Below are positions 1-64,000 of a DNA stretch of 64,000 nt, one piece after another. Numbering within the stretch: position 1 is the stretch's first letter; each line of letters starts with the position of its first letter. The notes beneath the pieces are model-generated. The model was not told the origin of the DNA. It saw only the letters and a program-made list of their open reading frames with translations, and made no database searches. The translations under genes were made by a program, and so were the position numbers. Source of the stretch: Candidatus Sericytochromatia bacterium (GTDB taxonomy: Bacteria; Cyanobacteriota; Sericytochromatia; S15B-MN24; UBA4093); NCBI GenBank assembly GCA_036676985.1, contig JAKFBU010000001.1:96001-160000 (forward strand), given 5' to 3'.

Positions 1-1052
1 CAGCGCGCCTGCTCGGCAAAGGCCTGCAGGAGGTCGCCCTCGGGAATCTTGACGTCCCGCACCGCCGGAATGTGGCCCGCCTCCTGCTCGAACAGGAGGG
101 CCACCTCGGGGCTCGCCATGAACGAGGCGAACTCCACGGCGCGCTTGCGGGCGGGCGCCTGGCTATTGGGGTTGAACATCAGGCACTTGATGCCCACGAA
201 GGGCACCGCCGGAACGCCCTCCTCGACCATCGGCAGGGTGGCCACGCCGAGCTTGTCGCCGAAGACCTTCTGGTAGTCGCCCAGCGCCCAGGGACCGTTG
301 ACGGTCATGGCGGCCTTGCCGTCGCGGAACAGGCTGTCCGCCCGGCCGTAATCGCTCTTGGCCGCGATGTAGGGGTGGGTCTTGAGGTCCTTGATGAGCT
401 TCATCCAGCTCTGGGCTCCTGGCGTGTCGAGCTGGACGGTGCCGTCCGGCTTGAGGAGGCTGCCGCCCATGCCGAACAGGTAGCCCGCGGTGAAGAAGAA
501 CTGGGTGTTGTAGGCGAGGTAGTAGTCGCCCTTCCAGTAGTCGCGGGAGTTGGCCTGGACGAAGAGCTCCTGCAGGGTGGCGGGGGGCTTCTGGACCAGA
601 TCCTTGTTGTAGTAGAGGGCGAGGGTCTCCATGCTCTCGGGCAGCGCGTAGAGCTTGCCGTCGTAGCGCAGGGCCGAGAGGGCGACGGGCACGTAGCGGT
701 CCGTCAATGCCTTGGGCACCACGCCGTCCAGCGGAGCGATGACCTCCGACTGAGCGAACTTGCCCACCCAGTCCGTGAAGCCGACCACCAGATCCGGACC
801 GCCGTTGGCGGCCGTGGAGCGCAGGTACTTGTCCTGCAGCTTGTCGGAGGGGACCTGCAGGGCCACCACCTCGGTGCCGGGGTTCGCCTCGCGGTAACGG
901 GCGATCGCCTTCTTGAGGGCGGAAAGCTCGGCGCCGCCCCAGGGGTGCCAGAGAGTGACGGAAGACTGGGCGGAGGACTGATCACAGCCCGTCAGCGAGA
1001 GCATGACGCCCATGAGGGGGACCGCAAGAAAGCGCTTGGCTTGTCTGAACAC
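1..1052 (-). CDS. Sugar (maltose/maltodextrin-type) ABC transporter substrate-binding lipoprotein, 3' end outside the window
   Basis: Read manually on the minus strand from GTG 1052 (AGGAG upstream): MFRQAKRFLAVPLMGVMLSLTGC lipobox, then TLWHPWGGAE...GGPDLVVGFTDWVGKFAQ, typical of SBP family 1. Absent from the ORF track because it runs off the edge. Confidence 0.85.
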   Translation of the reverse strand, partial: MFRQAKRFLAVPLMGVMLSLTGCDQSSAQSSVTLWHPWGGAELSALKKAIARYREANPGTEVVALQVPSDKLQDKYLRSTAANGGPDLVVGFTDWVGKFAQSEVIAPLDGVVPKALTDRYVPVALSALRYDGKLYALPESMETLALYYNKDLVQKPPATLQELFVQANSRDYWKGDYYLAYNTQFFFTAGYLFGMGGSLLKPDGTVQLDTPGAQSWMKLIKDLKTHPYIAAKSDYGRADSLFRDGKAAMTVNGPWALGDYQKVFGDKLGVATLPMVEEGVPAVPFVGIKCLMFNPNSQAPARKRAVEFASFMASPEVALLFEQEAGHIPAVRDVKIPEGDLLQAFAEQAR

Positions 1053-1254
1053 GCCTGCTCCTAGCTCTGGAGGGAGGGGGAGGGCACCGACGCCGGTTGC
1101 CTCTTTATATCACGCAAAAACAACGAGCGTCAACGCGGCAAACCGCGGAATTACGGCCTCCCGGCCAAGTTTATCGATCCGACAGGCGAGGGATTGTTAT
1201 ATAATATGAACCATTGCTAAGGGATGTAAATGCACTAACTGCGAGGGTTTCGTC

Positions 1255-2097
1255 ATGAATGCAAAGGGATCCCACCTGATCTCCACAGCCACTGGCGACC
1301 CCACTGGCCCTACTCCCGATCTGCTGCTCCAGCTGGCCCTGCTCAACCGGGCGCTCGGCGAGCAGCTGTCCATGCTGCAGCAGCAGTACGAGTCGGTGGA
1401 CGCCGACGTGCTCGCCAACATCGGCCATGAGCTGCGGACGCCCCTGACCATCATCCAGGGCCTCTCCGAGATCCTGCTCGACGAGCTGGGCAACGGCAAG
1501 CTCGACCCGGAGCAGCACCAGGACTTCCTGCGCCAGATCCACCGGGCCTCGGTGTCCCTCGGCAAGCTCATCGAGACGAGCATCATGCTCACCAAGATCA
1601 ACTCCGGGCACCTGACGCTCCACATGCAGCCCCTCAACGTCGCCGAGGCCATCGAGCGGGTCATCAGCCAGTACGGCGAGGAGCTGAGCGCCAAGGAGCT
1701 GCGCGTCGAGATCCTCAGCCCCTCCGACCTGCCCCTGGTATGGGCGGACGGCTTCTGCCTCGAGCTCGCCCTCCAGGCCCTCTACGACAACGCCATCAAG
1801 TTCAACCACCCGGCCGGCGCCATCACCTGGTCCCTGCGCTGCGAGGGCGAGTTCGTCGAGGTCGCCGTGACGGACTCGGGCGTGGGCATCCCCCCGGAAA
1901 AGCTCGCGTCCCTCTTCGCGGTCTTCGGCCAGCTCGAGAGCGGCCCGACCCGGCGGTTCGGGGGGCTCGGCCTGGGCCTGCCGCTGGTGCGCAAGCTCCT
2001 CGAGAGCCTGGGCGGCGACATCTCGGCCCAGAGCGCCGGGCTCAACGCGGGCGCCACCTTCACCTTCACGCTGAAGCAGGCGTCTATGGTATCTTAA
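1255..2097 (+). CDS. Soluble histidine kinase (HisKA + HATPase_c) with no evident sensor domain
   Basis: H-box GHELRTPL, N-box DNAIKF, G1 DSGVGI, G2 GGLGLGL. Confidence 0.9.
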   Translation: MNAKGSHLISTATGDPTGPTPDLLLQLALLNRALGEQLSMLQQQYESVDADVLANIGHELRTPLTIIQGLSEILLDELGNGKLDPEQHQDFLRQIHRASVSLGKLIETSIMLTKINSGHLTLHMQPLNVAEAIERVISQYGEELSAKELRVEILSPSDLPLVWADGFCLELALQALYDNAIKFNHPAGAITWSLRCEGEFVEVAVTDSGVGIPPEKLASLFAVFGQLESGPTRRFGGLGLGLPLVRKLLESLGGDISAQSAGLNAGATFTFTLKQASMVS

Positions 2098-2138
2098 GGG
2101 CACCTCGCGCCCGAGATCCGCGCCGCAAAGGGGACCCT

Positions 2139-2900
2139 GTGACCATCCTCGACGAGATCCTCGCCTCCAAGGCCCGTGAAGTTGCCGCCATGCCGACTCC
2201 GCCGGCCTCGACCACCGGTCCCGCCCGCAGCCTGATCGACAGCCTGCGGCACCACGGGCCCGTGGCCCTCATCGCCGAGATCAAGCACAAGTCCCCCAGC
2301 CGCCCGATGATCCGCGAGGACTTCGACCCGCCCTCCATGGCCCGGGCCTACGAGGCAGGCGGGGCCGCCGCCCTCTCGGTGCTCACGGACGGCCCCTACT
2401 TCGGCGGCAGCCTGTCCGACCTCCAGGCCGCCCGCGCCGAGGTCGCCCTGCCCGTCCTCCGCAAGGACTTCCTCATCGACCCCCGGCAGGTCCACGAGGC
2501 GCGCGCCGCGGGCGCCGACGCCGTCCTGCTCATCGCAGCGGCCCTCGACGACGACGCCTTGCGCCGCATGGCCGCCACCTGCTGCGAGGTGGGCGTCGAG
2601 TACCTGCTCGAGGTCCACACCGCCGAGGAGATGGACCGGGCTCTCGCGCTCGGGGCTCCGCTCGTCGGCATCAACAACCGAGACCTCAAGACCTTCCAGC
2701 TGGACCTGCAGGTCACCCGCGAGCTCGCCCAGCGGGCCAAGAATGCCGAGCGGCCGCCCTTTCTGGTCAGCGAGAGCGGAATCTACACCTCCGACGACCG
2801 CCGGCTGCTCGAGAGCTGGGGGATCGGGGCGATGCTCGTCGGAGAGAGCCTCTTGCGCAAGCCCGACCTGCGTGAGGCCGTCCAGCACCTGCTCGCATGA
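2139..2900 (+). CDS. trpC: Indole-3-glycerol phosphate synthase
   Basis: IAEIKHKSPS, SVLTD, LRKDF, GADAVLLI, GINNRDL, ESGI motifs. Start moved to GTG 2139 (VTILDEIL). Confidence 0.95.
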   Translation: MTILDEILASKAREVAAMPTPPASTTGPARSLIDSLRHHGPVALIAEIKHKSPSRPMIREDFDPPSMARAYEAGGAAALSVLTDGPYFGGSLSDLQAARAEVALPVLRKDFLIDPRQVHEARAAGADAVLLIAAALDDDALRRMAATCCEVGVEYLLEVHTAEEMDRALALGAPLVGINNRDLKTFQLDLQVTRELAQRAKNAERPPFLVSESGIYTSDDRRLLESWGIGAMLVGESLLRKPDLREAVQHLLA

Positions 2901-3520
2901 CCCGGATCAAGATTTGCGGCCTGACCCGGCCCGAGGACGTGCGGCTCGCGGTCGCCTCCGGGGCGGACGCCGTGGGCTTCGTGCACGTGCCCCGCTCCAA
3001 GCGCCATGTGGATAGCCATGGCATCGCCGGGCTGTGCGCCGCGGCCGGGCCCATGGTCGCGCGGGTGGCCGTCGTCGCCGACCTGCCCCTCGAAGAGGCC
3101 CTCGCCCTCGCCACGAACGCCCCCCTCACGGTGCTCCAGCTGCACGGTCAGGAGTCGCCCGACTACGTGCGGGCCCTGCGCGATCGCCTCGACCCCAAGG
3201 TCGCCCTGTGGCGAGCCGTGCGGGGGGACTCGGCGGACGCCCGCCGGGAGGCCCAGGCCCTCACGAACGTGGTCGAGGCCCTCTTGCTCGACTCGGATGG
3301 CGGCGGCAGCGGCACGCCGTTCGACTGGGCGAGCGCCGAGGGTTTCCGCCCGTCCTGTCCCGTCATCCTGGCGGGCGGCCTCACGGCCGACAACGTGGCG
3401 GAGGCCATCCGGCGCCTCTCGCCCTATGCCGTCGACGTCTCGAGCGGCGTCGAGTCGGCGCCGGGACTCAAGGACGCCGCGCGGATTCATGCTTTCTTCA
3501 CGGCGGTGCGGGCCGTCTAG
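2897..3520 (+). CDS. trpF: Phosphoribosylanthranilate isomerase
   Basis: IKICGLT, QLHG, LAGGL, VDVSSGVE motifs; ATGA overlap with trpC. Confidence 0.95.
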   Translation: MTRIKICGLTRPEDVRLAVASGADAVGFVHVPRSKRHVDSHGIAGLCAAAGPMVARVAVVADLPLEEALALATNAPLTVLQLHGQESPDYVRALRDRLDPKVALWRAVRGDSADARREAQALTNVVEALLLDSDGGGSGTPFDWASAEGFRPSCPVILAGGLTADNVAEAIRRLSPYAVDVSSGVESAPGLKDAARIHAFFTAVRAV

Positions 3521-3571
3521 ACGTTTTTGCCCTCCGGCGGCCGGGTATACGACCAGCCGGGAGGACCTAGC

Positions 3572-4660
3572 GTGCGTGCGATTGACCTAGACAAGGCCCA
3601 ACCGGGAATGGTGCTCGCCAAGAGCATCTACTCGGCGGATGGGCGCCCCTTGCTCCGCGAGGGAACGGCCCTGACGGACCGCTACATCACCGCCCTGCGG
3701 TCGATGAAGTACAGCTTCATCTACGTGGTGGACCCCCACGCGCCCGAGATCCAGATTCCCGACACCATCCACGAGGAGCTGCGCCAGGAGGCGATCGCCA
3801 TCATCCGGCAGACCTTCGGCGAGCCGGGCGCCCAGCAGCCGCCCAAGCTCGGGGCCCACATCCAGGCCGTGTCCCAGGTGGCCAAGCAGATCGTCGAGGC
3901 GATCCTGGCCAACCGGGACATCTCCATCCAGATGGCCGACATCAAGAGCCACGACAACTACACCTTCGCCCACAGCGTGAACGTGTGCGTCATCGGCACC
4001 ATCCTGGGCGTCCGCCTGGGCCTCGATCAGGTGCGTCTCAAGGACCTGGCCCTCGGCCTCATCATGCACGACGTCGGCAAGCTGGGCGTGCCCCGCGAGA
4101 TCCTGGAGAAGCCGGGCAAGCTCACCGAGACCGAGTTCGAGCAGATGAAGGAACACTGCCGGGCGGGCTTCGACACCATGCGCGGCCTATCGAGCATCTC
4201 GGCCCACGCCAAGATCGTCATCCTCCAGCACCACGAGAAGTACGACGGCACGGGCTACCCCAAGGGCCTGCAGGGCGAGGACATCCACCTCAACGCCCAG
4301 ATCGGGGCCATCGCGGACGTCTACGACGCCCTGACCTCCGATCGGGTCTACCGCAAGCGCCTGATGCCCCACGAGGCCATCGAGTACCTCATGACCAACG
4401 CCGGCACCCACTTCAGCGAGAACCTGGTGGCGACCTTCGTCTCCAGCGTGGCTCCCTACCCGCCCGGCACCTACCTGCGCCTCTCCACCGGCGAGGTGGG
4501 CGTGGTCATGCACGTGGACATGAAGCTCGCGAGCCGCCCCATGGTCAAGCTCATCCAGAGCGCCGAGGGTCAAACGCTCCAGGGCGCGGACGTCAAGGTC
4601 GTCGACCTCAAGCGTACGCCCGGCGTCACCATCACCAAGGTCCTCACCGAGCTCTCTTGA
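3572..4660 (+). CDS. HD-GYP domain cyclic-dinucleotide phosphodiesterase
   Basis: HSVNV, HDVGK, HHEKYDGTGYP, ADVYDALTSDRVYR. GTG start after GGAGG. Confidence 0.9.
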   Translation: MRAIDLDKAQPGMVLAKSIYSADGRPLLREGTALTDRYITALRSMKYSFIYVVDPHAPEIQIPDTIHEELRQEAIAIIRQTFGEPGAQQPPKLGAHIQAVSQVAKQIVEAILANRDISIQMADIKSHDNYTFAHSVNVCVIGTILGVRLGLDQVRLKDLALGLIMHDVGKLGVPREILEKPGKLTETEFEQMKEHCRAGFDTMRGLSSISAHAKIVILQHHEKYDGTGYPKGLQGEDIHLNAQIGAIADVYDALTSDRVYRKRLMPHEAIEYLMTNAGTHFSENLVATFVSSVAPYPPGTYLRLSTGEVGVVMHVDMKLASRPMVKLIQSAEGQTLQGADVKVVDLKRTPGVTITKVLTELS

Positions 4661-4713
4661 GGTGCGATCGCTCAGAGGGTAGACTGGCAGAGCCCAGCTA
4701 CCCGGAGGATCGC

Positions 4714-5601
4714 ATGAACTACCTGGAAATCGCCGTCACCGTCCCCGCTCACGTGGCCGAATCGGTCGCATGGGCCCTGACCGAGCAGGGCCTGCCCGGC
4801 GTGGTCATCGAGGAGCGCAAGCCCGGCGAGGCGGCGCGCGAGACCTCCACCCTCAAGGCCTACTTGCCCGAGATCCCGACGGCCGTCTCCCTGGGCGACC
4901 TGCGCACCGCCATCTCGCGGACCCTCGAGAGCACGGCTCCCGGCGCGACCTTCGAGGTCGCCACCCGGACCGTCCCCGAGGAGGACTGGGCCACCAGCTG
5001 GCAGCAGTACTGGCACGTCCAGAAAATCGGCGATCGCCTCGTGGTCCGTCCCTCGTGGGAGGAGTACGAGCCGGCTCCCGACGAGGTCGTCATCACCCTC
5101 GACCCCAAGCAGGCCTTCGGCACGGGCACCCACCCCACCACGCGGCTGTGCATGCGCATCCTCGAGCGAGTGGCCGCCCGGGGTCCTTTGGGCACGGTCT
5201 TCGACGTGGGCGCGGGCTCGGGCATCCTCGCCATCGCGGCCCTCCTGCTCGGCGCCCCCGAGGCCGTCGCCGTGGACACGGACCCGGTGGCCGTCGCGGC
5301 CGCTGAGGAGAACGCCGAGATCAACCAGGTCACCGACCGCATGCGCAACCTGGTAGGCAGCTCGGACGCCTGGGAGGGCCAGGCCCCCATCGTCTTCGCC
5401 AACATCCTCGCCGAGGTCATCATCGAGATTGCCCAGGACCTCTACGACCACACGGCACCCGGCGGCACGCTCATCGCCTCGGGCATCATCGAGCGAAAAG
5501 CCGACGCCGTGGAGCAGAAGCTCCAGAGCGTCGGCTTCGAGGTCGTGAGCCGCGAGCAAGAGGGTGAGTGGGTCGGGATCGAGGCAAAGCGCCCCGGCTA
5601 G
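4714..5601 (+). CDS. prmA: Ribosomal protein L11 methyltransferase
   Basis: EEDWATSW, DPKQAFGTGTHPTT, DVGAGSGIL, ANILA, SGII. ATG 4714 after GGAGG. Confidence 0.95.
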   Translation: MNYLEIAVTVPAHVAESVAWALTEQGLPGVVIEERKPGEAARETSTLKAYLPEIPTAVSLGDLRTAISRTLESTAPGATFEVATRTVPEEDWATSWQQYWHVQKIGDRLVVRPSWEEYEPAPDEVVITLDPKQAFGTGTHPTTRLCMRILERVAARGPLGTVFDVGAGSGILAIAALLLGAPEAVAVDTDPVAVAAAEENAEINQVTDRMRNLVGSSDAWEGQAPIVFANILAEVIIEIAQDLYDHTAPGGTLIASGIIERKADAVEQKLQSVGFEVVSREQEGEWVGIEAKRPG

Positions 5602-6248
5602 TCCCCGATCGAGCCCTCGGCGGTCAGTCGTCCGGTGCCCTCGGCGTTGGTCTTGCCCTTGCCGGCGACGAAGTAGAACTGCTCGGCGTTCGGCCCGATC
5701 ATGGCCACGCCGTAGCCGTTCATCCGGTATGAATAGAGGCCATAGGCGTCATCCGCACTGATGTTGCTCAGCTCGTGCAGCCACAGGTAGCGGCTGCCGC
5801 TGCCGCTCGGGTCCCGCCGGAAGTAGTACATGCGGCCGCGATCCAGCACCGTCGGGGTGGGTGAGCTGAAGGCCGTGCCGCCGGCGGCCGTGCCGATCTC
5901 GGTCATGCTGCCGACGGCGTCGTTGCCCTGGATGAAATCCTGTTGATCGACCGTGCCGGCGGAGACCGTAAAGGTGCCGCCCCACGGGCTCTTGTTGAAA
6001 TCGTCCGGCCGCCGGGTCTTCCACACGGTCCGGAGCTGGCCCATGCTCGGCAACGCGAAGTTCCGCTGCTCCATCTCCTCGACGAGGAGCGCCAAGGTTT
6101 GCAGTTTTTCCTTGGCTGCCGTGTTCGCCGCATTCAGCTTGGTCTGCTGGTACAGGACCACTGCCCCCGCGAGGACGATCACACCGATCACGATGGCCAA
6201 CGAGACCTCGATGAGGGTAAAACCGGCTTGTCGTTCGGCTTGGCGCAT
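5598..6248 (-). CDS. Type IV pilin / pseudopilin-like protein
   Basis: Class III signal peptide QAG|FTLIEVSLAIVIGVIVLAG with Glu at +5. Confidence 0.85.
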   Translation of the reverse strand: MRQAERQAGFTLIEVSLAIVIGVIVLAGAVVLYQQTKLNAANTAAKEKLQTLALLVEEMEQRNFALPSMGQLRTVWKTRRPDDFNKSPWGGTFTVSAGTVDQQDFIQGNDAVGSMTEIGTAAGGTAFSSPTPTVLDRGRMYYFRRDPSGSGSRYLWLHELSNISADDAYGLYSYRMNGYGVAMIGPNAEQFYFVAGKGKTNAEGTGRLTAEGSIGD

Positions 6249-6378
6249 ATCCCCCCTCTAACATTTCTGTAACAGGCAACTTTACTATACCCCAAGTGGG
6301 CTGAATCTCAATAGCTGAGCCATTACAGATCCTAATGACGTCCTCGACGCTCGACTGGTTAAGCAAGCGTGTGTTACC

Positions 6379-7215
6379 ATGCCCCTTATGCGGAGCCAAC
6401 TCCTCGAACGAACCGTCCTCTGTCTCTTCCTGGCCTTCCAGGGGGTTCCGGCCCTGGCCGCGGAACCGGAGGCAGTCCCGGACGCCAGCGTCTCCATCGA
6501 CGCCACGTCTTCCCTCCAGGCCGCCACCGCCTCAAATCCCGTCATCGTGCCCTTCGTCATGGCGGAGGACACCCAGGGCCGTCCGGGCTCTTCACGAGTC
6601 TGGATCAAGGGCAAGGTAGCCTTGAGCTTCGACGAGGATCGCGGGGTCAAGGCCAAGCTGCTGGCTGATCGACTCGCCACGCTGCAGAAGCGCGGCCTGC
6701 TGCAACCCGACCGGATCATGCCCGGTCGCCGGGGCAAGCTCTACGTCGTGAGCCTGGGGCGCGAGGATCTCCTGACCTTCGACGAACGGTTCGCCCGTCG
6801 CCAGGACGTGGCCCCCACCACCCTGACCATGCGCTACGTCAACCAGCTCCGCTCGGCGCTCGGCGGTCGCGACCTCCAGGACCACATGGTCAAGACCGCC
6901 TCGCGCGGCGGCTATCCGGCCCGGATCGGGCTCGCTTCCTGGTACGGCGGCTATTTCCACGGTCGCCGGGCGGCGGACGGCTCGCGCTTCAACCAGAACG
7001 ACTTCACGGCCGCCCACAAGAGCCTGCCTTTCGGCACCATGCTCGTGGTCACCAACCTCACGACCCAGAAGAGCACGGTCGTCCGGGTCACGGACCGCGG
7101 GCCCTACGTCCATGGGCGCATGCTGGACCTGAGCAAGGCAGCCGCCAAGGCCATCGGGCTCGTCCAAATGGGCGTCGGCAAGGTCCGCATCACCATCTTC
7201 AAGCCCAAGTCCTAA
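6379..7215 (+). CDS. rlpA: Septal ring lytic transglycosylase RlpA family protein
   Basis: Signal peptide; C-terminal DPBB domain ASWYG, TAAHKSLPFGT, VRVTDRGPY, LDLS. Confidence 0.85.
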   Translation: MPLMRSQLLERTVLCLFLAFQGVPALAAEPEAVPDASVSIDATSSLQAATASNPVIVPFVMAEDTQGRPGSSRVWIKGKVALSFDEDRGVKAKLLADRLATLQKRGLLQPDRIMPGRRGKLYVVSLGREDLLTFDERFARRQDVAPTTLTMRYVNQLRSALGGRDLQDHMVKTASRGGYPARIGLASWYGGYFHGRRAADGSRFNQNDFTAAHKSLPFGTMLVVTNLTTQKSTVVRVTDRGPYVHGRMLDLSKAAAKAIGLVQMGVGKVRITIFKPKS

Positions 7216-7216
7216 C

Positions 7217-7795
7217 ATGCGGCTCCGCTTCGAGCGAAGCGCGCTGCATGACTGGCTCGTGAGCCGCGGGGCGCCGGCCGCCCGGGCGATCGCCCCTGTC
7301 TCCTCCCGTATCCCCATCGAGCGCCCGGAAGCCCGGGAGACGGCCTTTCGGCTTGTCCGGGAGGGCCTCGCCTATGCCTGCTACTGCACGCCGACAGAAC
7401 TTGCGGCCATGCGTACGCATCAGGAGTCGCACGGCCGGCCGATGCGCTACGATCGCCGCTGCCTGAGCCTCTATGCGGAGCACCGGGCGGACTACGAGGC
7501 CGCCGGTCGAAAGTCCTGCGTGCGCTTTCGCGTGCCGGAAGGCGGGAGGATGGTGCTGGCGGACCTGCTGCGGGGCGAGGTCACGATCCCGCTCGACGAC
7601 TTGGAGGACTTCGTCCTGCTGGACGCCGAAGGACGTCCCGGCGAGGCCATCGGGGCGGTCCTGGACCACGCGCGGAACGGCGTCACCCACGTGGTGCGGG
7701 ACGAAGACCGCTGGTTGCAAATGTCCCGGGAGCTATTGCTCTACGATGCGCTGGGATGGCAGGCCCCTCGATACGCCCACCTGCGCATGGATTGA
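7217..7795 (+). CDS. Truncated glutamyl-tRNA synthetase-like protein lacking HIGH and KMSKS
   Basis: GLAYACYCT...YDRRC Zn-site region, VRFRVP, DLLRGEV, DFVL, GVTHVVRDED, LYDALGW..P.YAHL all match the GluRS catalytic/insertion domain. Confidence 0.7.
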   Translation: MRLRFERSALHDWLVSRGAPAARAIAPVSSRIPIERPEARETAFRLVREGLAYACYCTPTELAAMRTHQESHGRPMRYDRRCLSLYAEHRADYEAAGRKSCVRFRVPEGGRMVLADLLRGEVTIPLDDLEDFVLLDAEGRPGEAIGAVLDHARNGVTHVVRDEDRWLQMSRELLLYDALGWQAPRYAHLRMD

Positions 7796-7833
7796 CGGGC
7801 GCGAGTCGTTCCGGAAGCCAGCGAGTGGCTACC

Positions 7834-7888
7834 CTGGCCCCCGCATTCGCGAGGGTGACCCCACGTTCGCGGGAATGACGGGAGCGCC
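7834..7888. repeat. Two tandem REP-like palindromes of the CTGGATTCCCGC-NN-CGCGGGAATGAC family
   Basis: ctggcccccgcattcgcgagggtgac and ccccacgttcgcgggaatgacgggagcg; same family as 36762-36795 and 36979-37012. Confidence 0.75.
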
Positions 7889-7913
7889 TACTCACGCGCT
7901 GGGACAGGATACT

Positions 7914-8046
7914 CGAGTCCTTGCACTTGAAGGGTAAGCCTAAATAGGCAACTCGCGTAATTACACGTGAATGGTGAGCCTGAGTTGGTAACTCGCGCAC
8001 CCACAACAACCGTTCACACTGAGGCTCTCGAAGTGCGAACGACTCC
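7914..8046. ncRNA. Candidate structured non-coding RNA, rod-shaped with a central bubble (6S-like)
   Basis: Nested pairings seen by eye: gagtc/gactc, gcactt/aagtgc, agcct/aggct, gtgaatggt/accgttcac, gagtt/aactc. AT-richer intergenic DNA between convergent genes. Confidence 0.3.
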
Positions 8047-8880
8047 TTATTCCCCGTCCGTCGGCGGCTTCTTGAACCCGCCGAACTTCGATAGGAACCC
8101 CGGAGCCATGTCCTGGGCCTTCTTGAGCAGACCGCTGCCCCGATCCTTGAGTCCTGGAGCGGCCTCCTGGGCCTTACGCAGCATGTCCACGCCTCGGTCC
8201 AGAAGGGGCTCGAAGGCTGCCAGCTGCGGCGTCTCCTTGACCACCTTGGAGAGCTTGTCGATGGCGGCCTCCCCGAGCGGCTCGGGGGTTGCCGGGACGG
8301 GCGACGGTGGCGGAAGGGGCTGGGTGAAGGACGGCTTCTTCATCGGCGGGAACATTTTCCCGAGGAGCGGCCGACCGGCGAACACCACCGAGAAGTTGTA
8401 CAGCGGATAGAGGCTGCCCCGGAACTTCGAGAGGCTGAACCCCTCGACCTTCCCCACCTCCAGCTGGGCGGTCTCGAACTGCGCGAGGGCGTCCTGCGCC
8501 TCCAGGAGGGACTCCTCGGCGAGGGCGAACTGCCGCACGAGGATCTGGGCCTTGCGGCGCAGCTCGGTATCCTCCATGAACTGCACGCCGATCTCCAGGG
8601 TGTAGGCCTGCTCGTTCTCGATGACGCCCGTGAAGATCCGGCTCATGTCCTCTTCGGCGGCGCCGATGGACGCGATCGCCCGATCCAGGACCCGGATGCG
8701 CGGCCGCATGGTGTTGACGACGCGCTCGCCATGCTCGACCTCGGTCGCCAGCACGTGGCGGTGGAGGATCTGCTCGCCGCCGGGCGGCAACGGAGCGAGC
8801 GGGCCCGAGGTGGACATGAAGCCATCCAGGGGAGTGGTGCCGCGCGTCCGGGGGCCCCCCGGCTGATTGGGAAACGTCAT
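8047..8880 (-). CDS. Hypothetical protein (helical core, Pro-rich linker)
   Basis: Long ORF with genome-typical codon use; likely ATG at 8880 after GGAGG. No family recognised. Confidence 0.65.
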   Translation of the reverse strand: MTFPNQPGGPRTRGTTPLDGFMSTSGPLAPLPPGGEQILHRHVLATEVEHGERVVNTMRPRIRVLDRAIASIGAAEEDMSRIFTGVIENEQAYTLEIGVQFMEDTELRRKAQILVRQFALAEESLLEAQDALAQFETAQLEVGKVEGFSLSKFRGSLYPLYNFSVVFAGRPLLGKMFPPMKKPSFTQPLPPPSPVPATPEPLGEAAIDKLSKVVKETPQLAAFEPLLDRGVDMLRKAQEAAPGLKDRGSGLLKKAQDMAPGFLSKFGGFKKPPTDGE

Positions 8881-8975
8881 GCGATTCCTCCGCACCGACC
8901 ATCGGCAAGCAGTGGATCTTGTACCCCGAACGACGGCTGGCTACGCGGGTCTTGCGGGTATGGGGGCCTATCGCG

Positions 8976-10820
8976 TCAGAGACTCAGGACCGGCTGGGAT
9001 CCGAAGACGGCGAGCGCCAGGGGTATTTTGCCCAGCGGAGCACTCACCTGGATGCCCTGCACCAGGGGACGCACCTCCTCGAACATCTCGCGGGCGATGC
9101 GCACGCCCTCGAGAGCCGCCTCGCCGCGCGCGTCCGCCGCGGCCATGCGCTCCAGCACCGACGGCGGGATGACGACGCCTGGGACCTCGTTGCTCATGAA
9201 CTCGGCGTTGCGGTAGCTCGCCAGCGGCCAGATCCCCGCGATGATGGGCAAGTTGAAGCCCTCGACCCGCTCCAGGAAGGTCTTGAGCTGCTCCACGTCG
9301 AACACCGGCTGGGTGATGGCGTACTGCGCGCCCGCCTCGACCTTCCAGGCGAAGCGCTTGAGCTCGTGCTCGAGATCCAGGGCCGCCGGGTTCACGCCCA
9401 CGCCGTAACAGAAGGCCGTCGGCTTGCCGATGGGATTGCCGCCGAGATCCAGTCCATGGTTCAGGCGGTTGACCATGTTGGAGAGGCCGATGGAGTCGAT
9501 GTCGAAGACGGCCGTCGCCTGCGGATAGGGGCCCATCTTGGGCGGATCGCCTGTCACCAACAGGAGGTTGCGCAGGCCGAGTGCCGCCGCCCCCAGCAGG
9601 TCGCTCTGCATGCCGAGGAGGTTGCGATCGCGGCACGTGTAATGCACCACCGCCTCGATGCCTTCGCGCTCGATGAGCTGCGAGGTGGCCATGGCCCCCA
9701 TGCGGCTCTGGGCCCGGGGGCCGTCCGGCACGTTGATGGCGTCCACCCCCGCGTCTCGGATGAGGCGCACGCCCTCCAGCATCGCCGCGGGGTCGCAGCC
9801 CTTGGGCGGCATGATCTCGACGGAGGTCACGAACTCGCCACGGGCGAGCTTCGCGGCGAAGCGCGATCGCTCGGCCAGAGGCACCGGCTCGACGGTCGGC
9901 AGCTCGGGGTCCAGCACCGAGAGGTGCGCTCCCTCGCGGCCCGGGGACAGGGCCCGAGCCGCATCGGCCATCTGGCGGACGTGCTCGGGGGTGGTGCCGC
10001 AGCAGCCTCCGATGAACTTCACGCCCGCCTGAATGAGGCGCTTGGCATACTTGGCCATGTAGTCGGGGCTCGACATGTACATCTTGCGGCCGTTGATCTC
10101 GCGGGGCATGCCCGCGTTCGGCTGCGCCGAGAGCTTCTTGTCGGTCGCCTGGGCCAGCTTCTCGACGGCCTCCAGGATGGTGGCGGGGCCGACCGAGCAG
10201 TTGAGGCCGATGACATCCGCTCCCCAGCGGTCGAGCATGCGCGCGGCATCCGCGGGGTCCGTGCCGTAGCTGGTCTTTCCGTCGTCCTGGATGGTCATCT
10301 GGGCGACGATGGGCAGGTCCGTCTGGGCGCGCACGGCGCGGATGGCCTGCTGGATCTCGCGCAGGTCCGAGAAGGTCTCGAGCACGAAGAGGTCCACGCC
10401 GCCCTCGACCAGGCCCGCGACGGCCTCGGCGAAGAAGGCCTCGGCCTCGTCCTCGGAGGTGGGACCGTAGGGCTCCAGGCGAATGCCCAGGGGGCCGATG
10501 GCGCCCGCCACGAAGAACTCGTCTCCTGCCGCCTGGCGGGCGATCTCGGCGGCGCGGCGGTTGATGAGGCGCACCTGGTCACCGATGCCGTAGCCGTCCA
10601 GGTGGGGCCGGGTCGCGCCGAAGGTGTTGGTCTCGATGATCTCGGCGCCCGCCTTGAGGTACTCGCGATGGACCTCGCGGACCAGATCCGGCTCCTTGAG
10701 GTTCAGCTCGTCGTAGCAGCGGTTGATGAACACGCCCTTGGAGTAGAGCATGGTCCCCATGGCGCCGTCGAAGACGGCGACCCGGTCCTCTTCCAGCAGC
10801 TTCCGGAAGTCGCGGCCCAT
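8976..10820 (-). CDS. yitJ: Bifunctional homocysteine S-methyltransferase / methylenetetrahydrofolate reductase
   Basis: DGAMGT, GLNCSVGP, GGCCGT followed by an MTHFR domain (INVPDGPRA, HYTCRDRN, TGDPPK, ITQPVFD). Confidence 0.92.
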   Translation of the reverse strand: MGRDFRKLLEEDRVAVFDGAMGTMLYSKGVFINRCYDELNLKEPDLVREVHREYLKAGAEIIETNTFGATRPHLDGYGIGDQVRLINRRAAEIARQAAGDEFFVAGAIGPLGIRLEPYGPTSEDEAEAFFAEAVAGLVEGGVDLFVLETFSDLREIQQAIRAVRAQTDLPIVAQMTIQDDGKTSYGTDPADAARMLDRWGADVIGLNCSVGPATILEAVEKLAQATDKKLSAQPNAGMPREINGRKMYMSSPDYMAKYAKRLIQAGVKFIGGCCGTTPEHVRQMADAARALSPGREGAHLSVLDPELPTVEPVPLAERSRFAAKLARGEFVTSVEIMPPKGCDPAAMLEGVRLIRDAGVDAINVPDGPRAQSRMGAMATSQLIEREGIEAVVHYTCRDRNLLGMQSDLLGAAALGLRNLLLVTGDPPKMGPYPQATAVFDIDSIGLSNMVNRLNHGLDLGGNPIGKPTAFCYGVGVNPAALDLEHELKRFAWKVEAGAQYAITQPVFDVEQLKTFLERVEGFNLPIIAGIWPLASYRNAEFMSNEVPGVVIPPSVLERMAAADARGEAALEGVRIAREMFEEVRPLVQGIQVSAPLGKIPLALAVFGSQPVLSL

Positions 10821-10822
10821 GG

Positions 10823-13800
10823 CTACACCGTCTCCTTGGCGAGGCGCGGGTGCGCGCTGACCCGCTCGCCGCCCTGCTGGCGGATGGCGTAGTACTTGGC
10901 CTCGGGATGGTGGAGTACCACGGCCACCGTGGACTGCTCGGGCACCAGCTGGCAGCTCTCCGTGAGCGTCATGCCGATGGCCTCGGTGATGGGCATCAGA
11001 TCAAAGAGCTTGCGGTGGTCGTCCAGGTCCGGGATGGCCGGATAGCCCCAGCTGTACCGCTTGCCCTGCCCGGGCCCGAGGGCGAGCTCCTGCTTGATGT
11101 GGCGGTGCGCCACCTCCGCGAGGGCCTCGGCCGCCTCGACCGAGAGACCGTGGATGAAGTAGGCCTCCGAGTAGTCGCCCGCGGCCTGCAGGCGCTCGTT
11201 GAGCTCGGTGGAGCCGGGGCCCATGGTCACGGCCTGGAAGGCCACCACGTCGAGCCTGCCCGAGTCCGTCGAGGCGAAGTAGTCCGCGAGGCACAGGTGC
11301 TCGCCTTCCGGCTGGCGCGGGAACTCGAAGACGGTCTTGACGACCGAGCTCTCGGGCGATTCGTACACCAGGAGCCGGTTGCCCTCCGACTGGCAGGGGT
11401 AGTAGCCGTAGACGACCCGGGGCGTGAGGAAGCCTTCCTTCTTGGCACGGGCCTTGAGGGCCTCGAGGCGCGGCTGGAACTCGGTGGCGAGCAGCTTCTC
11501 CCACTCGGCGCCGTTGGTCGCACGCGCACCCCACGAGAGCCTGAAGAGGCTCTTGAGGTCGAGGCAGTCGAAGACCCGGTCCAGGGGGATCTGCTCGATC
11601 ACCCGGTGGCCCCAGAAGGGCGCCTCGGGGATGGCCACGTCCGTGCGCACGGCCGAGCGCACCGCGGGAGCCGCGGGCACCACGGCCGTCGCTTTGGGCT
11701 TGGCCGCGGCCGCCAGGGCCTCCCGGTGGATCTTGGAGACGAAGGTGTCCCGGGTCTCGGGGTTGGTGAGCTGGTCGACGATGGAGAGACCCTCGAAGGC
11801 ATCGTTGGCGTAGAACACGCCCGCCTCGTAGGGAACGCCGTCGGCCGTGAGGTCGATGCGCCGTCCGAAGCTGCGGTTGATGGCCGCCCCGCCCACGATC
11901 ACGGGGAACTTGAGGCCGCGCTTGTGGAGCTCGTCGACGCACGAGGGCATCTGCTTGGAGGTCGAGACCAGGAGGGCCGAGAGGCCGATGGCGTCCGCCT
12001 CCACCTCGAGGGCCTTCTCGATGATGGTGTTGACGGGCACCTGCTTGCCCAGGTCGTAGACCGTGTAGCCGTTGTTGGTGAGGATGGTGTTGACGAGGTT
12101 CTTGCCGATGTCGTGCACGTCGCCGTACACCGTCGCGAGCACCACCTTGCCCTTGGTGTAGCCTTCCTTCTTCTCGAGGAACTGCTCGAGGTAGGCGACG
12201 GCCTTCTTCATGACCTCGGCGGACTGCAGCACGAAGGGCAGGATGAGCTCGCCCCGGCCGAACTTGTCGCCCACGTCCTTCATGGCGGGCAAGAGGACCG
12301 TGTTGAGGACCGTGACCGGGTCCTTGGCCTTGAGGACCTCGTCGATCCGGTCCTCGATGCCGTCCTTCTTGCGGTGCAGGATCTGGTAGTGGATCCGCTC
12401 CTCGGCCGTCATGCCCTCGGTGGGATCCTCGACGGGCCCCGAGGAGGCGGCCGCCTTGTTATCCTCGAAGTACTGGATGAAGCGCTGCAACGCGTCCGGC
12501 GTGCGGTTGTGGACCAGGTCCTCGGCGAGCTCGCGCTGCTCGGCGGGGATCTCGGCCAAGGGCGTGATGTGCGCCGGGTTCACGATGGCGAGGTCCAGGC
12601 CCGCCTGCACGCAGTGGTGCAGGAAGACCGAGTTGAGGACACCGCGGGCATGCGGGGCGAGGCCGAAGCTCACGTTCGAGACGCCGAGCACCGTGAGGAC
12701 GCCGGGCAGGGCCTCCTTGATGAGGCGGATGCCCTCGATGGTCTCCTTGGCCGAGTCCTTGAACTCGTCGTCGCCCGTGCTGAGGGTGAAGGTGAGGTCG
12801 TCGAAGATGAGTGCCTCGGGCTTGAGGCCATACTCGCCCACCACGATGTCGTGGATGCGGCGGGCGACCTCGAGCTTGCGCTCGGCGGTCTTGGCCATGC
12901 CGACCTCGTCGATGGTGAGGGCCACCACCGCCGCGCCGTGCTCGAGCACGTGGGGCAGGATGGCGTCGATGCGGGTGCGGCCGTTCTCGAGGTGCACGGA
13001 GTTGACGATGGCGCGGCCGGGATAGGTCCGGAGCGCCTCGAGGAGCACGGCGGGCTCGGTCGAGTCGATCATCAGGGGCGCCTCGACGCCGGCTGCGAGC
13101 TTCTTGACCACCTTGCGCATCTGCTCGGCCTCGTCGGCCCGCTCGGTGAGGGCCACGCAGACGTCGAGCACGTGCGCGCCGCCGTCGACCTGCTCGCGGG
13201 CGACCTCCTGCACGCCGTCGTAGTCCTCGGCGAGGAGGAACTGCTTGAGCTTGCGGCTGCCCTGGGCGTTGACGCGCTCACCGACCAAGAGCGGCTTGGG
13301 GTCCTGGTGCAGGCTCGTCGAGCGGATGGCGCTCGCGACGTACGGCTCGCGCGAGGCGACCCGCGGCTTGGGGGTGAGGCCCGCGACGGCCTCGACCACG
13401 GCCCGGATGTGGGCCGGGGTGGTGCCACAACAGCCGCCCACGACGTTCACGCCGTACTGTGCGACGAACTCGCGCAGGGCCGCTGCCATGGGCGCGGGCT
13501 CCAGGGGATAGACGGCCTTGCCGTCGACGTTGAGGGGCAGGCCCGCGTTCGGGATGATGGAGACGGGCTTGGTGGCGCGCTCGGCGAAGACCTGCACGGG
13601 GCCGCGCATGTGCTCGGGGCCCGTCGAGCAGTTGAGGCCGATGACGTCCACCGGCAGGCTCTCGAGGATGGCGATCGCCGCCCCCACGTCCGTGCCGAGC
13701 AGCATGCGGCCGCTGGTGTCGAGCGTGACCTGGACCTGCAAGGGAACGCGGTTGCCGGACTTCTTGAAGTAGCGCTGAATGCCGGCGATCGCCGCCTTCA

Positions 13801-14308
13801 CCTCCAGGATGTCCTGCGAGGTCTCGACCAAGAGCACGTCGCAGCCACCCTCGACCAGGGGGGCGGCCTGCTCCTCGAAGATGGCCGCCAGCTCCTCGAA
13901 GGTGATGTTGCCGAGCGTCGGGTCGTCCGAGCTCGGCAGCATGCCCGTGGGGCCGATGGAGCCCGCCACGAAGCGCGGCTTGTCCGGGGTGCTGTAGCGG
14001 TCCGCCACCCGGCGCGCGAGCTGGGCCGCCTGGAAATTCTGCTCGTAGGTGAGGTGCCCGAGGCCGTACTCCTCGAGCTTGGGGCGGTTGCCGCCGAAGG
14101 TGTCCGTCTCGAGGACGTCGCAGCCGGCCTCCATGTAGCTCGCGTGGACCTGCTCGATCACCTCGGGCTTCACGAGCACCAGGTACTCGTTGCACCCCTC
14201 CTTGCCCCCATAGTCCTCGGCCGTCAGGTAGAAGTTCTGGATCGAGGTGCCCATGGCCCCGTCATAGACGAGGATGCGACGCTCCAGCTCGGACAGGTAT
14301 CGGCTCAT
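10823..14308 (-). CDS. metH: Cobalamin-dependent methionine synthase
   Basis: Hcy-binding domain (GLNC, GGCCGT), pterin-binding domain (GERVNAQGS), B12 motif GDVHDIGKN and reactivation domain (RYSWGYP). Start MSRYL at 14308. Confidence 0.95.
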   Translation of the reverse strand: MSRYLSELERRILVYDGAMGTSIQNFYLTAEDYGGKEGCNEYLVLVKPEVIEQVHASYMEAGCDVLETDTFGGNRPKLEEYGLGHLTYEQNFQAAQLARRVADRYSTPDKPRFVAGSIGPTGMLPSSDDPTLGNITFEELAAIFEEQAAPLVEGGCDVLLVETSQDILEVKAAIAGIQRYFKKSGNRVPLQVQVTLDTSGRMLLGTDVGAAIAILESLPVDVIGLNCSTGPEHMRGPVQVFAERATKPVSIIPNAGLPLNVDGKAVYPLEPAPMAAALREFVAQYGVNVVGGCCGTTPAHIRAVVEAVAGLTPKPRVASREPYVASAIRSTSLHQDPKPLLVGERVNAQGSRKLKQFLLAEDYDGVQEVAREQVDGGAHVLDVCVALTERADEAEQMRKVVKKLAAGVEAPLMIDSTEPAVLLEALRTYPGRAIVNSVHLENGRTRIDAILPHVLEHGAAVVALTIDEVGMAKTAERKLEVARRIHDIVVGEYGLKPEALIFDDLTFTLSTGDDEFKDSAKETIEGIRLIKEALPGVLTVLGVSNVSFGLAPHARGVLNSVFLHHCVQAGLDLAIVNPAHITPLAEIPAEQRELAEDLVHNRTPDALQRFIQYFEDNKAAASSGPVEDPTEGMTAEERIHYQILHRKKDGIEDRIDEVLKAKDPVTVLNTVLLPAMKDVGDKFGRGELILPFVLQSAEVMKKAVAYLEQFLEKKEGYTKGKVVLATVYGDVHDIGKNLVNTILTNNGYTVYDLGKQVPVNTIIEKALEVEADAIGLSALLVSTSKQMPSCVDELHKRGLKFPVIVGGAAINRSFGRRIDLTADGVPYEAGVFYANDAFEGLSIVDQLTNPETRDTFVSKIHREALAAAAKPKATAVVPAAPAVRSAVRTDVAIPEAPFWGHRVIEQIPLDRVFDCLDLKSLFRLSWGARATNGAEWEKLLATEFQPRLEALKARAKKEGFLTPRVVYGYYPCQSEGNRLLVYESPESSVVKTVFEFPRQPEGEHLCLADYFASTDSGRLDVVAFQAVTMGPGSTELNERLQAAGDYSEAYFIHGLSVEAAEALAEVAHRHIKQELALGPGQGKRYSWGYPAIPDLDDHRKLFDLMPITEAIGMTLTESCQLVPEQSTVAVVLHHPEAKYYAIRQQGGERVSAHPRLAKETV

Positions 14309-14320
14309 TCCGTTCCTCAC

Positions 14321-14355
14321 AAAAAAAGATCCCCCCTTGGCATCAAGAGAGGATC
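14321..14355 (-). terminator. Intrinsic terminator forming the SAM riboswitch expression platform
   Basis: Minus strand gatcctctcttg-atgc-caaggggggatc followed by T7, just upstream of the metH start. Confidence 0.85.
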
Positions 14356-14363
14356 GCGCTTCC

Positions 14364-14467
14364 ACTTATTTCTCGGGGGTTTTCCCCGCAGGAATTGGCA
14401 CCTTCTCGGTAGTACCGAGGGTTGCCGGGCATCATCGGGCCAGTCCCTCCGCCATCTCTCAATAAGC
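14364..14467 (-). promoter_or_regulatory. SAM-I (S-box) riboswitch aptamer
   Basis: Minus strand CTTATTGAGAG..GGAGGGACTGGCCCGATGATGCCCGGCAACC..GGTGCCAATTCCTGC..GAAATAAG matches the S-box consensus; lies upstream of metH-yitJ. Confidence 0.95.
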
Positions 14468-14516
14468 AACGTATTCAGTTGTCAACTTTATATTCGGCAG
14501 GATATCAGCTCCCTTG

Positions 14517-14547
14517 AGCGCCGTCAAACCCGCGTTTGACGGCGCTT
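14517..14547 (-). terminator. Hairpin downstream of leuS (probable terminator)
   Basis: agcgccgtcaaac-ccgc-gtttgacggcgct inverted repeat. Confidence 0.6.
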
Positions 14548-14556
14548 TGAGGAAAG

Positions 14557-16980
14557 CTACTTGACCACCAGGTTGACCAGGCGGCCCGGGACCACGATCT
14601 CCTTGACGATGGTCTTGCCCTCGAGCTGATCGCGCACGCCCTCGGTGTCCTTGGCCTTGGCGAGAACGTCGCTCTGGTCGGCATCCGCCGCCACCACGAC
14701 CTTGCCGCGGATCTTGCCGTTGATCTGGATGGCGAGCTCGACTTCCTCTTCGACGGTCATGGCCTCGTCGTACTCGGGCCAGGTCCGGTAGGCGAGCGTC
14801 TCGGCGTGGCCCAGACGGCTCCACAGCTCCTCGGACAGGTGCGGCGCGAAGGGCGCCACCAGGAGGACCATGGACTCCACGATGGAGCGGGGCAGGACCT
14901 CGGCCTTGTAGGCGTCGTTGACGAGCATCATCAGGGCGCTGATGGCCGTGTTGAGGCGCAGGCCCTCGATGTCGCCGCCCACCTTCTTGATGGTCTTGTG
15001 CAGGCTGCGGTTGAGGTCGGGCGCCGCGGTGGCCGGCACGTCCTGGATGGCCGGGTTGAGGGTGTCCTCCTGGGTGACGACCAGGCGCCACAGTCGGTTC
15101 AAGAAGCGGTAGACGCCCTCGACGTTGGACATGTTCCAGGGCTTGGCGGCCTCCAGGGGCCCCATGAACATCTCGTACAGGCGGAGCGTGTCGGCGCCGT
15201 ACTTGGAGACGACATCGTCCGGGTTGATGACGTTGCCGCGCGACTTGGACATCTTCTCGTTGTTCTCGCCCAGGATCATGCCCTGGTTGAAGAGCTTCTT
15301 GAAGGGCTCCTTGGTCGAGACGACGCCGATGTCGTAGAGGACCTTGTGCCAGAAGCGCGCATACAGGAGGTGCAGGACCGCGTGCTCGGCGCCGCCGATG
15401 TAGAGGTCCACCGGCCCCCAGTACTGCTCGTGCTCCTTGCTGACGAGCTCGTCGGGGTTGCGGGCGTCCATGAACCGCAGGTAGTACCAGCACGAGCCGG
15501 CCCACTGGGGCATGGTGTTGGTCTCGCGGCGCACCACCTCGCCCGAGGGCAGGGTGACGTTGATCCAGTCATGGGCGTTCGCGAGCGGGCTCTCGCCCGT
15601 GCCCGAGGGACGGATCTCCTCGAGGTCGGGCAAGAGCAGGGGCAGGTCGTCCTCGGAGAGGGGCTCGACGCGGCCGTCGATGTGGTGCACGACGGGGATG
15701 GGCTCGCCCCAGTAGCGCTGGCGGCTGAAGAGCCAGTCGCGCAGGCGGTAGTTGACCTTCTTGCGGCCGACGCCCTTCTCCTCGAGCCAGGCGATCATCT
15801 TGGCCTTGGCCTCGTCGACGCCGAGGCCGTCCAGGAAGCCCGAGTTGACGTGCGGCCCCTCGCCGGCGTAGGCCTCGGTCTCGAGGTCGCCGCCCGCGAT
15901 GACCTCGAGGATGGGCAGCCCCATGGCCTTGGCGAACTCCCAGTCGCGCTGGTCGTGGCCGGGAACTGCCATGATGGCGCCCGTGCCGTAGGTGGCGAGC
16001 ACGTAGTCCGCGATCCAGACGGGCACGCGCTCGCCGTTGGCGGGGTTCACGGCGTAGGCGCCGGTGAAGGCCCCCGTCTTCTCCTTGGCGAGGTCCGTGC
16101 GCTCCAGGTCGCTCTTGCGGGCCGCCTGCTCGCGGTAGGCCGCGACGGCATCGAACTGCGCGGCGCTCGTGATCTTCTCGACCAAGGGGTGCTCGGGGGC
16201 GAGCACGCAGTAGGTGGCGCCGAACAGGGTGTCGGGGCGGCTGGTGAAGACGGTGAAGGACTCGTTGCTGCCCTCGACCTGGAACGTGATCTCGGCGCCC
16301 TCGGAGCGGCCGATCCAGTTACGCTGCATCTCGAGGACGCTCTCGGGCCAGTCGAGCTCGGCCAGGTCCTCGATCAGGCGATCGGCATAGGCCGTGATCT
16401 TGAGCATCCACTGCTTCATGGGCTTGCGGATGACGGGGTGGCCGCCGCGCTCGCTCTTGCCGTCGATGACCTCTTCGTTGGCGAGCACCGTGCCGAGCGC
16501 CGGACACCAGTTGACGGGCACCTCGGCGATGTAGGCGAGGCCCTTCTTATAGAGCTGCAGGAAGATCCACTGCGTCCACTTGTAGTAGTCGGTGTCGGTG
16601 GTGCTGAGCTCGCGGTCCCAGTCGTAGGAGAAGCCGAGGCTCTTGATCTGGCGCTTGAAGTTGGCGATGTTGCGCTTGGTGATCTCGCGCGGGTGCTCGC
16701 CGGTGTCGAGGGCGTGCTGCTCCGCGGGCAGGCCGAAGGCGTCCCAGCCCATGGGGTGCAGGACGTTGAAGCCCTTCATGCGCTTGTAGCGCGAGACGAT
16801 GTCGGTGGCCGTGTAGCCCTCGGGATGGCCCACGTGCAGGCCCGCCCCCGAGGGGTACGGGAACATGTCGAGGACGTAGTACTTGGGCTTGGACCGGTCC
16901 TCGGTCGTCTTGAAGGTCTTGTGGGCATCCCAATAGGCTTGCCACTTGGGCTCGATCAGGGCGGGATCGTACTTCGACAT
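14557..16980 (-). CDS. leuS: Leucine--tRNA ligase
   Basis: [14 protein letters not shown] (HIGH), KMSKS, editing domain [12 protein letters not shown]. Confidence 0.97.
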
Positions 16981-17063
16981 AGGCTCCTCTACTCAACTCC
17001 GGGGGGCTTCATCATACCAAAGCCTGTGTGGCTTGGCACTCCGGCGAGGATCGAACGGGAGCC

Positions 17064-18791
17064 TCAGTCGCCCCGATCATCAGGTACCATCGGCCGCACC
17101 TCGAAGCTGTGCGAGCCGACCTCGAGCGTCCGCCACTCCGCCGGCACGACCCGCGGGCGGAACCGCTCGAGCGCCTCCTCGAGCTGCTCGCCCGTGACCC
17201 CTCCGTGGCGCGACGCCAGGAAGCCCACCCGGGTCCAGCCACGTGCCGACTCTTGGAACAGCGGGTAGGAGGCCCCATCGAGCAGGACGTACTCGTCCCC
17301 GCCGTCGGCATCGAGATCGACGGCCAGAAACACCACGGGTCGGCCGGATCGGTAGGCTCCGCCGATGAGCGGATCCCGTTGGCCGCGCTCGAAGAGGTAT
17401 CGTGCGAAGGCCTCGTCCAATACCTTTCCGGCCGGCACGATCCGGGTCCCGAGCCGGACCTCTTCCGCCGTGAGGGTGGCCGCCGGCCGGTTCGCGAGGG
17501 CCGCTGCCGCCAAGGAGCGGATCGCCGCCTCCCGGTGCTCGGAGAGGCGGACCAGGGCATCGTGGCCGTAGCGACCGCCATGCACGCGCAGGTAGCCGAA
17601 GTCGAAGTCCGACGGCGCCACCCGGCCGCTCACAAGGCGAGACACCTGGCTCGCGACGGAGACGCGCTCGGGATCGATGACGGGCGTGTTGACCAGGACC
17701 CCCAGCACCACCACCAGGACCGCCAGGCCCACGTTGAAGGCCGGCAGCCGGTCGGGCCAGGCCATCCGCCGGCTCACGACCGAAAAGGCGTAGGCGCATG
17801 CCCAGGCGCCGCCCACGAGGACCATGAGGCTCGCCAGCACCCGGTCCGTGCTCCAGCCGTATTGCTGGACGCGCAGCCCCAAGGACCACGCGCAGAGGAC
17901 CGTGAAGGCCGGCAAGAGGACTTGGGCCGCGGCGATCGCCCGCGCCAACCACGCAGGATAGGCTGGCCGCCGAACCTCGTCGGTGTAGGCGAGGGCCGTG
18001 AGGCCGAGGACCGCGAGCTGCAGCGCGAGCATCAGGACCGATGCGTGGCCCGTGTCCCAGATGGGCTGCAAGCCGGTGAACGGCAGGGTCAGCAGGAACG
18101 AGACCGCGATGAACGCGGCCAGGGGCGCGAGCCAGGCCGCCAGCTGGACGGGCACCTGCCTCACCCGCTCGAACAGGTCCTCCTGCCCTCGCAGGGCGCG
18201 GACCACCGCTCCGTAGCCCATGGCGGACACCGGCAGGATGAAGGCCTGCTGCGAGAAGACGAGCTCGAAGAAGCCGACGCCCACGACCCGGAAGAGCTGG
18301 GCCCACAGCATCAGGAGGGCCCACAGGAGTCCCTGGGCGGAGGCCGCGAGCCCCAGCGTGAGGACGTTGGCCACCAGCTGTCGCATGAACGCGCGGGGCC
18401 AAGGCGCCTCACCGGAGTGGCGGGCCTGGACCAGCGAGACCGCGAGTCCCCACCCCACGAGGAGGGTGAAGCCGAAGAGGGCCAGGCGCTCGAAGTTGCC
18501 TTCAGCCAAGGGCTTGAGGCCGAGCGCCCATCCCTGATACCAGCCCAGGCCCGAGAGCAAGAAGAGGCCGCCCCCTAGGCCGACGAGCGCACGATGGCCC
18601 CAGAAGCCGGCGGGGAAGAGGTGCAGCGTCAGCGGGCCCAGCAACAGGACCGCGACCACCGGCACGAGCACCGTCATGTGCGTCATCGGCGGAACGTTCC
18701 GCGCGAAGAGCTCGCCCGTGAGATAGAGGGCCGCGCCTTGCAAGAGGCCGATCAAGAGGGCGAGACGGAGGGTGGGAAGCGGTCGGCTCAT
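17064..18791 (-). CDS. DUF4153-like polytopic membrane protein
   Basis: Many TM segments, LRVQQYGWSTDR and SVASQVSRL motifs. Start MSRPLP at 18791. Confidence 0.7.
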   Translation of the reverse strand: MSRPLPTLRLALLIGLLQGAALYLTGELFARNVPPMTHMTVLVPVVAVLLLGPLTLHLFPAGFWGHRALVGLGGGLFLLSGLGWYQGWALGLKPLAEGNFERLALFGFTLLVGWGLAVSLVQARHSGEAPWPRAFMRQLVANVLTLGLAASAQGLLWALLMLWAQLFRVVGVGFFELVFSQQAFILPVSAMGYGAVVRALRGQEDLFERVRQVPVQLAAWLAPLAAFIAVSFLLTLPFTGLQPIWDTGHASVLMLALQLAVLGLTALAYTDEVRRPAYPAWLARAIAAAQVLLPAFTVLCAWSLGLRVQQYGWSTDRVLASLMVLVGGAWACAYAFSVVSRRMAWPDRLPAFNVGLAVLVVVLGVLVNTPVIDPERVSVASQVSRLVSGRVAPSDFDFGYLRVHGGRYGHDALVRLSEHREAAIRSLAAAALANRPAATLTAEEVRLGTRIVPAGKVLDEAFARYLFERGQRDPLIGGAYRSGRPVVFLAVDLDADGGDEYVLLDGASYPLFQESARGWTRVGFLASRHGGVTGEQLEEALERFRPRVVPAEWRTLEVGSHSFEVRPMVPDDRGD

Positions 18792-18861
18792 GGACGGATC
18801 CTTTCGGGCGACGGCAGCGCGCCATACCCTAAGCGTACCCGCAAGCGAGCCGAAATGGCGA

Positions 18862-20541
18862 CTAGCTGGGCGAGAGGTCCTCCGCCTCGGTGACATGCAC
18901 CGCGGGGAGCTCCTGCAGCCGTCCGCCCCGGGCCGCGTCGAGCTCCCAGAGGCGCTTGTTCTGGACCACCGACTCGACCCGCTCGATGCCGTCCTTGTTG
19001 AGGACCACCCGCACCCGGTGGTAGACGGGCTCCTCGAGGCGGCCGTCGCCGCCCACCTTGGTCACGCGGTAGATCACGTTGACGTGGTAGACCTTGGGCG
19101 CGAGCATCACCTCGAAGCGGCCCGTGCGGTCGTTGAAGCGCGACACCTTCACGTGCGGGTCCGAGAGGCGCTTGAGGAGGTTGGCCACCGAGTAGCGCAC
19201 GATGTGCTTCACGTGCATGCGCCGCACGTGCGTGGCGTGAATGGTCTTGGCCTCGAGCTTCATGGAATGGCGGTAGGAGAGGACCTCCTCCTCGCGCTCC
19301 TCGTCCAGGTCGATGGCGTGGCTGAACTCCCGGAGGCGCCTGATGTCCTCGGGTAGCTTGCGCTTGGCCTCGTAGCGGACCGTCTGGCGGCAGGTGCCGA
19401 TGGCGCGCTGGGACATGGGGTCGATGACCGTCAGCCGCTGATCGGGCAGGAGGCGCTGCACCTGGCTGGCCAGGTACTCCTTGAAGAAGTCCTTGATGCG
19501 GTCCTTGAGGATGTAGACCAGCACGATGGTGAGGATCAGCATCGCCGTGGAGACACCGTGCAGGTGCACGTTGACGTTGCGATCGCCGAGCGTGCTCCAG
19601 AAGGCCGCGAGAGCCGCACCGCAGGCCGCCACGATGCTGCGGAAGCGATGCACCTCGCGCACGGTGCGGATGTTGAGGTAGAGCACCTGCGCCAGGTACT
19701 TCTTGAGAGCACCCGTGCGATAGGTGTAGAGCTCCAGGCCCTCGGGCGAGTCGCTCGACAGCTGGATGAAGCCCTCCTCGCGACGGTACTCGGCCTCCTT
19801 GGCGCCGAGCCAGGTCAACCGCTCGTCGAAGCGGCTCAAGAGGGCATGCTCGACCGCGAGGAAGGCCTCGTGGATCTTGGCCAGGTTCTCGTCGAAGCGG
19901 TAGGTCAGGTACTCGTCCACGAGCCGCAAGGCGTCGAGCATCTTGCGAGAGAGGCTCGCCCGATTGTCGGAGTAGGAGCGGCGCAGGGCGCGGTACTTGA
20001 GGAGGACCGCATGCTCGCCCTCCAGGTGATCGACGATGTGGTCCATCAGCTCGGCCGCGGCCGTCGGGTTGTGGCGCCGGCGCGCGATTTCTTTCCCGAC
20101 CTCCCGGGCCTGCTTGCGCAGGTCGCGCCAGTTGGCGATGAGGATGGTGCCCAGGAGCTTGGCCTCGTTGATCGTCGAGCGCTCCAGCTTCTGGTCGATG
20201 CTGGGCTGCTCCACCAGCTGCTTGAGGTTGAAGCTGAGGATGTTGAGGGGGCTCAGCGGACTGAGCGGATCCGCGAGAGTCTGGCTGCTGAGGGTGGGCG
20301 TCTTGAAGCGCAGGTAGCTCAGGACGTCCTTGAAGAAGTCGTCCTTGCCGTAGCTGAGGGCCGACACGCCGAGGTTGGTGGGCAGGAAGTAGAAGGCGTC
20401 CACCCGGAAGTAGGCACGCCCGTCGGAGCCGGTCGCGCTCGGGCTCACGTCGTAGTTGAACGCGATCTCGAAGTGCTGCCGATCATGCAGATCGATCTGG
20501 CTGTCGAACAAGCGATTCGACCGAAGCGCCCCTTCTCCCAT
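18862..20541 (-). CDS. Conserved hypothetical protein: large soluble domain, two TM helices, C-terminal domain
   Basis: About 560-aa ORF with genome-typical codons; hydrophobic pair followed by YILKDRIKD. Confidence 0.7.
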   Translation of the reverse strand: MGEGALRSNRLFDSQIDLHDRQHFEIAFNYDVSPSATGSDGRAYFRVDAFYFLPTNLGVSALSYGKDDFFKDVLSYLRFKTPTLSSQTLADPLSPLSPLNILSFNLKQLVEQPSIDQKLERSTINEAKLLGTILIANWRDLRKQAREVGKEIARRRHNPTAAAELMDHIVDHLEGEHAVLLKYRALRRSYSDNRASLSRKMLDALRLVDEYLTYRFDENLAKIHEAFLAVEHALLSRFDERLTWLGAKEAEYRREEGFIQLSSDSPEGLELYTYRTGALKKYLAQVLYLNIRTVREVHRFRSIVAACGAALAAFWSTLGDRNVNVHLHGVSTAMLILTIVLVYILKDRIKDFFKEYLASQVQRLLPDQRLTVIDPMSQRAIGTCRQTVRYEAKRKLPEDIRRLREFSHAIDLDEEREEEVLSYRHSMKLEAKTIHATHVRRMHVKHIVRYSVANLLKRLSDPHVKVSRFNDRTGRFEVMLAPKVYHVNVIYRVTKVGGDGRLEEPVYHRVRVVLNKDGIERVESVVQNKRLWELDAARGGRLQELPAVHVTEAEDLSPS

Positions 20542-20719
20542 CCCCCTCCGCTCCCTTCGCGGCATAGACCCGCCTTTGGGTCTCTTTCATATACCCAATT
20601 CTCTCGCCATGCCGCTCTTGGGCGCTTGGGCGAATGGGCGAAGGGTTTCGTCGGATCCGGTGAGCGGAGCAAGCAAGCCACGGTGATACGATTCCCTGGT
20701 CGCTCGGACCCTGCCGGAG

Positions 20720-22204
20720 GTGCCCATGCTCGAGACACTCACCCAGCTCGCCCTCACCTTCGTGATGATCGTGATCTACGCCGTCGTCTTCTGCCTGGTG
20801 TACGCCAAGGTGATGGGCGGCATGTTCAGCCGGGCCAAGTTCGATCCGACCAAGGAGACGAACCAGGACCTCCGCTTCACCGACGTGCTCGGCATCGACG
20901 AGGCCAAGCGCGAGGCGCAGGAGGTGGTGGACTTCCTCAAGAACGCCACCGAGTTCGAGAAGATCGGCGCCAAGATCCCCAAGGGCATCCTCCTGGTGGG
21001 CCCTCCCGGCACCGGCAAGACGCTCTTGGCCAAGGCGATCGCCAACGAGGCGGGCGTGCCCTTCTACTCGCTGTCGGGCTCGGACTTCGTCGAGGTCTTC
21101 GTGGGCGTGGGCGCGAGCCGCATCCGCAAGCTCTACCAGAAGGCGCGCAAGCACCCGGCGGCCATCGTCTTCATCGACGAGATCGACGCCCTGGGGCGCT
21201 CGCGCAGCATGAACCAGTTCGGCGGCCAGGAGGGCAACAACACCCTCAACCAGTTCCTCGTCGAGCTGGACGGGTTCGGGCGGGGCGGCAACGTCATCAC
21301 CATCGGCGCGACCAACCTCGAGGAGTCCCTGGACCCCGCCTTGCTGCGACCGGGCCGCTTCGACCGCAAGATCCACGTGGGCCTGCCCGACGTGAAGGGT
21401 CGCGAGGCGCTGCTCAAGCACTACACGAGCAAGGTCAAGCTGGACCGCGCGGTGGACCTCAAAGCCCTGGCCCGAGCGGCCACCCACATGAGCGGCGCGG
21501 ACATCGCGAGCGTCGTCAACGAGGCCTCGATCCTGGCCGTCCGCGAGCAGCGCAACCAGGTCCGGCACGAGGACTTCTCACGGGCCATGGAGCGCCTCGG
21601 CATCGGCCTCGAGAACGCGGGCCGGGTGCTCAACACTCACGAGCGGCAGGTGGTGGCCTACCACGAGGCGGGCCATGCCCTGGTCAACCTCCAGACCCAG
21701 CCCCACAAGCGCCTCCACAAGGTCTCCATCATCCCGACGGGGCGCCATGCGCTCGGCTACACCTGGTCGGTGGAGGTCGAGGACAAGCACCTGGTCACCA
21801 AGGAGGAATACATGGCGGAGCTCGCCGTCCTCATGGGCGGCCGGGTGGCCGAGGAGATGGTCTTCGGGCAGGTGACGAGCGGGGCGCACTCGGACATCAA
21901 GCGCGCCACCAAGATCGCGGAGCTGCTCGTCTGGGAGCTCGGCATGCGCAGCGAGTCGCCCATCAACTACAAGGAGCTGAGCATCTCCGAGGCGACGCGC
22001 CAGCGGCTGGACCGCGAGGTGGAGCACCTCCTGCAGGAGGCCTACGACCAGGCCCGCGAGATCCTGGTGGAGCGCCGGAGCGACCTGGAGCGGCTGGCCA
22101 AGGGCCTCCTGGACCACGAGGTCCTCTACGAGCAGGACGTCTACGCCGTCCTGCACGGGCGCCGGCCCGAGCGCGAGGGGGGCCGCGGCGAGTGGGTCGC
22201 TTAG
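20720..22204 (+). CDS. ftsH: FtsH-family ATP-dependent zinc metalloprotease (short form with one TM helix)
   Basis: Walker A GPPGTGKT, pore loop FVG, Walker B IFIDEID, SRH ALLRPGRFD, M41 motif HEAGH. Confidence 0.9.
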   Translation: MPMLETLTQLALTFVMIVIYAVVFCLVYAKVMGGMFSRAKFDPTKETNQDLRFTDVLGIDEAKREAQEVVDFLKNATEFEKIGAKIPKGILLVGPPGTGKTLLAKAIANEAGVPFYSLSGSDFVEVFVGVGASRIRKLYQKARKHPAAIVFIDEIDALGRSRSMNQFGGQEGNNTLNQFLVELDGFGRGGNVITIGATNLEESLDPALLRPGRFDRKIHVGLPDVKGREALLKHYTSKVKLDRAVDLKALARAATHMSGADIASVVNEASILAVREQRNQVRHEDFSRAMERLGIGLENAGRVLNTHERQVVAYHEAGHALVNLQTQPHKRLHKVSIIPTGRHALGYTWSVEVEDKHLVTKEEYMAELAVLMGGRVAEEMVFGQVTSGAHSDIKRATKIAELLVWELGMRSESPINYKELSISEATRQRLDREVEHLLQEAYDQAREILVERRSDLERLAKGLLDHEVLYEQDVYAVLHGRRPEREGGRGEWVA

Positions 22205-22218
22205 TCCCATAATTTGAA

Positions 22219-22246
22219 AGACGGCCCGCCAATTGGCGGGCCGTCT
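22219..22246. terminator. Perfect palindrome between convergent genes (probable bidirectional terminator)
   Basis: agacggcccgcc-aatt-ggcgggccgtct. Confidence 0.65.
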
Positions 22247-22259
22247 CGCGTTGAAGCGT

Positions 22260-22478
22260 CTAGGGGGTGGGCTCACCCTCGGCGGGTACGTCGACCGTGC
22301 GCCGGGCGGGCGTCTGCCGGGGGGGCGCGGCTCGGAGCTCGCTCGGGTCGTAGTTGCGCGTCCCCGTGCCGTGGTAGGTGTGCGTCGTGATGAAGGCCGC
22401 CTCGACGACGACACAGCCGGACGTGACCGTCAGGGTCACGGTCGCGAGCACCATCATCAGCCAGCCACGTAAGCGCAT
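22260..22478 (-). CDS. Small putative lipoprotein
   Basis: AGGAGG upstream; basic N-terminus, hydrophobic core and TSGC lipobox. Confidence 0.55.
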   Translation of the reverse strand: MRLRGWLMMVLATVTLTVTSGCVVVEAAFITTHTYHGTGTRNYDPSELRAAPPRQTPARRTVDVPAEGEPTP

Positions 22479-22723
22479 ACGTCCCTCCTGAGGAGCTTAT
22501 CGGCTCCCGGGGACGAAAATGACCTTAAGCTCTCATGGAGTTTTAGTTATCTTGGCGGCGATGGCGGGCCAAGCGGTGGCACGGAGCCCGATCGAGCCGA
22601 TGGGAAGGATTTTGCACGCAAGCGATCGCGCGGATCCTCCGAAGACATTAAGAATAGGTTGTGACCGCTCGCTCGGCCATGGCGCCGAGGCAGCGATGAT
22701 TCAGCGATAAAGGGGCACTGACG

Positions 22724-23689
22724 TTGAAAGCCACTACGAAGGCACTGATTCCCGCCGTCCTGGCGGCGACGTTCCTGGCGACGGCCTGCGGACCCATCCT
22801 CATGACCCCCAAGGGCGCCTCGGAGAGCCAGGTCACGGCCCTGGGCTCGGATCTGCCGAACGAGATCTTCCAGGGCGAGTCCGCGGTCATGGTCGGCGCG
22901 GGCGACATCGCCTACGAGGGCCCGGGCGCCGAGGCGACGGCCAAGCTGCTCGACCGCATCCCGGGGACGATCTTCGCCCTGGGCGACAACGCCTACCAGA
23001 CCGGGTCGCCCGACGAGTTCGCGCGCTACTTCCATCCCACCTGGGGCCGACACAAGCATCGCATCCGCCCGGTCGTCGGCAACCACGAGTACCGCACGCC
23101 CGGGGCCGCCGGCTACTTCGACTACTTCGGGGCGGCGGCGGGCGATCGCACCAAGGGCTACTACTCGTACGACCTCAACGCCGACTGGCACATCATCGTG
23201 ATCAACTCCTGCTCCGAGGGCGACGACGCGGCCAAGGACAAGCTGACGACGAGCTCTCCTCAGTACCAGTGGCTCGCGCAGACCCTCGACGCCCACCGCC
23301 ACCAGAACGTGGCCGCCATGTGGCACCACCCGCGCTACAGCAGCGGCGCCCACGGGGACAACGACGAGACGGACGCCGTCTGGCGGCTCTTGCACGACAA
23401 GGGCGTGGACATGGTCCTCTGGGGCCACGATCACCACTACGAGCGTTTCGATCCCGCGAATGCCGAGGGCAAGCGGGACGACCAGAAGGGCATGCGCTCG
23501 TGGGTCGTCGGCACGGGCGGCAAGAACCACTACCCATTCTTCAAACTCCCCAAGCGCATCACGGCCGTCCGCGACGCCGGCTCCTTCGGCGTCCTCAAGC
23601 TGACGCTCTTCAAGAAGGGCTACGAGTGGGAGTTCATCCCCATCGCGGGCGAGAAGTTCACGGACCAGGGCCGCTCCCTGGTTCGTTAG
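22724..23689 (+). CDS. Calcineurin-like metallophosphoesterase lipoprotein
   Basis: ATAC lipobox; GDIA, LGDNAY, GNHEY, HHP, GHDHHY motifs. Confidence 0.88.
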   Translation: MKATTKALIPAVLAATFLATACGPILMTPKGASESQVTALGSDLPNEIFQGESAVMVGAGDIAYEGPGAEATAKLLDRIPGTIFALGDNAYQTGSPDEFARYFHPTWGRHKHRIRPVVGNHEYRTPGAAGYFDYFGAAAGDRTKGYYSYDLNADWHIIVINSCSEGDDAAKDKLTTSSPQYQWLAQTLDAHRHQNVAAMWHHPRYSSGAHGDNDETDAVWRLLHDKGVDMVLWGHDHHYERFDPANAEGKRDDQKGMRSWVVGTGGKNHYPFFKLPKRITAVRDAGSFGVLKLTLFKKGYEWEFIPIAGEKFTDQGRSLVR

Positions 23690-23704
23690 ACGCTAACTAG
23701 TCCA

Positions 23705-23746
23705 GCACGAAGCGGGCAGTTCGGGTGCGAACTGCCCGCTTCGTGC
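23705..23746 (+). terminator. Long hairpin separating the phosphoesterase from the precursor gene
   Basis: gcacgaagcgggcagttcg-ggtg-cgaactgcccgcttcgtgc, a 19-bp stem. Confidence 0.65.
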
Positions 23747-23854
23747 GGTCGATCCAGTAGAAAACGAAGATTTAATGGAGGTTTATCGAAGTTTTGGAGA
23801 CATTTGGCGCATATGAATACTAGCAAGTAAAAACGCTGCCGTAAGGAGTCTGTC

Positions 23855-24529
23855 ATGCGCATCAACCCGAATGATCCCGGCTTGCGTCTGCCGAAGCCTG
23901 TCGCTCCGTCGCAGGCGCCGCAGGCGCCAGCCGCCTCGGAGTCCGGCGCCGCCAAGCCCGTGCTCGATGCCGCCACGATTTCCCCGCAGGCCAAGCCCTC
24001 GAAGTTGGGCCTCCCGGAAGCGGAGATTCGCCTCCCCGACCCCATCCACCCGCCGCACAAGATGCGGGCGGATGATCCGACGCCGGGTCCGAGGGGCCCC
24101 ATCAGGCCGCCCATCATCAAGCGGTGCTGGGATGATCCGACGCCCGGCCCCAAGGGTCCGATCAAGCTGCCGCCCGTCATCGTCAAGCGGCGCGCCGACG
24201 ATCCGATTCCGGGTCCCCGGGGCCCCATCAAGATCAGGATGGACGACCCGACTCCGGGGCCCATCAAGCCGCCCATCTACAAGTTCCGGGCCGACGATCC
24301 CCTCCCTTCGGGCCCCATCAAGGAGCCGCCCATCTTCAAGAAGCGCGCGGACGATCCGATCCCCTCGGGCCCAATCAAGGAGCCTCCGATCTACAAGTTC
24401 CGGGCCGACGATCCGATCCCTTCGGGCCCCAAGGACCCCATCGGTAAGCCGCCCATCTTCAAGAAGCGCGCGGACGATCCGGCTCCCGGTCCCATCAAGA
24501 TCAAGATGGATGACCCGAAGCCCTTGTAG
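23855..24529 (+). CDS. Putative multi-core graspetide (RiPP) precursor with nine KxxxDDP repeats
   Basis: AAGGAG RBS; about 65-aa non-repetitive leader, then KMRADDP, KRCWDDP, KRRADDP, KIRMDDP, KFRADDP, KKRADDP, KFRADDP, KKRADDP, KIKMDDP joined by Pro/Gly linkers; adjacent ATP-grasp gene. Confidence 0.75.
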   Translation: MRINPNDPGLRLPKPVAPSQAPQAPAASESGAAKPVLDAATISPQAKPSKLGLPEAEIRLPDPIHPPHKMRADDPTPGPRGPIRPPIIKRCWDDPTPGPKGPIKLPPVIVKRRADDPIPGPRGPIKIRMDDPTPGPIKPPIYKFRADDPLPSGPIKEPPIFKKRADDPIPSGPIKEPPIYKFRADDPIPSGPKDPIGKPPIFKKRADDPAPGPIKIKMDDPKPL

Positions 24530-24538
24530 CCGCAAGCC

Positions 24539-25477
24539 GTGGCGACCGTGAAGCGGGTTGGCCTCGTCTACGGCGAGGAGGATCGGCACATCCGGGCCCT
24601 GGCGGCCGAACTCGAACGCCAGGGCCACGAAGCGGTAGACATTGACGCCTCCGAGCTCTCGGCGGCGTCACTGTTTTCGCTGCGTCAGGATGCCGCCTTC
24701 CTCGGGAACCGTCCCATGGCTGAGCTTTCGGCCGTCTTTCTGCGCAGCATCCTGAGCGCCTTGCCGGGCGTGTACCTCGCAGAAGGCGAATACCGCGTCT
24801 ATTCGGACTGGTACGAGAGCTACACCCTGGCAGCCGAGCGGCAGGCCCTCGTCATGGGCTGGCTGATGAACCTCCAGGAGTACGTCCCGTTCGTCAACCC
24901 GCTGCGGCTGGCGACCATGTCGCCCCTGAAGCCGGTGCAGATGGGCCAGCTCACGCGGGCCGGCATCCGCGTGCCCCGGACCCTGGTGTCGAACGACCGG
25001 CAGGAGATCGAGGCCTTCCGGCGCTCCGTGGGCGATACCATTTTCAAACCCCTGATGGGGGGGCGCTACTGCGATCGCCTGACGGACGAGGTCCTGCGCG
25101 AGGTCGACTGGGGGACCTTTCCCGCCGTGTTCCAGGAGTACGTGCCCGGTGAGAACGTCCGCATCTCGGCGTTGCCGGGCGAAATCCTCTCGGCCTGCGC
25201 GGTCTCGGGCGACGAGATCGACTTTCGGGCCGCCGAGGAGTTCATCGCGGGCCGCGAGCCCATGCGCGAGATCGACCTGCCCGACGACGCGCGCCGGATG
25301 TGCTGGAAGGCGCTCGAGGCCTGCGGCTTCTTGTTCTCGGGCATCGACCTCAAGGGTACGGTCGAGGACGGCTTCGTCCTGCTCGAATGCAACCAGCGTC
25401 CCGCCTGGCTCCACATCGAGGACGCGACAGGAGCACCGATCACGCGCGGCCTGGCCGCCTTCTTGGCGCGACTCTAG
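24539..25477 (+). CDS. RimK/MvdC-D-family ATP-grasp ligase (graspetide synthetase-like)
   Basis: VNP, K.VQ, VPRTLVSND, FKPLMGG, FQEYVPG, DFR, GIDL, LECNQRPAW motifs; starts 9 nt after the precursor stop. Confidence 0.85.
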   Translation: MATVKRVGLVYGEEDRHIRALAAELERQGHEAVDIDASELSAASLFSLRQDAAFLGNRPMAELSAVFLRSILSALPGVYLAEGEYRVYSDWYESYTLAAERQALVMGWLMNLQEYVPFVNPLRLATMSPLKPVQMGQLTRAGIRVPRTLVSNDRQEIEAFRRSVGDTIFKPLMGGRYCDRLTDEVLREVDWGTFPAVFQEYVPGENVRISALPGEILSACAVSGDEIDFRAAEEFIAGREPMREIDLPDDARRMCWKALEACGFLFSGIDLKGTVEDGFVLLECNQRPAWLHIEDATGAPITRGLAAFLARL

Positions 25478-25530
25478 GCTCCTGTTTCGGTAACTCGCCA
25501 AGTCCCAGGTGACGTCGAGGCAACTGGCGG

Positions 25531-25559
25531 GTGACGGCCCGTGCCAGGTGGGCTAGTAT
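25531..25559 (+). promoter_or_regulatory. Sigma70-like promoter for pepC
   Basis: GTGACG-17 nt-TAGTAT upstream of the AGGAGG RBS. Confidence 0.4.
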
Positions 25560-25587
25560 GGTCGCATCACGTTACAGGAGGGCGTCA

Positions 25588-26946
25588 ATGCTTCAAGCCA
25601 CCACGACGATTCCGACCGCTTCCGGGATGGGGGCGATCGCACCGGACCAGATCGAGACCTGGAAAGCCGATTTTGCCACCAATCCGACCCATCGCCTGGC
25701 CATGAATGCCTGTTCACAGGGCAACCTCGACGAGATTGCGCTCAACCGCCAGATCTTGGCCGGCATCGACTGGAACTTCTCCCATGAGGTGGCGAGCGGC
25801 GCCATCACGAACCAGAAGCGGGCAGGCTTTTGCTGGCTGTTCGCCAGCCTCAACTGGCTGCGCATCGACGTCATCTCGACGCTCAAGGTCGAGAACTTCG
25901 AGTTCTCCTACAACTACCTGATCTTCTGGGATCGCCTCGAGAAGGCCAACCGCTTCCTCACGGCCATGGTCGCGAACCGGGATCGGTCGTCGGACGACCG
26001 CCTGGTGGACTTCCTCCTGCGCGACCCGAGTCCGGACGGCGGTGAGTGGCACATGGTGGCCAACCTGATCCGCAAGTACGGCCTGGTCCCCAAGTCTGCC
26101 ATGGCCGACACCTTCAACCTGAGCGACTCGACGTATCTCAACAAGGTGCTCAACTACAAGCTGCGCGAGGCCACGGCCATCATCTTCGGGCTGCAGCGCA
26201 AGGGCGCCTCCGAGGCGGAGGTCGAGGGAGCCAAGCGCAAGGCGTTGTCGGAGATCTACCGGATTCTCTGCATCCTCATGGGGGAGCCGCCCCAGCGCTT
26301 CGACTTCTCGTACCGGGATAAGGACGAGAACTACCACGCGCACCGCGACCTGACGCCGCAGACGTTCTACGAGCAGTTCGTGGGCAAGGACCTGAACGAC
26401 TACGTCTGGGTGATGAGCTCGCCGCTCGAGAGCACGCCTTACCACCAGACCTTCTACCTGGAGCAGTTCAACAACGTGGTGGAGGGCAATCCCGGCGTCT
26501 TCCTGAACGTGCCCATGGAGACCCTCAAGGGTCTGGCCGTCAGCGCCCTGAAGGACAAGCAGGCGCTGCTCTTCGGCTGCGACGTGCTGCAGGCGTCCCA
26601 CCGGAAGATCGGCGTCATGGACCCGAGCATCCTCGATTACGAGCTGGTCTTCAACACCCCGTTCAAGATGGACCGGGCCCAGCGGATGCAGTTCCTCGAG
26701 GCGCGCCTGACGCACAACATGGTCATCCGGGGCGTCGATCTGGCGGACGATCAGCCGCTCAAGTGGAAGATCGAGAACAGCTGGGGAGACGAGCACGGTC
26801 AGAAGGGCTTCTTCATGATGACCGACGCCTGGTTCGACGAGTACGTCTACGCCCTGGTCGTGAACCGGCGCTACCTGGACGGCGAGCTGGCGACCCAGCT
26901 CGATCAGGAGCCGACCGCGCTCCCGCCCTGGCATCCGCTGGCCTGA
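25588..26946 (+). CDS. pepC: Aminopeptidase C / bleomycin hydrolase (peptidase C1B)
   Basis: TNQKRAGFCWLFA (catalytic Cys), FWDRLEKAN, DGGEW, THNM (His), ENSWG (Asn), C-terminal PWHPLA. Confidence 0.92.
   Translation: MLQATTTIPTASGMGAIAPDQIETWKADFATNPTHRLAMNACSQGNLDEIALNRQILAGIDWNFSHEVASGAITNQKRAGFCWLFASLNWLRIDVISTLKVENFEFSYNYLIFWDRLEKANRFLTAMVANRDRSSDDRLVDFLLRDPSPDGGEWHMVANLIRKYGLVPKSAMADTFNLSDSTYLNKVLNYKLREATAIIFGLQRKGASEAEVEGAKRKALSEIYRILCILMGEPPQRFDFSYRDKDENYHAHRDLTPQTFYEQFVGKDLNDYVWVMSSPLESTPYHQTFYLEQFNNVVEGNPGVFLNVPMETLKGLAVSALKDKQALLFGCDVLQASHRKIGVMDPSILDYELVFNTPFKMDRAQRMQFLEARLTHNMVIRGVDLADDQPLKWKIENSWGDEHGQKGFFMMTDAWFDEYVYALVVNRRYLDGELATQLDQEPTALPPWHPLA
26874..26946 (+). repeat. Direct repeat copy 1 (last 73 nt of pepC)
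   Basis: 69/73 identical to 31907-31979 by manual alignment. Confidence 0.9.
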
Positions 26947-27040
26947 TCGCGTCCTCGCGAAACCGGTCTCACCCGATGGGCTGCCCGATGACGGGCAGCC
27001 CTTCGTGTCTCGGGGCTCGACGGCCACGAGCGAAGGGGCG

Positions 27041-29308
27041 CTAATGCGGTAGCAGAGAGGTCACGAGATCCGCCAGGCGATCGCCGAAGCCGGAGGTGAG
27101 GCTCTCGGGGGGGGCTTGGCGCATGAGATGGAGCTTGCCGGTCCTCGCGAGCACCTCGTAATGCGTATGGCCCGTGGCATCCCGGTGGAAGCGCAGGCTG
27201 ACTCGGGCCTCTCCGACCTGGAGATTCTCGAGCGTCAGCTCGGGCAACCACTCGGGCAGATCGGGATCGACCACGAGCGTGTGGAGCGGAGCGAGGGGAA
27301 AGAGGCCCGTCAAAGCCTGGATCAAGAGGACGATCGCGCTCGATGACCAGCTCTGCGGGGCGTTGGACTGGGGGTAAATGCCGGGGTGCGGGTGCTCGCG
27401 GCTCCGCTGGTAGCCTCCGATGGCCTCGGGCAGGCGGTACTGATCGAAGATCTCGGTGGCGTCCAGGATCCCCCGCGCCAGGTCATGGAGCAGAGAGTTG
27501 AGTCCGTAACGCTTGAATCCGAGGGCGATGGAGGCGTTCTCCGACGGCCAGACGGATCCCAGGTGATAGGCGAACGGGTTGAAGGCCGGATGCTCGCTAG
27601 AGAGCGTGCGGATGCCCCAGCCGCTGAACATGTCCGGCGCCATCAGGCGGCCGGCCACGGCGGCCGCCTTGTCACGGTCCACGATGCCGCAGGCCAAGCA
27701 ATGTCCGGGGTTCGAGGCGATGTTCCGGACGGGCCGCTTGTCCGGGTCCAGCGCCTGGGCGAAGGTCTTTTCATCCGGCAGCCAGAACGCCTGATTGAAG
27801 CGGCGCTTCAGGTCCTGCGCCTGCGCCAGCAGCTCCCGTCCGCGCCCGTAGTCGCCCAGGAACAGGAAGACCAGTCCCATCAGCTGCTTGGCGGCGAAGT
27901 AGTAGCCCTGGACCTCGACGACCGCGATCGGGTTGGGCATCATCCGCCCGTCCTCATAGAGCAGGGCCTCCGGCGAATCCATCCACCCCTGGTTCTTGCC
28001 CCGCTTGTCGGCCTGGTGGGTCTCGTACTCGTAGAACCCGTCGCCGTCGATGTCGGCATCGCGGTCGATCCACTCGAGAACCGCCAAGAGGTTGGGCATC
28101 AGGTGCTGGATGAAGGCCCTATCGCCGGTCTGAACGAAGTAGGAGGCCGCGGAGATCAGGTACATCCCCGGGCCGGCATAATCGCCGTAGTAGCGGAGGA
28201 AGGGGTTGGCTCCCAGGAGCGCCAGCGGGCTCATTTTCGCCTGCTGGATGGTCCGGCCGGGCTGCTCGTCATGGGCGGGGTCGTAACGGGTGCCCAGGTA
28301 CCGCCCGAGCAGCTGGAGGGTGCCCTTCAACAAGAGGGGACTGGCGATGCTCGCCTGCCACCCGGTGGTCAGCGGGTCGCGCGCATACAGCTCCTGGTAG
28401 AGGGGGATCCCGGCGGCCGGGGTGTAGACCTCGTCTCCCTCGCCCTCATGGAGGGGCAGAGAGCCCAGATCGTAGAGCGAGCGGTCCCATGCCGCCTGGA
28501 CCTGGTGATTCGGCGTCTTGAGCGTCGCACACTGCTCGGACCAGGTCTCCCGCACCCGATCCAGGCGCGTGGAGCGCGAGTGAAAGGCCTCACAACCGTA
28601 GACGGGCTCGATGCGCTCGCCGAGAAAGAGCGGAATCACATCGAGGCACAGTCGGTGTCGCTGACGTGGCGCGAGGCGGACCCGATACACGACTTTCCCC
28701 GCGTCGAACCGGGGGCCGTCCTCATGGCGAGCAAACCGCAGGACGGTGCCATGCGGGAGCTGCGGATGCTGGTAGGTGAAGGTGAGCTCGCACCCGTCGG
28801 CCGCCTCGACCCACCGGGTGCTCACCTCCGCGTTCTGGAGGCGCAGCCCCCGGCCCTCGATGATCTCCTCCACGTCCGCGTAGTCCGCCCCGACCTCGAA
28901 GGCGAGCTCGACCTCGGTTTCGCGCAGGCCATGGTTGGTGACGAGCAGATCCTGGTGCATGCCGCCGCCCACGAAGCGGTTCACCTGGACGAGGATGGCC
29001 TTCTTCGCGATCTCGCCGCCGTCGCTCTCCGGATCGTCCGGCTCGGCGCCCGCCATGCGGCCAGCCGGCGTGGGGGCGGCGTAATGGGCGATCATCGAGT
29101 AGGAGTCGACCGGGTTGGCCGACACGAAGGTGGGCCGTTCGCCGTTGACGGTGAGCACCAGGCGGCAGAGAAAGCGCGTCTGACGAAAATAGAAGCCGTC
29201 GTGACCTCCATCGATCTGGCCATGGACGCTGGTCGCCACCACCGAGAAACCCGACGAGGCATACAGGCTCTCGGGAAACATCTGGAACCGGTTGAGCGCG
29301 ATACCCAT
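27041..29308 (-). CDS. Glycogen debranching / amylo-alpha-1,6-glucosidase family protein
   Basis: AAGIPLY..LYARD, NQGWMDS, IASNPGH, MFSGWGIRTLS, YHLGSVWP, RLPE motifs. Start MGIALN at 29308 is tentative. Confidence 0.88.
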   Translation of the reverse strand: MGIALNRFQMFPESLYASSGFSVVATSVHGQIDGGHDGFYFRQTRFLCRLVLTVNGERPTFVSANPVDSYSMIAHYAAPTPAGRMAGAEPDDPESDGGEIAKKAILVQVNRFVGGGMHQDLLVTNHGLRETEVELAFEVGADYADVEEIIEGRGLRLQNAEVSTRWVEAADGCELTFTYQHPQLPHGTVLRFARHEDGPRFDAGKVVYRVRLAPRQRHRLCLDVIPLFLGERIEPVYGCEAFHSRSTRLDRVRETWSEQCATLKTPNHQVQAAWDRSLYDLGSLPLHEGEGDEVYTPAAGIPLYQELYARDPLTTGWQASIASPLLLKGTLQLLGRYLGTRYDPAHDEQPGRTIQQAKMSPLALLGANPFLRYYGDYAGPGMYLISAASYFVQTGDRAFIQHLMPNLLAVLEWIDRDADIDGDGFYEYETHQADKRGKNQGWMDSPEALLYEDGRMMPNPIAVVEVQGYYFAAKQLMGLVFLFLGDYGRGRELLAQAQDLKRRFNQAFWLPDEKTFAQALDPDKRPVRNIASNPGHCLACGIVDRDKAAAVAGRLMAPDMFSGWGIRTLSSEHPAFNPFAYHLGSVWPSENASIALGFKRYGLNSLLHDLARGILDATEIFDQYRLPEAIGGYQRSREHPHPGIYPQSNAPQSWSSSAIVLLIQALTGLFPLAPLHTLVVDPDLPEWLPELTLENLQVGEARVSLRFHRDATGHTHYEVLARTGKLHLMRQAPPESLTSGFGDRLADLVTSLLPH

Positions 29309-29557
29309 CTCATCGACCTTTCGGCCCGGCGATCGCCAGGCGGCAACCACACCCATGGGGACCGTCTCCAAGCCGCCCATCCGGTCCACGGGGGGGCGGG
29401 GCGACAAGAACGCGCTGTCGTGGACCAAAGGACGAACCGATCCACGACGCGATGAAGGGCGCGAGGGTGCTGCAACTTGCCGGCGGGCGGCATGGCTCAG
29501 GGGCGGAACAGATGGGGGCAACAAATGGCCACCGCGATGATAGTCCCCCCATGGCCA

Positions 29558-29583
29558 CTTTTGCAATCTTTTTATGGCAAAAG
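29558..29583. promoter_or_regulatory. Palindromic operator 1, overlapping a leftward -35
   Basis: CTTTTGCAAT-N6-ATGGCAAAAG; minus-strand TTGCAA-18-TATCAT promoter. Confidence 0.6.
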
Positions 29584-29686
29584 GTTCGAGGGCTTGCCCG
29601 CGCGAGCGGGTGGCGGCCCAACGCGGCTCGACGCGCCCCCCACTCGGCATCCGACCAGGAAGGCATCGTCACGCCCGCTTTTGAAG

Positions 29687-29732
29687 CTTTTGTAATATTT
29701 TTATTGCAAAAGACCGTAGGATGCGCTAGTAT
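29687..29732 (+). promoter_or_regulatory. Palindromic operator 2 plus folE promoter
   Basis: CTTTTGTAAT-N6-ATTGCAAAAG (29687-29712); its right arm supplies TTGCAA-17-TAGTAT. Confidence 0.65.
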
Positions 29733-29836
29733 CCGGCTTACTCAGCAGGAAGCGGACGTTGGGCCGACGATGGGGGGATCCTGGCGAGCTGATTGGCGCG
29801 CCGATTGGCGGGTCGCAAGGCCCGAGGAGAGTGACC

Positions 29837-30418
29837 ATGGCGGTAGAGGTGCGCGTCGACGATCCCGTGGCGAGCGATGTGCTGGAGGCGATCAGGACGC
29901 TCCTGATCGCCATCGGCGAAGATCCCGACCGTGAGGGCCTGCGGGACACCCCGCGCCGCATGATGAAGAGCTGGACGGAGCTGTTTGTCGGCTACCAGCA
30001 GGACCCGGCGAGCATCCTCGCGACCACCTTCGACGAGGTCCAGGGTTACGGGGAGATGGTGGTGCTGAGAGACATCCCGTTTCACTCCACCTGCGAGCAT
30101 CACTGGCTGCCGTTCACCGGGGTGGCGCACGTCGCCTACCTGCCGGACAGGCGCGTGGTCGGGCTCTCGAAGCTGGCCCGACTGGTCGATTGCTTCGCGC
30201 GACGCCTCCAAATCCAGGAGCGCATGACCCAGCAGATCACCCGCTCCCTGATGGAGCACCTGGCCCCCCGAGGGGCCGCTGCGGTCGTGCAAGCGGCCCA
30301 TGGCTGCATGGCCTGCCGGGGCATCCGCAAAGAAGGCGCAACCATGGTCACCTCCTCGTTCGAAGGAGAGCTGCGGACTCCCGCGCCACGAGCGGAGTTT
30401 CTCGGTCTGATCCGGTAG
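29837..30418 (+). CDS. folE: GTP cyclohydrolase I
   Basis: GEDPDREGLRDTP, STCEHH.LPF, GLSKLAR, RLQIQERMT, HGCMACRG. Confidence 0.95.
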   Translation: MAVEVRVDDPVASDVLEAIRTLLIAIGEDPDREGLRDTPRRMMKSWTELFVGYQQDPASILATTFDEVQGYGEMVVLRDIPFHSTCEHHWLPFTGVAHVAYLPDRRVVGLSKLARLVDCFARRLQIQERMTQQITRSLMEHLAPRGAAAVVQAAHGCMACRGIRKEGATMVTSSFEGELRTPAPRAEFLGLIR

Positions 30419-30526
30419 TCGTGCGCCTGTGGAGAGGACCCGGTCTCGAGGGACGGGGTGGCGTGAGAGCGGGGTCTCGTGCGGCTGTCGCCGATCGCCC
30501 CGCAGACATGAAAGGAGTGGCCGACG

Positions 30527-30688
30527 ATGCGTCGATACCGTTGTACCGTGTGTGAGCACATCTACGATGAGGCCCAGGGGGATCCCGACTCGGGGATCGC
30601 GCCCGGGACGAAGTGGGAGGACATTCCCGACGACTGGAGCTGCCCGGAGTGCCAGGCGAGCAAGAGTGACTTCGTGCTCATCGAGTAG
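30527..30688 (+). CDS. Rubredoxin (53 aa, not in the ORF track)
   Basis: [53 protein letters not shown]; two CxxC motifs, AAAGGAG RBS. Confidence 0.95.
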
Positions 30689-30697
30689 GAGGGGGCC

Positions 30698-31882
30698 ATG
30701 TCGCGCATCATCATCGTGGGGGCCGGCCACGCCGGGCTGACGGTCGCCAAGGAGCTCCTGACGCTTCGACCGGGGACCGCCATCAGCGTCGTGACGGCTG
30801 ACGACGGCCATCAGTACCCCAAGCCTCAGCTCTCGACCAGCCTTCGGCTCGGAAAACAACCCGATGCCCTGATCGTCCAGCGGGCGGAGGCGCTGGCGCA
30901 GCGGGGCCTGGAGATGATTCCGAGGACCCGCGTGACGGGCATCCATGCGGACGAAAAGCGCCTCCGGCTTCACGACGGACGGACGCTCGACTACGATCGG
31001 CTGGTGCTGGCGATCGGCGCGAGCCCCTTCATCCCGCCCATGGAAGGCTCCACCGAGCACGTCCTCACCATCAACCACCTCGACGACTATCGGCGGTTCC
31101 GCAATCGCCTGGTCCCCGATCGGCCCGTCGTGATCATCGGCGGGGGGTTGATCGGGATGGAGTTCGCGGCCGATCTGACGAGCGTCGGGTACCGGGTCCA
31201 CGTGGTCGATCCCGGGGCGGCGGCCCTGCCTCGGCTCTTGCCGCCCGTCGCCGCAGCGGCGCTCACGGATGCCCTCTCGCGGCAGGGCGTCACGTTTCAC
31301 TGGCAGCGCAGCGTGAGTCGACTGGAGGGCGGGCCCGGCGAGTTCCGGGCGACGCTATCGGACGGCTCGGTCCTCTCGTCCGGCACCGTGCTCTCCGCGG
31401 TCGGCCTGAGGCCCTCGCTCGACCTGGCACGCGCGGCAGGTCTACCCACCGCGCGGGGCATCCTGGTGGACGAGCACATGCGCGCAGCACCCGACGTCTA
31501 CGCCGTCGGCGACTGCGTCGAGCTGCCGGGCGAGCTCTACCTCCCGTTCATCAAGCCGATCACCGATACGGGGAAGTACGTCGCGCGGCGACTGGCAGGG
31601 AAGACCGAGGCCCCCATTGCCCTGCCCAACTACGCCATCGCCGTGAAGGTGCCGCAGTGGCCCGTGGCGAGTTCGACGCCCCTTCCCGGCGAGCACGGGA
31701 CCTGGGAGGAGAGCCGGGATGACGAGGGGACCTTCTCCCGGCTGATCAGCCCCGAAGGGGTCGTCCTCCGCCTCGTGGCGACGGGAAACCGGGCGCCGGA
31801 AGTTGCCAACCATCTCGCCCATCTGCCGCCGCTCCGCCCATCCAGCGCGGCGGCCCCTGGGCCCAGACCTCAGAGGGTGTAG
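30698..31882 (+). CDS. Rubredoxin-NAD(+) reductase (FAD-dependent oxidoreductase)
   Basis: GAGHAG, YPKPQLS, GGGLIGMEFA, VYAVGDC; directly after the rubredoxin gene. Confidence 0.88.
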   Translation: MSRIIIVGAGHAGLTVAKELLTLRPGTAISVVTADDGHQYPKPQLSTSLRLGKQPDALIVQRAEALAQRGLEMIPRTRVTGIHADEKRLRLHDGRTLDYDRLVLAIGASPFIPPMEGSTEHVLTINHLDDYRRFRNRLVPDRPVVIIGGGLIGMEFAADLTSVGYRVHVVDPGAAALPRLLPPVAAAALTDALSRQGVTFHWQRSVSRLEGGPGEFRATLSDGSVLSSGTVLSAVGLRPSLDLARAAGLPTARGILVDEHMRAAPDVYAVGDCVELPGELYLPFIKPITDTGKYVARRLAGKTEAPIALPNYAIAVKVPQWPVASSTPLPGEHGTWEESRDDEGTFSRLISPEGVVLRLVATGNRAPEVANHLAHLPPLRPSSAAAPGPRPQRV

Positions 31883-31906
31883 CAGAACGGTCCCGCGACA
31901 GCCTCG

Positions 31907-31979
31907 CCTGGACGGCGAGCTGGCGACCCAGCTCGATCAGAAGCCCATCGCGCTCCCGCCCTGGCACCCGCTGGCCTGA
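31907..31979 (+). repeat. Direct repeat copy 2 (orphan pepC 3' fragment)
   Basis: Encodes LDGELATQLDQKPIALPPWHPLA* versus pepC LDGELATQLDQEPTALPPWHPLA*. Confidence 0.9.
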
Positions 31980-32026
31980 GCGCCTCACGGGGCAAAACGG
32001 CCGGCCGGGGATACCGGATTGACCCT

Positions 32027-32653
32027 CTAGGGCGCGTCGTCGGACCGAAGGGGTTCCGGGGGCTTGAGCTGCGAGACCTTGCACGGGATGGATCGCTCCA
32101 CCGTCTGCGGCCGGGAGTAGATACAGTTCTCGTCGTCGACGATGGCCACGGCCGTGTGGCAGCGGGGGCAGAACAGGTCGTCCGGGCTGGAGGTGTACGT
32201 GAGGCGGCTGCCGCAATGCGGACAGGCATAAGGGCTGATCTTGCGGCGCCCCTTGGCCCCCTCGGCCAGCTCCTCCACCCGTGGTCGAAACAGCTCGATG
32301 TCCTTCGGCAAGGACAGGAACAGGTCGTAGTCCACCCCGGCGGGAATGTCGCGTTCGTGGAGGCCGGTTCCCAGCAGGATGATCGGCACGCAGGCCTGCA
32401 GGGCCGGATACTGGTCCATGCTGATGAGCGGGATGTACCCCAGAACATCTCGCTCGGCGCTCACCACGGGGCGATCGAACGCCTTGTTCATGCGGTACAG
32501 CGACACGACGATGACCTGGGGCGCGAAGTGCAGGATCCGCTCGAAGTCGATGGGTATGACCTCGGTGAGCACCACGTGCCCATCGGCGCGGAGCCCCGAG
32601 GCCAGCATCTGCGCCATGGTCTGGAAGGCGTCGACGATCACCACGCGTGCCAT
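32027..32653 (-). CDS. Atypical receiver-domain protein with a C-terminal zinc ribbon
   Basis: ARVVIVD..MLASGL..G REC-like start; Ser at the expected phospho-Asp position (PQVIVVSL); CPHC...CPRC. Confidence 0.65.
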   Translation of the reverse strand: MARVVIVDAFQTMAQMLASGLRADGHVVLTEVIPIDFERILHFAPQVIVVSLYRMNKAFDRPVVSAERDVLGYIPLISMDQYPALQACVPIILLGTGLHERDIPAGVDYDLFLSLPKDIELFRPRVEELAEGAKGRRKISPYACPHCGSRLTYTSSPDDLFCPRCHTAVAIVDDENCIYSRPQTVERSIPCKVSQLKPPEPLRSDDAP

Positions 32654-32756
32654 GGCTGCTCCCTCACCCCGACCCCGGCGCCCATGGTGATCCTCGGGGA
32701 CGCCGCTGTCAGCAGGCAGCCGGTCCTCGAGCCGGTAGCCGAGAGGGGCCGGAGGC

Positions 32757-34007
32757 TCACGCCGGCTGGGGATGCAAGGGAAGCGTGAACCAGAAGGTGC
32801 TCCCTGCGCCCACCTGGCTTTGCACTCCGATCGTGCCACCATGCGCCTCGATGATGGCCTTGCTGATGCTCAGGCCGAGGCCCGTCCCGCCCTTCTTGAC
32901 CGCGCCGCCCGTGAGCTGGCTGAACCGCTGGAAGAGCTTGGGGAAGTCCTCCTCCGCGATCCCCTCGCCCGCGTCCTGGACCTCGCACCTGACGTGATCG
33001 GCCTCGCTGGTCGCGGACACCCGGATGACGCCGCCCGGATGGCTGAACTTGATCGCGTTGCTCACGAGGTTGGTGAGCACCTGGCCAATCCGCATCGGAT
33101 CCAGCGTGACCACCAGCGACGCGGGTTCGAGCGCGAGTCGGATTTCGAGGTGTTCCGCCTTCGCCTGGGGCTGGAAGCTGTCGACGATCTCGCGGACCTT
33201 GTCGCCCAGGTCCGCCTGCTCGTAATGCAGCCGGAAGGTCCCGGCCTCGACTCGTGCATAGTCCAGCAGGTCATTGACGAGGTTCTCGAGCCGCACGCAG
33301 CTCTTCTCGATCTGATAGACGAACTCCAGCTGCGGCGCAGTGAGCGGACCACCGACCTCGTCCTCGAGGAACTCCGCGTAGCCCATGATCGAGGTCAGGG
33401 GGGTCCGCAGGTCGTGCGACACGGCGTTGACGAACGTGCTCTTGAGGCGCTCGAGCTCCTGGGCCTGTTGCAACTCGTTGGTTCGCCGGTAGAGCTCCTC
33501 CTGAGTCTGCTTCAGGTCCGTCACATCCGTCACGATCCCTTCCAGGACGCGGAGCTCCCCGTCCGACACGGGGATCCCCTGCCCGTTGTCCGCTACCCAC
33601 CGGATGTGACCCCGATGCGTCTTGATCCGGTAGGTGATGTGAAACGGCCGTTGCTCGTCGAGGGCCTGCTGGACCTGAATCCGGGCCCGCTCGCGGTCGT
33701 CCGGGAGAATGAGGTGCGCGTAGGCGAGCCCGTGCGGGCCCACCAGATCCTGGGGCTGGATCCCCGTGAGCTGGATGCAGCCGTCGCTGACGAACTCCAT
33801 GGTGCGATCGGCATCCCATCGGCACCGGTAGACCATTCCCGGCAGGTTGTTCATCAAGGTCGACAGGAAGCGCTGGCTCTCCCGCAGCTCCTCCAGGCGC
33901 TGCAAGAGGGCCGGATAATAGCTCTTCCGGATGGAGGTCTCCCCCAGCCCGACGATCTTGTCGCGCAGGGCCTTCCAATCCGGTACCGCGTCAGAAGGCT
34001 TGCTCAT
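32757..34007 (-). CDS. PAS-domain sensor histidine kinase, ErcS-like N-terminus
   Basis: LGETSIRKSYYPAL N-terminal motif, PAS domain (NLPGMVYRC), SHDLRTPL, NAIKF, GTGLGL; overlaps the upstream ErcA-like gene. Confidence 0.88.
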   Translation of the reverse strand: MSKPSDAVPDWKALRDKIVGLGETSIRKSYYPALLQRLEELRESQRFLSTLMNNLPGMVYRCRWDADRTMEFVSDGCIQLTGIQPQDLVGPHGLAYAHLILPDDRERARIQVQQALDEQRPFHITYRIKTHRGHIRWVADNGQGIPVSDGELRVLEGIVTDVTDLKQTQEELYRRTNELQQAQELERLKSTFVNAVSHDLRTPLTSIMGYAEFLEDEVGGPLTAPQLEFVYQIEKSCVRLENLVNDLLDYARVEAGTFRLHYEQADLGDKVREIVDSFQPQAKAEHLEIRLALEPASLVVTLDPMRIGQVLTNLVSNAIKFSHPGGVIRVSATSEADHVRCEVQDAGEGIAEEDFPKLFQRFSQLTGGAVKKGGTGLGLSISKAIIEAHGGTIGVQSQVGAGSTFWFTLPLHPQPA

Positions 34008-35157
34008 ACAGCGACTCGATCTCCTCCAGGGTCGGCCACCGAGGGTTCGTGGCCAGGCAGGCATCTTGCATAGCGTGCCGCGCGAGGACGGAGAAGTCCT
34101 GCGCCTGGATACCCGCTTGCTGGAGGCCTTGCCGGATACCCGCCACTTGGCGCATGCGGTCGATCTCGGCGCACAGGGCGGAGAGCACGTAGCGGGAGTC
34201 CACAGCGTGAACGGGCAGGCGCATGGCTTCGGCGATCGCCATGAAGCGTTCCGGCACGGCGGGGAAGTTATAGACAATCCCGACCTCCAGCAGCATGGAC
34301 GTGCACATGCCGTGCGGCAGATCGAGCAAGCCGCCGAGGCTATGCGCCATGGCGTGGACGATGCCCAGCCCCGCGTTGGAGAGTGCCATGCCGGCATCCA
34401 GGCTCGCGAGCATGATCTGGCGCCGCAGGTCGACGTTAGTCGGGTCCGCCAGCGAGGCCGGCAGGTAGGCCATGATCAGGCGGATGGCCTCGAGGGCGAA
34501 CATGTCGGTGATCGGGGAGCTCGCGTTGGAGACGTAGGCCTCGATCGCATGGGTCAGGGCATCGAAGGCGGTGTTCGCCGTCATCTCGGCGGACAGGGTG
34601 GTGAGGGTCACCGGATCGATCAAGGAGACATCGGGGACGATCGTCTTGCTCAGGATGGAGACCTTGGTCCGGCTCTGCTCGTCGCTGATGATGCAGAACT
34701 GGGAGACGTCCGCCGAGGAGGCCGTCGTCGGGACGCAGATCAAGGGGGGGCAGGGCTCACCAACCTCGTCCACCCCCACGTAGTTCAGGATCTCCCCGCC
34801 GTTGGCCGAGACGATGCCGATCCCCTTGGCGCAGTCGATGGGACTGCCCCCGCCGACGCTCAACAGCAGGTTGCAGGCCTCGTCTCGATAGCGTTGCACC
34901 CCCTTGGCGACCAGTTCGGCACTGGGATTCGTTTGCACGTCCTGGAATAGATGATAGGAGACGCCATGGGCCTGCAGGCTCTCGAGGACCTGCTCGGTCC
35001 AGCCGGACGCGACGACCCCCGGGTCCGAGATGACCATGACCTTTGAGCCGCCGAGGTTATGGGCATAGCGCCCGGCCAACTGGCGCGCCTCGGGACCGAA
35101 GACAAACTCCGGGGCGACGAACTTCCGCAGCTCCTGGGTCATTTGCGCCGCCGCCAT
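33991..35157 (-). CDS. ercA: Iron-containing alcohol dehydrogenase-like regulatory protein (ErcA-like)
   Basis: LRKFVAPEFVFG start, GGGSPIDCAK, DALTHAIEAY, HAMAHSLGG, PHG; coupled to an RKSYYP kinase. Confidence 0.8.
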   Translation of the reverse strand: MAAAQMTQELRKFVAPEFVFGPEARQLAGRYAHNLGGSKVMVISDPGVVASGWTEQVLESLQAHGVSYHLFQDVQTNPSAELVAKGVQRYRDEACNLLLSVGGGSPIDCAKGIGIVSANGGEILNYVGVDEVGEPCPPLICVPTTASSADVSQFCIISDEQSRTKVSILSKTIVPDVSLIDPVTLTTLSAEMTANTAFDALTHAIEAYVSNASSPITDMFALEAIRLIMAYLPASLADPTNVDLRRQIMLASLDAGMALSNAGLGIVHAMAHSLGGLLDLPHGMCTSMLLEVGIVYNFPAVPERFMAIAEAMRLPVHAVDSRYVLSALCAEIDRMRQVAGIRQGLQQAGIQAQDFSVLARHAMQDACLATNPRWPTLEEIESLYEQAF

Positions 35158-35321
35158 GGCCGAGCCCCCCTTACCTTCCGGTCCCCCATGGTTCTAACAC
35201 CGGAACGATTGGGTGTCATCTATTGTCACAGGAGTTGGCGACGAAGGGGCTGCCGCAAACGGATGCCAGACGACAAGGCGGCCCCTCACCCAATCGGGCA
35301 AGGAGCCGCATCGTCACATCT

Positions 35322-35405
35322 TGGTGGCCAAGGTGGGAGTCGAACCCACACGCCTTTCGGCGGTCGATTTTGAGTCGACTGCGTCTGCCATTCCGCCACT
35401 TGGCC
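35322..35405 (-). tRNA. tRNA-Leu(CAA)
   Basis: GGCCAAGTGGCGGAATGGCAGACGCAGTCGACTCAAAATCGACCGCCGAAAGGCGTGTGGGTTCGACTCCCACCTTGGCCACCA: cloverleaf, long variable arm, encoded CCA. Confidence 0.97.
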
Positions 35406-35594
35406 GCGGAAGGATCTGATACTACCGGATTCTTACGGCGCCTGCAAGGGTTCCGGGCCCGTGATCTCCTTAACGGACGGTTGTGCTTCCTTCAAGTTTA
35501 ATGGCTTTAAAGCCTGATGAAACCTTCGTTTGAAGCTTGCTTACAAGGGGTATGATGCCTATTACCCGACCCTCAGCGGCCCAGGGAGAGCACC

Positions 35595-36719
35595 ATGCGC
35601 GTCGATCCTAGGTTCAACGTAGAGGTCACGCACGTCAACAACGCCCCGGTGCCGCCTCCCGCCACGCCGGCGGGGCCGCCGCCAGAGGCGCAGCCGCACA
35701 TGCACGCGGACGTCTCCCGCCTCACGCGCGGCGTCCGCACCACCCAGACCTGGGCCAAGACGCGCCTCACCCGCAACCTCGACCCGACCCTCGATCCCGA
35801 CAACCTCAAGCTCTCCGAGAACTGGCGCAAGGTCCGCACCGAGAAACTCGTCGACCCCGACGCGCGGCTGGTGCAGGAGACAGGCGAACAGCTCGAGACC
35901 TTCCTCAAGGAGCTCGAGGAGCGCGGCCTCGCCAAGCATCCCCAGTACGAGCAGCTCTCCAAGCTCCGCGACTCGCTCAAGCGCATCGCCGAGCGCGAGG
36001 CCCGTCGCGAGCGACCCAAGGCCGACAAGGACGACCCGAGCCTGGGCGAAGCCGCCGAGGACCTCTGGGACAAGGTCATGGAGCTGCTGCTCGGGCCCGG
36101 CGCGGGCCAGAACAAGGCTCAGGAGCGGTACGAGCAGGGTCTCGCCTTCGCCAAGCTGGGCAAGCGCAAGGAGGCCATCCGCAGCTTCAAGCGCGCCCTC
36201 GAGGCCAACCCCGATCACGTGGACACCCATGCCAAGCTCGGGCGCCTGCTGCTGGAGACCCAGCGCTTCGCGGACGCGGAGCGGCACCTCCAGACCGCGG
36301 CGAGCTACCGCCCGCGGGACTACCAACTTCAACTAGGTCTTGGAGAGCTCTACTACCAGCTCGGCGAGACCGAGCTGTCCCGCCAGTCGTTCTTCCAGGC
36401 CTCGCAGATCGCGGGCAACCACTCGGATCCTCACGCGTGGCTCGGTGTGCTCGCCTATGAGCAGTCTCGGCTCGGCGAGGCGGCTATGAGCCTGGAAAAG
36501 GCCGTCCAGATGGACCCGTCGAACGCCGTGGCGCGGTTCTACCTGGCGCAGGTCGCCTTCCAGCTCAACGACCCGCTGCGGGGCAACTTCCAACTCCAGA
36601 TGGTCAAGCGCCTCAACCCCACCGCGGACCTGGCCCGCTTTCAGCAGGGCGGCAGCGCGCTGGCCGCGGGCTCGGGGGAGTCGCAGGGCATGCAGGGATA
36701 TCGGTGGCAATCGCCGTAA
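35595..36719 (+). CDS. Tetratricopeptide repeat protein
   Basis: Repeated LG...A...F..AL...P helical pairs in the C-terminal half; Pro-rich N-terminus. Confidence 0.8.
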   Translation: MRVDPRFNVEVTHVNNAPVPPPATPAGPPPEAQPHMHADVSRLTRGVRTTQTWAKTRLTRNLDPTLDPDNLKLSENWRKVRTEKLVDPDARLVQETGEQLETFLKELEERGLAKHPQYEQLSKLRDSLKRIAEREARRERPKADKDDPSLGEAAEDLWDKVMELLLGPGAGQNKAQERYEQGLAFAKLGKRKEAIRSFKRALEANPDHVDTHAKLGRLLLETQRFADAERHLQTAASYRPRDYQLQLGLGELYYQLGETELSRQSFFQASQIAGNHSDPHAWLGVLAYEQSRLGEAAMSLEKAVQMDPSNAVARFYLAQVAFQLNDPLRGNFQLQMVKRLNPTADLARFQQGGSALAAGSGESQGMQGYRWQSP

Positions 36720-36761
36720 GGCCAACCTCCGTCGAACCCGACGCTGCCTGAGTCGGCGACC

Positions 36762-37012
36762 CTGGATTCCCGCTTTCGCGGGAATGACGGGAGCGGTCAT
36801 TCACGTGTCGTGAGCAAGCCCAAGGGAGCGGTCATTCACGCGTCATGAGCAAGCCTCAGGGAGCGGTCATTCACGCGTCATGAGCACGTCCCAGGGAGCG
36901 GTCATTCACGCGCCGTGAGAAAGCCTCAGGAAGCGGTCATTCACGCGCCGTGAGAAAGCCCCAGCCAGCGGCAGTCGGCGCTCCCGTCACCCTCGCGAAG
37001 GCGGGGGTCCAG
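36762..37012. repeat. REPIN-like element: inverted REP palindromes flanking 5 x 35-bp tandem repeats
   Basis: Left REP 36762-36795, inverted right REP 36979-37012. Units gggagcggtcattcacg..tgag.aagcc.ca start at 36789, 36824, 36859, 36894 and 36929. Confidence 0.85.
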
Positions 37013-37063
37013 AACGGCCTATTACGGATGTGGCGAATTCACCCGCGAAAACAGGTCCCCGGC

Positions 37064-37396
37064 TCAGGCCCGGTAGCGCTCCAACAGGGAATCCAGGGTC
37101 ACGATGGGCACCAGAGGCAGGCGATCGCCCACCTTCTTCGCGGCCGCGGGCGTCGGGTTGATGATGTAGAGCGGAATCTCCGCGTAGGTCTTCTGCAAGT
37201 ACTGCGCGACGTCGATGCCGTGGGTCGGCTGGCGCGAGAGATCCAGCAGGACGAAGTCCGGACGGATGGCCTCCAGCTGGTCGCGGAACTGCGGCCAGCG
37301 CGGCTCGGCCACATGCCACTCGGCCTGGAGGCGGGTGAGCCGTCCCAGGTGATGCAGACGAGTGGGGCCCGCGAATTGTAGCAACAACGCCTTCAA
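37064..37396 (-). CDS. Single-domain receiver-like protein
   Basis: RPDFVLLDLS...GIDVAQYL...IPLYII is REC-like; TTG start after GGGAGG. Confidence 0.55.
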   Translation of the reverse strand: MKALLLQFAGPTRLHHLGRLTRLQAEWHVAEPRWPQFRDQLEAIRPDFVLLDLSRQPTHGIDVAQYLQKTYAEIPLYIINPTPAAAKKVGDRLPLVPIVTLDSLLERYRA

Positions 37397-37537
37397 GGGG
37401 AGCCTCCCCGGTCGCTACCGCCCGCGCCAAGCTGCGATCAACGGCAAACGAGCGACCTGTCCGGCTCATCATACCACCACCGGGTATCATATGACACCCT
37501 TACGACACTATGAAGATTGCGTGAATATGCCAGGAAA

Positions 37538-38773
37538 TTAGAACGCCAGGGTGAGGGCGGCGCTCCAGCCCAGCCCCCCCATGAGCGGGTGCGGCACGCG
37601 CGCGGAGGCATCCGCCGGCTGCATGACGCCCGTGGTCTGGTTCCAGCGCTCCGGCCGCCAGGGCGTGAGATACGTGAGGCCGAGCGAAGCCCCGAGCCCC
37701 CCGAACAGTTGTCCGGCGAGACCAACGGCCCCCGTGCCGTGCAGCGAGAAGGAGCTCGCGCGATCGCCCGTGCCCGGGATCCCCTGGCTCAGGAGCGCCG
37801 CCCCCACCCCCAGCTCCGAATAGAGCCAGAGGCGCTCGGGAAAGACCTCGTGCTGGTAGACGACGTGCGGCAGGATGGCGAAGCCCGCCGCCGGCTCCTG
37901 GCGCAGCTCGCCGAACGCCAGGGAGGCGCCCCAGCCGTATCCCGTCCGGTTGTAGTCGAGGCTGACACCCGTGAAGCTGCCGGCCGTCGGCGACAGCAGG
38001 CCCGTGTAGAGGATTCCCGCTCCGGCGGGCGGGCTGCCGTAGGGCTGCTCGTGCACCTCGGCGCCGGCCGGCAGGTCATAGTATCCGCTCAAGAGCTCCC
38101 CGTGCGCCGAGTCGCTCGCGACCTGCGTCACCCGGATCCGGCCGATGGGCTCCTTTTCGGGAGTCAACCGGGAGAAGAGCATCCCCTCCTGCAGGCCGAG
38201 GTCGCGGCCGTGGGCAAAGACCACATGACGCCCGTCCCGCGCCTTGATGGTCGTCGTCAGCCGGAACGTCTCGCGCACCAGGCGCGCGATGTCCTGGGCA
38301 GCGTGCTCGTAGGCGTAGATCTCGGCCGCCTCTCGGGAGCTCGGGCTCTCCCCGTAAAAGCGGATGGCCTGCCGCACCCGCTCCTTGCGGCTCGCCACGT
38401 CCAGCACGACCACCCCCACCTCGCTGCGGGCCACGTACTGGCCCGAGAGGTCCGTGAAGCGAACGAACCGCGCGTCGGGATCCTGCGCGAAGCCCAGGAG
38501 CACCGCGATCGCTGCACCGCCCGCCTCGGCGCGCATCATCGCACGCTCCTCGGCCGATCCCGAGCCGGCCTCGACGCCCGCCGGCATCACCAGAGTGAAG
38601 CGCTCGACGCGGGAGAGCTCGGCGCGCACGGCGTCGGCAAGCCGGGTGTCGGCGATGGGGAAGTACGCCTCGTTGGGCACCACGGCGAGCACGGGCCTGG
38701 TGGGCGAGGCCGCCAGGGCCGGCTGGGCGAGCCAGATGAAGACGAGGGCCAGAAGGGCGGTCCAAGGGCGCAT
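37538..38773 (-). CDS. Exported protein with a probable C-terminal beta-barrel
   Basis: Signal peptide (ALA|A), FlgT-like GRDLGLQEG segment, amphipathic beta strands, terminal Phe. Confidence 0.6.
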   Translation of the reverse strand: MRPWTALLALVFIWLAQPALAASPTRPVLAVVPNEAYFPIADTRLADAVRAELSRVERFTLVMPAGVEAGSGSAEERAMMRAEAGGAAIAVLLGFAQDPDARFVRFTDLSGQYVARSEVGVVVLDVASRKERVRQAIRFYGESPSSREAAEIYAYEHAAQDIARLVRETFRLTTTIKARDGRHVVFAHGRDLGLQEGMLFSRLTPEKEPIGRIRVTQVASDSAHGELLSGYYDLPAGAEVHEQPYGSPPAGAGILYTGLLSPTAGSFTGVSLDYNRTGYGWGASLAFGELRQEPAAGFAILPHVVYQHEVFPERLWLYSELGVGAALLSQGIPGTGDRASSFSLHGTGAVGLAGQLFGGLGASLGLTYLTPWRPERWNQTTGVMQPADASARVPHPLMGGLGWSAALTLAF

Positions 38774-38796
38774 GTGTCGTACCTCCGCCCTTGATT

Positions 38797-38862
38797 GTCC
38801 CGAGCATGTCGAGCAACCGCAAGAGGAACCGTTCGCCGCTTCGACAGGCTCAGGACGAACGG
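38797..38862. repeat. Second REP-like inverted-repeat family (CTTCGACAGGCTCAGGAC)
   Basis: gtcccgagcatgtcgag ... cttcgacaggctcaggacgaacgg, an imperfect inverted pair. Confidence 0.55.
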
Positions 38863-39021
38863 GGTGCTGAGGTGTGACCGATACCCTTGCCCAGAGCCTT
38901 CTTCAGGCCTACGGTAGGAAGATCGCCGGGGTTAGGCCCCCGGAACCGGCGGGTAAATAGAGGGGGATGTCCGGCTGGACTTGGGTTTTCGGCCGAGACG
39001 GCGATCGCGAGGGTTCACTGC

Positions 39022-39837
39022 GTGTCGTTTGGTGTTGTCGTCCTGGCGCTCTTCATCCTGGTCATGCTGGCGATGCAAGGGCCATCGGTAGCCGGCCTCT
39101 GGTCGTCACACGCGGCCATCGTGGTCCTCGGCGGCACCTTCACGGCCACGCTCATGTCCTTCCCGACCAAGCTGGTCTTGCGGATCCCGCGCCTCACCAT
39201 CGAGGCCATCCGGGCGCCCAAGCTCGAGGTCAACGCCATCGTGGCGACCCTCATCAAGGTGTCGGACCGCCTGCGGACGGGCGGCGTCAACGCCCTCCAC
39301 TCGGAGCTCAAGGGCATCAAGGACCCCTTCCTCAAGAAGGGCCTCCAGTACATCGCCGAAGGCTTCGACTCCAAGGAGATCCAGGACCTCATGGAGGCCG
39401 ACATGATCGGCATCCGGGGCCGCCACCGCAACAACATCGCCGTCTTCGAGAGCCTCGCGGGCTACTCGCCCACCCTGGGCATCATGGGCACGGTCATGTC
39501 GATGGTCGCGATCCTCGGCAACCTGGAGGCCCCCGAGAAGCTGGGACCCGAGATCGCCAACGCCATGGTCGCCACTCTCTACGGCGTCGGCGCCGCCAAC
39601 CTCCTCTTCATGCCGCTCGCGACCAAGCTCAAGAAGCTGAGCGAGGAGGAGCTGCGCCTGCGCTGGGTGATGATCGAGGTCATCCTGCTCATGCACGCAG
39701 GCTCCAGCCCCCGCACCATCCGTGAGCGCCTCAAAGCGAGCCTCCCGCCCGAGACCCGCAAGATGATCCAGGACGTCAAGGGCAAGAAGGGCGGCAACGC
39801 GACGGGCCGTCTGGAGACGGCCACCCTGCAGGAGTAG
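39022..39837 (+). CDS. motA: Flagellar-type stator protein MotA
   Basis: IVVLGGT, DPFLKKGL, GYSPTLGIMGTV, ATLYGV..ANL..P. GTG start at 39022 is tentative. Confidence 0.88.
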   Translation: MSFGVVVLALFILVMLAMQGPSVAGLWSSHAAIVVLGGTFTATLMSFPTKLVLRIPRLTIEAIRAPKLEVNAIVATLIKVSDRLRTGGVNALHSELKGIKDPFLKKGLQYIAEGFDSKEIQDLMEADMIGIRGRHRNNIAVFESLAGYSPTLGIMGTVMSMVAILGNLEAPEKLGPEIANAMVATLYGVGAANLLFMPLATKLKKLSEEELRLRWVMIEVILLMHAGSSPRTIRERLKASLPPETRKMIQDVKGKKGGNATGRLETATLQE

Positions 39838-39843
39838 CGACCG

Positions 39844-40692
39844 ATGGCCCGCGAGTGGCGCATCGAGCGCGAAGGAGACGACGAGCACCGGCAGGACGAG
39901 CGATGGCTCGTAACTTACGCCGACATGATCACCGTCCTCCTCATCTTCTTCATCGTCCTCTACTCCCTGTCCGCCAAGATCTCGGCCAAGAACTTCGAGA
40001 AGCTGGCCAAGAGCCTCAACACCTCCATCTCGGCCAAGAAGCAGACACCCAAGGCCACCGACCCCTTCACGCCGGACGTCGAGCAGAACGCCGAGCTCGC
40101 CGAGGAGTCGACGGTCATCAAGCGCGCCCTGGCGCCCTTCCAGGGCAAGAGCCAGGTCAAGGTGGACCTCAACTCCAAGGGTCTGGTCATCTCGCTCGCG
40201 GACACGTCCTTCTTCGATCTGGGCTCCACCGAGCTCAAGCCGGAAGGCCGGGAGGCCCTCCTCAAGATCGCCTCGGTGATCGCCACGGCCTCCAACGCCA
40301 TCAGCGTCGAGGGCCACACGGACAGCACCAAGGCCGCGGGCATCGGCAACACCAACTGGGTCATCGCCGCCACCCGTGCGGCCAACGTGGCGCAGTTCCT
40401 CTCGGATGCCGGCAAGGTCCCCGCCAAGCGCTTCCAGGTGGTCTCCTACGCCGAGTTCAGGCCGCTCTTCCCCAATGACACCCCCGAGCACCGCGCCATG
40501 AACCGCCGGGTGGACATCGTCATCCAGGAGGGCCCGCCCAAGCCCGCCATGACGCCCCGGCCGGAGTCCCTGCCCGACACCCTGGCTCCCGCGTTCGGCG
40601 ATCCCAACAACGGCCTGCCGACCAACCCCTTCAACAAACCGGCCAACGAGACCGGAGGCATTATCCCGAATCCGTTCGGGAATAACTTCTAG
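39844..40692 (+). CDS. motB: Stator protein MotB with OmpA-like domain
   Basis: WLVTYADMITVLLIFFIVLYS with the conserved Asp; VEGHTD; NRRVDI. Confidence 0.9.
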   Translation: MAREWRIEREGDDEHRQDERWLVTYADMITVLLIFFIVLYSLSAKISAKNFEKLAKSLNTSISAKKQTPKATDPFTPDVEQNAELAEESTVIKRALAPFQGKSQVKVDLNSKGLVISLADTSFFDLGSTELKPEGREALLKIASVIATASNAISVEGHTDSTKAAGIGNTNWVIAATRAANVAQFLSDAGKVPAKRFQVVSYAEFRPLFPNDTPEHRAMNRRVDIVIQEGPPKPAMTPRPESLPDTLAPAFGDPNNGLPTNPFNKPANETGGIIPNPFGNNF

Positions 40693-41919
40693 ATGCACTC
40701 CGTCGACCCCCCCGTCGTCTCGCCGTTTCCCGCCGAAGCCCCCGACAAGGGCACATCCTGGCCTCGCTGGGCGACGCCCGCCGCGATCTTCCTCGGCTTC
40801 TGGTTCCTCTACGCCGTCAGCGGCGCGCTGGAGGGGACTCCCTACAACGCGCATGTCTGGATGGCCGACGCCATGCTGCACGGGCGGTTCGGGCTCCTGA
40901 ACCCGCCCGGCCACTTCGAGATGGTGAAAGTCGGCGAGTACCACCACGTGGCTTACGGCGTGGGCCCCGCGCTCTTGATGCTGCCCTTCGTCGCCATCTT
41001 CGGACAGGGCTTTCACCAGGCGCTCTTCTCGGCGGCCCTCGGCGCCCTCTCGGTGCTGCTGTGGTGGTCCATCCTCGGGCGCCTGAAGTTCGAGGGCCCG
41101 GCCCGCACGTGGATGACGCTCCTCTTCGGGCTGGGGTCGCCCTTCTGGTTCTACGCGGGCCAGAGCGGGAGCACCTGGATGCTCACGCACATGGCGGTCG
41201 TCATCGGCCTCATGGCGGCCATCTGGGAGACGCTCGGCAAGCAGCGCGGCTGGCTCGTCGGCCTCTCTTTCGGCATCGCCGTGCTCTCGCGCCAGCCCGT
41301 GCTCGTGGCCCTGCCCTTCTTCATCGGGATGCTCTGGCGCGACGATCGCGCCACGGGCGGCGCCTCGAGCTGGCGCAAGCAAGGCGGCCTGGCCCTGGGA
41401 CTCGGCGCGCTCCTCGCCTTCGGCGCCTTCTACAACTACGCTCGCTTCGGCAACCCCTTCGACAACGGCTACGAGCTGGTGAACCGGACGCTCTACGGCT
41501 CCTACATGCCGCACGGCAACTTCAGCCTGGAGTACTTCGCCCGCAACTTCCCGATCTACTTCACGCGGCTGCCCGCGAGGCTCAACGAGTTCCCGTGGTT
41601 CGACCCGACCAAGGACGGCTTCAGCATCTTCCTCACGCTGCCCGCCCTGTTCTACGCCTTCTACGCCAACTTCCGCGATCGCCTGACCTGGCTCGCGCTC
41701 TACTCCACCGCGGCCATCCTCGGGCTCTACCTCATCTATTTCTGGTCTGGCTGGGTGCAGTTCGGCTGCCGCTACTTCGTGGACCTCCTGCCCTTCGCGA
41801 TGCTGCTCGTGGCCTCGGGTACCGAGCGACGCTACGACAAGACGCTCGTGGCGGCGACACTCGCGGGCGTCGTAGTGGAGGTCTGGGGCCTGTTCTGGTG
41901 GGGGCTCAAGGGATGGTAG
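40693..41919 (+). CDS. Polytopic membrane protein, probable GT-C glycosyltransferase (paralog 1)
   Basis: About 10 TM helices; YNYARFGNPFDNGY and QFGCRYFVDLLP motifs. Confidence 0.65.
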   Translation: MHSVDPPVVSPFPAEAPDKGTSWPRWATPAAIFLGFWFLYAVSGALEGTPYNAHVWMADAMLHGRFGLLNPPGHFEMVKVGEYHHVAYGVGPALLMLPFVAIFGQGFHQALFSAALGALSVLLWWSILGRLKFEGPARTWMTLLFGLGSPFWFYAGQSGSTWMLTHMAVVIGLMAAIWETLGKQRGWLVGLSFGIAVLSRQPVLVALPFFIGMLWRDDRATGGASSWRKQGGLALGLGALLAFGAFYNYARFGNPFDNGYELVNRTLYGSYMPHGNFSLEYFARNFPIYFTRLPARLNEFPWFDPTKDGFSIFLTLPALFYAFYANFRDRLTWLALYSTAAILGLYLIYFWSGWVQFGCRYFVDLLPFAMLLVASGTERRYDKTLVAATLAGVVVEVWGLFWWGLKGW

Positions 41920-43121
41920 GAAATTCGGCCGAGGTCCTGGCGGCGGTAGAGACCACCCCCAGCCGGCTCGCATGGCTCCGGAAGCTCCCCTGGCCGTCCC
42001 TCCTGGTCTTCCTCCTGTTCTGGGGCCTCTACGCGGCCACCGGCTGCTGGAAGTGGACGGGCTACAACGCCCACGTCCACCTGGCATGGGCCATGCTGCA
42101 CGGCCAGTTCAACCTCATCGATCCGCCCGGGCACTTCGAGATGCTGCGAGTGGGCGGCAAGGCCTACATCGCCTACGGCGTCGGCCCGACCCTGATGATG
42201 CTCCCCCTGGTGGCCATCTGGGGCCTGAGCTTCCACCAGGCGCTCTTCGCCGCGGCCCTCGCCGCCTGGGCGGTCGCCCTGTGGTGGTCGACGCTCGGCC
42301 TCCTCCAGGCCGACCTCAAGGCCCGCATCGCGCTCACCGCCTGCTTCGGCCTGGGCTCGCTGTTCTGGTACTACGGCGGTCAGAACGGCAACACCTGGAC
42401 GATCATGCACGTCGTCACCGTCTGGGGGCTGATGCTCGCCATCCGCGAGACGCTCGGCAAGCAGCGCGCCTGGATCGTCGGCGTCGGGTTCGGCCTGGCC
42501 GTGCTGTCCCGCCAGGCGGTGCTGCTCGCGGTGCCGTTCTTCCTGGTCCTGCTCTTCCAGGACCGGAACTGGCGCAAGCTCCTGGGGTTCGCCGTCGGAG
42601 CGGGGGCATTCTTGGGGTTCGGGGCCTTCTACAACTTCGCCCGCTTCGGGACGCCCTTCGACAATGCCTACAAGGGCGTCATCCTCGCGACCACGCCGGC
42701 CAACCAGGTGCCCTGGGGCATCTTCCATCCGAACTACATCGCGCAGAACCTGCAGGGCTACTTCCTGAAGCTCCCCGCCCGGATCCCGGAGTTCCCCTAC
42801 TTCGACCCGACGCTGGACGGCTTCACGATCCTGCTCTCCCTGCCCGCGCTCCTGTACCTCTTCCGGGCGGATTACCGGCAGCGGATCAACCAGCTGGCGC
42901 TCCTCGCCTGCCTCGGGATCCTGGGGCTGTATCTGTGCTACTACTGGTCCGGGTTCGCCCAGTTCGGCCGACGTTACTCGGTCGACTTCCTGCCCTTCGC
43001 CATGCTGCTCATCGCCATGGCCACCAAGGACCGCCTGCGCGGGGGCCTCGTCCTGGCAACCCTCGCGGGCATCGCAGTCGAGGTCTGGGGCATCGGGTGG
43101 TGGCTCGCGAAGGGTTGGTGA
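41913..43121 (+). CDS. Polytopic membrane protein, probable GT-C glycosyltransferase (paralog 2)
   Basis: Start ATG 41913 overlaps the paralog 1 stop; shares YNAHV, PPGHFEM, ETLGKQR, YN.ARFG.PFDN.Y and QFG.RY.VD.LPF. Confidence 0.65.
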   Translation: MVGNSAEVLAAVETTPSRLAWLRKLPWPSLLVFLLFWGLYAATGCWKWTGYNAHVHLAWAMLHGQFNLIDPPGHFEMLRVGGKAYIAYGVGPTLMMLPLVAIWGLSFHQALFAAALAAWAVALWWSTLGLLQADLKARIALTACFGLGSLFWYYGGQNGNTWTIMHVVTVWGLMLAIRETLGKQRAWIVGVGFGLAVLSRQAVLLAVPFFLVLLFQDRNWRKLLGFAVGAGAFLGFGAFYNFARFGTPFDNAYKGVILATTPANQVPWGIFHPNYIAQNLQGYFLKLPARIPEFPYFDPTLDGFTILLSLPALLYLFRADYRQRINQLALLACLGILGLYLCYYWSGFAQFGRRYSVDFLPFAMLLIAMATKDRLRGGLVLATLAGIAVEVWGIGWWLAKGW

Positions 43122-43136
43122 GGCGCCTTTTGCGGC

Positions 43137-44693
43137 TCACAGAGGAGAGAGGACGTTCGCCGCGGTCGACGGCGGCGGCAACGGTGCCTCGGTCCGGCCC
43201 ACGACCTCGTAGGTGTCCTGCCCGTAGTTGTTGAGGGGCGGTAGACGCTCCAGCTGGTAGTAGGGACGCACCGCCTCGATGGTGTGCGCGAAGTGGATGA
43301 GGTAGACCGGGCGCTCGGGATAGCGCGCCTCGATGGCCCCCATCACGTCCCCCAGGCACTGGCTCACGATGTCGCTGTCGTCGAGGATCTCGACGTCCGG
43401 CCGCCGGCCTTCCACGTAACGTCCGTACCACAGGGGCGTGCTGAAGCTCCACCAGGAGATGACGACCGCCCGCGGCTTGACCGTTTCGAGCACCGCCTGC
43501 TGGTACCGGTCCGCGTCACGGTTCTGGCTCTGGTCCATCCGCTTCCAGTGCATGTCGATGAGCAGGTAGGGCAGGACGAGAGTCAGGGCCGCGAGGATCC
43601 AGGCCGTGCGCCGATGGGCCCTGGCCCCGCGCCATTCCTGCCACAGGCTCAGGATCTCCTGGGCGCCCACGGCCGCGAAGAGGAACAGGATCCAGTTGGG
43701 GACGATGTAGTAGCGCGAGAGGTCGGCGTTGACGTAGGTCGAGGCGGCGTAGAAGGGCACGAGCGCCCCGAGGAAGAGCCCGAGCGTCAGGCGCCAGTTT
43801 CGAATGGCGAGCGCGCCCATGCCGCCGAAGGCCAGGCCGAAGAGGATGCTGCGGCCCGGCACCGAGAGCCACTCGGCATACCAGCCCATCACCTCGGGCA
43901 GCTTGCCGATGAAGGACCGGATCCCCGCGAGAGAGAGGAAGCCCATGCCGCCCTGGAACTGCTCGGCGAGGACCACGTAGCGGAAGCGCTCCCAGGTGGT
44001 CGGGTGCGCGTAGCTGAGGGGCGGCTCCATCATGGCGCGCAGGGGGATGTAGGCGTACACGAGGAGACCCAGGGTGCCCATCAGGAGGCCGAGGCCCACC
44101 GCCCCCGGACGCAGGAAGTCGCGCGGACGGGCGAGCCAGGCGTAGAGGCCGAGTGCCGGCAGCTCCATGACCATGAGCATGTGGTTGCCGAGCCCGAGGC
44201 CGGCGCCGAGGGCGAGCCCCCAGAGGTAGCGACGATCGCCCGACTCGGCCCAGCGCCAGACCAGGAGCCACAGCACCGCGACGATGGCCGCGTGCAGGGT
44301 GTGGGGGTCGGCCCGGTTGGCCGTGCTCCAGACGTTCGAGGAGAAGGCGAAGCCCAGGGCCGCCGAGAGGGCGAGTACGAGGTTGACCTTCAGACGTCCG
44401 GCCATGAGGACGAGGACACCTGCGGCGACGGCCGCAGAGACCCCGGACATGAGGCTCACGCGCCAGGCGATGGAGCCAAACGGCCACCACGTAAAGGCCT
44501 TGCCGACGAGCGTGTATAATGGATAGCCCGTCGGATGGGCGATGCCGAGCACCGCGGCGACCGTCTGGAACTCGCCGGTGTCCCAGAACCCGACGCCGGG
44601 CAGCATGGTCCGGGTGTAGACGACGAGCGCGAGCGCCGCGGCCGCCAGCGCGACCAGCCAGGTGCTCCGTTTCGACCAGGGAGAGTCCATCAT
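43137..44693 (-). CDS. DUF2723 / TMEM260-family O-glycosyl(mannosyl)transferase
   Basis: DTGEF...GIAHPTGYPLYTL signature, GLGNH, YAYIPLRA; multi-TM. Confidence 0.8.
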   Translation of the reverse strand: MMDSPWSKRSTWLVALAAAALALVVYTRTMLPGVGFWDTGEFQTVAAVLGIAHPTGYPLYTLVGKAFTWWPFGSIAWRVSLMSGVSAAVAAGVLVLMAGRLKVNLVLALSAALGFAFSSNVWSTANRADPHTLHAAIVAVLWLLVWRWAESGDRRYLWGLALGAGLGLGNHMLMVMELPALGLYAWLARPRDFLRPGAVGLGLLMGTLGLLVYAYIPLRAMMEPPLSYAHPTTWERFRYVVLAEQFQGGMGFLSLAGIRSFIGKLPEVMGWYAEWLSVPGRSILFGLAFGGMGALAIRNWRLTLGLFLGALVPFYAASTYVNADLSRYYIVPNWILFLFAAVGAQEILSLWQEWRGARAHRRTAWILAALTLVLPYLLIDMHWKRMDQSQNRDADRYQQAVLETVKPRAVVISWWSFSTPLWYGRYVEGRRPDVEILDDSDIVSQCLGDVMGAIEARYPERPVYLIHFAHTIEAVRPYYQLERLPPLNNYGQDTYEVVGRTEAPLPPPSTAANVLSPL

Positions 44694-45516
44694 TCACCAG
44701 CCACGTGGCAGCGAGGGAAGCGCGCCCGTTCAGGGCGAAGCGAGCTTATCACACCCCTCGGATGCCTGTCCAACCGAGGGCGGGCCCGCGCTCAGCATCG
44801 TCATTCCGGCCTACAACGAGGCCCTGCGGCTAGGTCCGACCCTCGAGGCGATCGGCCGCCACATGACGGGGCGCTCCTACGAGATCCTGGTCGTCGACGA
44901 CGGCAGCACGGACGACACGGAAGCCGTCGCCCGGCGCTACCCGGAGGTCCGGGTCCTGCGCCAGATCCCCAACCAGGGCAAGGGCGCCGCCGTGCGGCGC
45001 GGCATGCTCGAGGCCCGGGGCCAGTGGGTGCTCTTCTCGGACGCGGACCTCTCGACCCCCATCGACGAGCTCGACAAGCTGCTCGCGGCCGCCCGGGAGA
45101 AGCGGGCGGCGATCGCCATCGCCTCGCGCGGCCTGTGGCAGGCCAAGATCGAGGTCTCCCAGCCCCTTTACCGCGTCCTCATGGGCAAGATCTACAACCT
45201 CATGCTCCAGGCCATCCTCCTGCCCGGCATCTGGGACAGCCAGTGCGGCTTCAAGCTCTTCGAGCGCTCGGCCGCGCGCGAGGTCTTCGGGCGCACCGAG
45301 CTGCCGGGCTTCGGCTTTGACGCCGAGTCCCTCTACATCGCCCGGCGGCTGGGCTATCGCCTCGTGGAGGTGCCGATCCGCTGGCGCAACGATCCCGATA
45401 CCAAGGTCAGCGCCTGGCGGGACTCCCTGCGCATGTTCCTGGAACTGTGGCGCATTCGGCGTCTCCACCGCGCCCTGCGGCCCTTGGCCCCTTCCCCCCG
45501 CGATCTCCCGGATTGA
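44662..45516 (+). CDS. GT2 polyprenol-phosphate glycosyltransferase (ALG5/DPM1-like); start uncertain
   Basis: SIVIPAYNE, VDDGSTD, NQGKGAAV, SDADLS, DSQCGFKLF, GFDAE. Confidence 0.85.
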   Translation: MLRFDQGESIIHQPRGSEGSAPVQGEASLSHPSDACPTEGGPALSIVIPAYNEALRLGPTLEAIGRHMTGRSYEILVVDDGSTDDTEAVARRYPEVRVLRQIPNQGKGAAVRRGMLEARGQWVLFSDADLSTPIDELDKLLAAAREKRAAIAIASRGLWQAKIEVSQPLYRVLMGKIYNLMLQAILLPGIWDSQCGFKLFERSAAREVFGRTELPGFGFDAESLYIARRLGYRLVEVPIRWRNDPDTKVSAWRDSLRMFLELWRIRRLHRALRPLAPSPRDLPD

Positions 45517-45610
45517 TGTTAAATTTAGCTTAACATTGTGCTATCATGTGCCTAACGGGTACCGATCGGGTACCCGGGGGAAGTTTGCATCACAGGGGGT
45601 AGACAACCGC

Positions 45611-46123
45611 ATGGCAGCACCTCGTTGGCTGGCACTCACGGCGCTCACCTTGGTCCTTTCCGCTCTGGTCGGCTGCGGCTCGACCGCTCCTTCTCTCAAG
45701 GCCACCCCGGCGACCGCGATCCAGGCGGCCGCCGCTCGTCCGAACCCGCCCCAGGTGGCGGCCTCGGCGCTCGATAACTACACCTCGTCCGAAGCCCGCC
45801 GGATCGCGGCGGACGCCCTCTACCGGTACGATCTCCTGCGCCGCGACTGGTTCAACGCCGCGAGCGACTGGGAGAAGGACCGGATCGAGCAGCAAATGGT
45901 CACAGCACTCACCAACGGCCTGCAGGACGTGCGCCGCGCAACCTACAGCAGCTACGCCGGCGACGCCCGCCGGATCCACGGCATCGCGACCCGCGCCATC
46001 GAGCGCCAGGAGATCCTGCGCCGCGACTGGCAGTACGCCTACGGCGACCGGGAGCGGCGGCTTATCGTCAACGAGATGCTGACGGTGCTGACGGGCGCCC
46101 TCCTGGAGATTCGCGATCGCTGA
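45611..46123 (+). CDS. Helical lipoprotein with a two-fold internal repeat
   Basis: LVGC lipobox; ARRI...LRRDW...M...LT.(G/A)L..(V/I)R occurs twice. Confidence 0.7.
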   Translation: MAAPRWLALTALTLVLSALVGCGSTAPSLKATPATAIQAAAARPNPPQVAASALDNYTSSEARRIAADALYRYDLLRRDWFNAASDWEKDRIEQQMVTALTNGLQDVRRATYSSYAGDARRIHGIATRAIERQEILRRDWQYAYGDRERRLIVNEMLTVLTGALLEIRDR

Positions 46124-46226
46124 TCCGGTGCGCTGAACCTTAACGTAAGCTTGCCGGTCTCTTTACCGGCTGGACGGCCATGGGCCCCGATAAGGAGGAC
46201 AAGCAGTCTTCCCTAGGAGGTGTCGC

Positions 46227-46766
46227 ATGGCCGTCAATCTGAGCTCACCTGCCGTCGCCTATCCGCCGAACTCCCGTCCGCCGGCCCCCAAGCTGGGCAT
46301 GGCCGCCGGCGCCCCGGCGATCGTGCGCGTCCCGCAGATGCGGTCGGCCGCAGCTCTCTCCAGCGCCAAGGCGGGTGGTCTCTACAAGCCTTCGCTCGGC
46401 GGCACCTTTCGCCAGCTCCTCTCGCCCTTCAGCTTCGTCAAGACGGCGGGCATCAGCGCGCTGATCTCGTTCCCGCTGGCCGCCCTCTCCAACTTCCTGG
46501 ACCTCCAGCAGGGCAACCTCACCCAGAAGCAGTTCATGGTCAACACGGTCGCCGACGGCTTCGCCTACACGGCGACGGGTACCGCGGCCTCGATGGTCGG
46601 GGCATTGGTGGGCAGCCTGATCCCCATCCCCTTCCTCGGGACCATGCTCGGAATGCTCGGTGGTGTGGCCGTAGGCGCGCTCCTGGGCAAGCTCTACGAC
46701 GATCAGATCAAGCCCCAGTTCCGGCAGACCGTCGAATCGAGCATGACGCAGTCGGGCATGCTCTAG
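46227..46766 (+). CDS. Glycine-zipper membrane protein
   Basis: GGAGG RBS; VGALVGSLIPIPFLGTMLGMLGGVAVGALLG. Confidence 0.65.
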   Translation: MAVNLSSPAVAYPPNSRPPAPKLGMAAGAPAIVRVPQMRSAAALSSAKAGGLYKPSLGGTFRQLLSPFSFVKTAGISALISFPLAALSNFLDLQQGNLTQKQFMVNTVADGFAYTATGTAASMVGALVGSLIPIPFLGTMLGMLGGVAVGALLGKLYDDQIKPQFRQTVESSMTQSGML

Positions 46767-46775
46767 GGACTTTCC

Positions 46776-47846
46776 GTGGCTTCCCCTCTCAAGCATTTTG
46801 CCGCCAGCCTCCTGAGCGCCCTTGTGGTCGCCGGGTGCGGCATCTACGAGCCGATCACTCCCGCCCAGCGAGCAGCCATCGACTACGCGCGCCAGAACAA
46901 GCTGGCAGACGAGTACGCCCGCACGCATCAGCGCGGCCTCGGAGCGAGCATCCAGGGTAGGCCCCAGCTCGCCCCGCAAACGGGACGCTCCACGCTCGCC
47001 GCCATGCCCGAGCGGGTCGACCTGCGCCCCCAGTGTCCTCCGATCTACAACCAGGGTCCCTTCCGGACGTGCACCGGCTTCTCGGTCGCCAAGGGCCTGG
47101 GAGAGTACCTGCTGATGCAACGCGGCGTCAAGACGCCGTTGTCGGCTAACCATCTTTATGTGGCCGCGAAGGACGCCGCCATGCATGCGGAGAAGCGCCA
47201 GGGTGGCGACGGGTTCGAGTTCGCGGAATGGTCGGACTTCAAGGACACCGGGACGTCCATCGCCTCGGCCTTGGCGGCCCTCGAGATGGGCGGCGCGGTG
47301 CCGGAGGCGGAGCGTCCGTACCCGCCCGAACGCCTCTGGGGGCAGTACTGGGACTCCAGCGTCTATCCGGGGCAGACGTTCAAGCCCAACGACCTGCTGG
47401 GTCCCTACTTCCTCTCCGAGGACGTCGATTACTCCTTGTCGCGCGTGACCTACCCGCTGGTGTCGACGGCGCTGCGCATCAAGCGAGCCAAGCCGGTGAA
47501 CAGCCTCGCGGAGCTGCGGGCGTCGCTCGCCCAGGGCATGCCGGTGGTGTGCGGGCTGGTGGTCTACGAGAGCTTTTACTCGCAGCCCGTGCGTCAGACG
47601 GGTCGCGTCCCGCTACCTGCCCCGACCGAGCAGGTCCTGGACGGCCATGCCATGCTCTGCGTGGGGTACGACGAGGCCTCGGGCCTGCTGCTCTTCCGCA
47701 ACTCGTGGGGGGTGGAGTGGGGCGATCGCGGCTACTGCTACGTCCCCTACGAGGCGGCGAGCCGCGGCATGCTCCGCGACTGCTGGACCGTCGAGGAGCT
47801 GGACGATGCGCCGGCGGGAAGCCTGTTCGACCGGATCACCCGCTAG
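46776..47846 (+). CDS. Papain-family (C1A) cysteine peptidase lipoprotein
   Basis: VAGC lipobox; PERVDLR, NQG...CTGF, GHAM, RNSWGVEWGDRGY. Confidence 0.88.
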   Translation: MASPLKHFAASLLSALVVAGCGIYEPITPAQRAAIDYARQNKLADEYARTHQRGLGASIQGRPQLAPQTGRSTLAAMPERVDLRPQCPPIYNQGPFRTCTGFSVAKGLGEYLLMQRGVKTPLSANHLYVAAKDAAMHAEKRQGGDGFEFAEWSDFKDTGTSIASALAALEMGGAVPEAERPYPPERLWGQYWDSSVYPGQTFKPNDLLGPYFLSEDVDYSLSRVTYPLVSTALRIKRAKPVNSLAELRASLAQGMPVVCGLVVYESFYSQPVRQTGRVPLPAPTEQVLDGHAMLCVGYDEASGLLLFRNSWGVEWGDRGYCYVPYEAASRGMLRDCWTVEELDDAPAGSLFDRITR

Positions 47847-47859
47847 GGGCGGATCCTCC

Positions 47860-48852
47860 TTATTTCGCGCTGAACGATCCCCCGATATCCGTCGACGTCG
47901 TGGCCGTCACCGTGAACGTCACCGGATCGGACGCCCCCGCCGGCGTCAGCACCAACACCGGCCCCGTGGTGGCCCCTGCGGGCACGCGCACCACCAGCTC
48001 GGTGGTCGTCGCGGACAGCACGGCGGCGCTCGTGCCGTTGAAGGTCACCGTGCTGCCTCCCGACGCGGGATCGAAGTCCGTGCCCACCAGGGTCACGGTC
48101 GTGCCGATCGAGCCCGAGGCCGGCATGATCGTGAGCACCTCCGGCGGGGTCCCCAGGGACAGCTCTTCCGCTAGATCGTAGTCGTCCGCAACCTTGACGA
48201 CCCCGGCGACGGGATCGAAGTCGTTGGCCAGGAGCTGATCGACCAGCCCGTAGACCCGATGAAACTCCGCATTGGTGATCCCCGTTCCGGTCCACGCGAA
48301 GGTGTCCGGCGTGGACGGACTGATCGAGGAATCGACGCCTGACGTGAGGGTGCCGAGGAGACCGGCTGGCGAGACCGAGGCCGTCCCTTCGAGGCTCGCG
48401 AGCACCGACAGAGCGGTCGTCGACAGGTTCAAGCGGATGCCCACGTTCGGCATGCTGTTGGTGATGGTCACCCAGCCCGCGTCGTAGCGGGCGAGCGTCC
48501 GCAGCCGGGCGGCGTCATGGCCCGCCAGATTGTCCGAGAGCCCCTTGGAGGCCTCCAGGTAGTAGACGGCATTGCCGGGCTTGAACTTGCTGCCGAAGGC
48601 AAGGGCGAACTGCCCGGCCGCGTTGGTGACCGTGGTCGCGATGGTCGTGTTGCTGGCCGTGTCGATCAAGGAGACGGTGGCGGCCCGCGCGACGTCCGCC
48701 ATGGATGCCTGCACCCTGCGGCCCCCGAAGTCGACCGTGCCCGTGAGGGGCGCGACCTCGGGCGGGGTCACGCCCGCCGCCGTGCAACCGGTGATGACGA
48801 GCGCCAGGGCGATGACCGGCGTCGCCGGGCGCTTCAAGCGAACGGGGCTCAT
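47860..48852 (-). CDS. Lipoprotein with a shared N-terminal domain and an IPT/TIG domain
   Basis: ITGC lipobox; P.SG..GT.VTL.GTDF...V.FNG..A.V.S.T.T.L.V.VP IPT pattern. Confidence 0.75.
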   Translation of the reverse strand: MSPVRLKRPATPVIALALVITGCTAAGVTPPEVAPLTGTVDFGGRRVQASMADVARAATVSLIDTASNTTIATTVTNAAGQFALAFGSKFKPGNAVYYLEASKGLSDNLAGHDAARLRTLARYDAGWVTITNSMPNVGIRLNLSTTALSVLASLEGTASVSPAGLLGTLTSGVDSSISPSTPDTFAWTGTGITNAEFHRVYGLVDQLLANDFDPVAGVVKVADDYDLAEELSLGTPPEVLTIMPASGSIGTTVTLVGTDFDPASGGSTVTFNGTSAAVLSATTTELVVRVPAGATTGPVLVLTPAGASDPVTFTVTATTSTDIGGSFSAK

Positions 48853-49805
48853 GGCACGGTCACCGTTGCCGTCGCCTCGACGGTCCCCGAATAGGCGCGG
48901 ACGATGAAGGTCCCGGTCTCATAGGGCGTGAAGGCGCCGTCGACCAGGGAGCTGTCGGACGCGGTCCGGTCGACCGACCACAGTAGAACGGGATTGGCGA
49001 TGACCTGCCCGCCCGCATCACGTGCAACGGGCTGAAGGCTTACCGTCGAGCCCGAGGCCACCCCCGTGAGAGAAGGCAGGGTCAGCGAGCGGATGACCCG
49101 GAAGGACCGGGTCGCCTGCACGCCGTCCACGTCGACGGCCACCGTTCCGTCCTGGACATCCTCCGGTACCGCGAACTCCAGCAGGTCGCCGCGCAGGGTC
49201 ACGAAGTCGTTGATCGCCTGCCCCGAGAGGCTCACGTTGAGGACCCCGACCTGGAAGTTGCCACCCACCACCCGGAGCACGCTGCCCGGGCCTCCGTTCG
49301 GGGACGACTCGTAGATCACCGGCCCGTAGGTCGGCGCCAGCGCCACGTGAACCGGGGTGGAGGTACTGGGCAAGACGGCGACCCCTGCGGCGCTGCCCTG
49401 GGCCACCGGCTCCATGCCAGGAGCCGGCACCTGGTCACGGAACGCCTGGACGAGGATGGTGCGCCCGGTCCCCGACGGCACGGAGAGGCTGGCCGTCGCA
49501 ATCGTGCTCTCGTCCCCCGAGCGAAGGATTTCAGCAGAGGCCAGCAGGTCGCCCGCAGCATCCTGGACCCGGATGCGGAGCAGGTTCGCGCTGGTCGGGA
49601 TGAGCTGGGCACGGTAGGCCCCTCGTGCCGGCCAGCGCACGGCGATGTTGAGCCTTCCCAAAGAGGGCACCTCGAGCTCGCCCTGCGGCGAGTCGATGGC
49701 ACTCACGTCCATGCCAACCTCGGGCGCCCCGCGCAGGGCGGGGACGGGGGTGCAAGCCACGGCGCAGGTGGCCGAGAGCATCAAGGCGAGGGTGATTCGT
49801 CTCAT
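48849..49805 (-). CDS. Lipoprotein with IPT-like and Ig-like domains
   Basis: AVAC lipobox; SPNGGPGSVLRVVGGNF; terminal Ig-like domain. Confidence 0.7.
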   Translation of the reverse strand: MRRITLALMLSATCAVACTPVPALRGAPEVGMDVSAIDSPQGELEVPSLGRLNIAVRWPARGAYRAQLIPTSANLLRIRVQDAAGDLLASAEILRSGDESTIATASLSVPSGTGRTILVQAFRDQVPAPGMEPVAQGSAAGVAVLPSTSTPVHVALAPTYGPVIYESSPNGGPGSVLRVVGGNFQVGVLNVSLSGQAINDFVTLRGDLLEFAVPEDVQDGTVAVDVDGVQATRSFRVIRSLTLPSLTGVASGSTVSLQPVARDAGGQVIANPVLLWSVDRTASDSSLVDGAFTPYETGTFIVRAYSGTVEATATVTVP

Positions 49806-49809
49806 GGGC

Positions 49810-52560
49810 TCAGTAGTTGTAGATGAGTGACAGGTCGTTCAGAACGGCGTTGCCGTTGACCGTCGCCTTCCATCGAACGTATCGCCTCGACGGCAAACTC
49901 GCGAAGGTATTGATCCATGGGCTCCAGGACACGCCGTCCGTGCTGCTCGAGTACTGGAAGATCAAAGAACCGCCGTTGAGGGTCTGATTGGCGACAGTCG
50001 TCACGTAGGTGGGATTCTGGGTGCCGGTATCGTATGTGAGGGACTGGACGTTGCCCGAGGCGATTCGATAGAGGGAAAGCGCCGTCGAGCTGTACTTCGG
50101 AGTGCTGGCGCCTGTCGCCGAGGTCTCGCCCGCCGAGTTCGGATAGTTTACGCCGCCCAGCTTGTCATAGGAAAGCCGGACTCGACCATAACCGCCGCCC
50201 GAATAGGTGTTATTCGCCCCCCAGTTGGAGCTATTCCCGTTCCCCCCCGTTACGGTCACGGAGCTGGCCGCCAGCGACATGGTCGAGGCGTTGAGGAAAA
50301 TAGATCCGCCGCTGCCACCACCGCCATAGGTGGTGAAATTTCCGCCGTTGGAGGAGATGAGACCGTTGTTGGTCAGGGTCGAGGCGTTGATGAAGATGAC
50401 GCCACCTCCGTCACCGCCCTTTCCGCTTGAGCCATTGTACTCGGTACCGCCACCGGCGCCCGGAAAGATGCGGCTGAGATCGGCCGTGCCACCGGCAGAA
50501 CCGCCCAGCGCGTAGTTGGTGTTGCCACCATTGTAACCGCCGCCGGCGGTACCATAACCACCGCCACCGGAATTGTAATAGGCTCCCCCGCCGCCGTTGC
50601 TGCCGATACCCGCACCGCCCAGGACGGTCCCGGTCGTCGTGACCGTCCCGCCTTCGGCGTAGCCTCCACCTCCTCGGGCGGTACTCACGGCCGTACCACC
50701 TCCGTTGGTGGCCGTTGTACTGGCACCACCATTCGGAACACCGGCCGTCGAATTGTAGGTGCCGCCCGTCGCGCCGAGCGCGTTGGCCGAGATGACGCCA
50801 CCCGCGTTGATCGTCAGGTTATCCGCGCGGAAGACGATGAAGCCGCCGCTCAGGCCCAGCGTGGCAACGCTCTGCGTCGTAAGGGTGCCCGACACCGTGA
50901 CATTGCCGTAGTGGGGAACCTTCTGACAGAGTGCCTGACCTTGGTTGTAGGTATGGGCCAGGGCTTGCGTCAACGTCAGCACGCTGCCGTTGACCGATTT
51001 GATGGTGTTGTATTCCCAGTAGCCGGCCCCGGTGCCGTACAGTTGGATGATGAACACCTCCTGGCCCGGCTGGAAGCCCAGCGCATTGCCCACGATGACG
51101 TTCTGGGCCCCGACGTTGCCGTCGGAGGCGAGGATACTGCGCGGCGGAGCGAAGGTCGTGGTGCCCGCCGCGACGTTGAGGTCGCCGTCGTAGAGGATAC
51201 GCGGCCCGCCAGACCAGACGACATTCAGGCTGTTGCCCGAGTCCCACAGGTTGTTATCCAGGAAGTTCTCCGTCACGCTCATCGAGGCCGTGAACGATCC
51301 GAAGGGCTGGCTCAAGAGTCCCTGCCGGGAGCCCAGGAGCACCGGTCCCGAGACGCGACCGGTGAGCGAGGGGCCAGGCACCTTCGCCACGGCCTGGGTG
51401 TTGGTCCAGGACGAGATAAACGGAGCGTTGATCTGGTTGAACCGGACCAGGCTCTCGGTGCCGAAGGCGTCGAAGTCCGTCCCCGTAACCGTGACCCCCG
51501 TGCTGGTGTCCCCCGAGGTGGGCGAGATGCCAGTGATAACCGGGGGCGTCCCGCTGCCCCCGCCGCCCGATCCGCCGGAGCCACCGCCGCCCGACGCCGC
51601 GACCGCAAAGGCCGGATTCTCGGGGCTCGTGCCCAGGGATGTCGTCACCTTGACCACGCCGCTGCTGGGCGCGCCCGCGGGCACGAAGACCCCGAGCGAG
51701 GTTGGCGTGGCGAAGAAGATGGAGGCCGTGGCCGTGCCGAAGAGGACGGTGTTGGCGCTCGCGATGGGCGAGAAGCCGCGCCCCTGCAGGAGCAAGGCCC
51801 CGTTGGCCGCGACCGTCGCGGGCTGGAGGGCCGTCACGCTCGGCTTGACGGCAGGCACGCTGCCCACCGGGTCGAAGTCGTTGGTCAGGCACGCGGCGAT
51901 CGAGGCCGCGAGCGCCGTAATCTCGCTATCCGGGTGCCCGGTCAGCGCGGGGCTGGCGTTGAGCGACGAGCCCGTCACCTTGCCCATGGTGGCGCTGGGG
52001 GGCACGTTCACCGGATCGAGGCTGCTCTCGATGGCCACGGCGGTGGTCAGCGAGTTGATGGCGATGGTAGCGCCCGAGATGCTCGTCCAGGCGCTGCCCG
52101 TCCACTTGAGGATCGAACGGAAGCGGGCCACGGAGTTGCCCGCCGCGTGGTTGTTGAGCCCGCGGCTCGCCTCGAGCAGGAAGTAGCTGTTGGCGGCCGG
52201 GGTGAAGCCGCTCAACGGCAGCACGAACGAGCCGTCCGTGTTGGTCTTGCCCGTGACGATCGTCAGGTTGTCCGCGAGCCCGATGAGGGTCAGGGTGGCG
52301 TTGCTCGACGCGTAGTCGGGAGCCGCCTGCACGTTCAGGTCGGGGAAGGTGACGGTCCCCTGGATGGTGTGGGGCGAGCTCTCGCTCACCGCCGTGACGG
52401 CATCCGAGCCGGCGCCCGCGGGCCCGGCCAGGGGAGTGGGCACCAACTGACACGCCGTCAGCGCCATGGCCAGCAAGGCCACCGTCCAGCGCCAGACTCC
52501 CCCACGGGAAGTCGAGCGCCGAGCCATCAGGGATCCGGGGGGCGCGAAACGTGTACGCAT
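49810..52560 (-). CDS. Large surface lipoprotein/adhesin: shared domain, two IPT domains, Gly-rich passenger
   Basis: LTAC lipobox (start may be 52527); two IPT repeats; GGGGSGG(S/V)I-type Gly-rich repeats. Confidence 0.75.
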   Translation of the reverse strand: MRTRFAPPGSLMARRSTSRGGVWRWTVALLAMALTACQLVPTPLAGPAGAGSDAVTAVSESSPHTIQGTVTFPDLNVQAAPDYASSNATLTLIGLADNLTIVTGKTNTDGSFVLPLSGFTPAANSYFLLEASRGLNNHAAGNSVARFRSILKWTGSAWTSISGATIAINSLTTAVAIESSLDPVNVPPSATMGKVTGSSLNASPALTGHPDSEITALAASIAACLTNDFDPVGSVPAVKPSVTALQPATVAANGALLLQGRGFSPIASANTVLFGTATASIFFATPTSLGVFVPAGAPSSGVVKVTTSLGTSPENPAFAVAASGGGGSGGSGGGGSGTPPVITGISPTSGDTSTGVTVTGTDFDAFGTESLVRFNQINAPFISSWTNTQAVAKVPGPSLTGRVSGPVLLGSRQGLLSQPFGSFTASMSVTENFLDNNLWDSGNSLNVVWSGGPRILYDGDLNVAAGTTTFAPPRSILASDGNVGAQNVIVGNALGFQPGQEVFIIQLYGTGAGYWEYNTIKSVNGSVLTLTQALAHTYNQGQALCQKVPHYGNVTVSGTLTTQSVATLGLSGGFIVFRADNLTINAGGVISANALGATGGTYNSTAGVPNGGASTTATNGGGTAVSTARGGGGYAEGGTVTTTGTVLGGAGIGSNGGGGAYYNSGGGGYGTAGGGYNGGNTNYALGGSAGGTADLSRIFPGAGGGTEYNGSSGKGGDGGGVIFINASTLTNNGLISSNGGNFTTYGGGGSGGSIFLNASTMSLAASSVTVTGGNGNSSNWGANNTYSGGGYGRVRLSYDKLGGVNYPNSAGETSATGASTPKYSSTALSLYRIASGNVQSLTYDTGTQNPTYVTTVANQTLNGGSLIFQYSSSTDGVSWSPWINTFASLPSRRYVRWKATVNGNAVLNDLSLIYNY

Positions 52561-52563
52561 GCG

Positions 52564-53187
52564 TTACTCCACGGTCAGGTCGATGTCACCGATGGTCGTG
52601 ATGGTGATGTAGGCCCTATCCGAATGTCCGCCGGCCTCGGCGGTGATCGTGACCTCCCCGGGCGTGGCCGTGCTCGGGATGGTCACGGTGCCGTCCTCGG
52701 CCACCACGGCCTGGGCCGGGTTCGAGCTCGTCCAGGTCACCGTCTGGCCGTGCGATCCGTCGGACAGCGAGACGTCCGCCGTCAGACGAAGGGTCGAGAC
52801 GTAGCCCGGCGCGTTCGGGCCGATGGGCGATTGGGCGTTCAGCGTGGCCCGCTCCGGCGTCACGTCGACGCGCTGGACGGTCGGCGGCGTGGGCGTCGGG
52901 GTCGGCGAGGGCGTCGGCGTCGGCGAGAGGCTGGGCGTTGGCGAAGGAGTCGGCGAGGGACTGGGGCTCGGGGTCGGCGAGGGCGACGGAGTGGGGGTCG
53001 GAGCAGCGCTCGGCGCGGTCGAGGGGACCGTCGTCTCCTGGATTCCGAGGCCAGTCGTATTCTTGCGACCGAGGCCCGTGCCGGAAGGCAGGTCCTCGGG
53101 GGCACAACCGCCCGCCATGGCGACGAAACAAGCCAATAGCGCCAAAGACCCTGACCATCGCTTCATCACACTCGGCTCAACAACCAA
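52564..53187 (-). CDS. Lipoprotein with a Pro-Thr/Ser linker and a Big_2-type Ig domain
   Basis: AGGC lipobox; (PT/PS)n tract; [17 protein letters not shown]. Confidence 0.75.
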
Positions 53188-53259
53188 TAAGCAGAAACGT
53201 TGACTAGGAAAACGTTCCCTACATTGGAAATCGTTAAACTACAGTATAGGGGATGGGGG

Positions 53260-54045
53260 TTAGGAGGGGTCGTCCGCGGACGTCTGCTCGCCTTCGGAGA
53301 GCACGGGAAAGACCTGGTCCGTGAAGAGGGCCACCAGTCGCGGGTCGAAGTGGATGCCCGCGAGGCCCCGGATCTCGGTGAGTGCGTCCTGGGGCTCCCA
53401 TGCCTGGCGGTAGGGCCGTCCATGCGTCAGGGCCTCGTAGGTGTCCACCACCGCGAGGATGCGCGCCGGCAAGGGGATCTCGTCCCCCGCGAGGCCGTCC
53501 GGGTAGCCCGTGCCGTCATAGCGCTCGTGATACCAGCGAACCCACCACGAGGCGTCGGCATTTTCCGCCACCTGCAAGGCGAGCTCCTCACCGAGCAAGG
53601 GGTGCTCCTCGAGGCGCGATCGCTCTTCCAGCGACAGTGGCCCCGGCTTGGCGAGCAAGGCGGCGAAGGCCTCCTCGCCCGCGTCGTGCAAGTACGCGGC
53701 CTCGACCAGGGTCTCCAGGTCCTCGCCCGCAAGCCCGGCTGCCGCGCCGAGGAGCCGGGCGCTCCGGGCCATGCGCTCAGCATGCCCCGCATCGTAGCCC
53801 TCGACGAGGCTCATGGCCGCCCCGCGCTCGGCGCTCGTGCCGGGGCGGGTCCGCAGCCGCGGCAGCTTGGCCGTCTTGGCGACCTGTGCCGCCTCGCGGG
53901 CCCGGCTGCCTGCACGCATGACGAGCCCCCGCACCCGGGCCCAATCGAGGCCGGGGAGCGGGGGACCGAAGAGGTAGTACAGGTAGATCAGGGCCCCCAA
54001 AAGGCTGAGGTAGCCGATGACCCGGAGCAAGAGCTCGCTGGACAC
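53260..54045 (-). CDS. Membrane-anchored HD-GYP domain protein
   Basis: N-terminal TM; LHDAG, HERYDGTGYPDGL, VDTYEALTHGRPYR. Confidence 0.8.
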   Translation of the reverse strand: MSSELLLRVIGYLSLLGALIYLYYLFGPPLPGLDWARVRGLVMRAGSRAREAAQVAKTAKLPRLRTRPGTSAERGAAMSLVEGYDAGHAERMARSARLLGAAAGLAGEDLETLVEAAYLHDAGEEAFAALLAKPGPLSLEERSRLEEHPLLGEELALQVAENADASWWVRWYHERYDGTGYPDGLAGDEIPLPARILAVVDTYEALTHGRPYRQAWEPQDALTEIRGLAGIHFDPRLVALFTDQVFPVLSEGEQTSADDPS

Positions 54046-54073
54046 AGGCTACCTCGAATCCTTAGGGACGGGC

Positions 54074-56176
<2,103 letters not shown>

Positions 56177-56241
56177 GGTCTCTTACTCCAAACTGCTGCG
56201 AACTCTCCCCGGTTTCGCCCCGGGCCACAAGGCCCGGAGAC

Positions 56242-56282
56242 AAAAAAACGAGGCCAAACCCCGGGGGCTTGGTCTGGTCTCG
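56242..56282 (-). terminator. Terminator-like hairpin in the hppA leader
   Basis: Minus strand cgagaccagacc..ggtttggcctcg followed by T7. Confidence 0.65.
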
Positions 56283-56301
56283 GTCATAAAGAACCGTTGT
56301 G

Positions 56302-56330
56302 ATTCTAACGCTTAACCGAGGGTTCGTCTA
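56302..56330 (-). promoter_or_regulatory. Sigma70-like promoter for hppA
   Basis: Minus strand TAGACG-17 nt-TAGAAT. Confidence 0.55.
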
Positions 56331-56343
56331 GCCTTCACGGTTC

Positions 56344-57897
56344 CTAGGGAACCTGCTGGGGCTCGGCATGCGGGGTGTAGAGGGTCACGCGGTTGCGTCC
56401 CTCCCGCTTGGAGCGATAAAGCGCCTGGTCGGCGAACTCCATCAGAGCCTCGTCGCTGGAGGCATGGTCGGGGATCGTCGCCACGCCGATGGAGACGGCG
56501 ACGTGCAGGACCTCGCCGTTGGGTCCAGGGAGATCCGTCGCCTCGATGGCTTGGCGGATGCGCTCGGCGAGCAGCATGGCCCCTTCCTGGCCCGTCTCGG
56601 GCATGAGCACCATCATCTCCTCGCCGCCGTAGCGGGCGGGGATGTCCAGGTCCTCGCGGACGCTCTTGCGGATGACGGCCGCCACCAGCTTGAGGACCTC
56701 GTCCCCCGTGGCATGGCCGTAGGTGTCGTTGAACTTCTTGAAGAAGTCGATGTCGATCATCATGAGGCTCAGCGGGCTGCCGTAGCGCAGGGCGCGCCGC
56801 GTCTCCTCGCCGAAGCGCTGCTCGAAGTGGCGCCGGATGTAGAGCTTGGTCAGGCCGTCGACGGTCGCGAGCTCGTAGAGGCGCGCGTTCTCCATGGAGG
56901 CCGCGGCCTGGCCCGCCAAGGCCGAGAGGAGCTGGCGATCGCCCTCCGAGAAGCTGCCCAGCCCGAGCCCGGCCTCCTTGTCGAAGACCGCGAGCACGCC
57001 GACCACGCGATCGCGCGCCTTGATGGGCACGGCCAGGCAGTTGAAGCTGTCGAGCTCCGCGGGGATCATGAGCGGGCTGTCCCAGATCTGGCCCTCGCCG
57101 GAGGACACCACGTCCTCGAGCCAGAGCTCATGGGACTTGAAGCGCTTGCCCACGGGCCAGTAGGTGAAGCCGCAGGCCGCCTCCAGCTCGAACTCGTCGG
57201 CGGGCTGGTCGAAGTTGACCAAGATGCCTCGCCGGGCGTTGAGGAGGGCGACGGCGTTGTCCACCAGCTCGCGGGAGATGACGGCCCGGCTCAGGCTGGA
57301 GTGGATGACGCTCGAGATCTCGTGCAGCCGCTCGAGCTCCAGGACCTTGAGGTCCAGGTTGGTCTTGAGCGAGTGGTTGTGCATGGCGACCGCGATCTGC
57401 CGCGCGATGACGCCCAGGAGCTCGCGCTCGGTGATGCTGTAGGCCATCCCTCCGAGCTTGTCGGAGAGCATCAGGAGGCCGTAGAGCTGACCCTTCATGA
57501 CCAGGGGGATCCAGAGGGTCTTCGGCAGGCTCTTGAGGGACTCCTCGTTCTGGATCAGGAACGAGCGCAGCGCCGGCTCCTCCTGGATGGTCTCGGCGTC
57601 GATGGGGGCGTCGTTGCTGAGCCAGAGGCGCTCGGCGTGCTCGTTGAAGTGCAGGCTCGTGCGCTCGTCGAGCCCGATGGCCGCGAGCATGGTCAGGCGC
57701 TTGGTCTCGGGCTGGCACTGGACCACGGCCGCCTTGGAGAGGGCGAAGGTGCCCTTGACCATGCGCAGCACCGTGCGCATGGTCCCTTTCAGGTTCGGAT
57801 TGCTCGTGATCTCGGCGGCCATGTCGCTCAGGCCCGACAAGCAGATCAGCAGGCGGTCCAGGTTCTCGGCGGCGTTCTCGAGGGCGTCCGAATCCAT
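56344..57897 (-). CDS. GAF-GAF-GGDEF diguanylate cyclase
   Basis: Two GAF-like domains; DGLT, DIDFFKKFND.YGH..GD, RYGGEE. Confidence 0.9.
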   Translation of the reverse strand: MDSDALENAAENLDRLLICLSGLSDMAAEITSNPNLKGTMRTVLRMVKGTFALSKAAVVQCQPETKRLTMLAAIGLDERTSLHFNEHAERLWLSNDAPIDAETIQEEPALRSFLIQNEESLKSLPKTLWIPLVMKGQLYGLLMLSDKLGGMAYSITERELLGVIARQIAVAMHNHSLKTNLDLKVLELERLHEISSVIHSSLSRAVISRELVDNAVALLNARRGILVNFDQPADEFELEAACGFTYWPVGKRFKSHELWLEDVVSSGEGQIWDSPLMIPAELDSFNCLAVPIKARDRVVGVLAVFDKEAGLGLGSFSEGDRQLLSALAGQAAASMENARLYELATVDGLTKLYIRRHFEQRFGEETRRALRYGSPLSLMMIDIDFFKKFNDTYGHATGDEVLKLVAAVIRKSVREDLDIPARYGGEEMMVLMPETGQEGAMLLAERIRQAIEATDLPGPNGEVLHVAVSIGVATIPDHASSDEALMEFADQALYRSKREGRNRVTLYTPHAEPQQVP

Positions 57898-57910
57898 GCG
57901 GGTCTCCCGG

Positions 57911-58258
57911 TTAGGCGACGGCGGCGATCGCCTGCTCCTCGGTGTCGGCCAGGGTGGCGAACTGCGCGAGGCCCATGATGGTGAAGGTCTTGGCGATGGT
58001 CTTGGTCAGGCCGCAGAAGGCCAAGGCCCCGTTGATCTCCTGGATCTTCTCGATCACCTCGATGAGGATCGAGATGCCGATCGAGTTGATCACGGTCGAC
58101 TTCTCGAGGTTGATGACGAGCTTCTTGACGCCCTCGCCAACGAGAGCGAGCGCGGTCTCGCCGATCTTCTCGCCGCCCAGGTTGTTGATGTAGCCGTCGG
58201 TGTAGAGGACGGCGTAATCCCCTTCCTTGCGGACCGTAACCGCGAACTGGTTGATCAC
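57911..58258 (-). CDS. STAS anti-sigma factor antagonist (RsbV/SpoIIAA-like)
   Basis: INLEKSTVINSIGISIL with a phosphorylatable Ser; GTG start overlaps the upstream stop. Confidence 0.85.
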   Translation of the reverse strand: MINQFAVTVRKEGDYAVLYTDGYINNLGGEKIGETALALVGEGVKKLVINLEKSTVINSIGISILIEVIEKIQEINGALAFCGLTKTIAKTFTIMGLAQFATLADTEEQAIAAVA

Positions 58259-58713
58259 TGGGAACCTCCCTTTTGCCGAAGCTTCGTCATCGTAATCTGC
58301 GTCCCGGACTCGCCGGAGACGATCTCGACCTTGTCCATGAGGCTCTCGATGAGCAAGAGCCCCCATCCCCGCTTGTAGTCGTCACCCCCCATGACCTTGG
58401 CCGTGATGTCGGGGCGCGGGACCGACCCGGCGTCGAAGCCCTGACCGAAGTCCTGGATGACCAGGGTCAGCTCTTCGGGACGCATCATGAAGCGGATGTA
58501 GACCTTGCTCTCGACCGAGTTGGAGTGCTCGAAGGCGTTGATGCAGGCCTCGATCAGCGCGTGCTTGAGCTCGTCGATCTGATCGCTGTCGAACTCCATG
58601 AGCCGGGCGACGGCCTCGGCGGTCTGCGTCGCCGTCACCTCCATGTCCGGCAGGATGGGAATGGTCAGGGTAACCTCCTGGGGGAGGTCCGAGGTGCCTG
58701 GCTTTTGGTTCAA
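58255..58713 (-). CDS. Anti-sigma factor Ser kinase (RsbW-like)
   Basis: EACINAFEH, DFGQGFD, RGWGLLLIESLMD. Confidence 0.88.
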   Translation of the reverse strand: MNQKPGTSDLPQEVTLTIPILPDMEVTATQTAEAVARLMEFDSDQIDELKHALIEACINAFEHSNSVESKVYIRFMMRPEELTLVIQDFGQGFDAGSVPRPDITAKVMGGDDYKRGWGLLLIESLMDKVEIVSGESGTQITMTKLRQKGGSQ

Positions 58714-58755
58714 CGTCCACCTCCGGCGCGCTGCTCGGCGACACGGGACCTGCGT

Positions 58756-61002
58756 CTAGTCGACCTTTTCGAGCGGCGCGAATCGCAAGTCCAAGACTTT
58801 CTGGCCCAACCCCGGGAACGAGACGGCCAGACATGCCCGCTCGCCCGACCCGATGATCCGGGCGACCACTCCGTGCCCGAAGGACGGGTGTCGCACCTGG
58901 TCTCCGACTTCGAACGGAAGCTCGGTCTGGGGCTGGGAAGGCGCCGCGCGCTTGGCTCGGCCCCTCGCTTCCTCTATGCCCCAATCCTGAGTCCATGAAA
59001 CATCGTTGTCATCGGACCATTCGGCCCAGCGACCGCGCCTCGGGGCCTCCGGCTCCGCCACCACGGCCGTGATGGTGTACAGGAGCTCCTCGGGCACCTC
59101 GGCGAGGAATCGGCTGACCTTGGCTCCCTGCAGCTCGCCGAAGATCATGCGCCGCCGGGCGTGGCTCAAGAAGAGCCTTTGCTCGGCGCGGGTCATGCCC
59201 ACGTAGCAGAGGCGGCGCTCCTCCTCGATCTCGGGCGGGTTGTCGAGCGTGCGCTTGTGGGGGAAGAGCCCCTCCTCGAAGCCGACGAGGAAGACCACCG
59301 GGAACTCGAGGCCCTTGGCCGAGTGCAGGGTCATCAAGGTCAGGCTGTTGCCCTCCTCGGCCTGGTCCAGGTCCGAGACGAGCGCCATCTGCATGAGGAA
59401 GGCTCCCAAGGACGGGTCGTCGCTGCTCTCGCCGAACTGACGGGCCACGGAGACGAACTCCTCCAGGTTCTCCACCCGGGCGCGACCCTCGGTGGTCTGG
59501 TCGCGACGCAAATCCTCCAGGAGGCCGCTCTCCGCGAGCACGCCCTCGAGGAGCTCGTGCACCGGCATGTCGACGCTCTTGCCGAGCCACGACTGGATCC
59601 AGAGTCCGAACTCCTGGAACGCCTTCTTCGGCTTGGGACCCAGGCCCGCGGCGTTGCCCGCGATGGCCGCGAGCAGCATGGAGTGGTTGGCCTCTCGGGC
59701 GGCGGCCTCGAGCTTCTGGAGGCTGGTGGCGCCCAGCCCCCGGCGCGGCACGTTCACGATGCGCTGGAAGGCGGAGTCGTCCGAGGGGTTGAAGATGAGG
59801 CGGAGGTAGGCGATCGCGTCCTTGATCTCGCGCCGCTCGTAGAAGCGCAGCCCCCCGATGAGCCGGTAGGGGATGCCCCAGCGCATGAGCTCGTCCTCGA
59901 AGGCGCGCGACTGGGCGTTGGTACGGTACAGGACGGCGATCTGGCCGTAGTCGAACTCGGGCCTGAGCCGATCGCGGATGGTCTCGACCACCCAGCGGGC
60001 CTCGGCGCGGTCGTCCTCGGCGGCGTAGACCGTGATCTTGTCGCCCTGGGCGTTGTTGGTCCAGAGCTCCTTGGGGTAGCGCTCGGTGTTGTTCTCGATG
60101 ACGGCGTTGGCGGCCGCCAGGATGTTGCCCGTCGAGCGGTAGTTCTCCTCGAGCGTGATCACCGTGGCGTCCGGGAAGTCCTGCTGGAACTGGAGGATGA
60201 TCCGGAAGTCGGCCGCCCGGAACGAGTAGATGCTCTGGTCCACGTCGCCCACCACGCACAGGTTGCGGCTAGCGGCCGAGAGCATGGACACGAGCTGGTA
60301 CTGGGTGTGGTTGGTGTCCTGGTACTCGTCGATCAGGAGGAACTTGAAGCGCTGCTGGTAGCGCGCGAGCACGTCGGAACGGGCCTTGAGCAGCCGTACG
60401 GTGAGCAGCAGCAGGTCGTCGAAGTCGAGCGCGTTCTGGCGCTCCAGCTCGCGCTGGTAGAAGGCGTAGACGTCCGCCACCATGCGCTGGCTGTGGCCCA
60501 TGGCCGCCTCGTGGAAGCCCTCCACGGTCTGACCCCGGCTCTTGGCATGGGAGATCGTCGAGAGCACCGAGCGCGGGTGGTAGGCCTTGTCGTCGAGGCC
60601 CAGGTGCGCCAGCGCGTCCTTGATGATCGTCTGCTGCTCGGAGTCGTCGTAGATGACGAAGTTGCGGCGATAGGGGCCGCCCAGGAGCTCGACGTCCTCG
60701 CGCAGGATGCGCGCGCAGATCGAGTGGAAGGTGCCCACCCACATGCCGGCCATGGGATGGCCGCGCGTGCCCAGATCGGCCGCCTCCAGGAGGGCTCCCA
60801 GGCGGTTCTTCAGCTCCTGGGCGGCCTTGTTGGTGAAGGTGACGGCCAGGATCTCCCAGGGTTTGGCGTGCCCACCCGCGATGAGACGGGCGATCCGGTG
60901 CGTCAGGACCCGGGTCTTGCCGGATCCGGCGCCCGCCAAGATCAGCAAGGGGCCCTGAACGTGCTCGACGGCCGCTAGCTGGGCTGGGTTGAGGGTGGCC
61001 AT
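58756..61002 (-). CDS. pcrA: ATP-dependent DNA helicase PcrA/UvrD
   Basis: AGAGSGKT, DEYQDTN, NYRST, LYRTNAQSR, TLHSAKGLEF, EERRLCYVGMTRA, C-terminal Tudor-like GDQVRHPSFG. Confidence 0.95.
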   Translation of the reverse strand: MATLNPAQLAAVEHVQGPLLILAGAGSGKTRVLTHRIARLIAGGHAKPWEILAVTFTNKAAQELKNRLGALLEAADLGTRGHPMAGMWVGTFHSICARILREDVELLGGPYRRNFVIYDDSEQQTIIKDALAHLGLDDKAYHPRSVLSTISHAKSRGQTVEGFHEAAMGHSQRMVADVYAFYQRELERQNALDFDDLLLLTVRLLKARSDVLARYQQRFKFLLIDEYQDTNHTQYQLVSMLSAASRNLCVVGDVDQSIYSFRAADFRIILQFQQDFPDATVITLEENYRSTGNILAAANAVIENNTERYPKELWTNNAQGDKITVYAAEDDRAEARWVVETIRDRLRPEFDYGQIAVLYRTNAQSRAFEDELMRWGIPYRLIGGLRFYERREIKDAIAYLRLIFNPSDDSAFQRIVNVPRRGLGATSLQKLEAAAREANHSMLLAAIAGNAAGLGPKPKKAFQEFGLWIQSWLGKSVDMPVHELLEGVLAESGLLEDLRRDQTTEGRARVENLEEFVSVARQFGESSDDPSLGAFLMQMALVSDLDQAEEGNSLTLMTLHSAKGLEFPVVFLVGFEEGLFPHKRTLDNPPEIEEERRLCYVGMTRAEQRLFLSHARRRMIFGELQGAKVSRFLAEVPEELLYTITAVVAEPEAPRRGRWAEWSDDNDVSWTQDWGIEEARGRAKRAAPSQPQTELPFEVGDQVRHPSFGHGVVARIIGSGERACLAVSFPGLGQKVLDLRFAPLEKVD

Positions 61003-61166
61003 GCAGTCTCCTTGCGAGAAAGGGAGTAAGCGTGCTATTCTCACGTGACAACCCCTAGTTTATGGGCTCTGGCCGGCCACAGCAAGGTGGCGACACTCTT
61101 AGCGCCCGTCCCTCAGGGGTCAAGCTTCTGCGCAGCAAGATTCGCAAAAAGGGGACTCCCACTCTT

Positions 61167-61679
61167 ATGGACGTCAACACCCAGACCGCCGCGCCCCCCA
61201 CCGTCGACGCCCTGATGGCCGAGCTTCAGACGATTCAGTCGTCCGGCTCCAAGCGCATCGCGATCCTCGGCACCCGTCACATCTCCCTGACGCACCAGCA
61301 GCTCATCGAGATGCTCGCCTACGCGCTGGCCCTCACGGGCAACACGGTGGTCACCTCGGGCGCGGCCGGCACCAACGCCGCCGCCGTCAAGGGCGTGCAG
61401 CGCGCCAACCCGGGCAACCTGCAGGTCATCCTGCCCCAGACGCTCGCGCAGCAGTCGGCCGAGAGCCAGGAGCTCCTGAGCACCCTTCCCAACGTCCGCG
61501 AGCACGCCGAGCGCCGTCTCTTGACGCTGGCGCAGGCCTCGCAGATGTGCAACCAGGAGATCATCGACAACTGCCAGCAGCTCATCTGCTTCCTGTACCA
61601 CTCGAGCCACACCCTGATGGAGTCGGTGAAGTACGCGCAGGAGAAGCACAAGGTCGTCACGAGCTTCTACCTGGACTAG
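61167..61679 (+). CDS. SLOG/DprA-fold protein resembling the cyanobacterial and plastid family
   Basis: ELQTIQSSGSKRIAILGTRH, TSGAAGTNAA, LQVILPQTL, HSSHTL. Confidence 0.7.
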   Translation: MDVNTQTAAPPTVDALMAELQTIQSSGSKRIAILGTRHISLTHQQLIEMLAYALALTGNTVVTSGAAGTNAAAVKGVQRANPGNLQVILPQTLAQQSAESQELLSTLPNVREHAERRLLTLAQASQMCNQEIIDNCQQLICFLYHSSHTLMESVKYAQEKHKVVTSFYLD

Positions 61680-61701
61680 CGGAGTTTCGCGTCCCTTCCA
61701 C

Positions 61702-61744
61702 GACCCGCGCCGGCCTGGCTCAGGCCGGCGCGGGTCCTTTTATT
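61702..61744 (+). terminator. Intrinsic terminator
   Basis: gacccgcgccggcctg-gct-caggccggcgcgggtc followed by cttttatt. Confidence 0.8.
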
Positions 61745-61816
61745 GCGCCCCCTCGGTCCGCCTCAAACGATGGCCGCGTTTGGACCATCGCCCCCCAATA
61801 TGGCTAAGAACGGCTG

Positions 61817-61845
61817 TTGACGGCCAATGCGAGCCGCGCCATACT
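61817..61845 (+). promoter_or_regulatory. Sigma70-like promoter
   Basis: TTGACG-17 nt-CATACT. Confidence 0.55.
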
Positions 61846-61899
61846 TTCACAAAAGTTTACGTTGGAGGCGCTGGACCAACGGACAGGGGGACAACAGCC

Positions 61900-62199
61900 A
61901 TGACCTATCAATTCTCGATCTACAGCCGGGCGGAGGCCATGTTGTTGATGGAGCTGGCCCATGAGCACCGGAGTGAGGTCGTGACGCGGTGCCGCGAGAC
62001 GAACTTCTTCACGGAGGTCTCGGTCCACCCCGAGTACACGCAGCTGCAGGACTACTTCGACTACATGCTGCACCGGCTGCGCGAGCGCCAGCGGCAGCTG
62101 GAGGCGATCTACCGCCGCAGCCCGACCGAGAAGCCTCCCGTGTCCGCGCAGGCGCCCGCGGATCCCTACCGGGTCTGGCAGAACCACGTGATCCTCTGA
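61900..62199 (+). CDS. Small hypothetical protein
   Basis: Own promoter and AGGGGG RBS; followed by the hairpin agtgggacaggc..gcctgtcccact. Confidence 0.65.
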   Translation: MTYQFSIYSRAEAMLLMELAHEHRSEVVTRCRETNFFTEVSVHPEYTQLQDYFDYMLHRLRERQRQLEAIYRRSPTEKPPVSAQAPADPYRVWQNHVIL

Positions 62200-62241
62200 T
62201 GTGCTGGAAGTGGGACAGGCCTCTGCGCCTGTCCCACTGAC

Positions 62242-63471
62242 TTACTGAATCACCCCGCGCCGCTCGACCCAGTCGGTGCCGAGCTGGATCGTGAACTCGG
62301 TGCTGCCCACCCCGGCGACGATCACGTCCCCGTTGCCCAAGAGCTCCTGCAGGCGCTGAGCTCCCTCGCGATCGCCCCGACCCGAGATGACGTGCGATCG
62401 CTCCGCGGGCTCCGCCCGCCGGATGTCGGCCACCCGGTACCCCGCCGCCTCCAGCTGCCGCAGGAAGTCCCGCAGCGCGCTCCGAGGCAAGCCCGTCCGG
62501 TTCTCGACGGTAACCTGCGGCGTCCGGAACTCCGCGGTCGCTGCCGGCTCCTTGTGGAAGTGCCGCACCAGGAAGCTGTCGACCGCCCCGACGTCCGCCA
62601 TCCAGTACCACACCCCGCTCGACGAGTCGTCGCGGCCGGGCAGGTAGGTCATCTCGATGTCGTTGGCCCCGATCTGCTTGAAGAACTGGGCCAGGCGCAC
62701 GACCTCGACGGCGGTGAGGTCCGTCTTGGCGTACTCCTTGAGGGTCGACCACATGGCCGGCACCTTCAAGAGGTGGGCAGGCGTCAACAGCTGACGCGAG
62801 AACTCCATCAAAAAGGCTTGCTGCCGCTGAACCCGCCCGATGTCCCCCTGGTCGTCGTGCCGGAAGCGCAGGTAGCTCTCGACCTCGGCGCCCGTCAAGT
62901 GCTGGCGCCCCTTCTGGAAGTCGATGTGCAGGTTGCCCGCGTAGTCGTGGTACTCGACCCGCTTGGGGATGGTGACCTGGACCCCGCCGATGGCATCCAC
63001 CAGGGCGCGCACCCCGCGCAGGTTCAGGAGCAGGTAGCGGTCGATCGGCACGTCAAGGAAGCGCTCCACGGTTGACTTGGCGAGCTCGGGGCCACCGTAG
63101 GCGTTGGCGGCGTTGACCTTGAAGTGGCCGTGCCCCTCGATGGCCACCCGGGTGTCACGCGGGATGGCGAGCACGCCCACCTTCTTCTCGGCGGGATTCA
63201 CGTGGACCAGGAGCATGGAGTCCGTGTTGCTGTCCAGGGACTTGCGCCCCTCGCCACCCATGGCGTCGGTGGCCATGACGAGGATGGTCTGCTCTCGGGG
63301 CTGCAGCGGCGTGGCGCGGGTCACCACCGGGGCTATGCTGGCCGGGGCGGGCGCGGGGGCCTGCGTCGCCTGGCCCGCATACAGGCCGACCAGGCCGCCC
63401 ACCACGAGACCCGTGAGGGCGAAAGCCGCCAGCTTGCGGCGCTTGAGGCGAGGCTTGCCTTGTCCTGTCAT
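62242..63471 (-). CDS. LytR-CpsA-Psr (LCP) family protein with a LytR C-terminal domain
   Basis: TM anchor; TDSMLL, IPRDTRV, KVNAA, YLRFRH, DIGRVQRQQ. Confidence 0.9.
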   Translation of the reverse strand: MTGQGKPRLKRRKLAAFALTGLVVGGLVGLYAGQATQAPAPAPASIAPVVTRATPLQPREQTILVMATDAMGGEGRKSLDSNTDSMLLVHVNPAEKKVGVLAIPRDTRVAIEGHGHFKVNAANAYGGPELAKSTVERFLDVPIDRYLLLNLRGVRALVDAIGGVQVTIPKRVEYHDYAGNLHIDFQKGRQHLTGAEVESYLRFRHDDQGDIGRVQRQQAFLMEFSRQLLTPAHLLKVPAMWSTLKEYAKTDLTAVEVVRLAQFFKQIGANDIEMTYLPGRDDSSSGVWYWMADVGAVDSFLVRHFHKEPAATAEFRTPQVTVENRTGLPRSALRDFLRQLEAAGYRVADIRRAEPAERSHVISGRGDREGAQRLQELLGNGDVIVAGVGSTEFTIQLGTDWVERRGVIQ

Positions 63472-63794
63472 GAGCGAAGGACCCCCTGGCGATCCGGACG
63501 TACCACCGTGACGTAGTAAACGATGGCCCCCGCGGGGACCAGCAGCAGGATCAGGACGAGGTAGCCGAGGCGCGTCGCCTCGGCCGGAAAGGGCCGTCTC
63601 AGGACGTCGAGGAGCTGCGCCCACATGAAGCCGGCCAGACTGGCCACACCGAGCACGAGCGCGACGGCGCTCAGCCCGAAGGCCGGGTCGGTCCCGAGGC
63701 GCCCCGACACGAGGCCGGCGAAGGCCACCGCGTACAGGAGGGTCGCCAGTCCAACCCCGAGCAGCAGGACATCCAGAGGACGAAACCGTCTCAT
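63468..63794 (-). CDS. Small membrane protein (PLDc N-terminal-like)
   Basis: Three TM segments; QLLDVLRR..F...LILLLVPAGAIVYY; overlaps the LCP start. Confidence 0.55.
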   Translation of the reverse strand: MRRFRPLDVLLLGVGLATLLYAVAFAGLVSGRLGTDPAFGLSAVALVLGVASLAGFMWAQLLDVLRRPFPAEATRLGYLVLILLLVPAGAIVYYVTVVRPDRQGVLRS

Positions 63795-64000
63795 GTCGGC
63801 ACCTCGCCTGAATCGCAGCCATTGAAACACGACCCGGCCCGCCCTTCAATAGCCGATGTGCCCAATCTTCGAGCGAGCCGGCGGGCGACGGGCATCCGAG
63901 CCGGGCAAGCGGGGGGTCTAGGCGGGACCCCCGACGGGTATAAGGGCATGAGGAGCGACGCGGCCGCCCGGCCCGGCTCCCCTCGTCTCGGAGTGCTGGC

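Follow-up and report, generated by a model that had tools for sequence, protein, structure and literature searches.

We identified a two-gene locus that is well supported, by sequence comparison, as a real graspetide (ATP-grasp RiPP) precursor–ligase pair. It lies in a 64-kb window, the whole stretch of DNA that was analysed. Considered overall, the locus probably encodes a graspetide pair whose product carries nine Lys(i)–Asp(i+4) staples and which operates without an oxygenase. The graspetide assignment follows from the best structural match of the ligase, the plesiocin macrocyclase PsnB, from conservation of the PsnB residues Arg72 and Arg213 and the DFR loop, and from homologous ligases encoded beside multi-core precursors. 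The gene structure and homology, as well as the conservation of both adjacency and catalytic residues, are directly observed.

The precursor gene and its ligase

The precursor gene (23855..24529 including the stop codon, forward strand) has an ATG start in the ORF list and encodes 224 amino acids. A Shine-Dalgarno sequence, AAGGAG (23843..23848, forward strand), can be read 6 nt upstream of the ATG. The leader (residues 1–68; 23855..24058, forward strand) is rich in proline and alanine (15 Pro, 11 Ala) and contains no recognisable PsnA2- or CorA-like recognition element. The original prediction described nine K-x-x-x-D-D-P units in a 224-aa ORF followed 9 nt on by an ATP-grasp gene, and all nine were recovered, with core lysines at precursor positions 69, 89, 111, 126, 143, 162, 181, 203 and 215. 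The cores, all on the forward strand, are KMRADDP (core 1, residues 69–75, 24059..24079), KRCWDDP (core 2, residues 89–95, 24119..24139), KRRADDP (core 3, residues 111–117, 24185..24205), KIRMDDP (core 4, residues 126–132, 24230..24250), KFRADDP (core 5, residues 143–149, 24281..24301), KKRADDP (core 6, residues 162–168, 24338..24358), KFRADDP (core 7, residues 181–187, 24395..24415), KKRADDP (core 8, residues 203–209, 24461..24481) and KIKMDDP (core 9, residues 215–221, 24497..24517). The fuller repeat consensus is P-P-I-x-K-x-R-A-D-D-P-x-P.

Shuffling the precursor protein 200,000 times produced a maximum of 3 K-x-x-x-D-D-P units, against the nine real ones, and the remaining stop-to-stop frames in the 64-kb window hold at most one each. 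Conserved core residues are encoded by codons that vary between repeats: the first Asp is GAT in three cores and GAC in six, Arg is CGG, CGC or AGG, and Ala is GCG or GCC. Among near-identical environmental copies, 8 of the 10 listed differences in the precursor ORF are synonymous (the other 2 fall in the leader), as are 8 of the 12 listed variants of the ligase gene. A protein-atlas comparison of the precursor returned only low-scoring Pro-rich look-alikes (EspF repeats, ≤0.81). Scanning for sigma-70 promoters gave 0 promoter-like sites, and a terminator scan gave a single terminator-like site, which lies inside the ligase gene and is within shuffle expectation. No RNA dataset among the sequencing runs listed contains the locus; X9, labelled RNA-Seq, is probably DNA.

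The ligase gene (24539..25477, forward strand, GTG start) begins 9 nt after the precursor stop codon and encodes a 312-aa ATP-grasp graspetide synthetase that is PsnB-like by homology. The motifs named in the original prediction (KPLMGG, FQEYVPG, DFR and ECN..P.W) were all located, as FKPLMGG (residues 169–175), FQEYVPG (198–204), DFR (228–230) and LLECNQRPAW (281–290). All catalytic and ATP-binding residues are retained (R69, K170, R208, D228-F229-R230, D270, E283 and N285). PsnB Arg72, Arg213 and the DFR loop, reported as critical (bioRxiv 10.1101/2021.03.09.434688), align with R69, R208 and D228-F229-R230 of the window ligase, and the position of PsnB Arg101 is occupied by Ala.

The best solved relative of the ligase is PsnB (7drm, E 2e-33, identity ~30%). 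Weaker structure matches are MdnC (E 9e-4), 3vpd (E 0.18), an entry titled 'ribosomal protein S6 modification protein' and thus of the RimK/LysX type, and GshB (E 0.79). The ligase is thus a member of the graspetide-synthetase lineage and not of the RimK, LysX or GshB groups, as had been expected. Among NCBIfam models, TIGR04187 ('ATP-grasp ribosomal peptide maturase') fits best, covering the full length at 82.8 bits; this score and that of the CorB orthologue in locus L021 (91.9 bits) both fall under the 350-bit cut-off. The tailing-ligase models also score under their cut-offs (rimK_fam 42.5/143.4; LysX 35.7/275.6; GshB 24.4/272). Complex prediction with the ligase, precursor residues 25–100, ATP and Mg scored 0.00 in both runs, with controls that were not folded, and we give it no weight.

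The ligase might instead be a RimK/LysX-type tailing enzyme, or the repeat ORF a GC-rich non-coding artefact, making the adjacency of the two genes meaningless. We consider this extremely improbable. Pfam matches to the ligase (GSH-S_ATP, ATP-grasp_3 and RimK) are all weak, long antisense ORFs overlap the repeat ORF, and that ORF was apparently missed by gene callers, the locus's own precursor being absent from the homologue search result. This explanation is nevertheless already contradicted by the PsnB score, by a rimK_fam score far under its cut-off, by the shuffle test, by the ribosome-binding site, by the synonymous variation and by conservation of the repeat protein between loci whose ligases share just 24–27% identity.

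A gene for a PepC/bleomycin-hydrolase-like cysteine peptidase (Peptidase_C1_2, E 8.4e-154; 25531..26946, forward strand) starts 53 nt past the ligase on the same strand, and no terminator-like site lies between the two. The peptidase is a possible accessory gene, a link that remains putative. Among 10 genomes of the family, the peptidase, the ligase and an upstream metallophosphoesterase each occur in this genome only; this distribution marks a variable region and a putative operon at most.

Relatives of the ligase and of the precursor

Ligase relatives from the same order or class (27–40% identity) have a multi-core precursor upstream. The nearest relative with known context, in locus L002 (40% identity), accompanies a precursor with six TxRYPSDD-type cores, T-[LK]-R-[YW]-P-S-D-D. 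Precursors in L003, L004, L009 and L010 carry TTxxxGEEGG cores, and that in L005 carries T/K..PEGGQP repeats. Ligase homologues thus adjoin multi-core precursors, as anticipated, in L002–L005, L009, L010 and the K-type loci described below. The immediate clade of the window ligase consists of this protein and P0002–P0006, and its genomic context comes from the window locus alone.

We identified further K-type loci, in which the cores resemble those of the window. An Archangiaceae MAG (P0011/L011) encodes six NK[VI]RADDP cores with an ATP-grasp gene downstream, and a metagenome contig (L012) encodes ten KIRADDP/V cores, again with an ATP-grasp gene downstream. Narrow patterns derived from a two-precursor alignment yielded one confirmed match of 41 in genome contigs, the known Archangiaceae locus, and the same narrow patterns yielded none confirmed of 146 in metagenome contigs. 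A degenerate three-core DNA pattern retrieved 3 stretches from metagenome contigs, among which L012 is a true relative. Two candidates, L013 and L014, were rejected as chance matches in unrelated frames.

In a Myxococcaceae-family sample of 151 genomes, we examined the best 20 CorB-like ligase loci. K-x-x-x-D-x-P precursors are present at 18 of these 20, and a contig edge cuts off the upstream side of the remaining 2. In this sample, all 20 K-type loci for which downstream DNA is available have a CorC-like oxygenase gene after the ligase. One of the loci, L021, harbours the exact tryptic peptide analysed by NMR in the corallotide study (PMC13097080). In an alignment of 13 precursors, no variation occurs at the Lys, the first Asp or the Pro, but the second acidic position varies (D, E, L, S, T, I, R or Q). 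This pattern agrees with the published Lys9–Asp13 link. K-type repeat graspetides extend beyond Corallococcus to Myxococcus, to Archangium, to an Archangiaceae MAG and, apparently, to a soil and groundwater lineage of another phylum.

The nearest relatives of the window precursor are the short-leader K-type precursors of L012, L031, L032, L034 and L035 (48–59% identity in alignment A3). They share with it an MRI... start, PPI-x-K-x-R-A-D-x-P repeats and Pro/Lys/Gly linkers. Their loci differ in having CorB-like (DAR) ligases followed by a CorC-like oxygenase, and their first core lies ~10 residues from the N-terminus, compared with ~68 in the window precursor. Short-leader K-type loci occur in the Myxococcaceae-family sample and on one metagenome contig, and we found no published name for them.

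The window core, K-x-R-x-D-D, also resembles the L002 core, which is of the TxRxPSD type seen in microviridin and marinostatin, with Lys in place of Thr and with P-S absent. This is an observed likeness, and any homology is putative; the TxRxPSD cores use Thr/Ser donors (forming esters) and have other ring sizes.

Comparison with corallotide and other graspetides

Corallotide, from Corallococcus exercitus, represents graspetide group 15 and is made by CorA, CorB, CorC and CorD from a repeated KxxxD core (PMC13097080, published in 2026). NMR is reported to show a Lys(i)–Asp(i+4) isopeptide formed by CorB and then 5-hydroxylated by the 2OG oxygenase CorC, with one such link per repeat despite the DDP sequence (fragment ...VKIVADDPLR; PMC13097080). 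The core Lys of modified CorA is also reported to resist trypsin. CorA is described as having an 86-aa alpha-helical N-domain and five modified repeats, and CorD as a beta-lactamase-fold protein (PF00144; PMC13097080). The same paper reports a divergent 2OG-Fe(II) oxygenase (CorC, PF13640) in all group 15 members and describes CorB without CorC as insoluble and nearly inactive, CorC being needed for normal activity in vitro (PMC13097080).

The window locus shares with corallotide a large precursor, repeated K-x-x-x-D-(D)-P units, Pro/Gly-rich linkers, and a gene order in which the precursor immediately precedes an ATP-grasp ligase with TIGR04187 as its best match. The original prediction that the motif may define a new all-lactam group did not survive this comparison, as the KxxxD repeat is already published as that of group 15 (PMC13097080). 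Its proposal of a Lys–Asp isopeptide in each core fared better: by analogy, it corresponds to the chemistry reported from NMR for the homologous corallotide KxxxD repeats (PMC13097080). Literature searches on RADDP, KxRADDP, KxxxDDP and KxxxDD motifs returned nothing relevant, and those on corallotide, KxxxD, 5-hydroxyisopeptide and graspetide group 15 returned PMC13097080 only.

Several features separate the window locus from corallotide. Its ligase is 24–27% identical to CorB-like ligases (L011, L021 and L032), with phmmer E-values of 1e-26 to 1e-36 against CorB-like ORFs compared with 6.5e-64 against L002. In our tree, the window ligase and the CorB-like ligases fall in separate clades, and the AU test rejects uniting them (p 0.0028). 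The DFR and an Arg of the window ligase correspond to DAR and Lys in CorB-like ligases; the DAR signature is present in 20 of 20 CorC-partnered ligases. No 2OG oxygenase was found within the 64-kb window, and the genome (estimated completeness 100%) yielded neither a CorC-like protein, queried with the L011 oxygenase, nor a PF13640 match. The locus also has no CorD, its immediate neighbours belonging to other families; two PF00144 genes occur in the genome, the nearer of which (C1:10569-11567) lies ~108 kb from the locus (~C1:119855). The precursor has nine cores, compared with the five modified repeats of corallotide, and its Pro-rich leader has no similarity to the MTQIKSPTGF... N-domain of Corallococcus-type precursors. 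Finally, the genome is not that of a Corallococcus and apparently comes from a different phylum. The ligase clade, the absence of the oxygenase, the leader type and, apparently, the phylum are thus new here, and the core motif is already published. The short-leader K-type precursors, or the clade of the window ligase, may already fall inside a numbered graspetide group; PMC13097080 includes groups 34 and 35, both new there and with long repeat precursors.

A K-type system without a partner has no precedent, given the dependence of CorB on CorC in the only K-type system characterised so far (PMC13097080) and the CorC-like genes at all 20 K-type loci with downstream DNA in the Myxococcaceae-family sample. 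These same observations are consistent with a decaying or inactive remnant, in which K-type cores would need CorB and CorC and the window ligase would be inefficient on the repeats or have another substrate, and the nearest clade members with known context do use Thr/Ser-donor cores. Such a remnant is nevertheless very unlikely: both genes are intact, they lie 9 nt apart, a strong ribosome-binding site precedes the precursor, every catalytic and ATP-binding position is retained, and the listed variants of both genes are mostly synonymous. The window ligase, moreover, has the canonical DFR and not the CorC-associated DAR.

Plesiocin (PsnB/PsnA2, group 2) shares with the window locus a multi-core precursor directly upstream, a stand-alone ligase, and the Arg72/Arg213/DFR residues. 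The plesiocin core differs, being TTxxxxEE with two ester rings, where in the window core the donor is Lys and the acceptors are Asp. PsnB Arg101 is reported to bind the second Glu and to be specific to group 2a (bioRxiv 10.1101/2021.03.09.434688). The K-x-R-A-D-D-P core and the Ala at the Arg101 position place the window locus outside plesiocin group 2. The myxomiditide ligase MyxF, an ATP-grasp enzyme, is reported to form several small lactam rings on (KxxE)n (PMC12848669). By its published description, MyxF resembles the window system in making small lactams on a repeated Lys-x-x-acid motif, but those links are Lys–Glu (i,i+3), form an N-terminal addition to a microviridin core and involve four cooperating ligases.

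Predicted staples and their implications

We infer the linked residues, the partner independence of the ligase and the fate of the product from the comparisons above. Most likely, the PsnB-type ligase would use ATP to phosphorylate the side chain of the first Asp in each unit, and the Lys four positions earlier would then attack the activated Asp with its epsilon-amine. By analogy with corallotide, the outcome would be nine small Lys(i)–Asp(i+4) isopeptide (macrolactam) staples. Since there is no 2OG oxygenase, hydroxylation of the staples is not expected, nor should the ligase depend on a CorC-type activating partner. The product would probably be a large, Pro-rich, multiply stapled protein and not a set of small peptides.

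Most window cores have a further Lys in the linker and all nine have a second Asp, so an extra or alternative link may form. The second Asp might also react, for example with the Lys of a G-P-I-K linker element, or the link might be Lys–Asp(i+5), giving bicyclic or inter-repeat topologies. This Asp is retained in 9 of 9 window cores, 6 of 6 P0011 cores and 10 of 10 L012 cores, G-P-I-K follows most cores in the window precursor and P0011, and PsnB-type enzymes are reported to build two nested rings per core (bioRxiv 10.1101/2021.03.09.434688). We nevertheless regard this different or richer topology as unlikely. The GPIK lysine associated with cores 4 and 9 is the K of K-x-x-x-D itself, H or R replaces the linker lysine at cores 1 and 2, related precursors carry E, L, S, T, I, R or Q in place of the second Asp, and corallotide is reported to have its single link per repeat even with DDP present (PMC13097080).

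Under the preferred reading of one Lys(i)–Asp(i+4) staple per core, the Lys–Asp chemistry that had been hoped to be new is already in print (corallotide, 2026), and the locus is thus not a new class. It is possible, if somewhat short of probable, that the locus represents a second, partner-independent Lys–Asp stapling lineage, in which a non-CorB, PsnB-like DFR ligase from another phylum staples all nine cores of a KxRADDP precursor. Such a lineage could have arisen by precursor transfer or could preserve an ancestral condition older than the CorB/CorC partnership. The DD in every core and the second Lys near most of them suggest that such a ligase may add a second lactam, a topology so far undescribed.

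The locus offers a natural experiment in which the same core motif is paired with a ligase of another clade, a canonical DFR and no 2OG oxygenase. The comparison of DFR-type with DAR-type ligases provides a testable lead on why CorB needs CorC. A stand-alone i,i+4 Lys–Asp stapler acting on Pro-flanked repeats could also be a handier peptide-stapling tool, since CorB is reported to be insoluble and nearly inactive without CorC (PMC13097080).

The precursor gene and its neighbourhood

The window precursor is encoded at 23855–24529 on the forward strand, with an ATG start and an AAGGAG ribosome-binding site 6 nt 5' of it. The 224-aa product contains nine K-x-x-x-D-D-P units (core lysines at residues 69, 89, 111, 126, 143, 162, 181, 203 and 215), identical to the nine cores listed in the original prediction. 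No more than three such units arose in any of 200,000 shuffles of the precursor, and other stop-to-stop frames of the 64-kb window hold at most one each. Where residues are conserved (K, R, A, D, D, P), the choice among synonymous codons changes between repeats. The ligase gene (24539–25477, forward strand, 312 aa) begins with GTG 9 nt after the precursor stop codon.

Several studies of soil and groundwater metagenomes contain near-identical copies of the locus; the window probably derives from one of these runs, which is therefore not independent. Among the best-supported differences between copies (733 more lie beyond these), 8 of 10 in the precursor ORF are synonymous in its frame, as are 8 of 12 in the ligase gene. 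The two non-synonymous precursor differences in this set, A27P and H68Q, both fall in the leader, which has 15 Pro and 11 Ala per 68 residues. That the repeat ORF is non-coding, or its position beside the ligase gene meaningless, is very improbable.

A protein database search with the window precursor did not return its own entry, suggesting that gene callers may have missed the gene or called the wrong strand. Protein-based surveys could thus under-count similar precursors. Two reverse-strand ORFs, 23686–24276 (196 aa) and 23783–24628 (281 aa), overlap the gene.

Two genes lie upstream on the forward strand: 20720–22204 encodes a short FtsH-like AAA+/M41 protease of 494 aa with a single hydrophobic segment at its N-terminus, and 22724–23689 encodes a Metallophos phosphoesterase whose N-terminus resembles that of a lipoprotein. 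A PepC/bleomycin-hydrolase-like cysteine peptidase (Peptidase_C1_2, E 8e-154) follows 53 nt 3' of the ligase on the same strand, with no terminator-like site between the two. Ligase, peptidase and phosphoesterase each occur in one of ten genomes of the family (the window's own), and the downstream GDE-like gene family occurs in all ten. This co-distribution within a variable region makes the peptidase a possible member of the cluster. The window's genome also carries a 59%-identical paralogue of the GDE-like glycoside hydrolase (G000:C75:22561-24885) with one in-frame TAA in the match, so that the copy may be broken or consist of two genes.

A PsnB-type ligase and its relatives

All of the ligase motifs named in the original prediction are present in the window ligase. 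Pfam gives weak, generic ATP-grasp matches, and the top NCBIfam model is TIGR04187, 'ATP-grasp ribosomal peptide maturase' (82.8 bits over the full length, below the 350-bit cut-off). This cut-off is uninformative here because the orthologue of characterised CorB in locus L021 also scores merely 91.9 bits. The top match among all PDB sequences is 7drm (E 2e-33, residues 10–294). DFR numbering in the alignment agrees with the PsnB paper and identifies the entry as the plesiocin macrocyclase PsnB. An MvdD-like entry (7e-11) and MdnC (9e-4) come next, ahead of 3vpd, a 'ribosomal protein S6 modification protein' (0.18), and glutathione synthetase (0.79). With PsnB so far ahead in this ranking, the ligase does not group with RimK or LysX, the placement that would have counted against the prediction.

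In the PsnB study, Arg213, Arg72 and the DFR loop are critical and Arg101 is specific to group 2a (bioRxiv 10.1101/2021.03.09.434688). The first three correspond to R208, R69 and D228-F229-R230 in the window ligase, and the Arg101 position is Ala. That ligase and precursor form an inactive or mismatched pair is improbable.

The ligase clade is rare: among 5.8 billion clustered proteins we identified just five close homologues of the window ligase (78, 76, 58, 49 and 48% identity); the next cluster is 36% identical (1.84-billion-protein representative library). In the window's own phylum, just 6 of 401 sampled genomes, its own included, contain a match that reaches E 1e-45, and no match in this sample exceeds 40% identity. 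Relatives from the same order or class (27–40% identity) have multi-core precursors upstream. The nearest ligase with known context (40% identity; locus L002, genome G018 of the window's order) adjoins a precursor at 503–1129 on the forward strand whose six T-[LK]-R-[YW]-P-S-D-D cores look like the multi-core microviridin/marinostatin-type motif. Plesiocin-like TTxxxGEEGG cores lie upstream of the ligase in L003, L004, L009 and L010. In L005 (genome G012), a precursor at 412–1455 (forward frame as listed) adjoins a ligase 32% identical to the window's and has six or so T/K..PEGGQP repeats (TLRYPEGGQP, KTRCSPEGGQP, TQRFPEGGQP), a core type for which we found no match to any named group. No precursor was found in the locus DNA examined for L006, L007 and L008. 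Being paired with a repeat precursor is thus characteristic of this ligase family.

KxxxD precursors and corallotide

A search with the window precursor matched one protein, P0011 from an Archangiaceae MAG, which has six NK[VI]RADDP cores. Its locus (L011) contains an ATP-grasp gene starting 13 nt 3' of the precursor, then a PF13640 2OG-Fe(II) oxygenase. The two leaders are dissimilar except for the pentapeptide LDAAT (residues 37–41, window 23963–23977; residues 53–57 in P0011), which could be a recognition element or chance. A three-core DNA pattern gave three metagenome matches, one of them a true relative, L012, in which a precursor of ten KIRADDP/V cores is followed by a truncated ATP-grasp gene.

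In the family of the Archangiaceae genome, 20 of 151 genomes encode ligases matching that of L011 at E 1e-60 or better. K-x-x-x-D-x-P repeat precursors are present in 18 of these 20 CorB-like loci, and the other two end at a contig edge upstream. A CorC-like gene lies 3' of the ligase in all 20 (Pfam-confirmed in six of eight ORFs scanned; the remaining two found by tblastn, in other frames or further downstream). A profile of 13 such precursors retrieved 24 proteins, 17 of them named and seven without a name; all 17 are from Myxococcaceae (Corallococcus spp., Myxococcus stipitatus, M. virescens, Archangium and one 'Myxococcaceae bacterium' MAG).

The exact published CorA peptide is present in L021. 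Corallotide is the group 15 graspetide of Corallococcus exercitus, and five 'KxxxD' repeats are modified in its ~22 kDa precursor CorA (Carter et al., ACS Chem Biol 2026; PMC13097080). The link is made by CorB, annotated TIGR04187; in a tryptic fragment with the C-terminal sequence ...VKIVADDPLR, NMR assigned it as a Lys9-Asp13 isopeptide. The lysine delta carbon is subsequently hydroxylated by the PF13640 oxygenase CorC, which is in addition an activator of CorB, and the beta-lactamase-fold protein CorD is not required (PMC13097080). Judged by sequence, the original prediction correctly read the window locus as a graspetide system with lysine–aspartate links, the chemistry that the corallotide repeats show. 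Its proposal of a new all-lactam group does not hold, since the motif was already published for corallotide and the predicted chemistry demonstrated there (PMC13097080).

Lys, the first Asp and Pro are invariant across the 13 aligned K-type precursors, and the second acidic position is variable (D, E, L, S, T, I, R, Q), a pattern consistent with the Lys(i)-Asp(i+4) link reported for corallotide. The L031 precursor (1012–1479, forward strand) has K-[VI]-R-A-D-L-P cores, with D-R-P and D-Q-P in later ones; its single acidic residue per core argues that the staple needs the first Asp only. An extra or alternative ring through the window precursor's invariant second Asp and a linker Lys is unlikely.

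A distinct enzyme context

The window ligase is 24–27% identical to CorB-like ligases. It has the canonical DFR and Arg69. In all 20 CorB-like ligases (L011, L017–L035) the D(F/W/Y)R loop is replaced by DAR, and the residue aligned with PsnB Arg72 is Lys; the other sequences of a 77-row alignment almost all retain D[FY]R and Arg. The DAR/Lys signature may be linked to CorB's published CorC dependence.

In a quick IQ-TREE search of 77 sequences (the window, 40 locus ORFs, P0002–P0007, P0009, P0010 and the first 28 of 150 listed representatives, omitting P0008 and L013–L016), all K-type ligases of the Myxococcaceae-family sample fall into a single clade (21 rows, SH-aLRT 99). The window ligase and its close homologues P0002–P0006 form a separate clade (SH-aLRT 99), joined weakly (83) to L002, P0012, P0013 and P0017. 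Constraining both K-type ligase sets together, a group named after the tree had been seen, costs 52.7 log-likelihood units (AU p 0.0028). The window clade, whose genomic context comes from this single locus, may already hold a published graspetide group number.

CorB-like ligases (E 1e-55 or better) are found in 0 of 401 genomes of the window's phylum versus 20 of 151 in the Myxococcaceae-family sample, from which the window's phylum appears to differ from that of the Myxococcaceae-family loci. We detected no CorC-like protein or PF13640 domain in the window's genome, whose estimated completeness is 100% (in the positive control, 3 of 14 reference genomes gave a match), and no PF00144 gene near the locus. 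The window precursor also lacks the conserved N-terminal domain of Corallococcus-type precursors. It is nearest to a short-leader, Pro/Lys-rich type (L012, 59%; L034, 54%; L031 and L032, 51%), with which it shares an MRI start. A further 96-aa protein, P0179 (contig of 17423 nt), has four PPI[ML]K[VT]R[AV]DDP cores that resemble the window repeats.

The locus is thus probably a minimal graspetide system, in which a PsnB-type ligase acting alone would form a single Lys(i)-Asp(i+4) isopeptide per core, nine in all. The staples would remain unhydroxylated, and the product would be a proline-rich, multiply stapled protein. The core motif and its chemistry are already published; the new part is the enzyme context.
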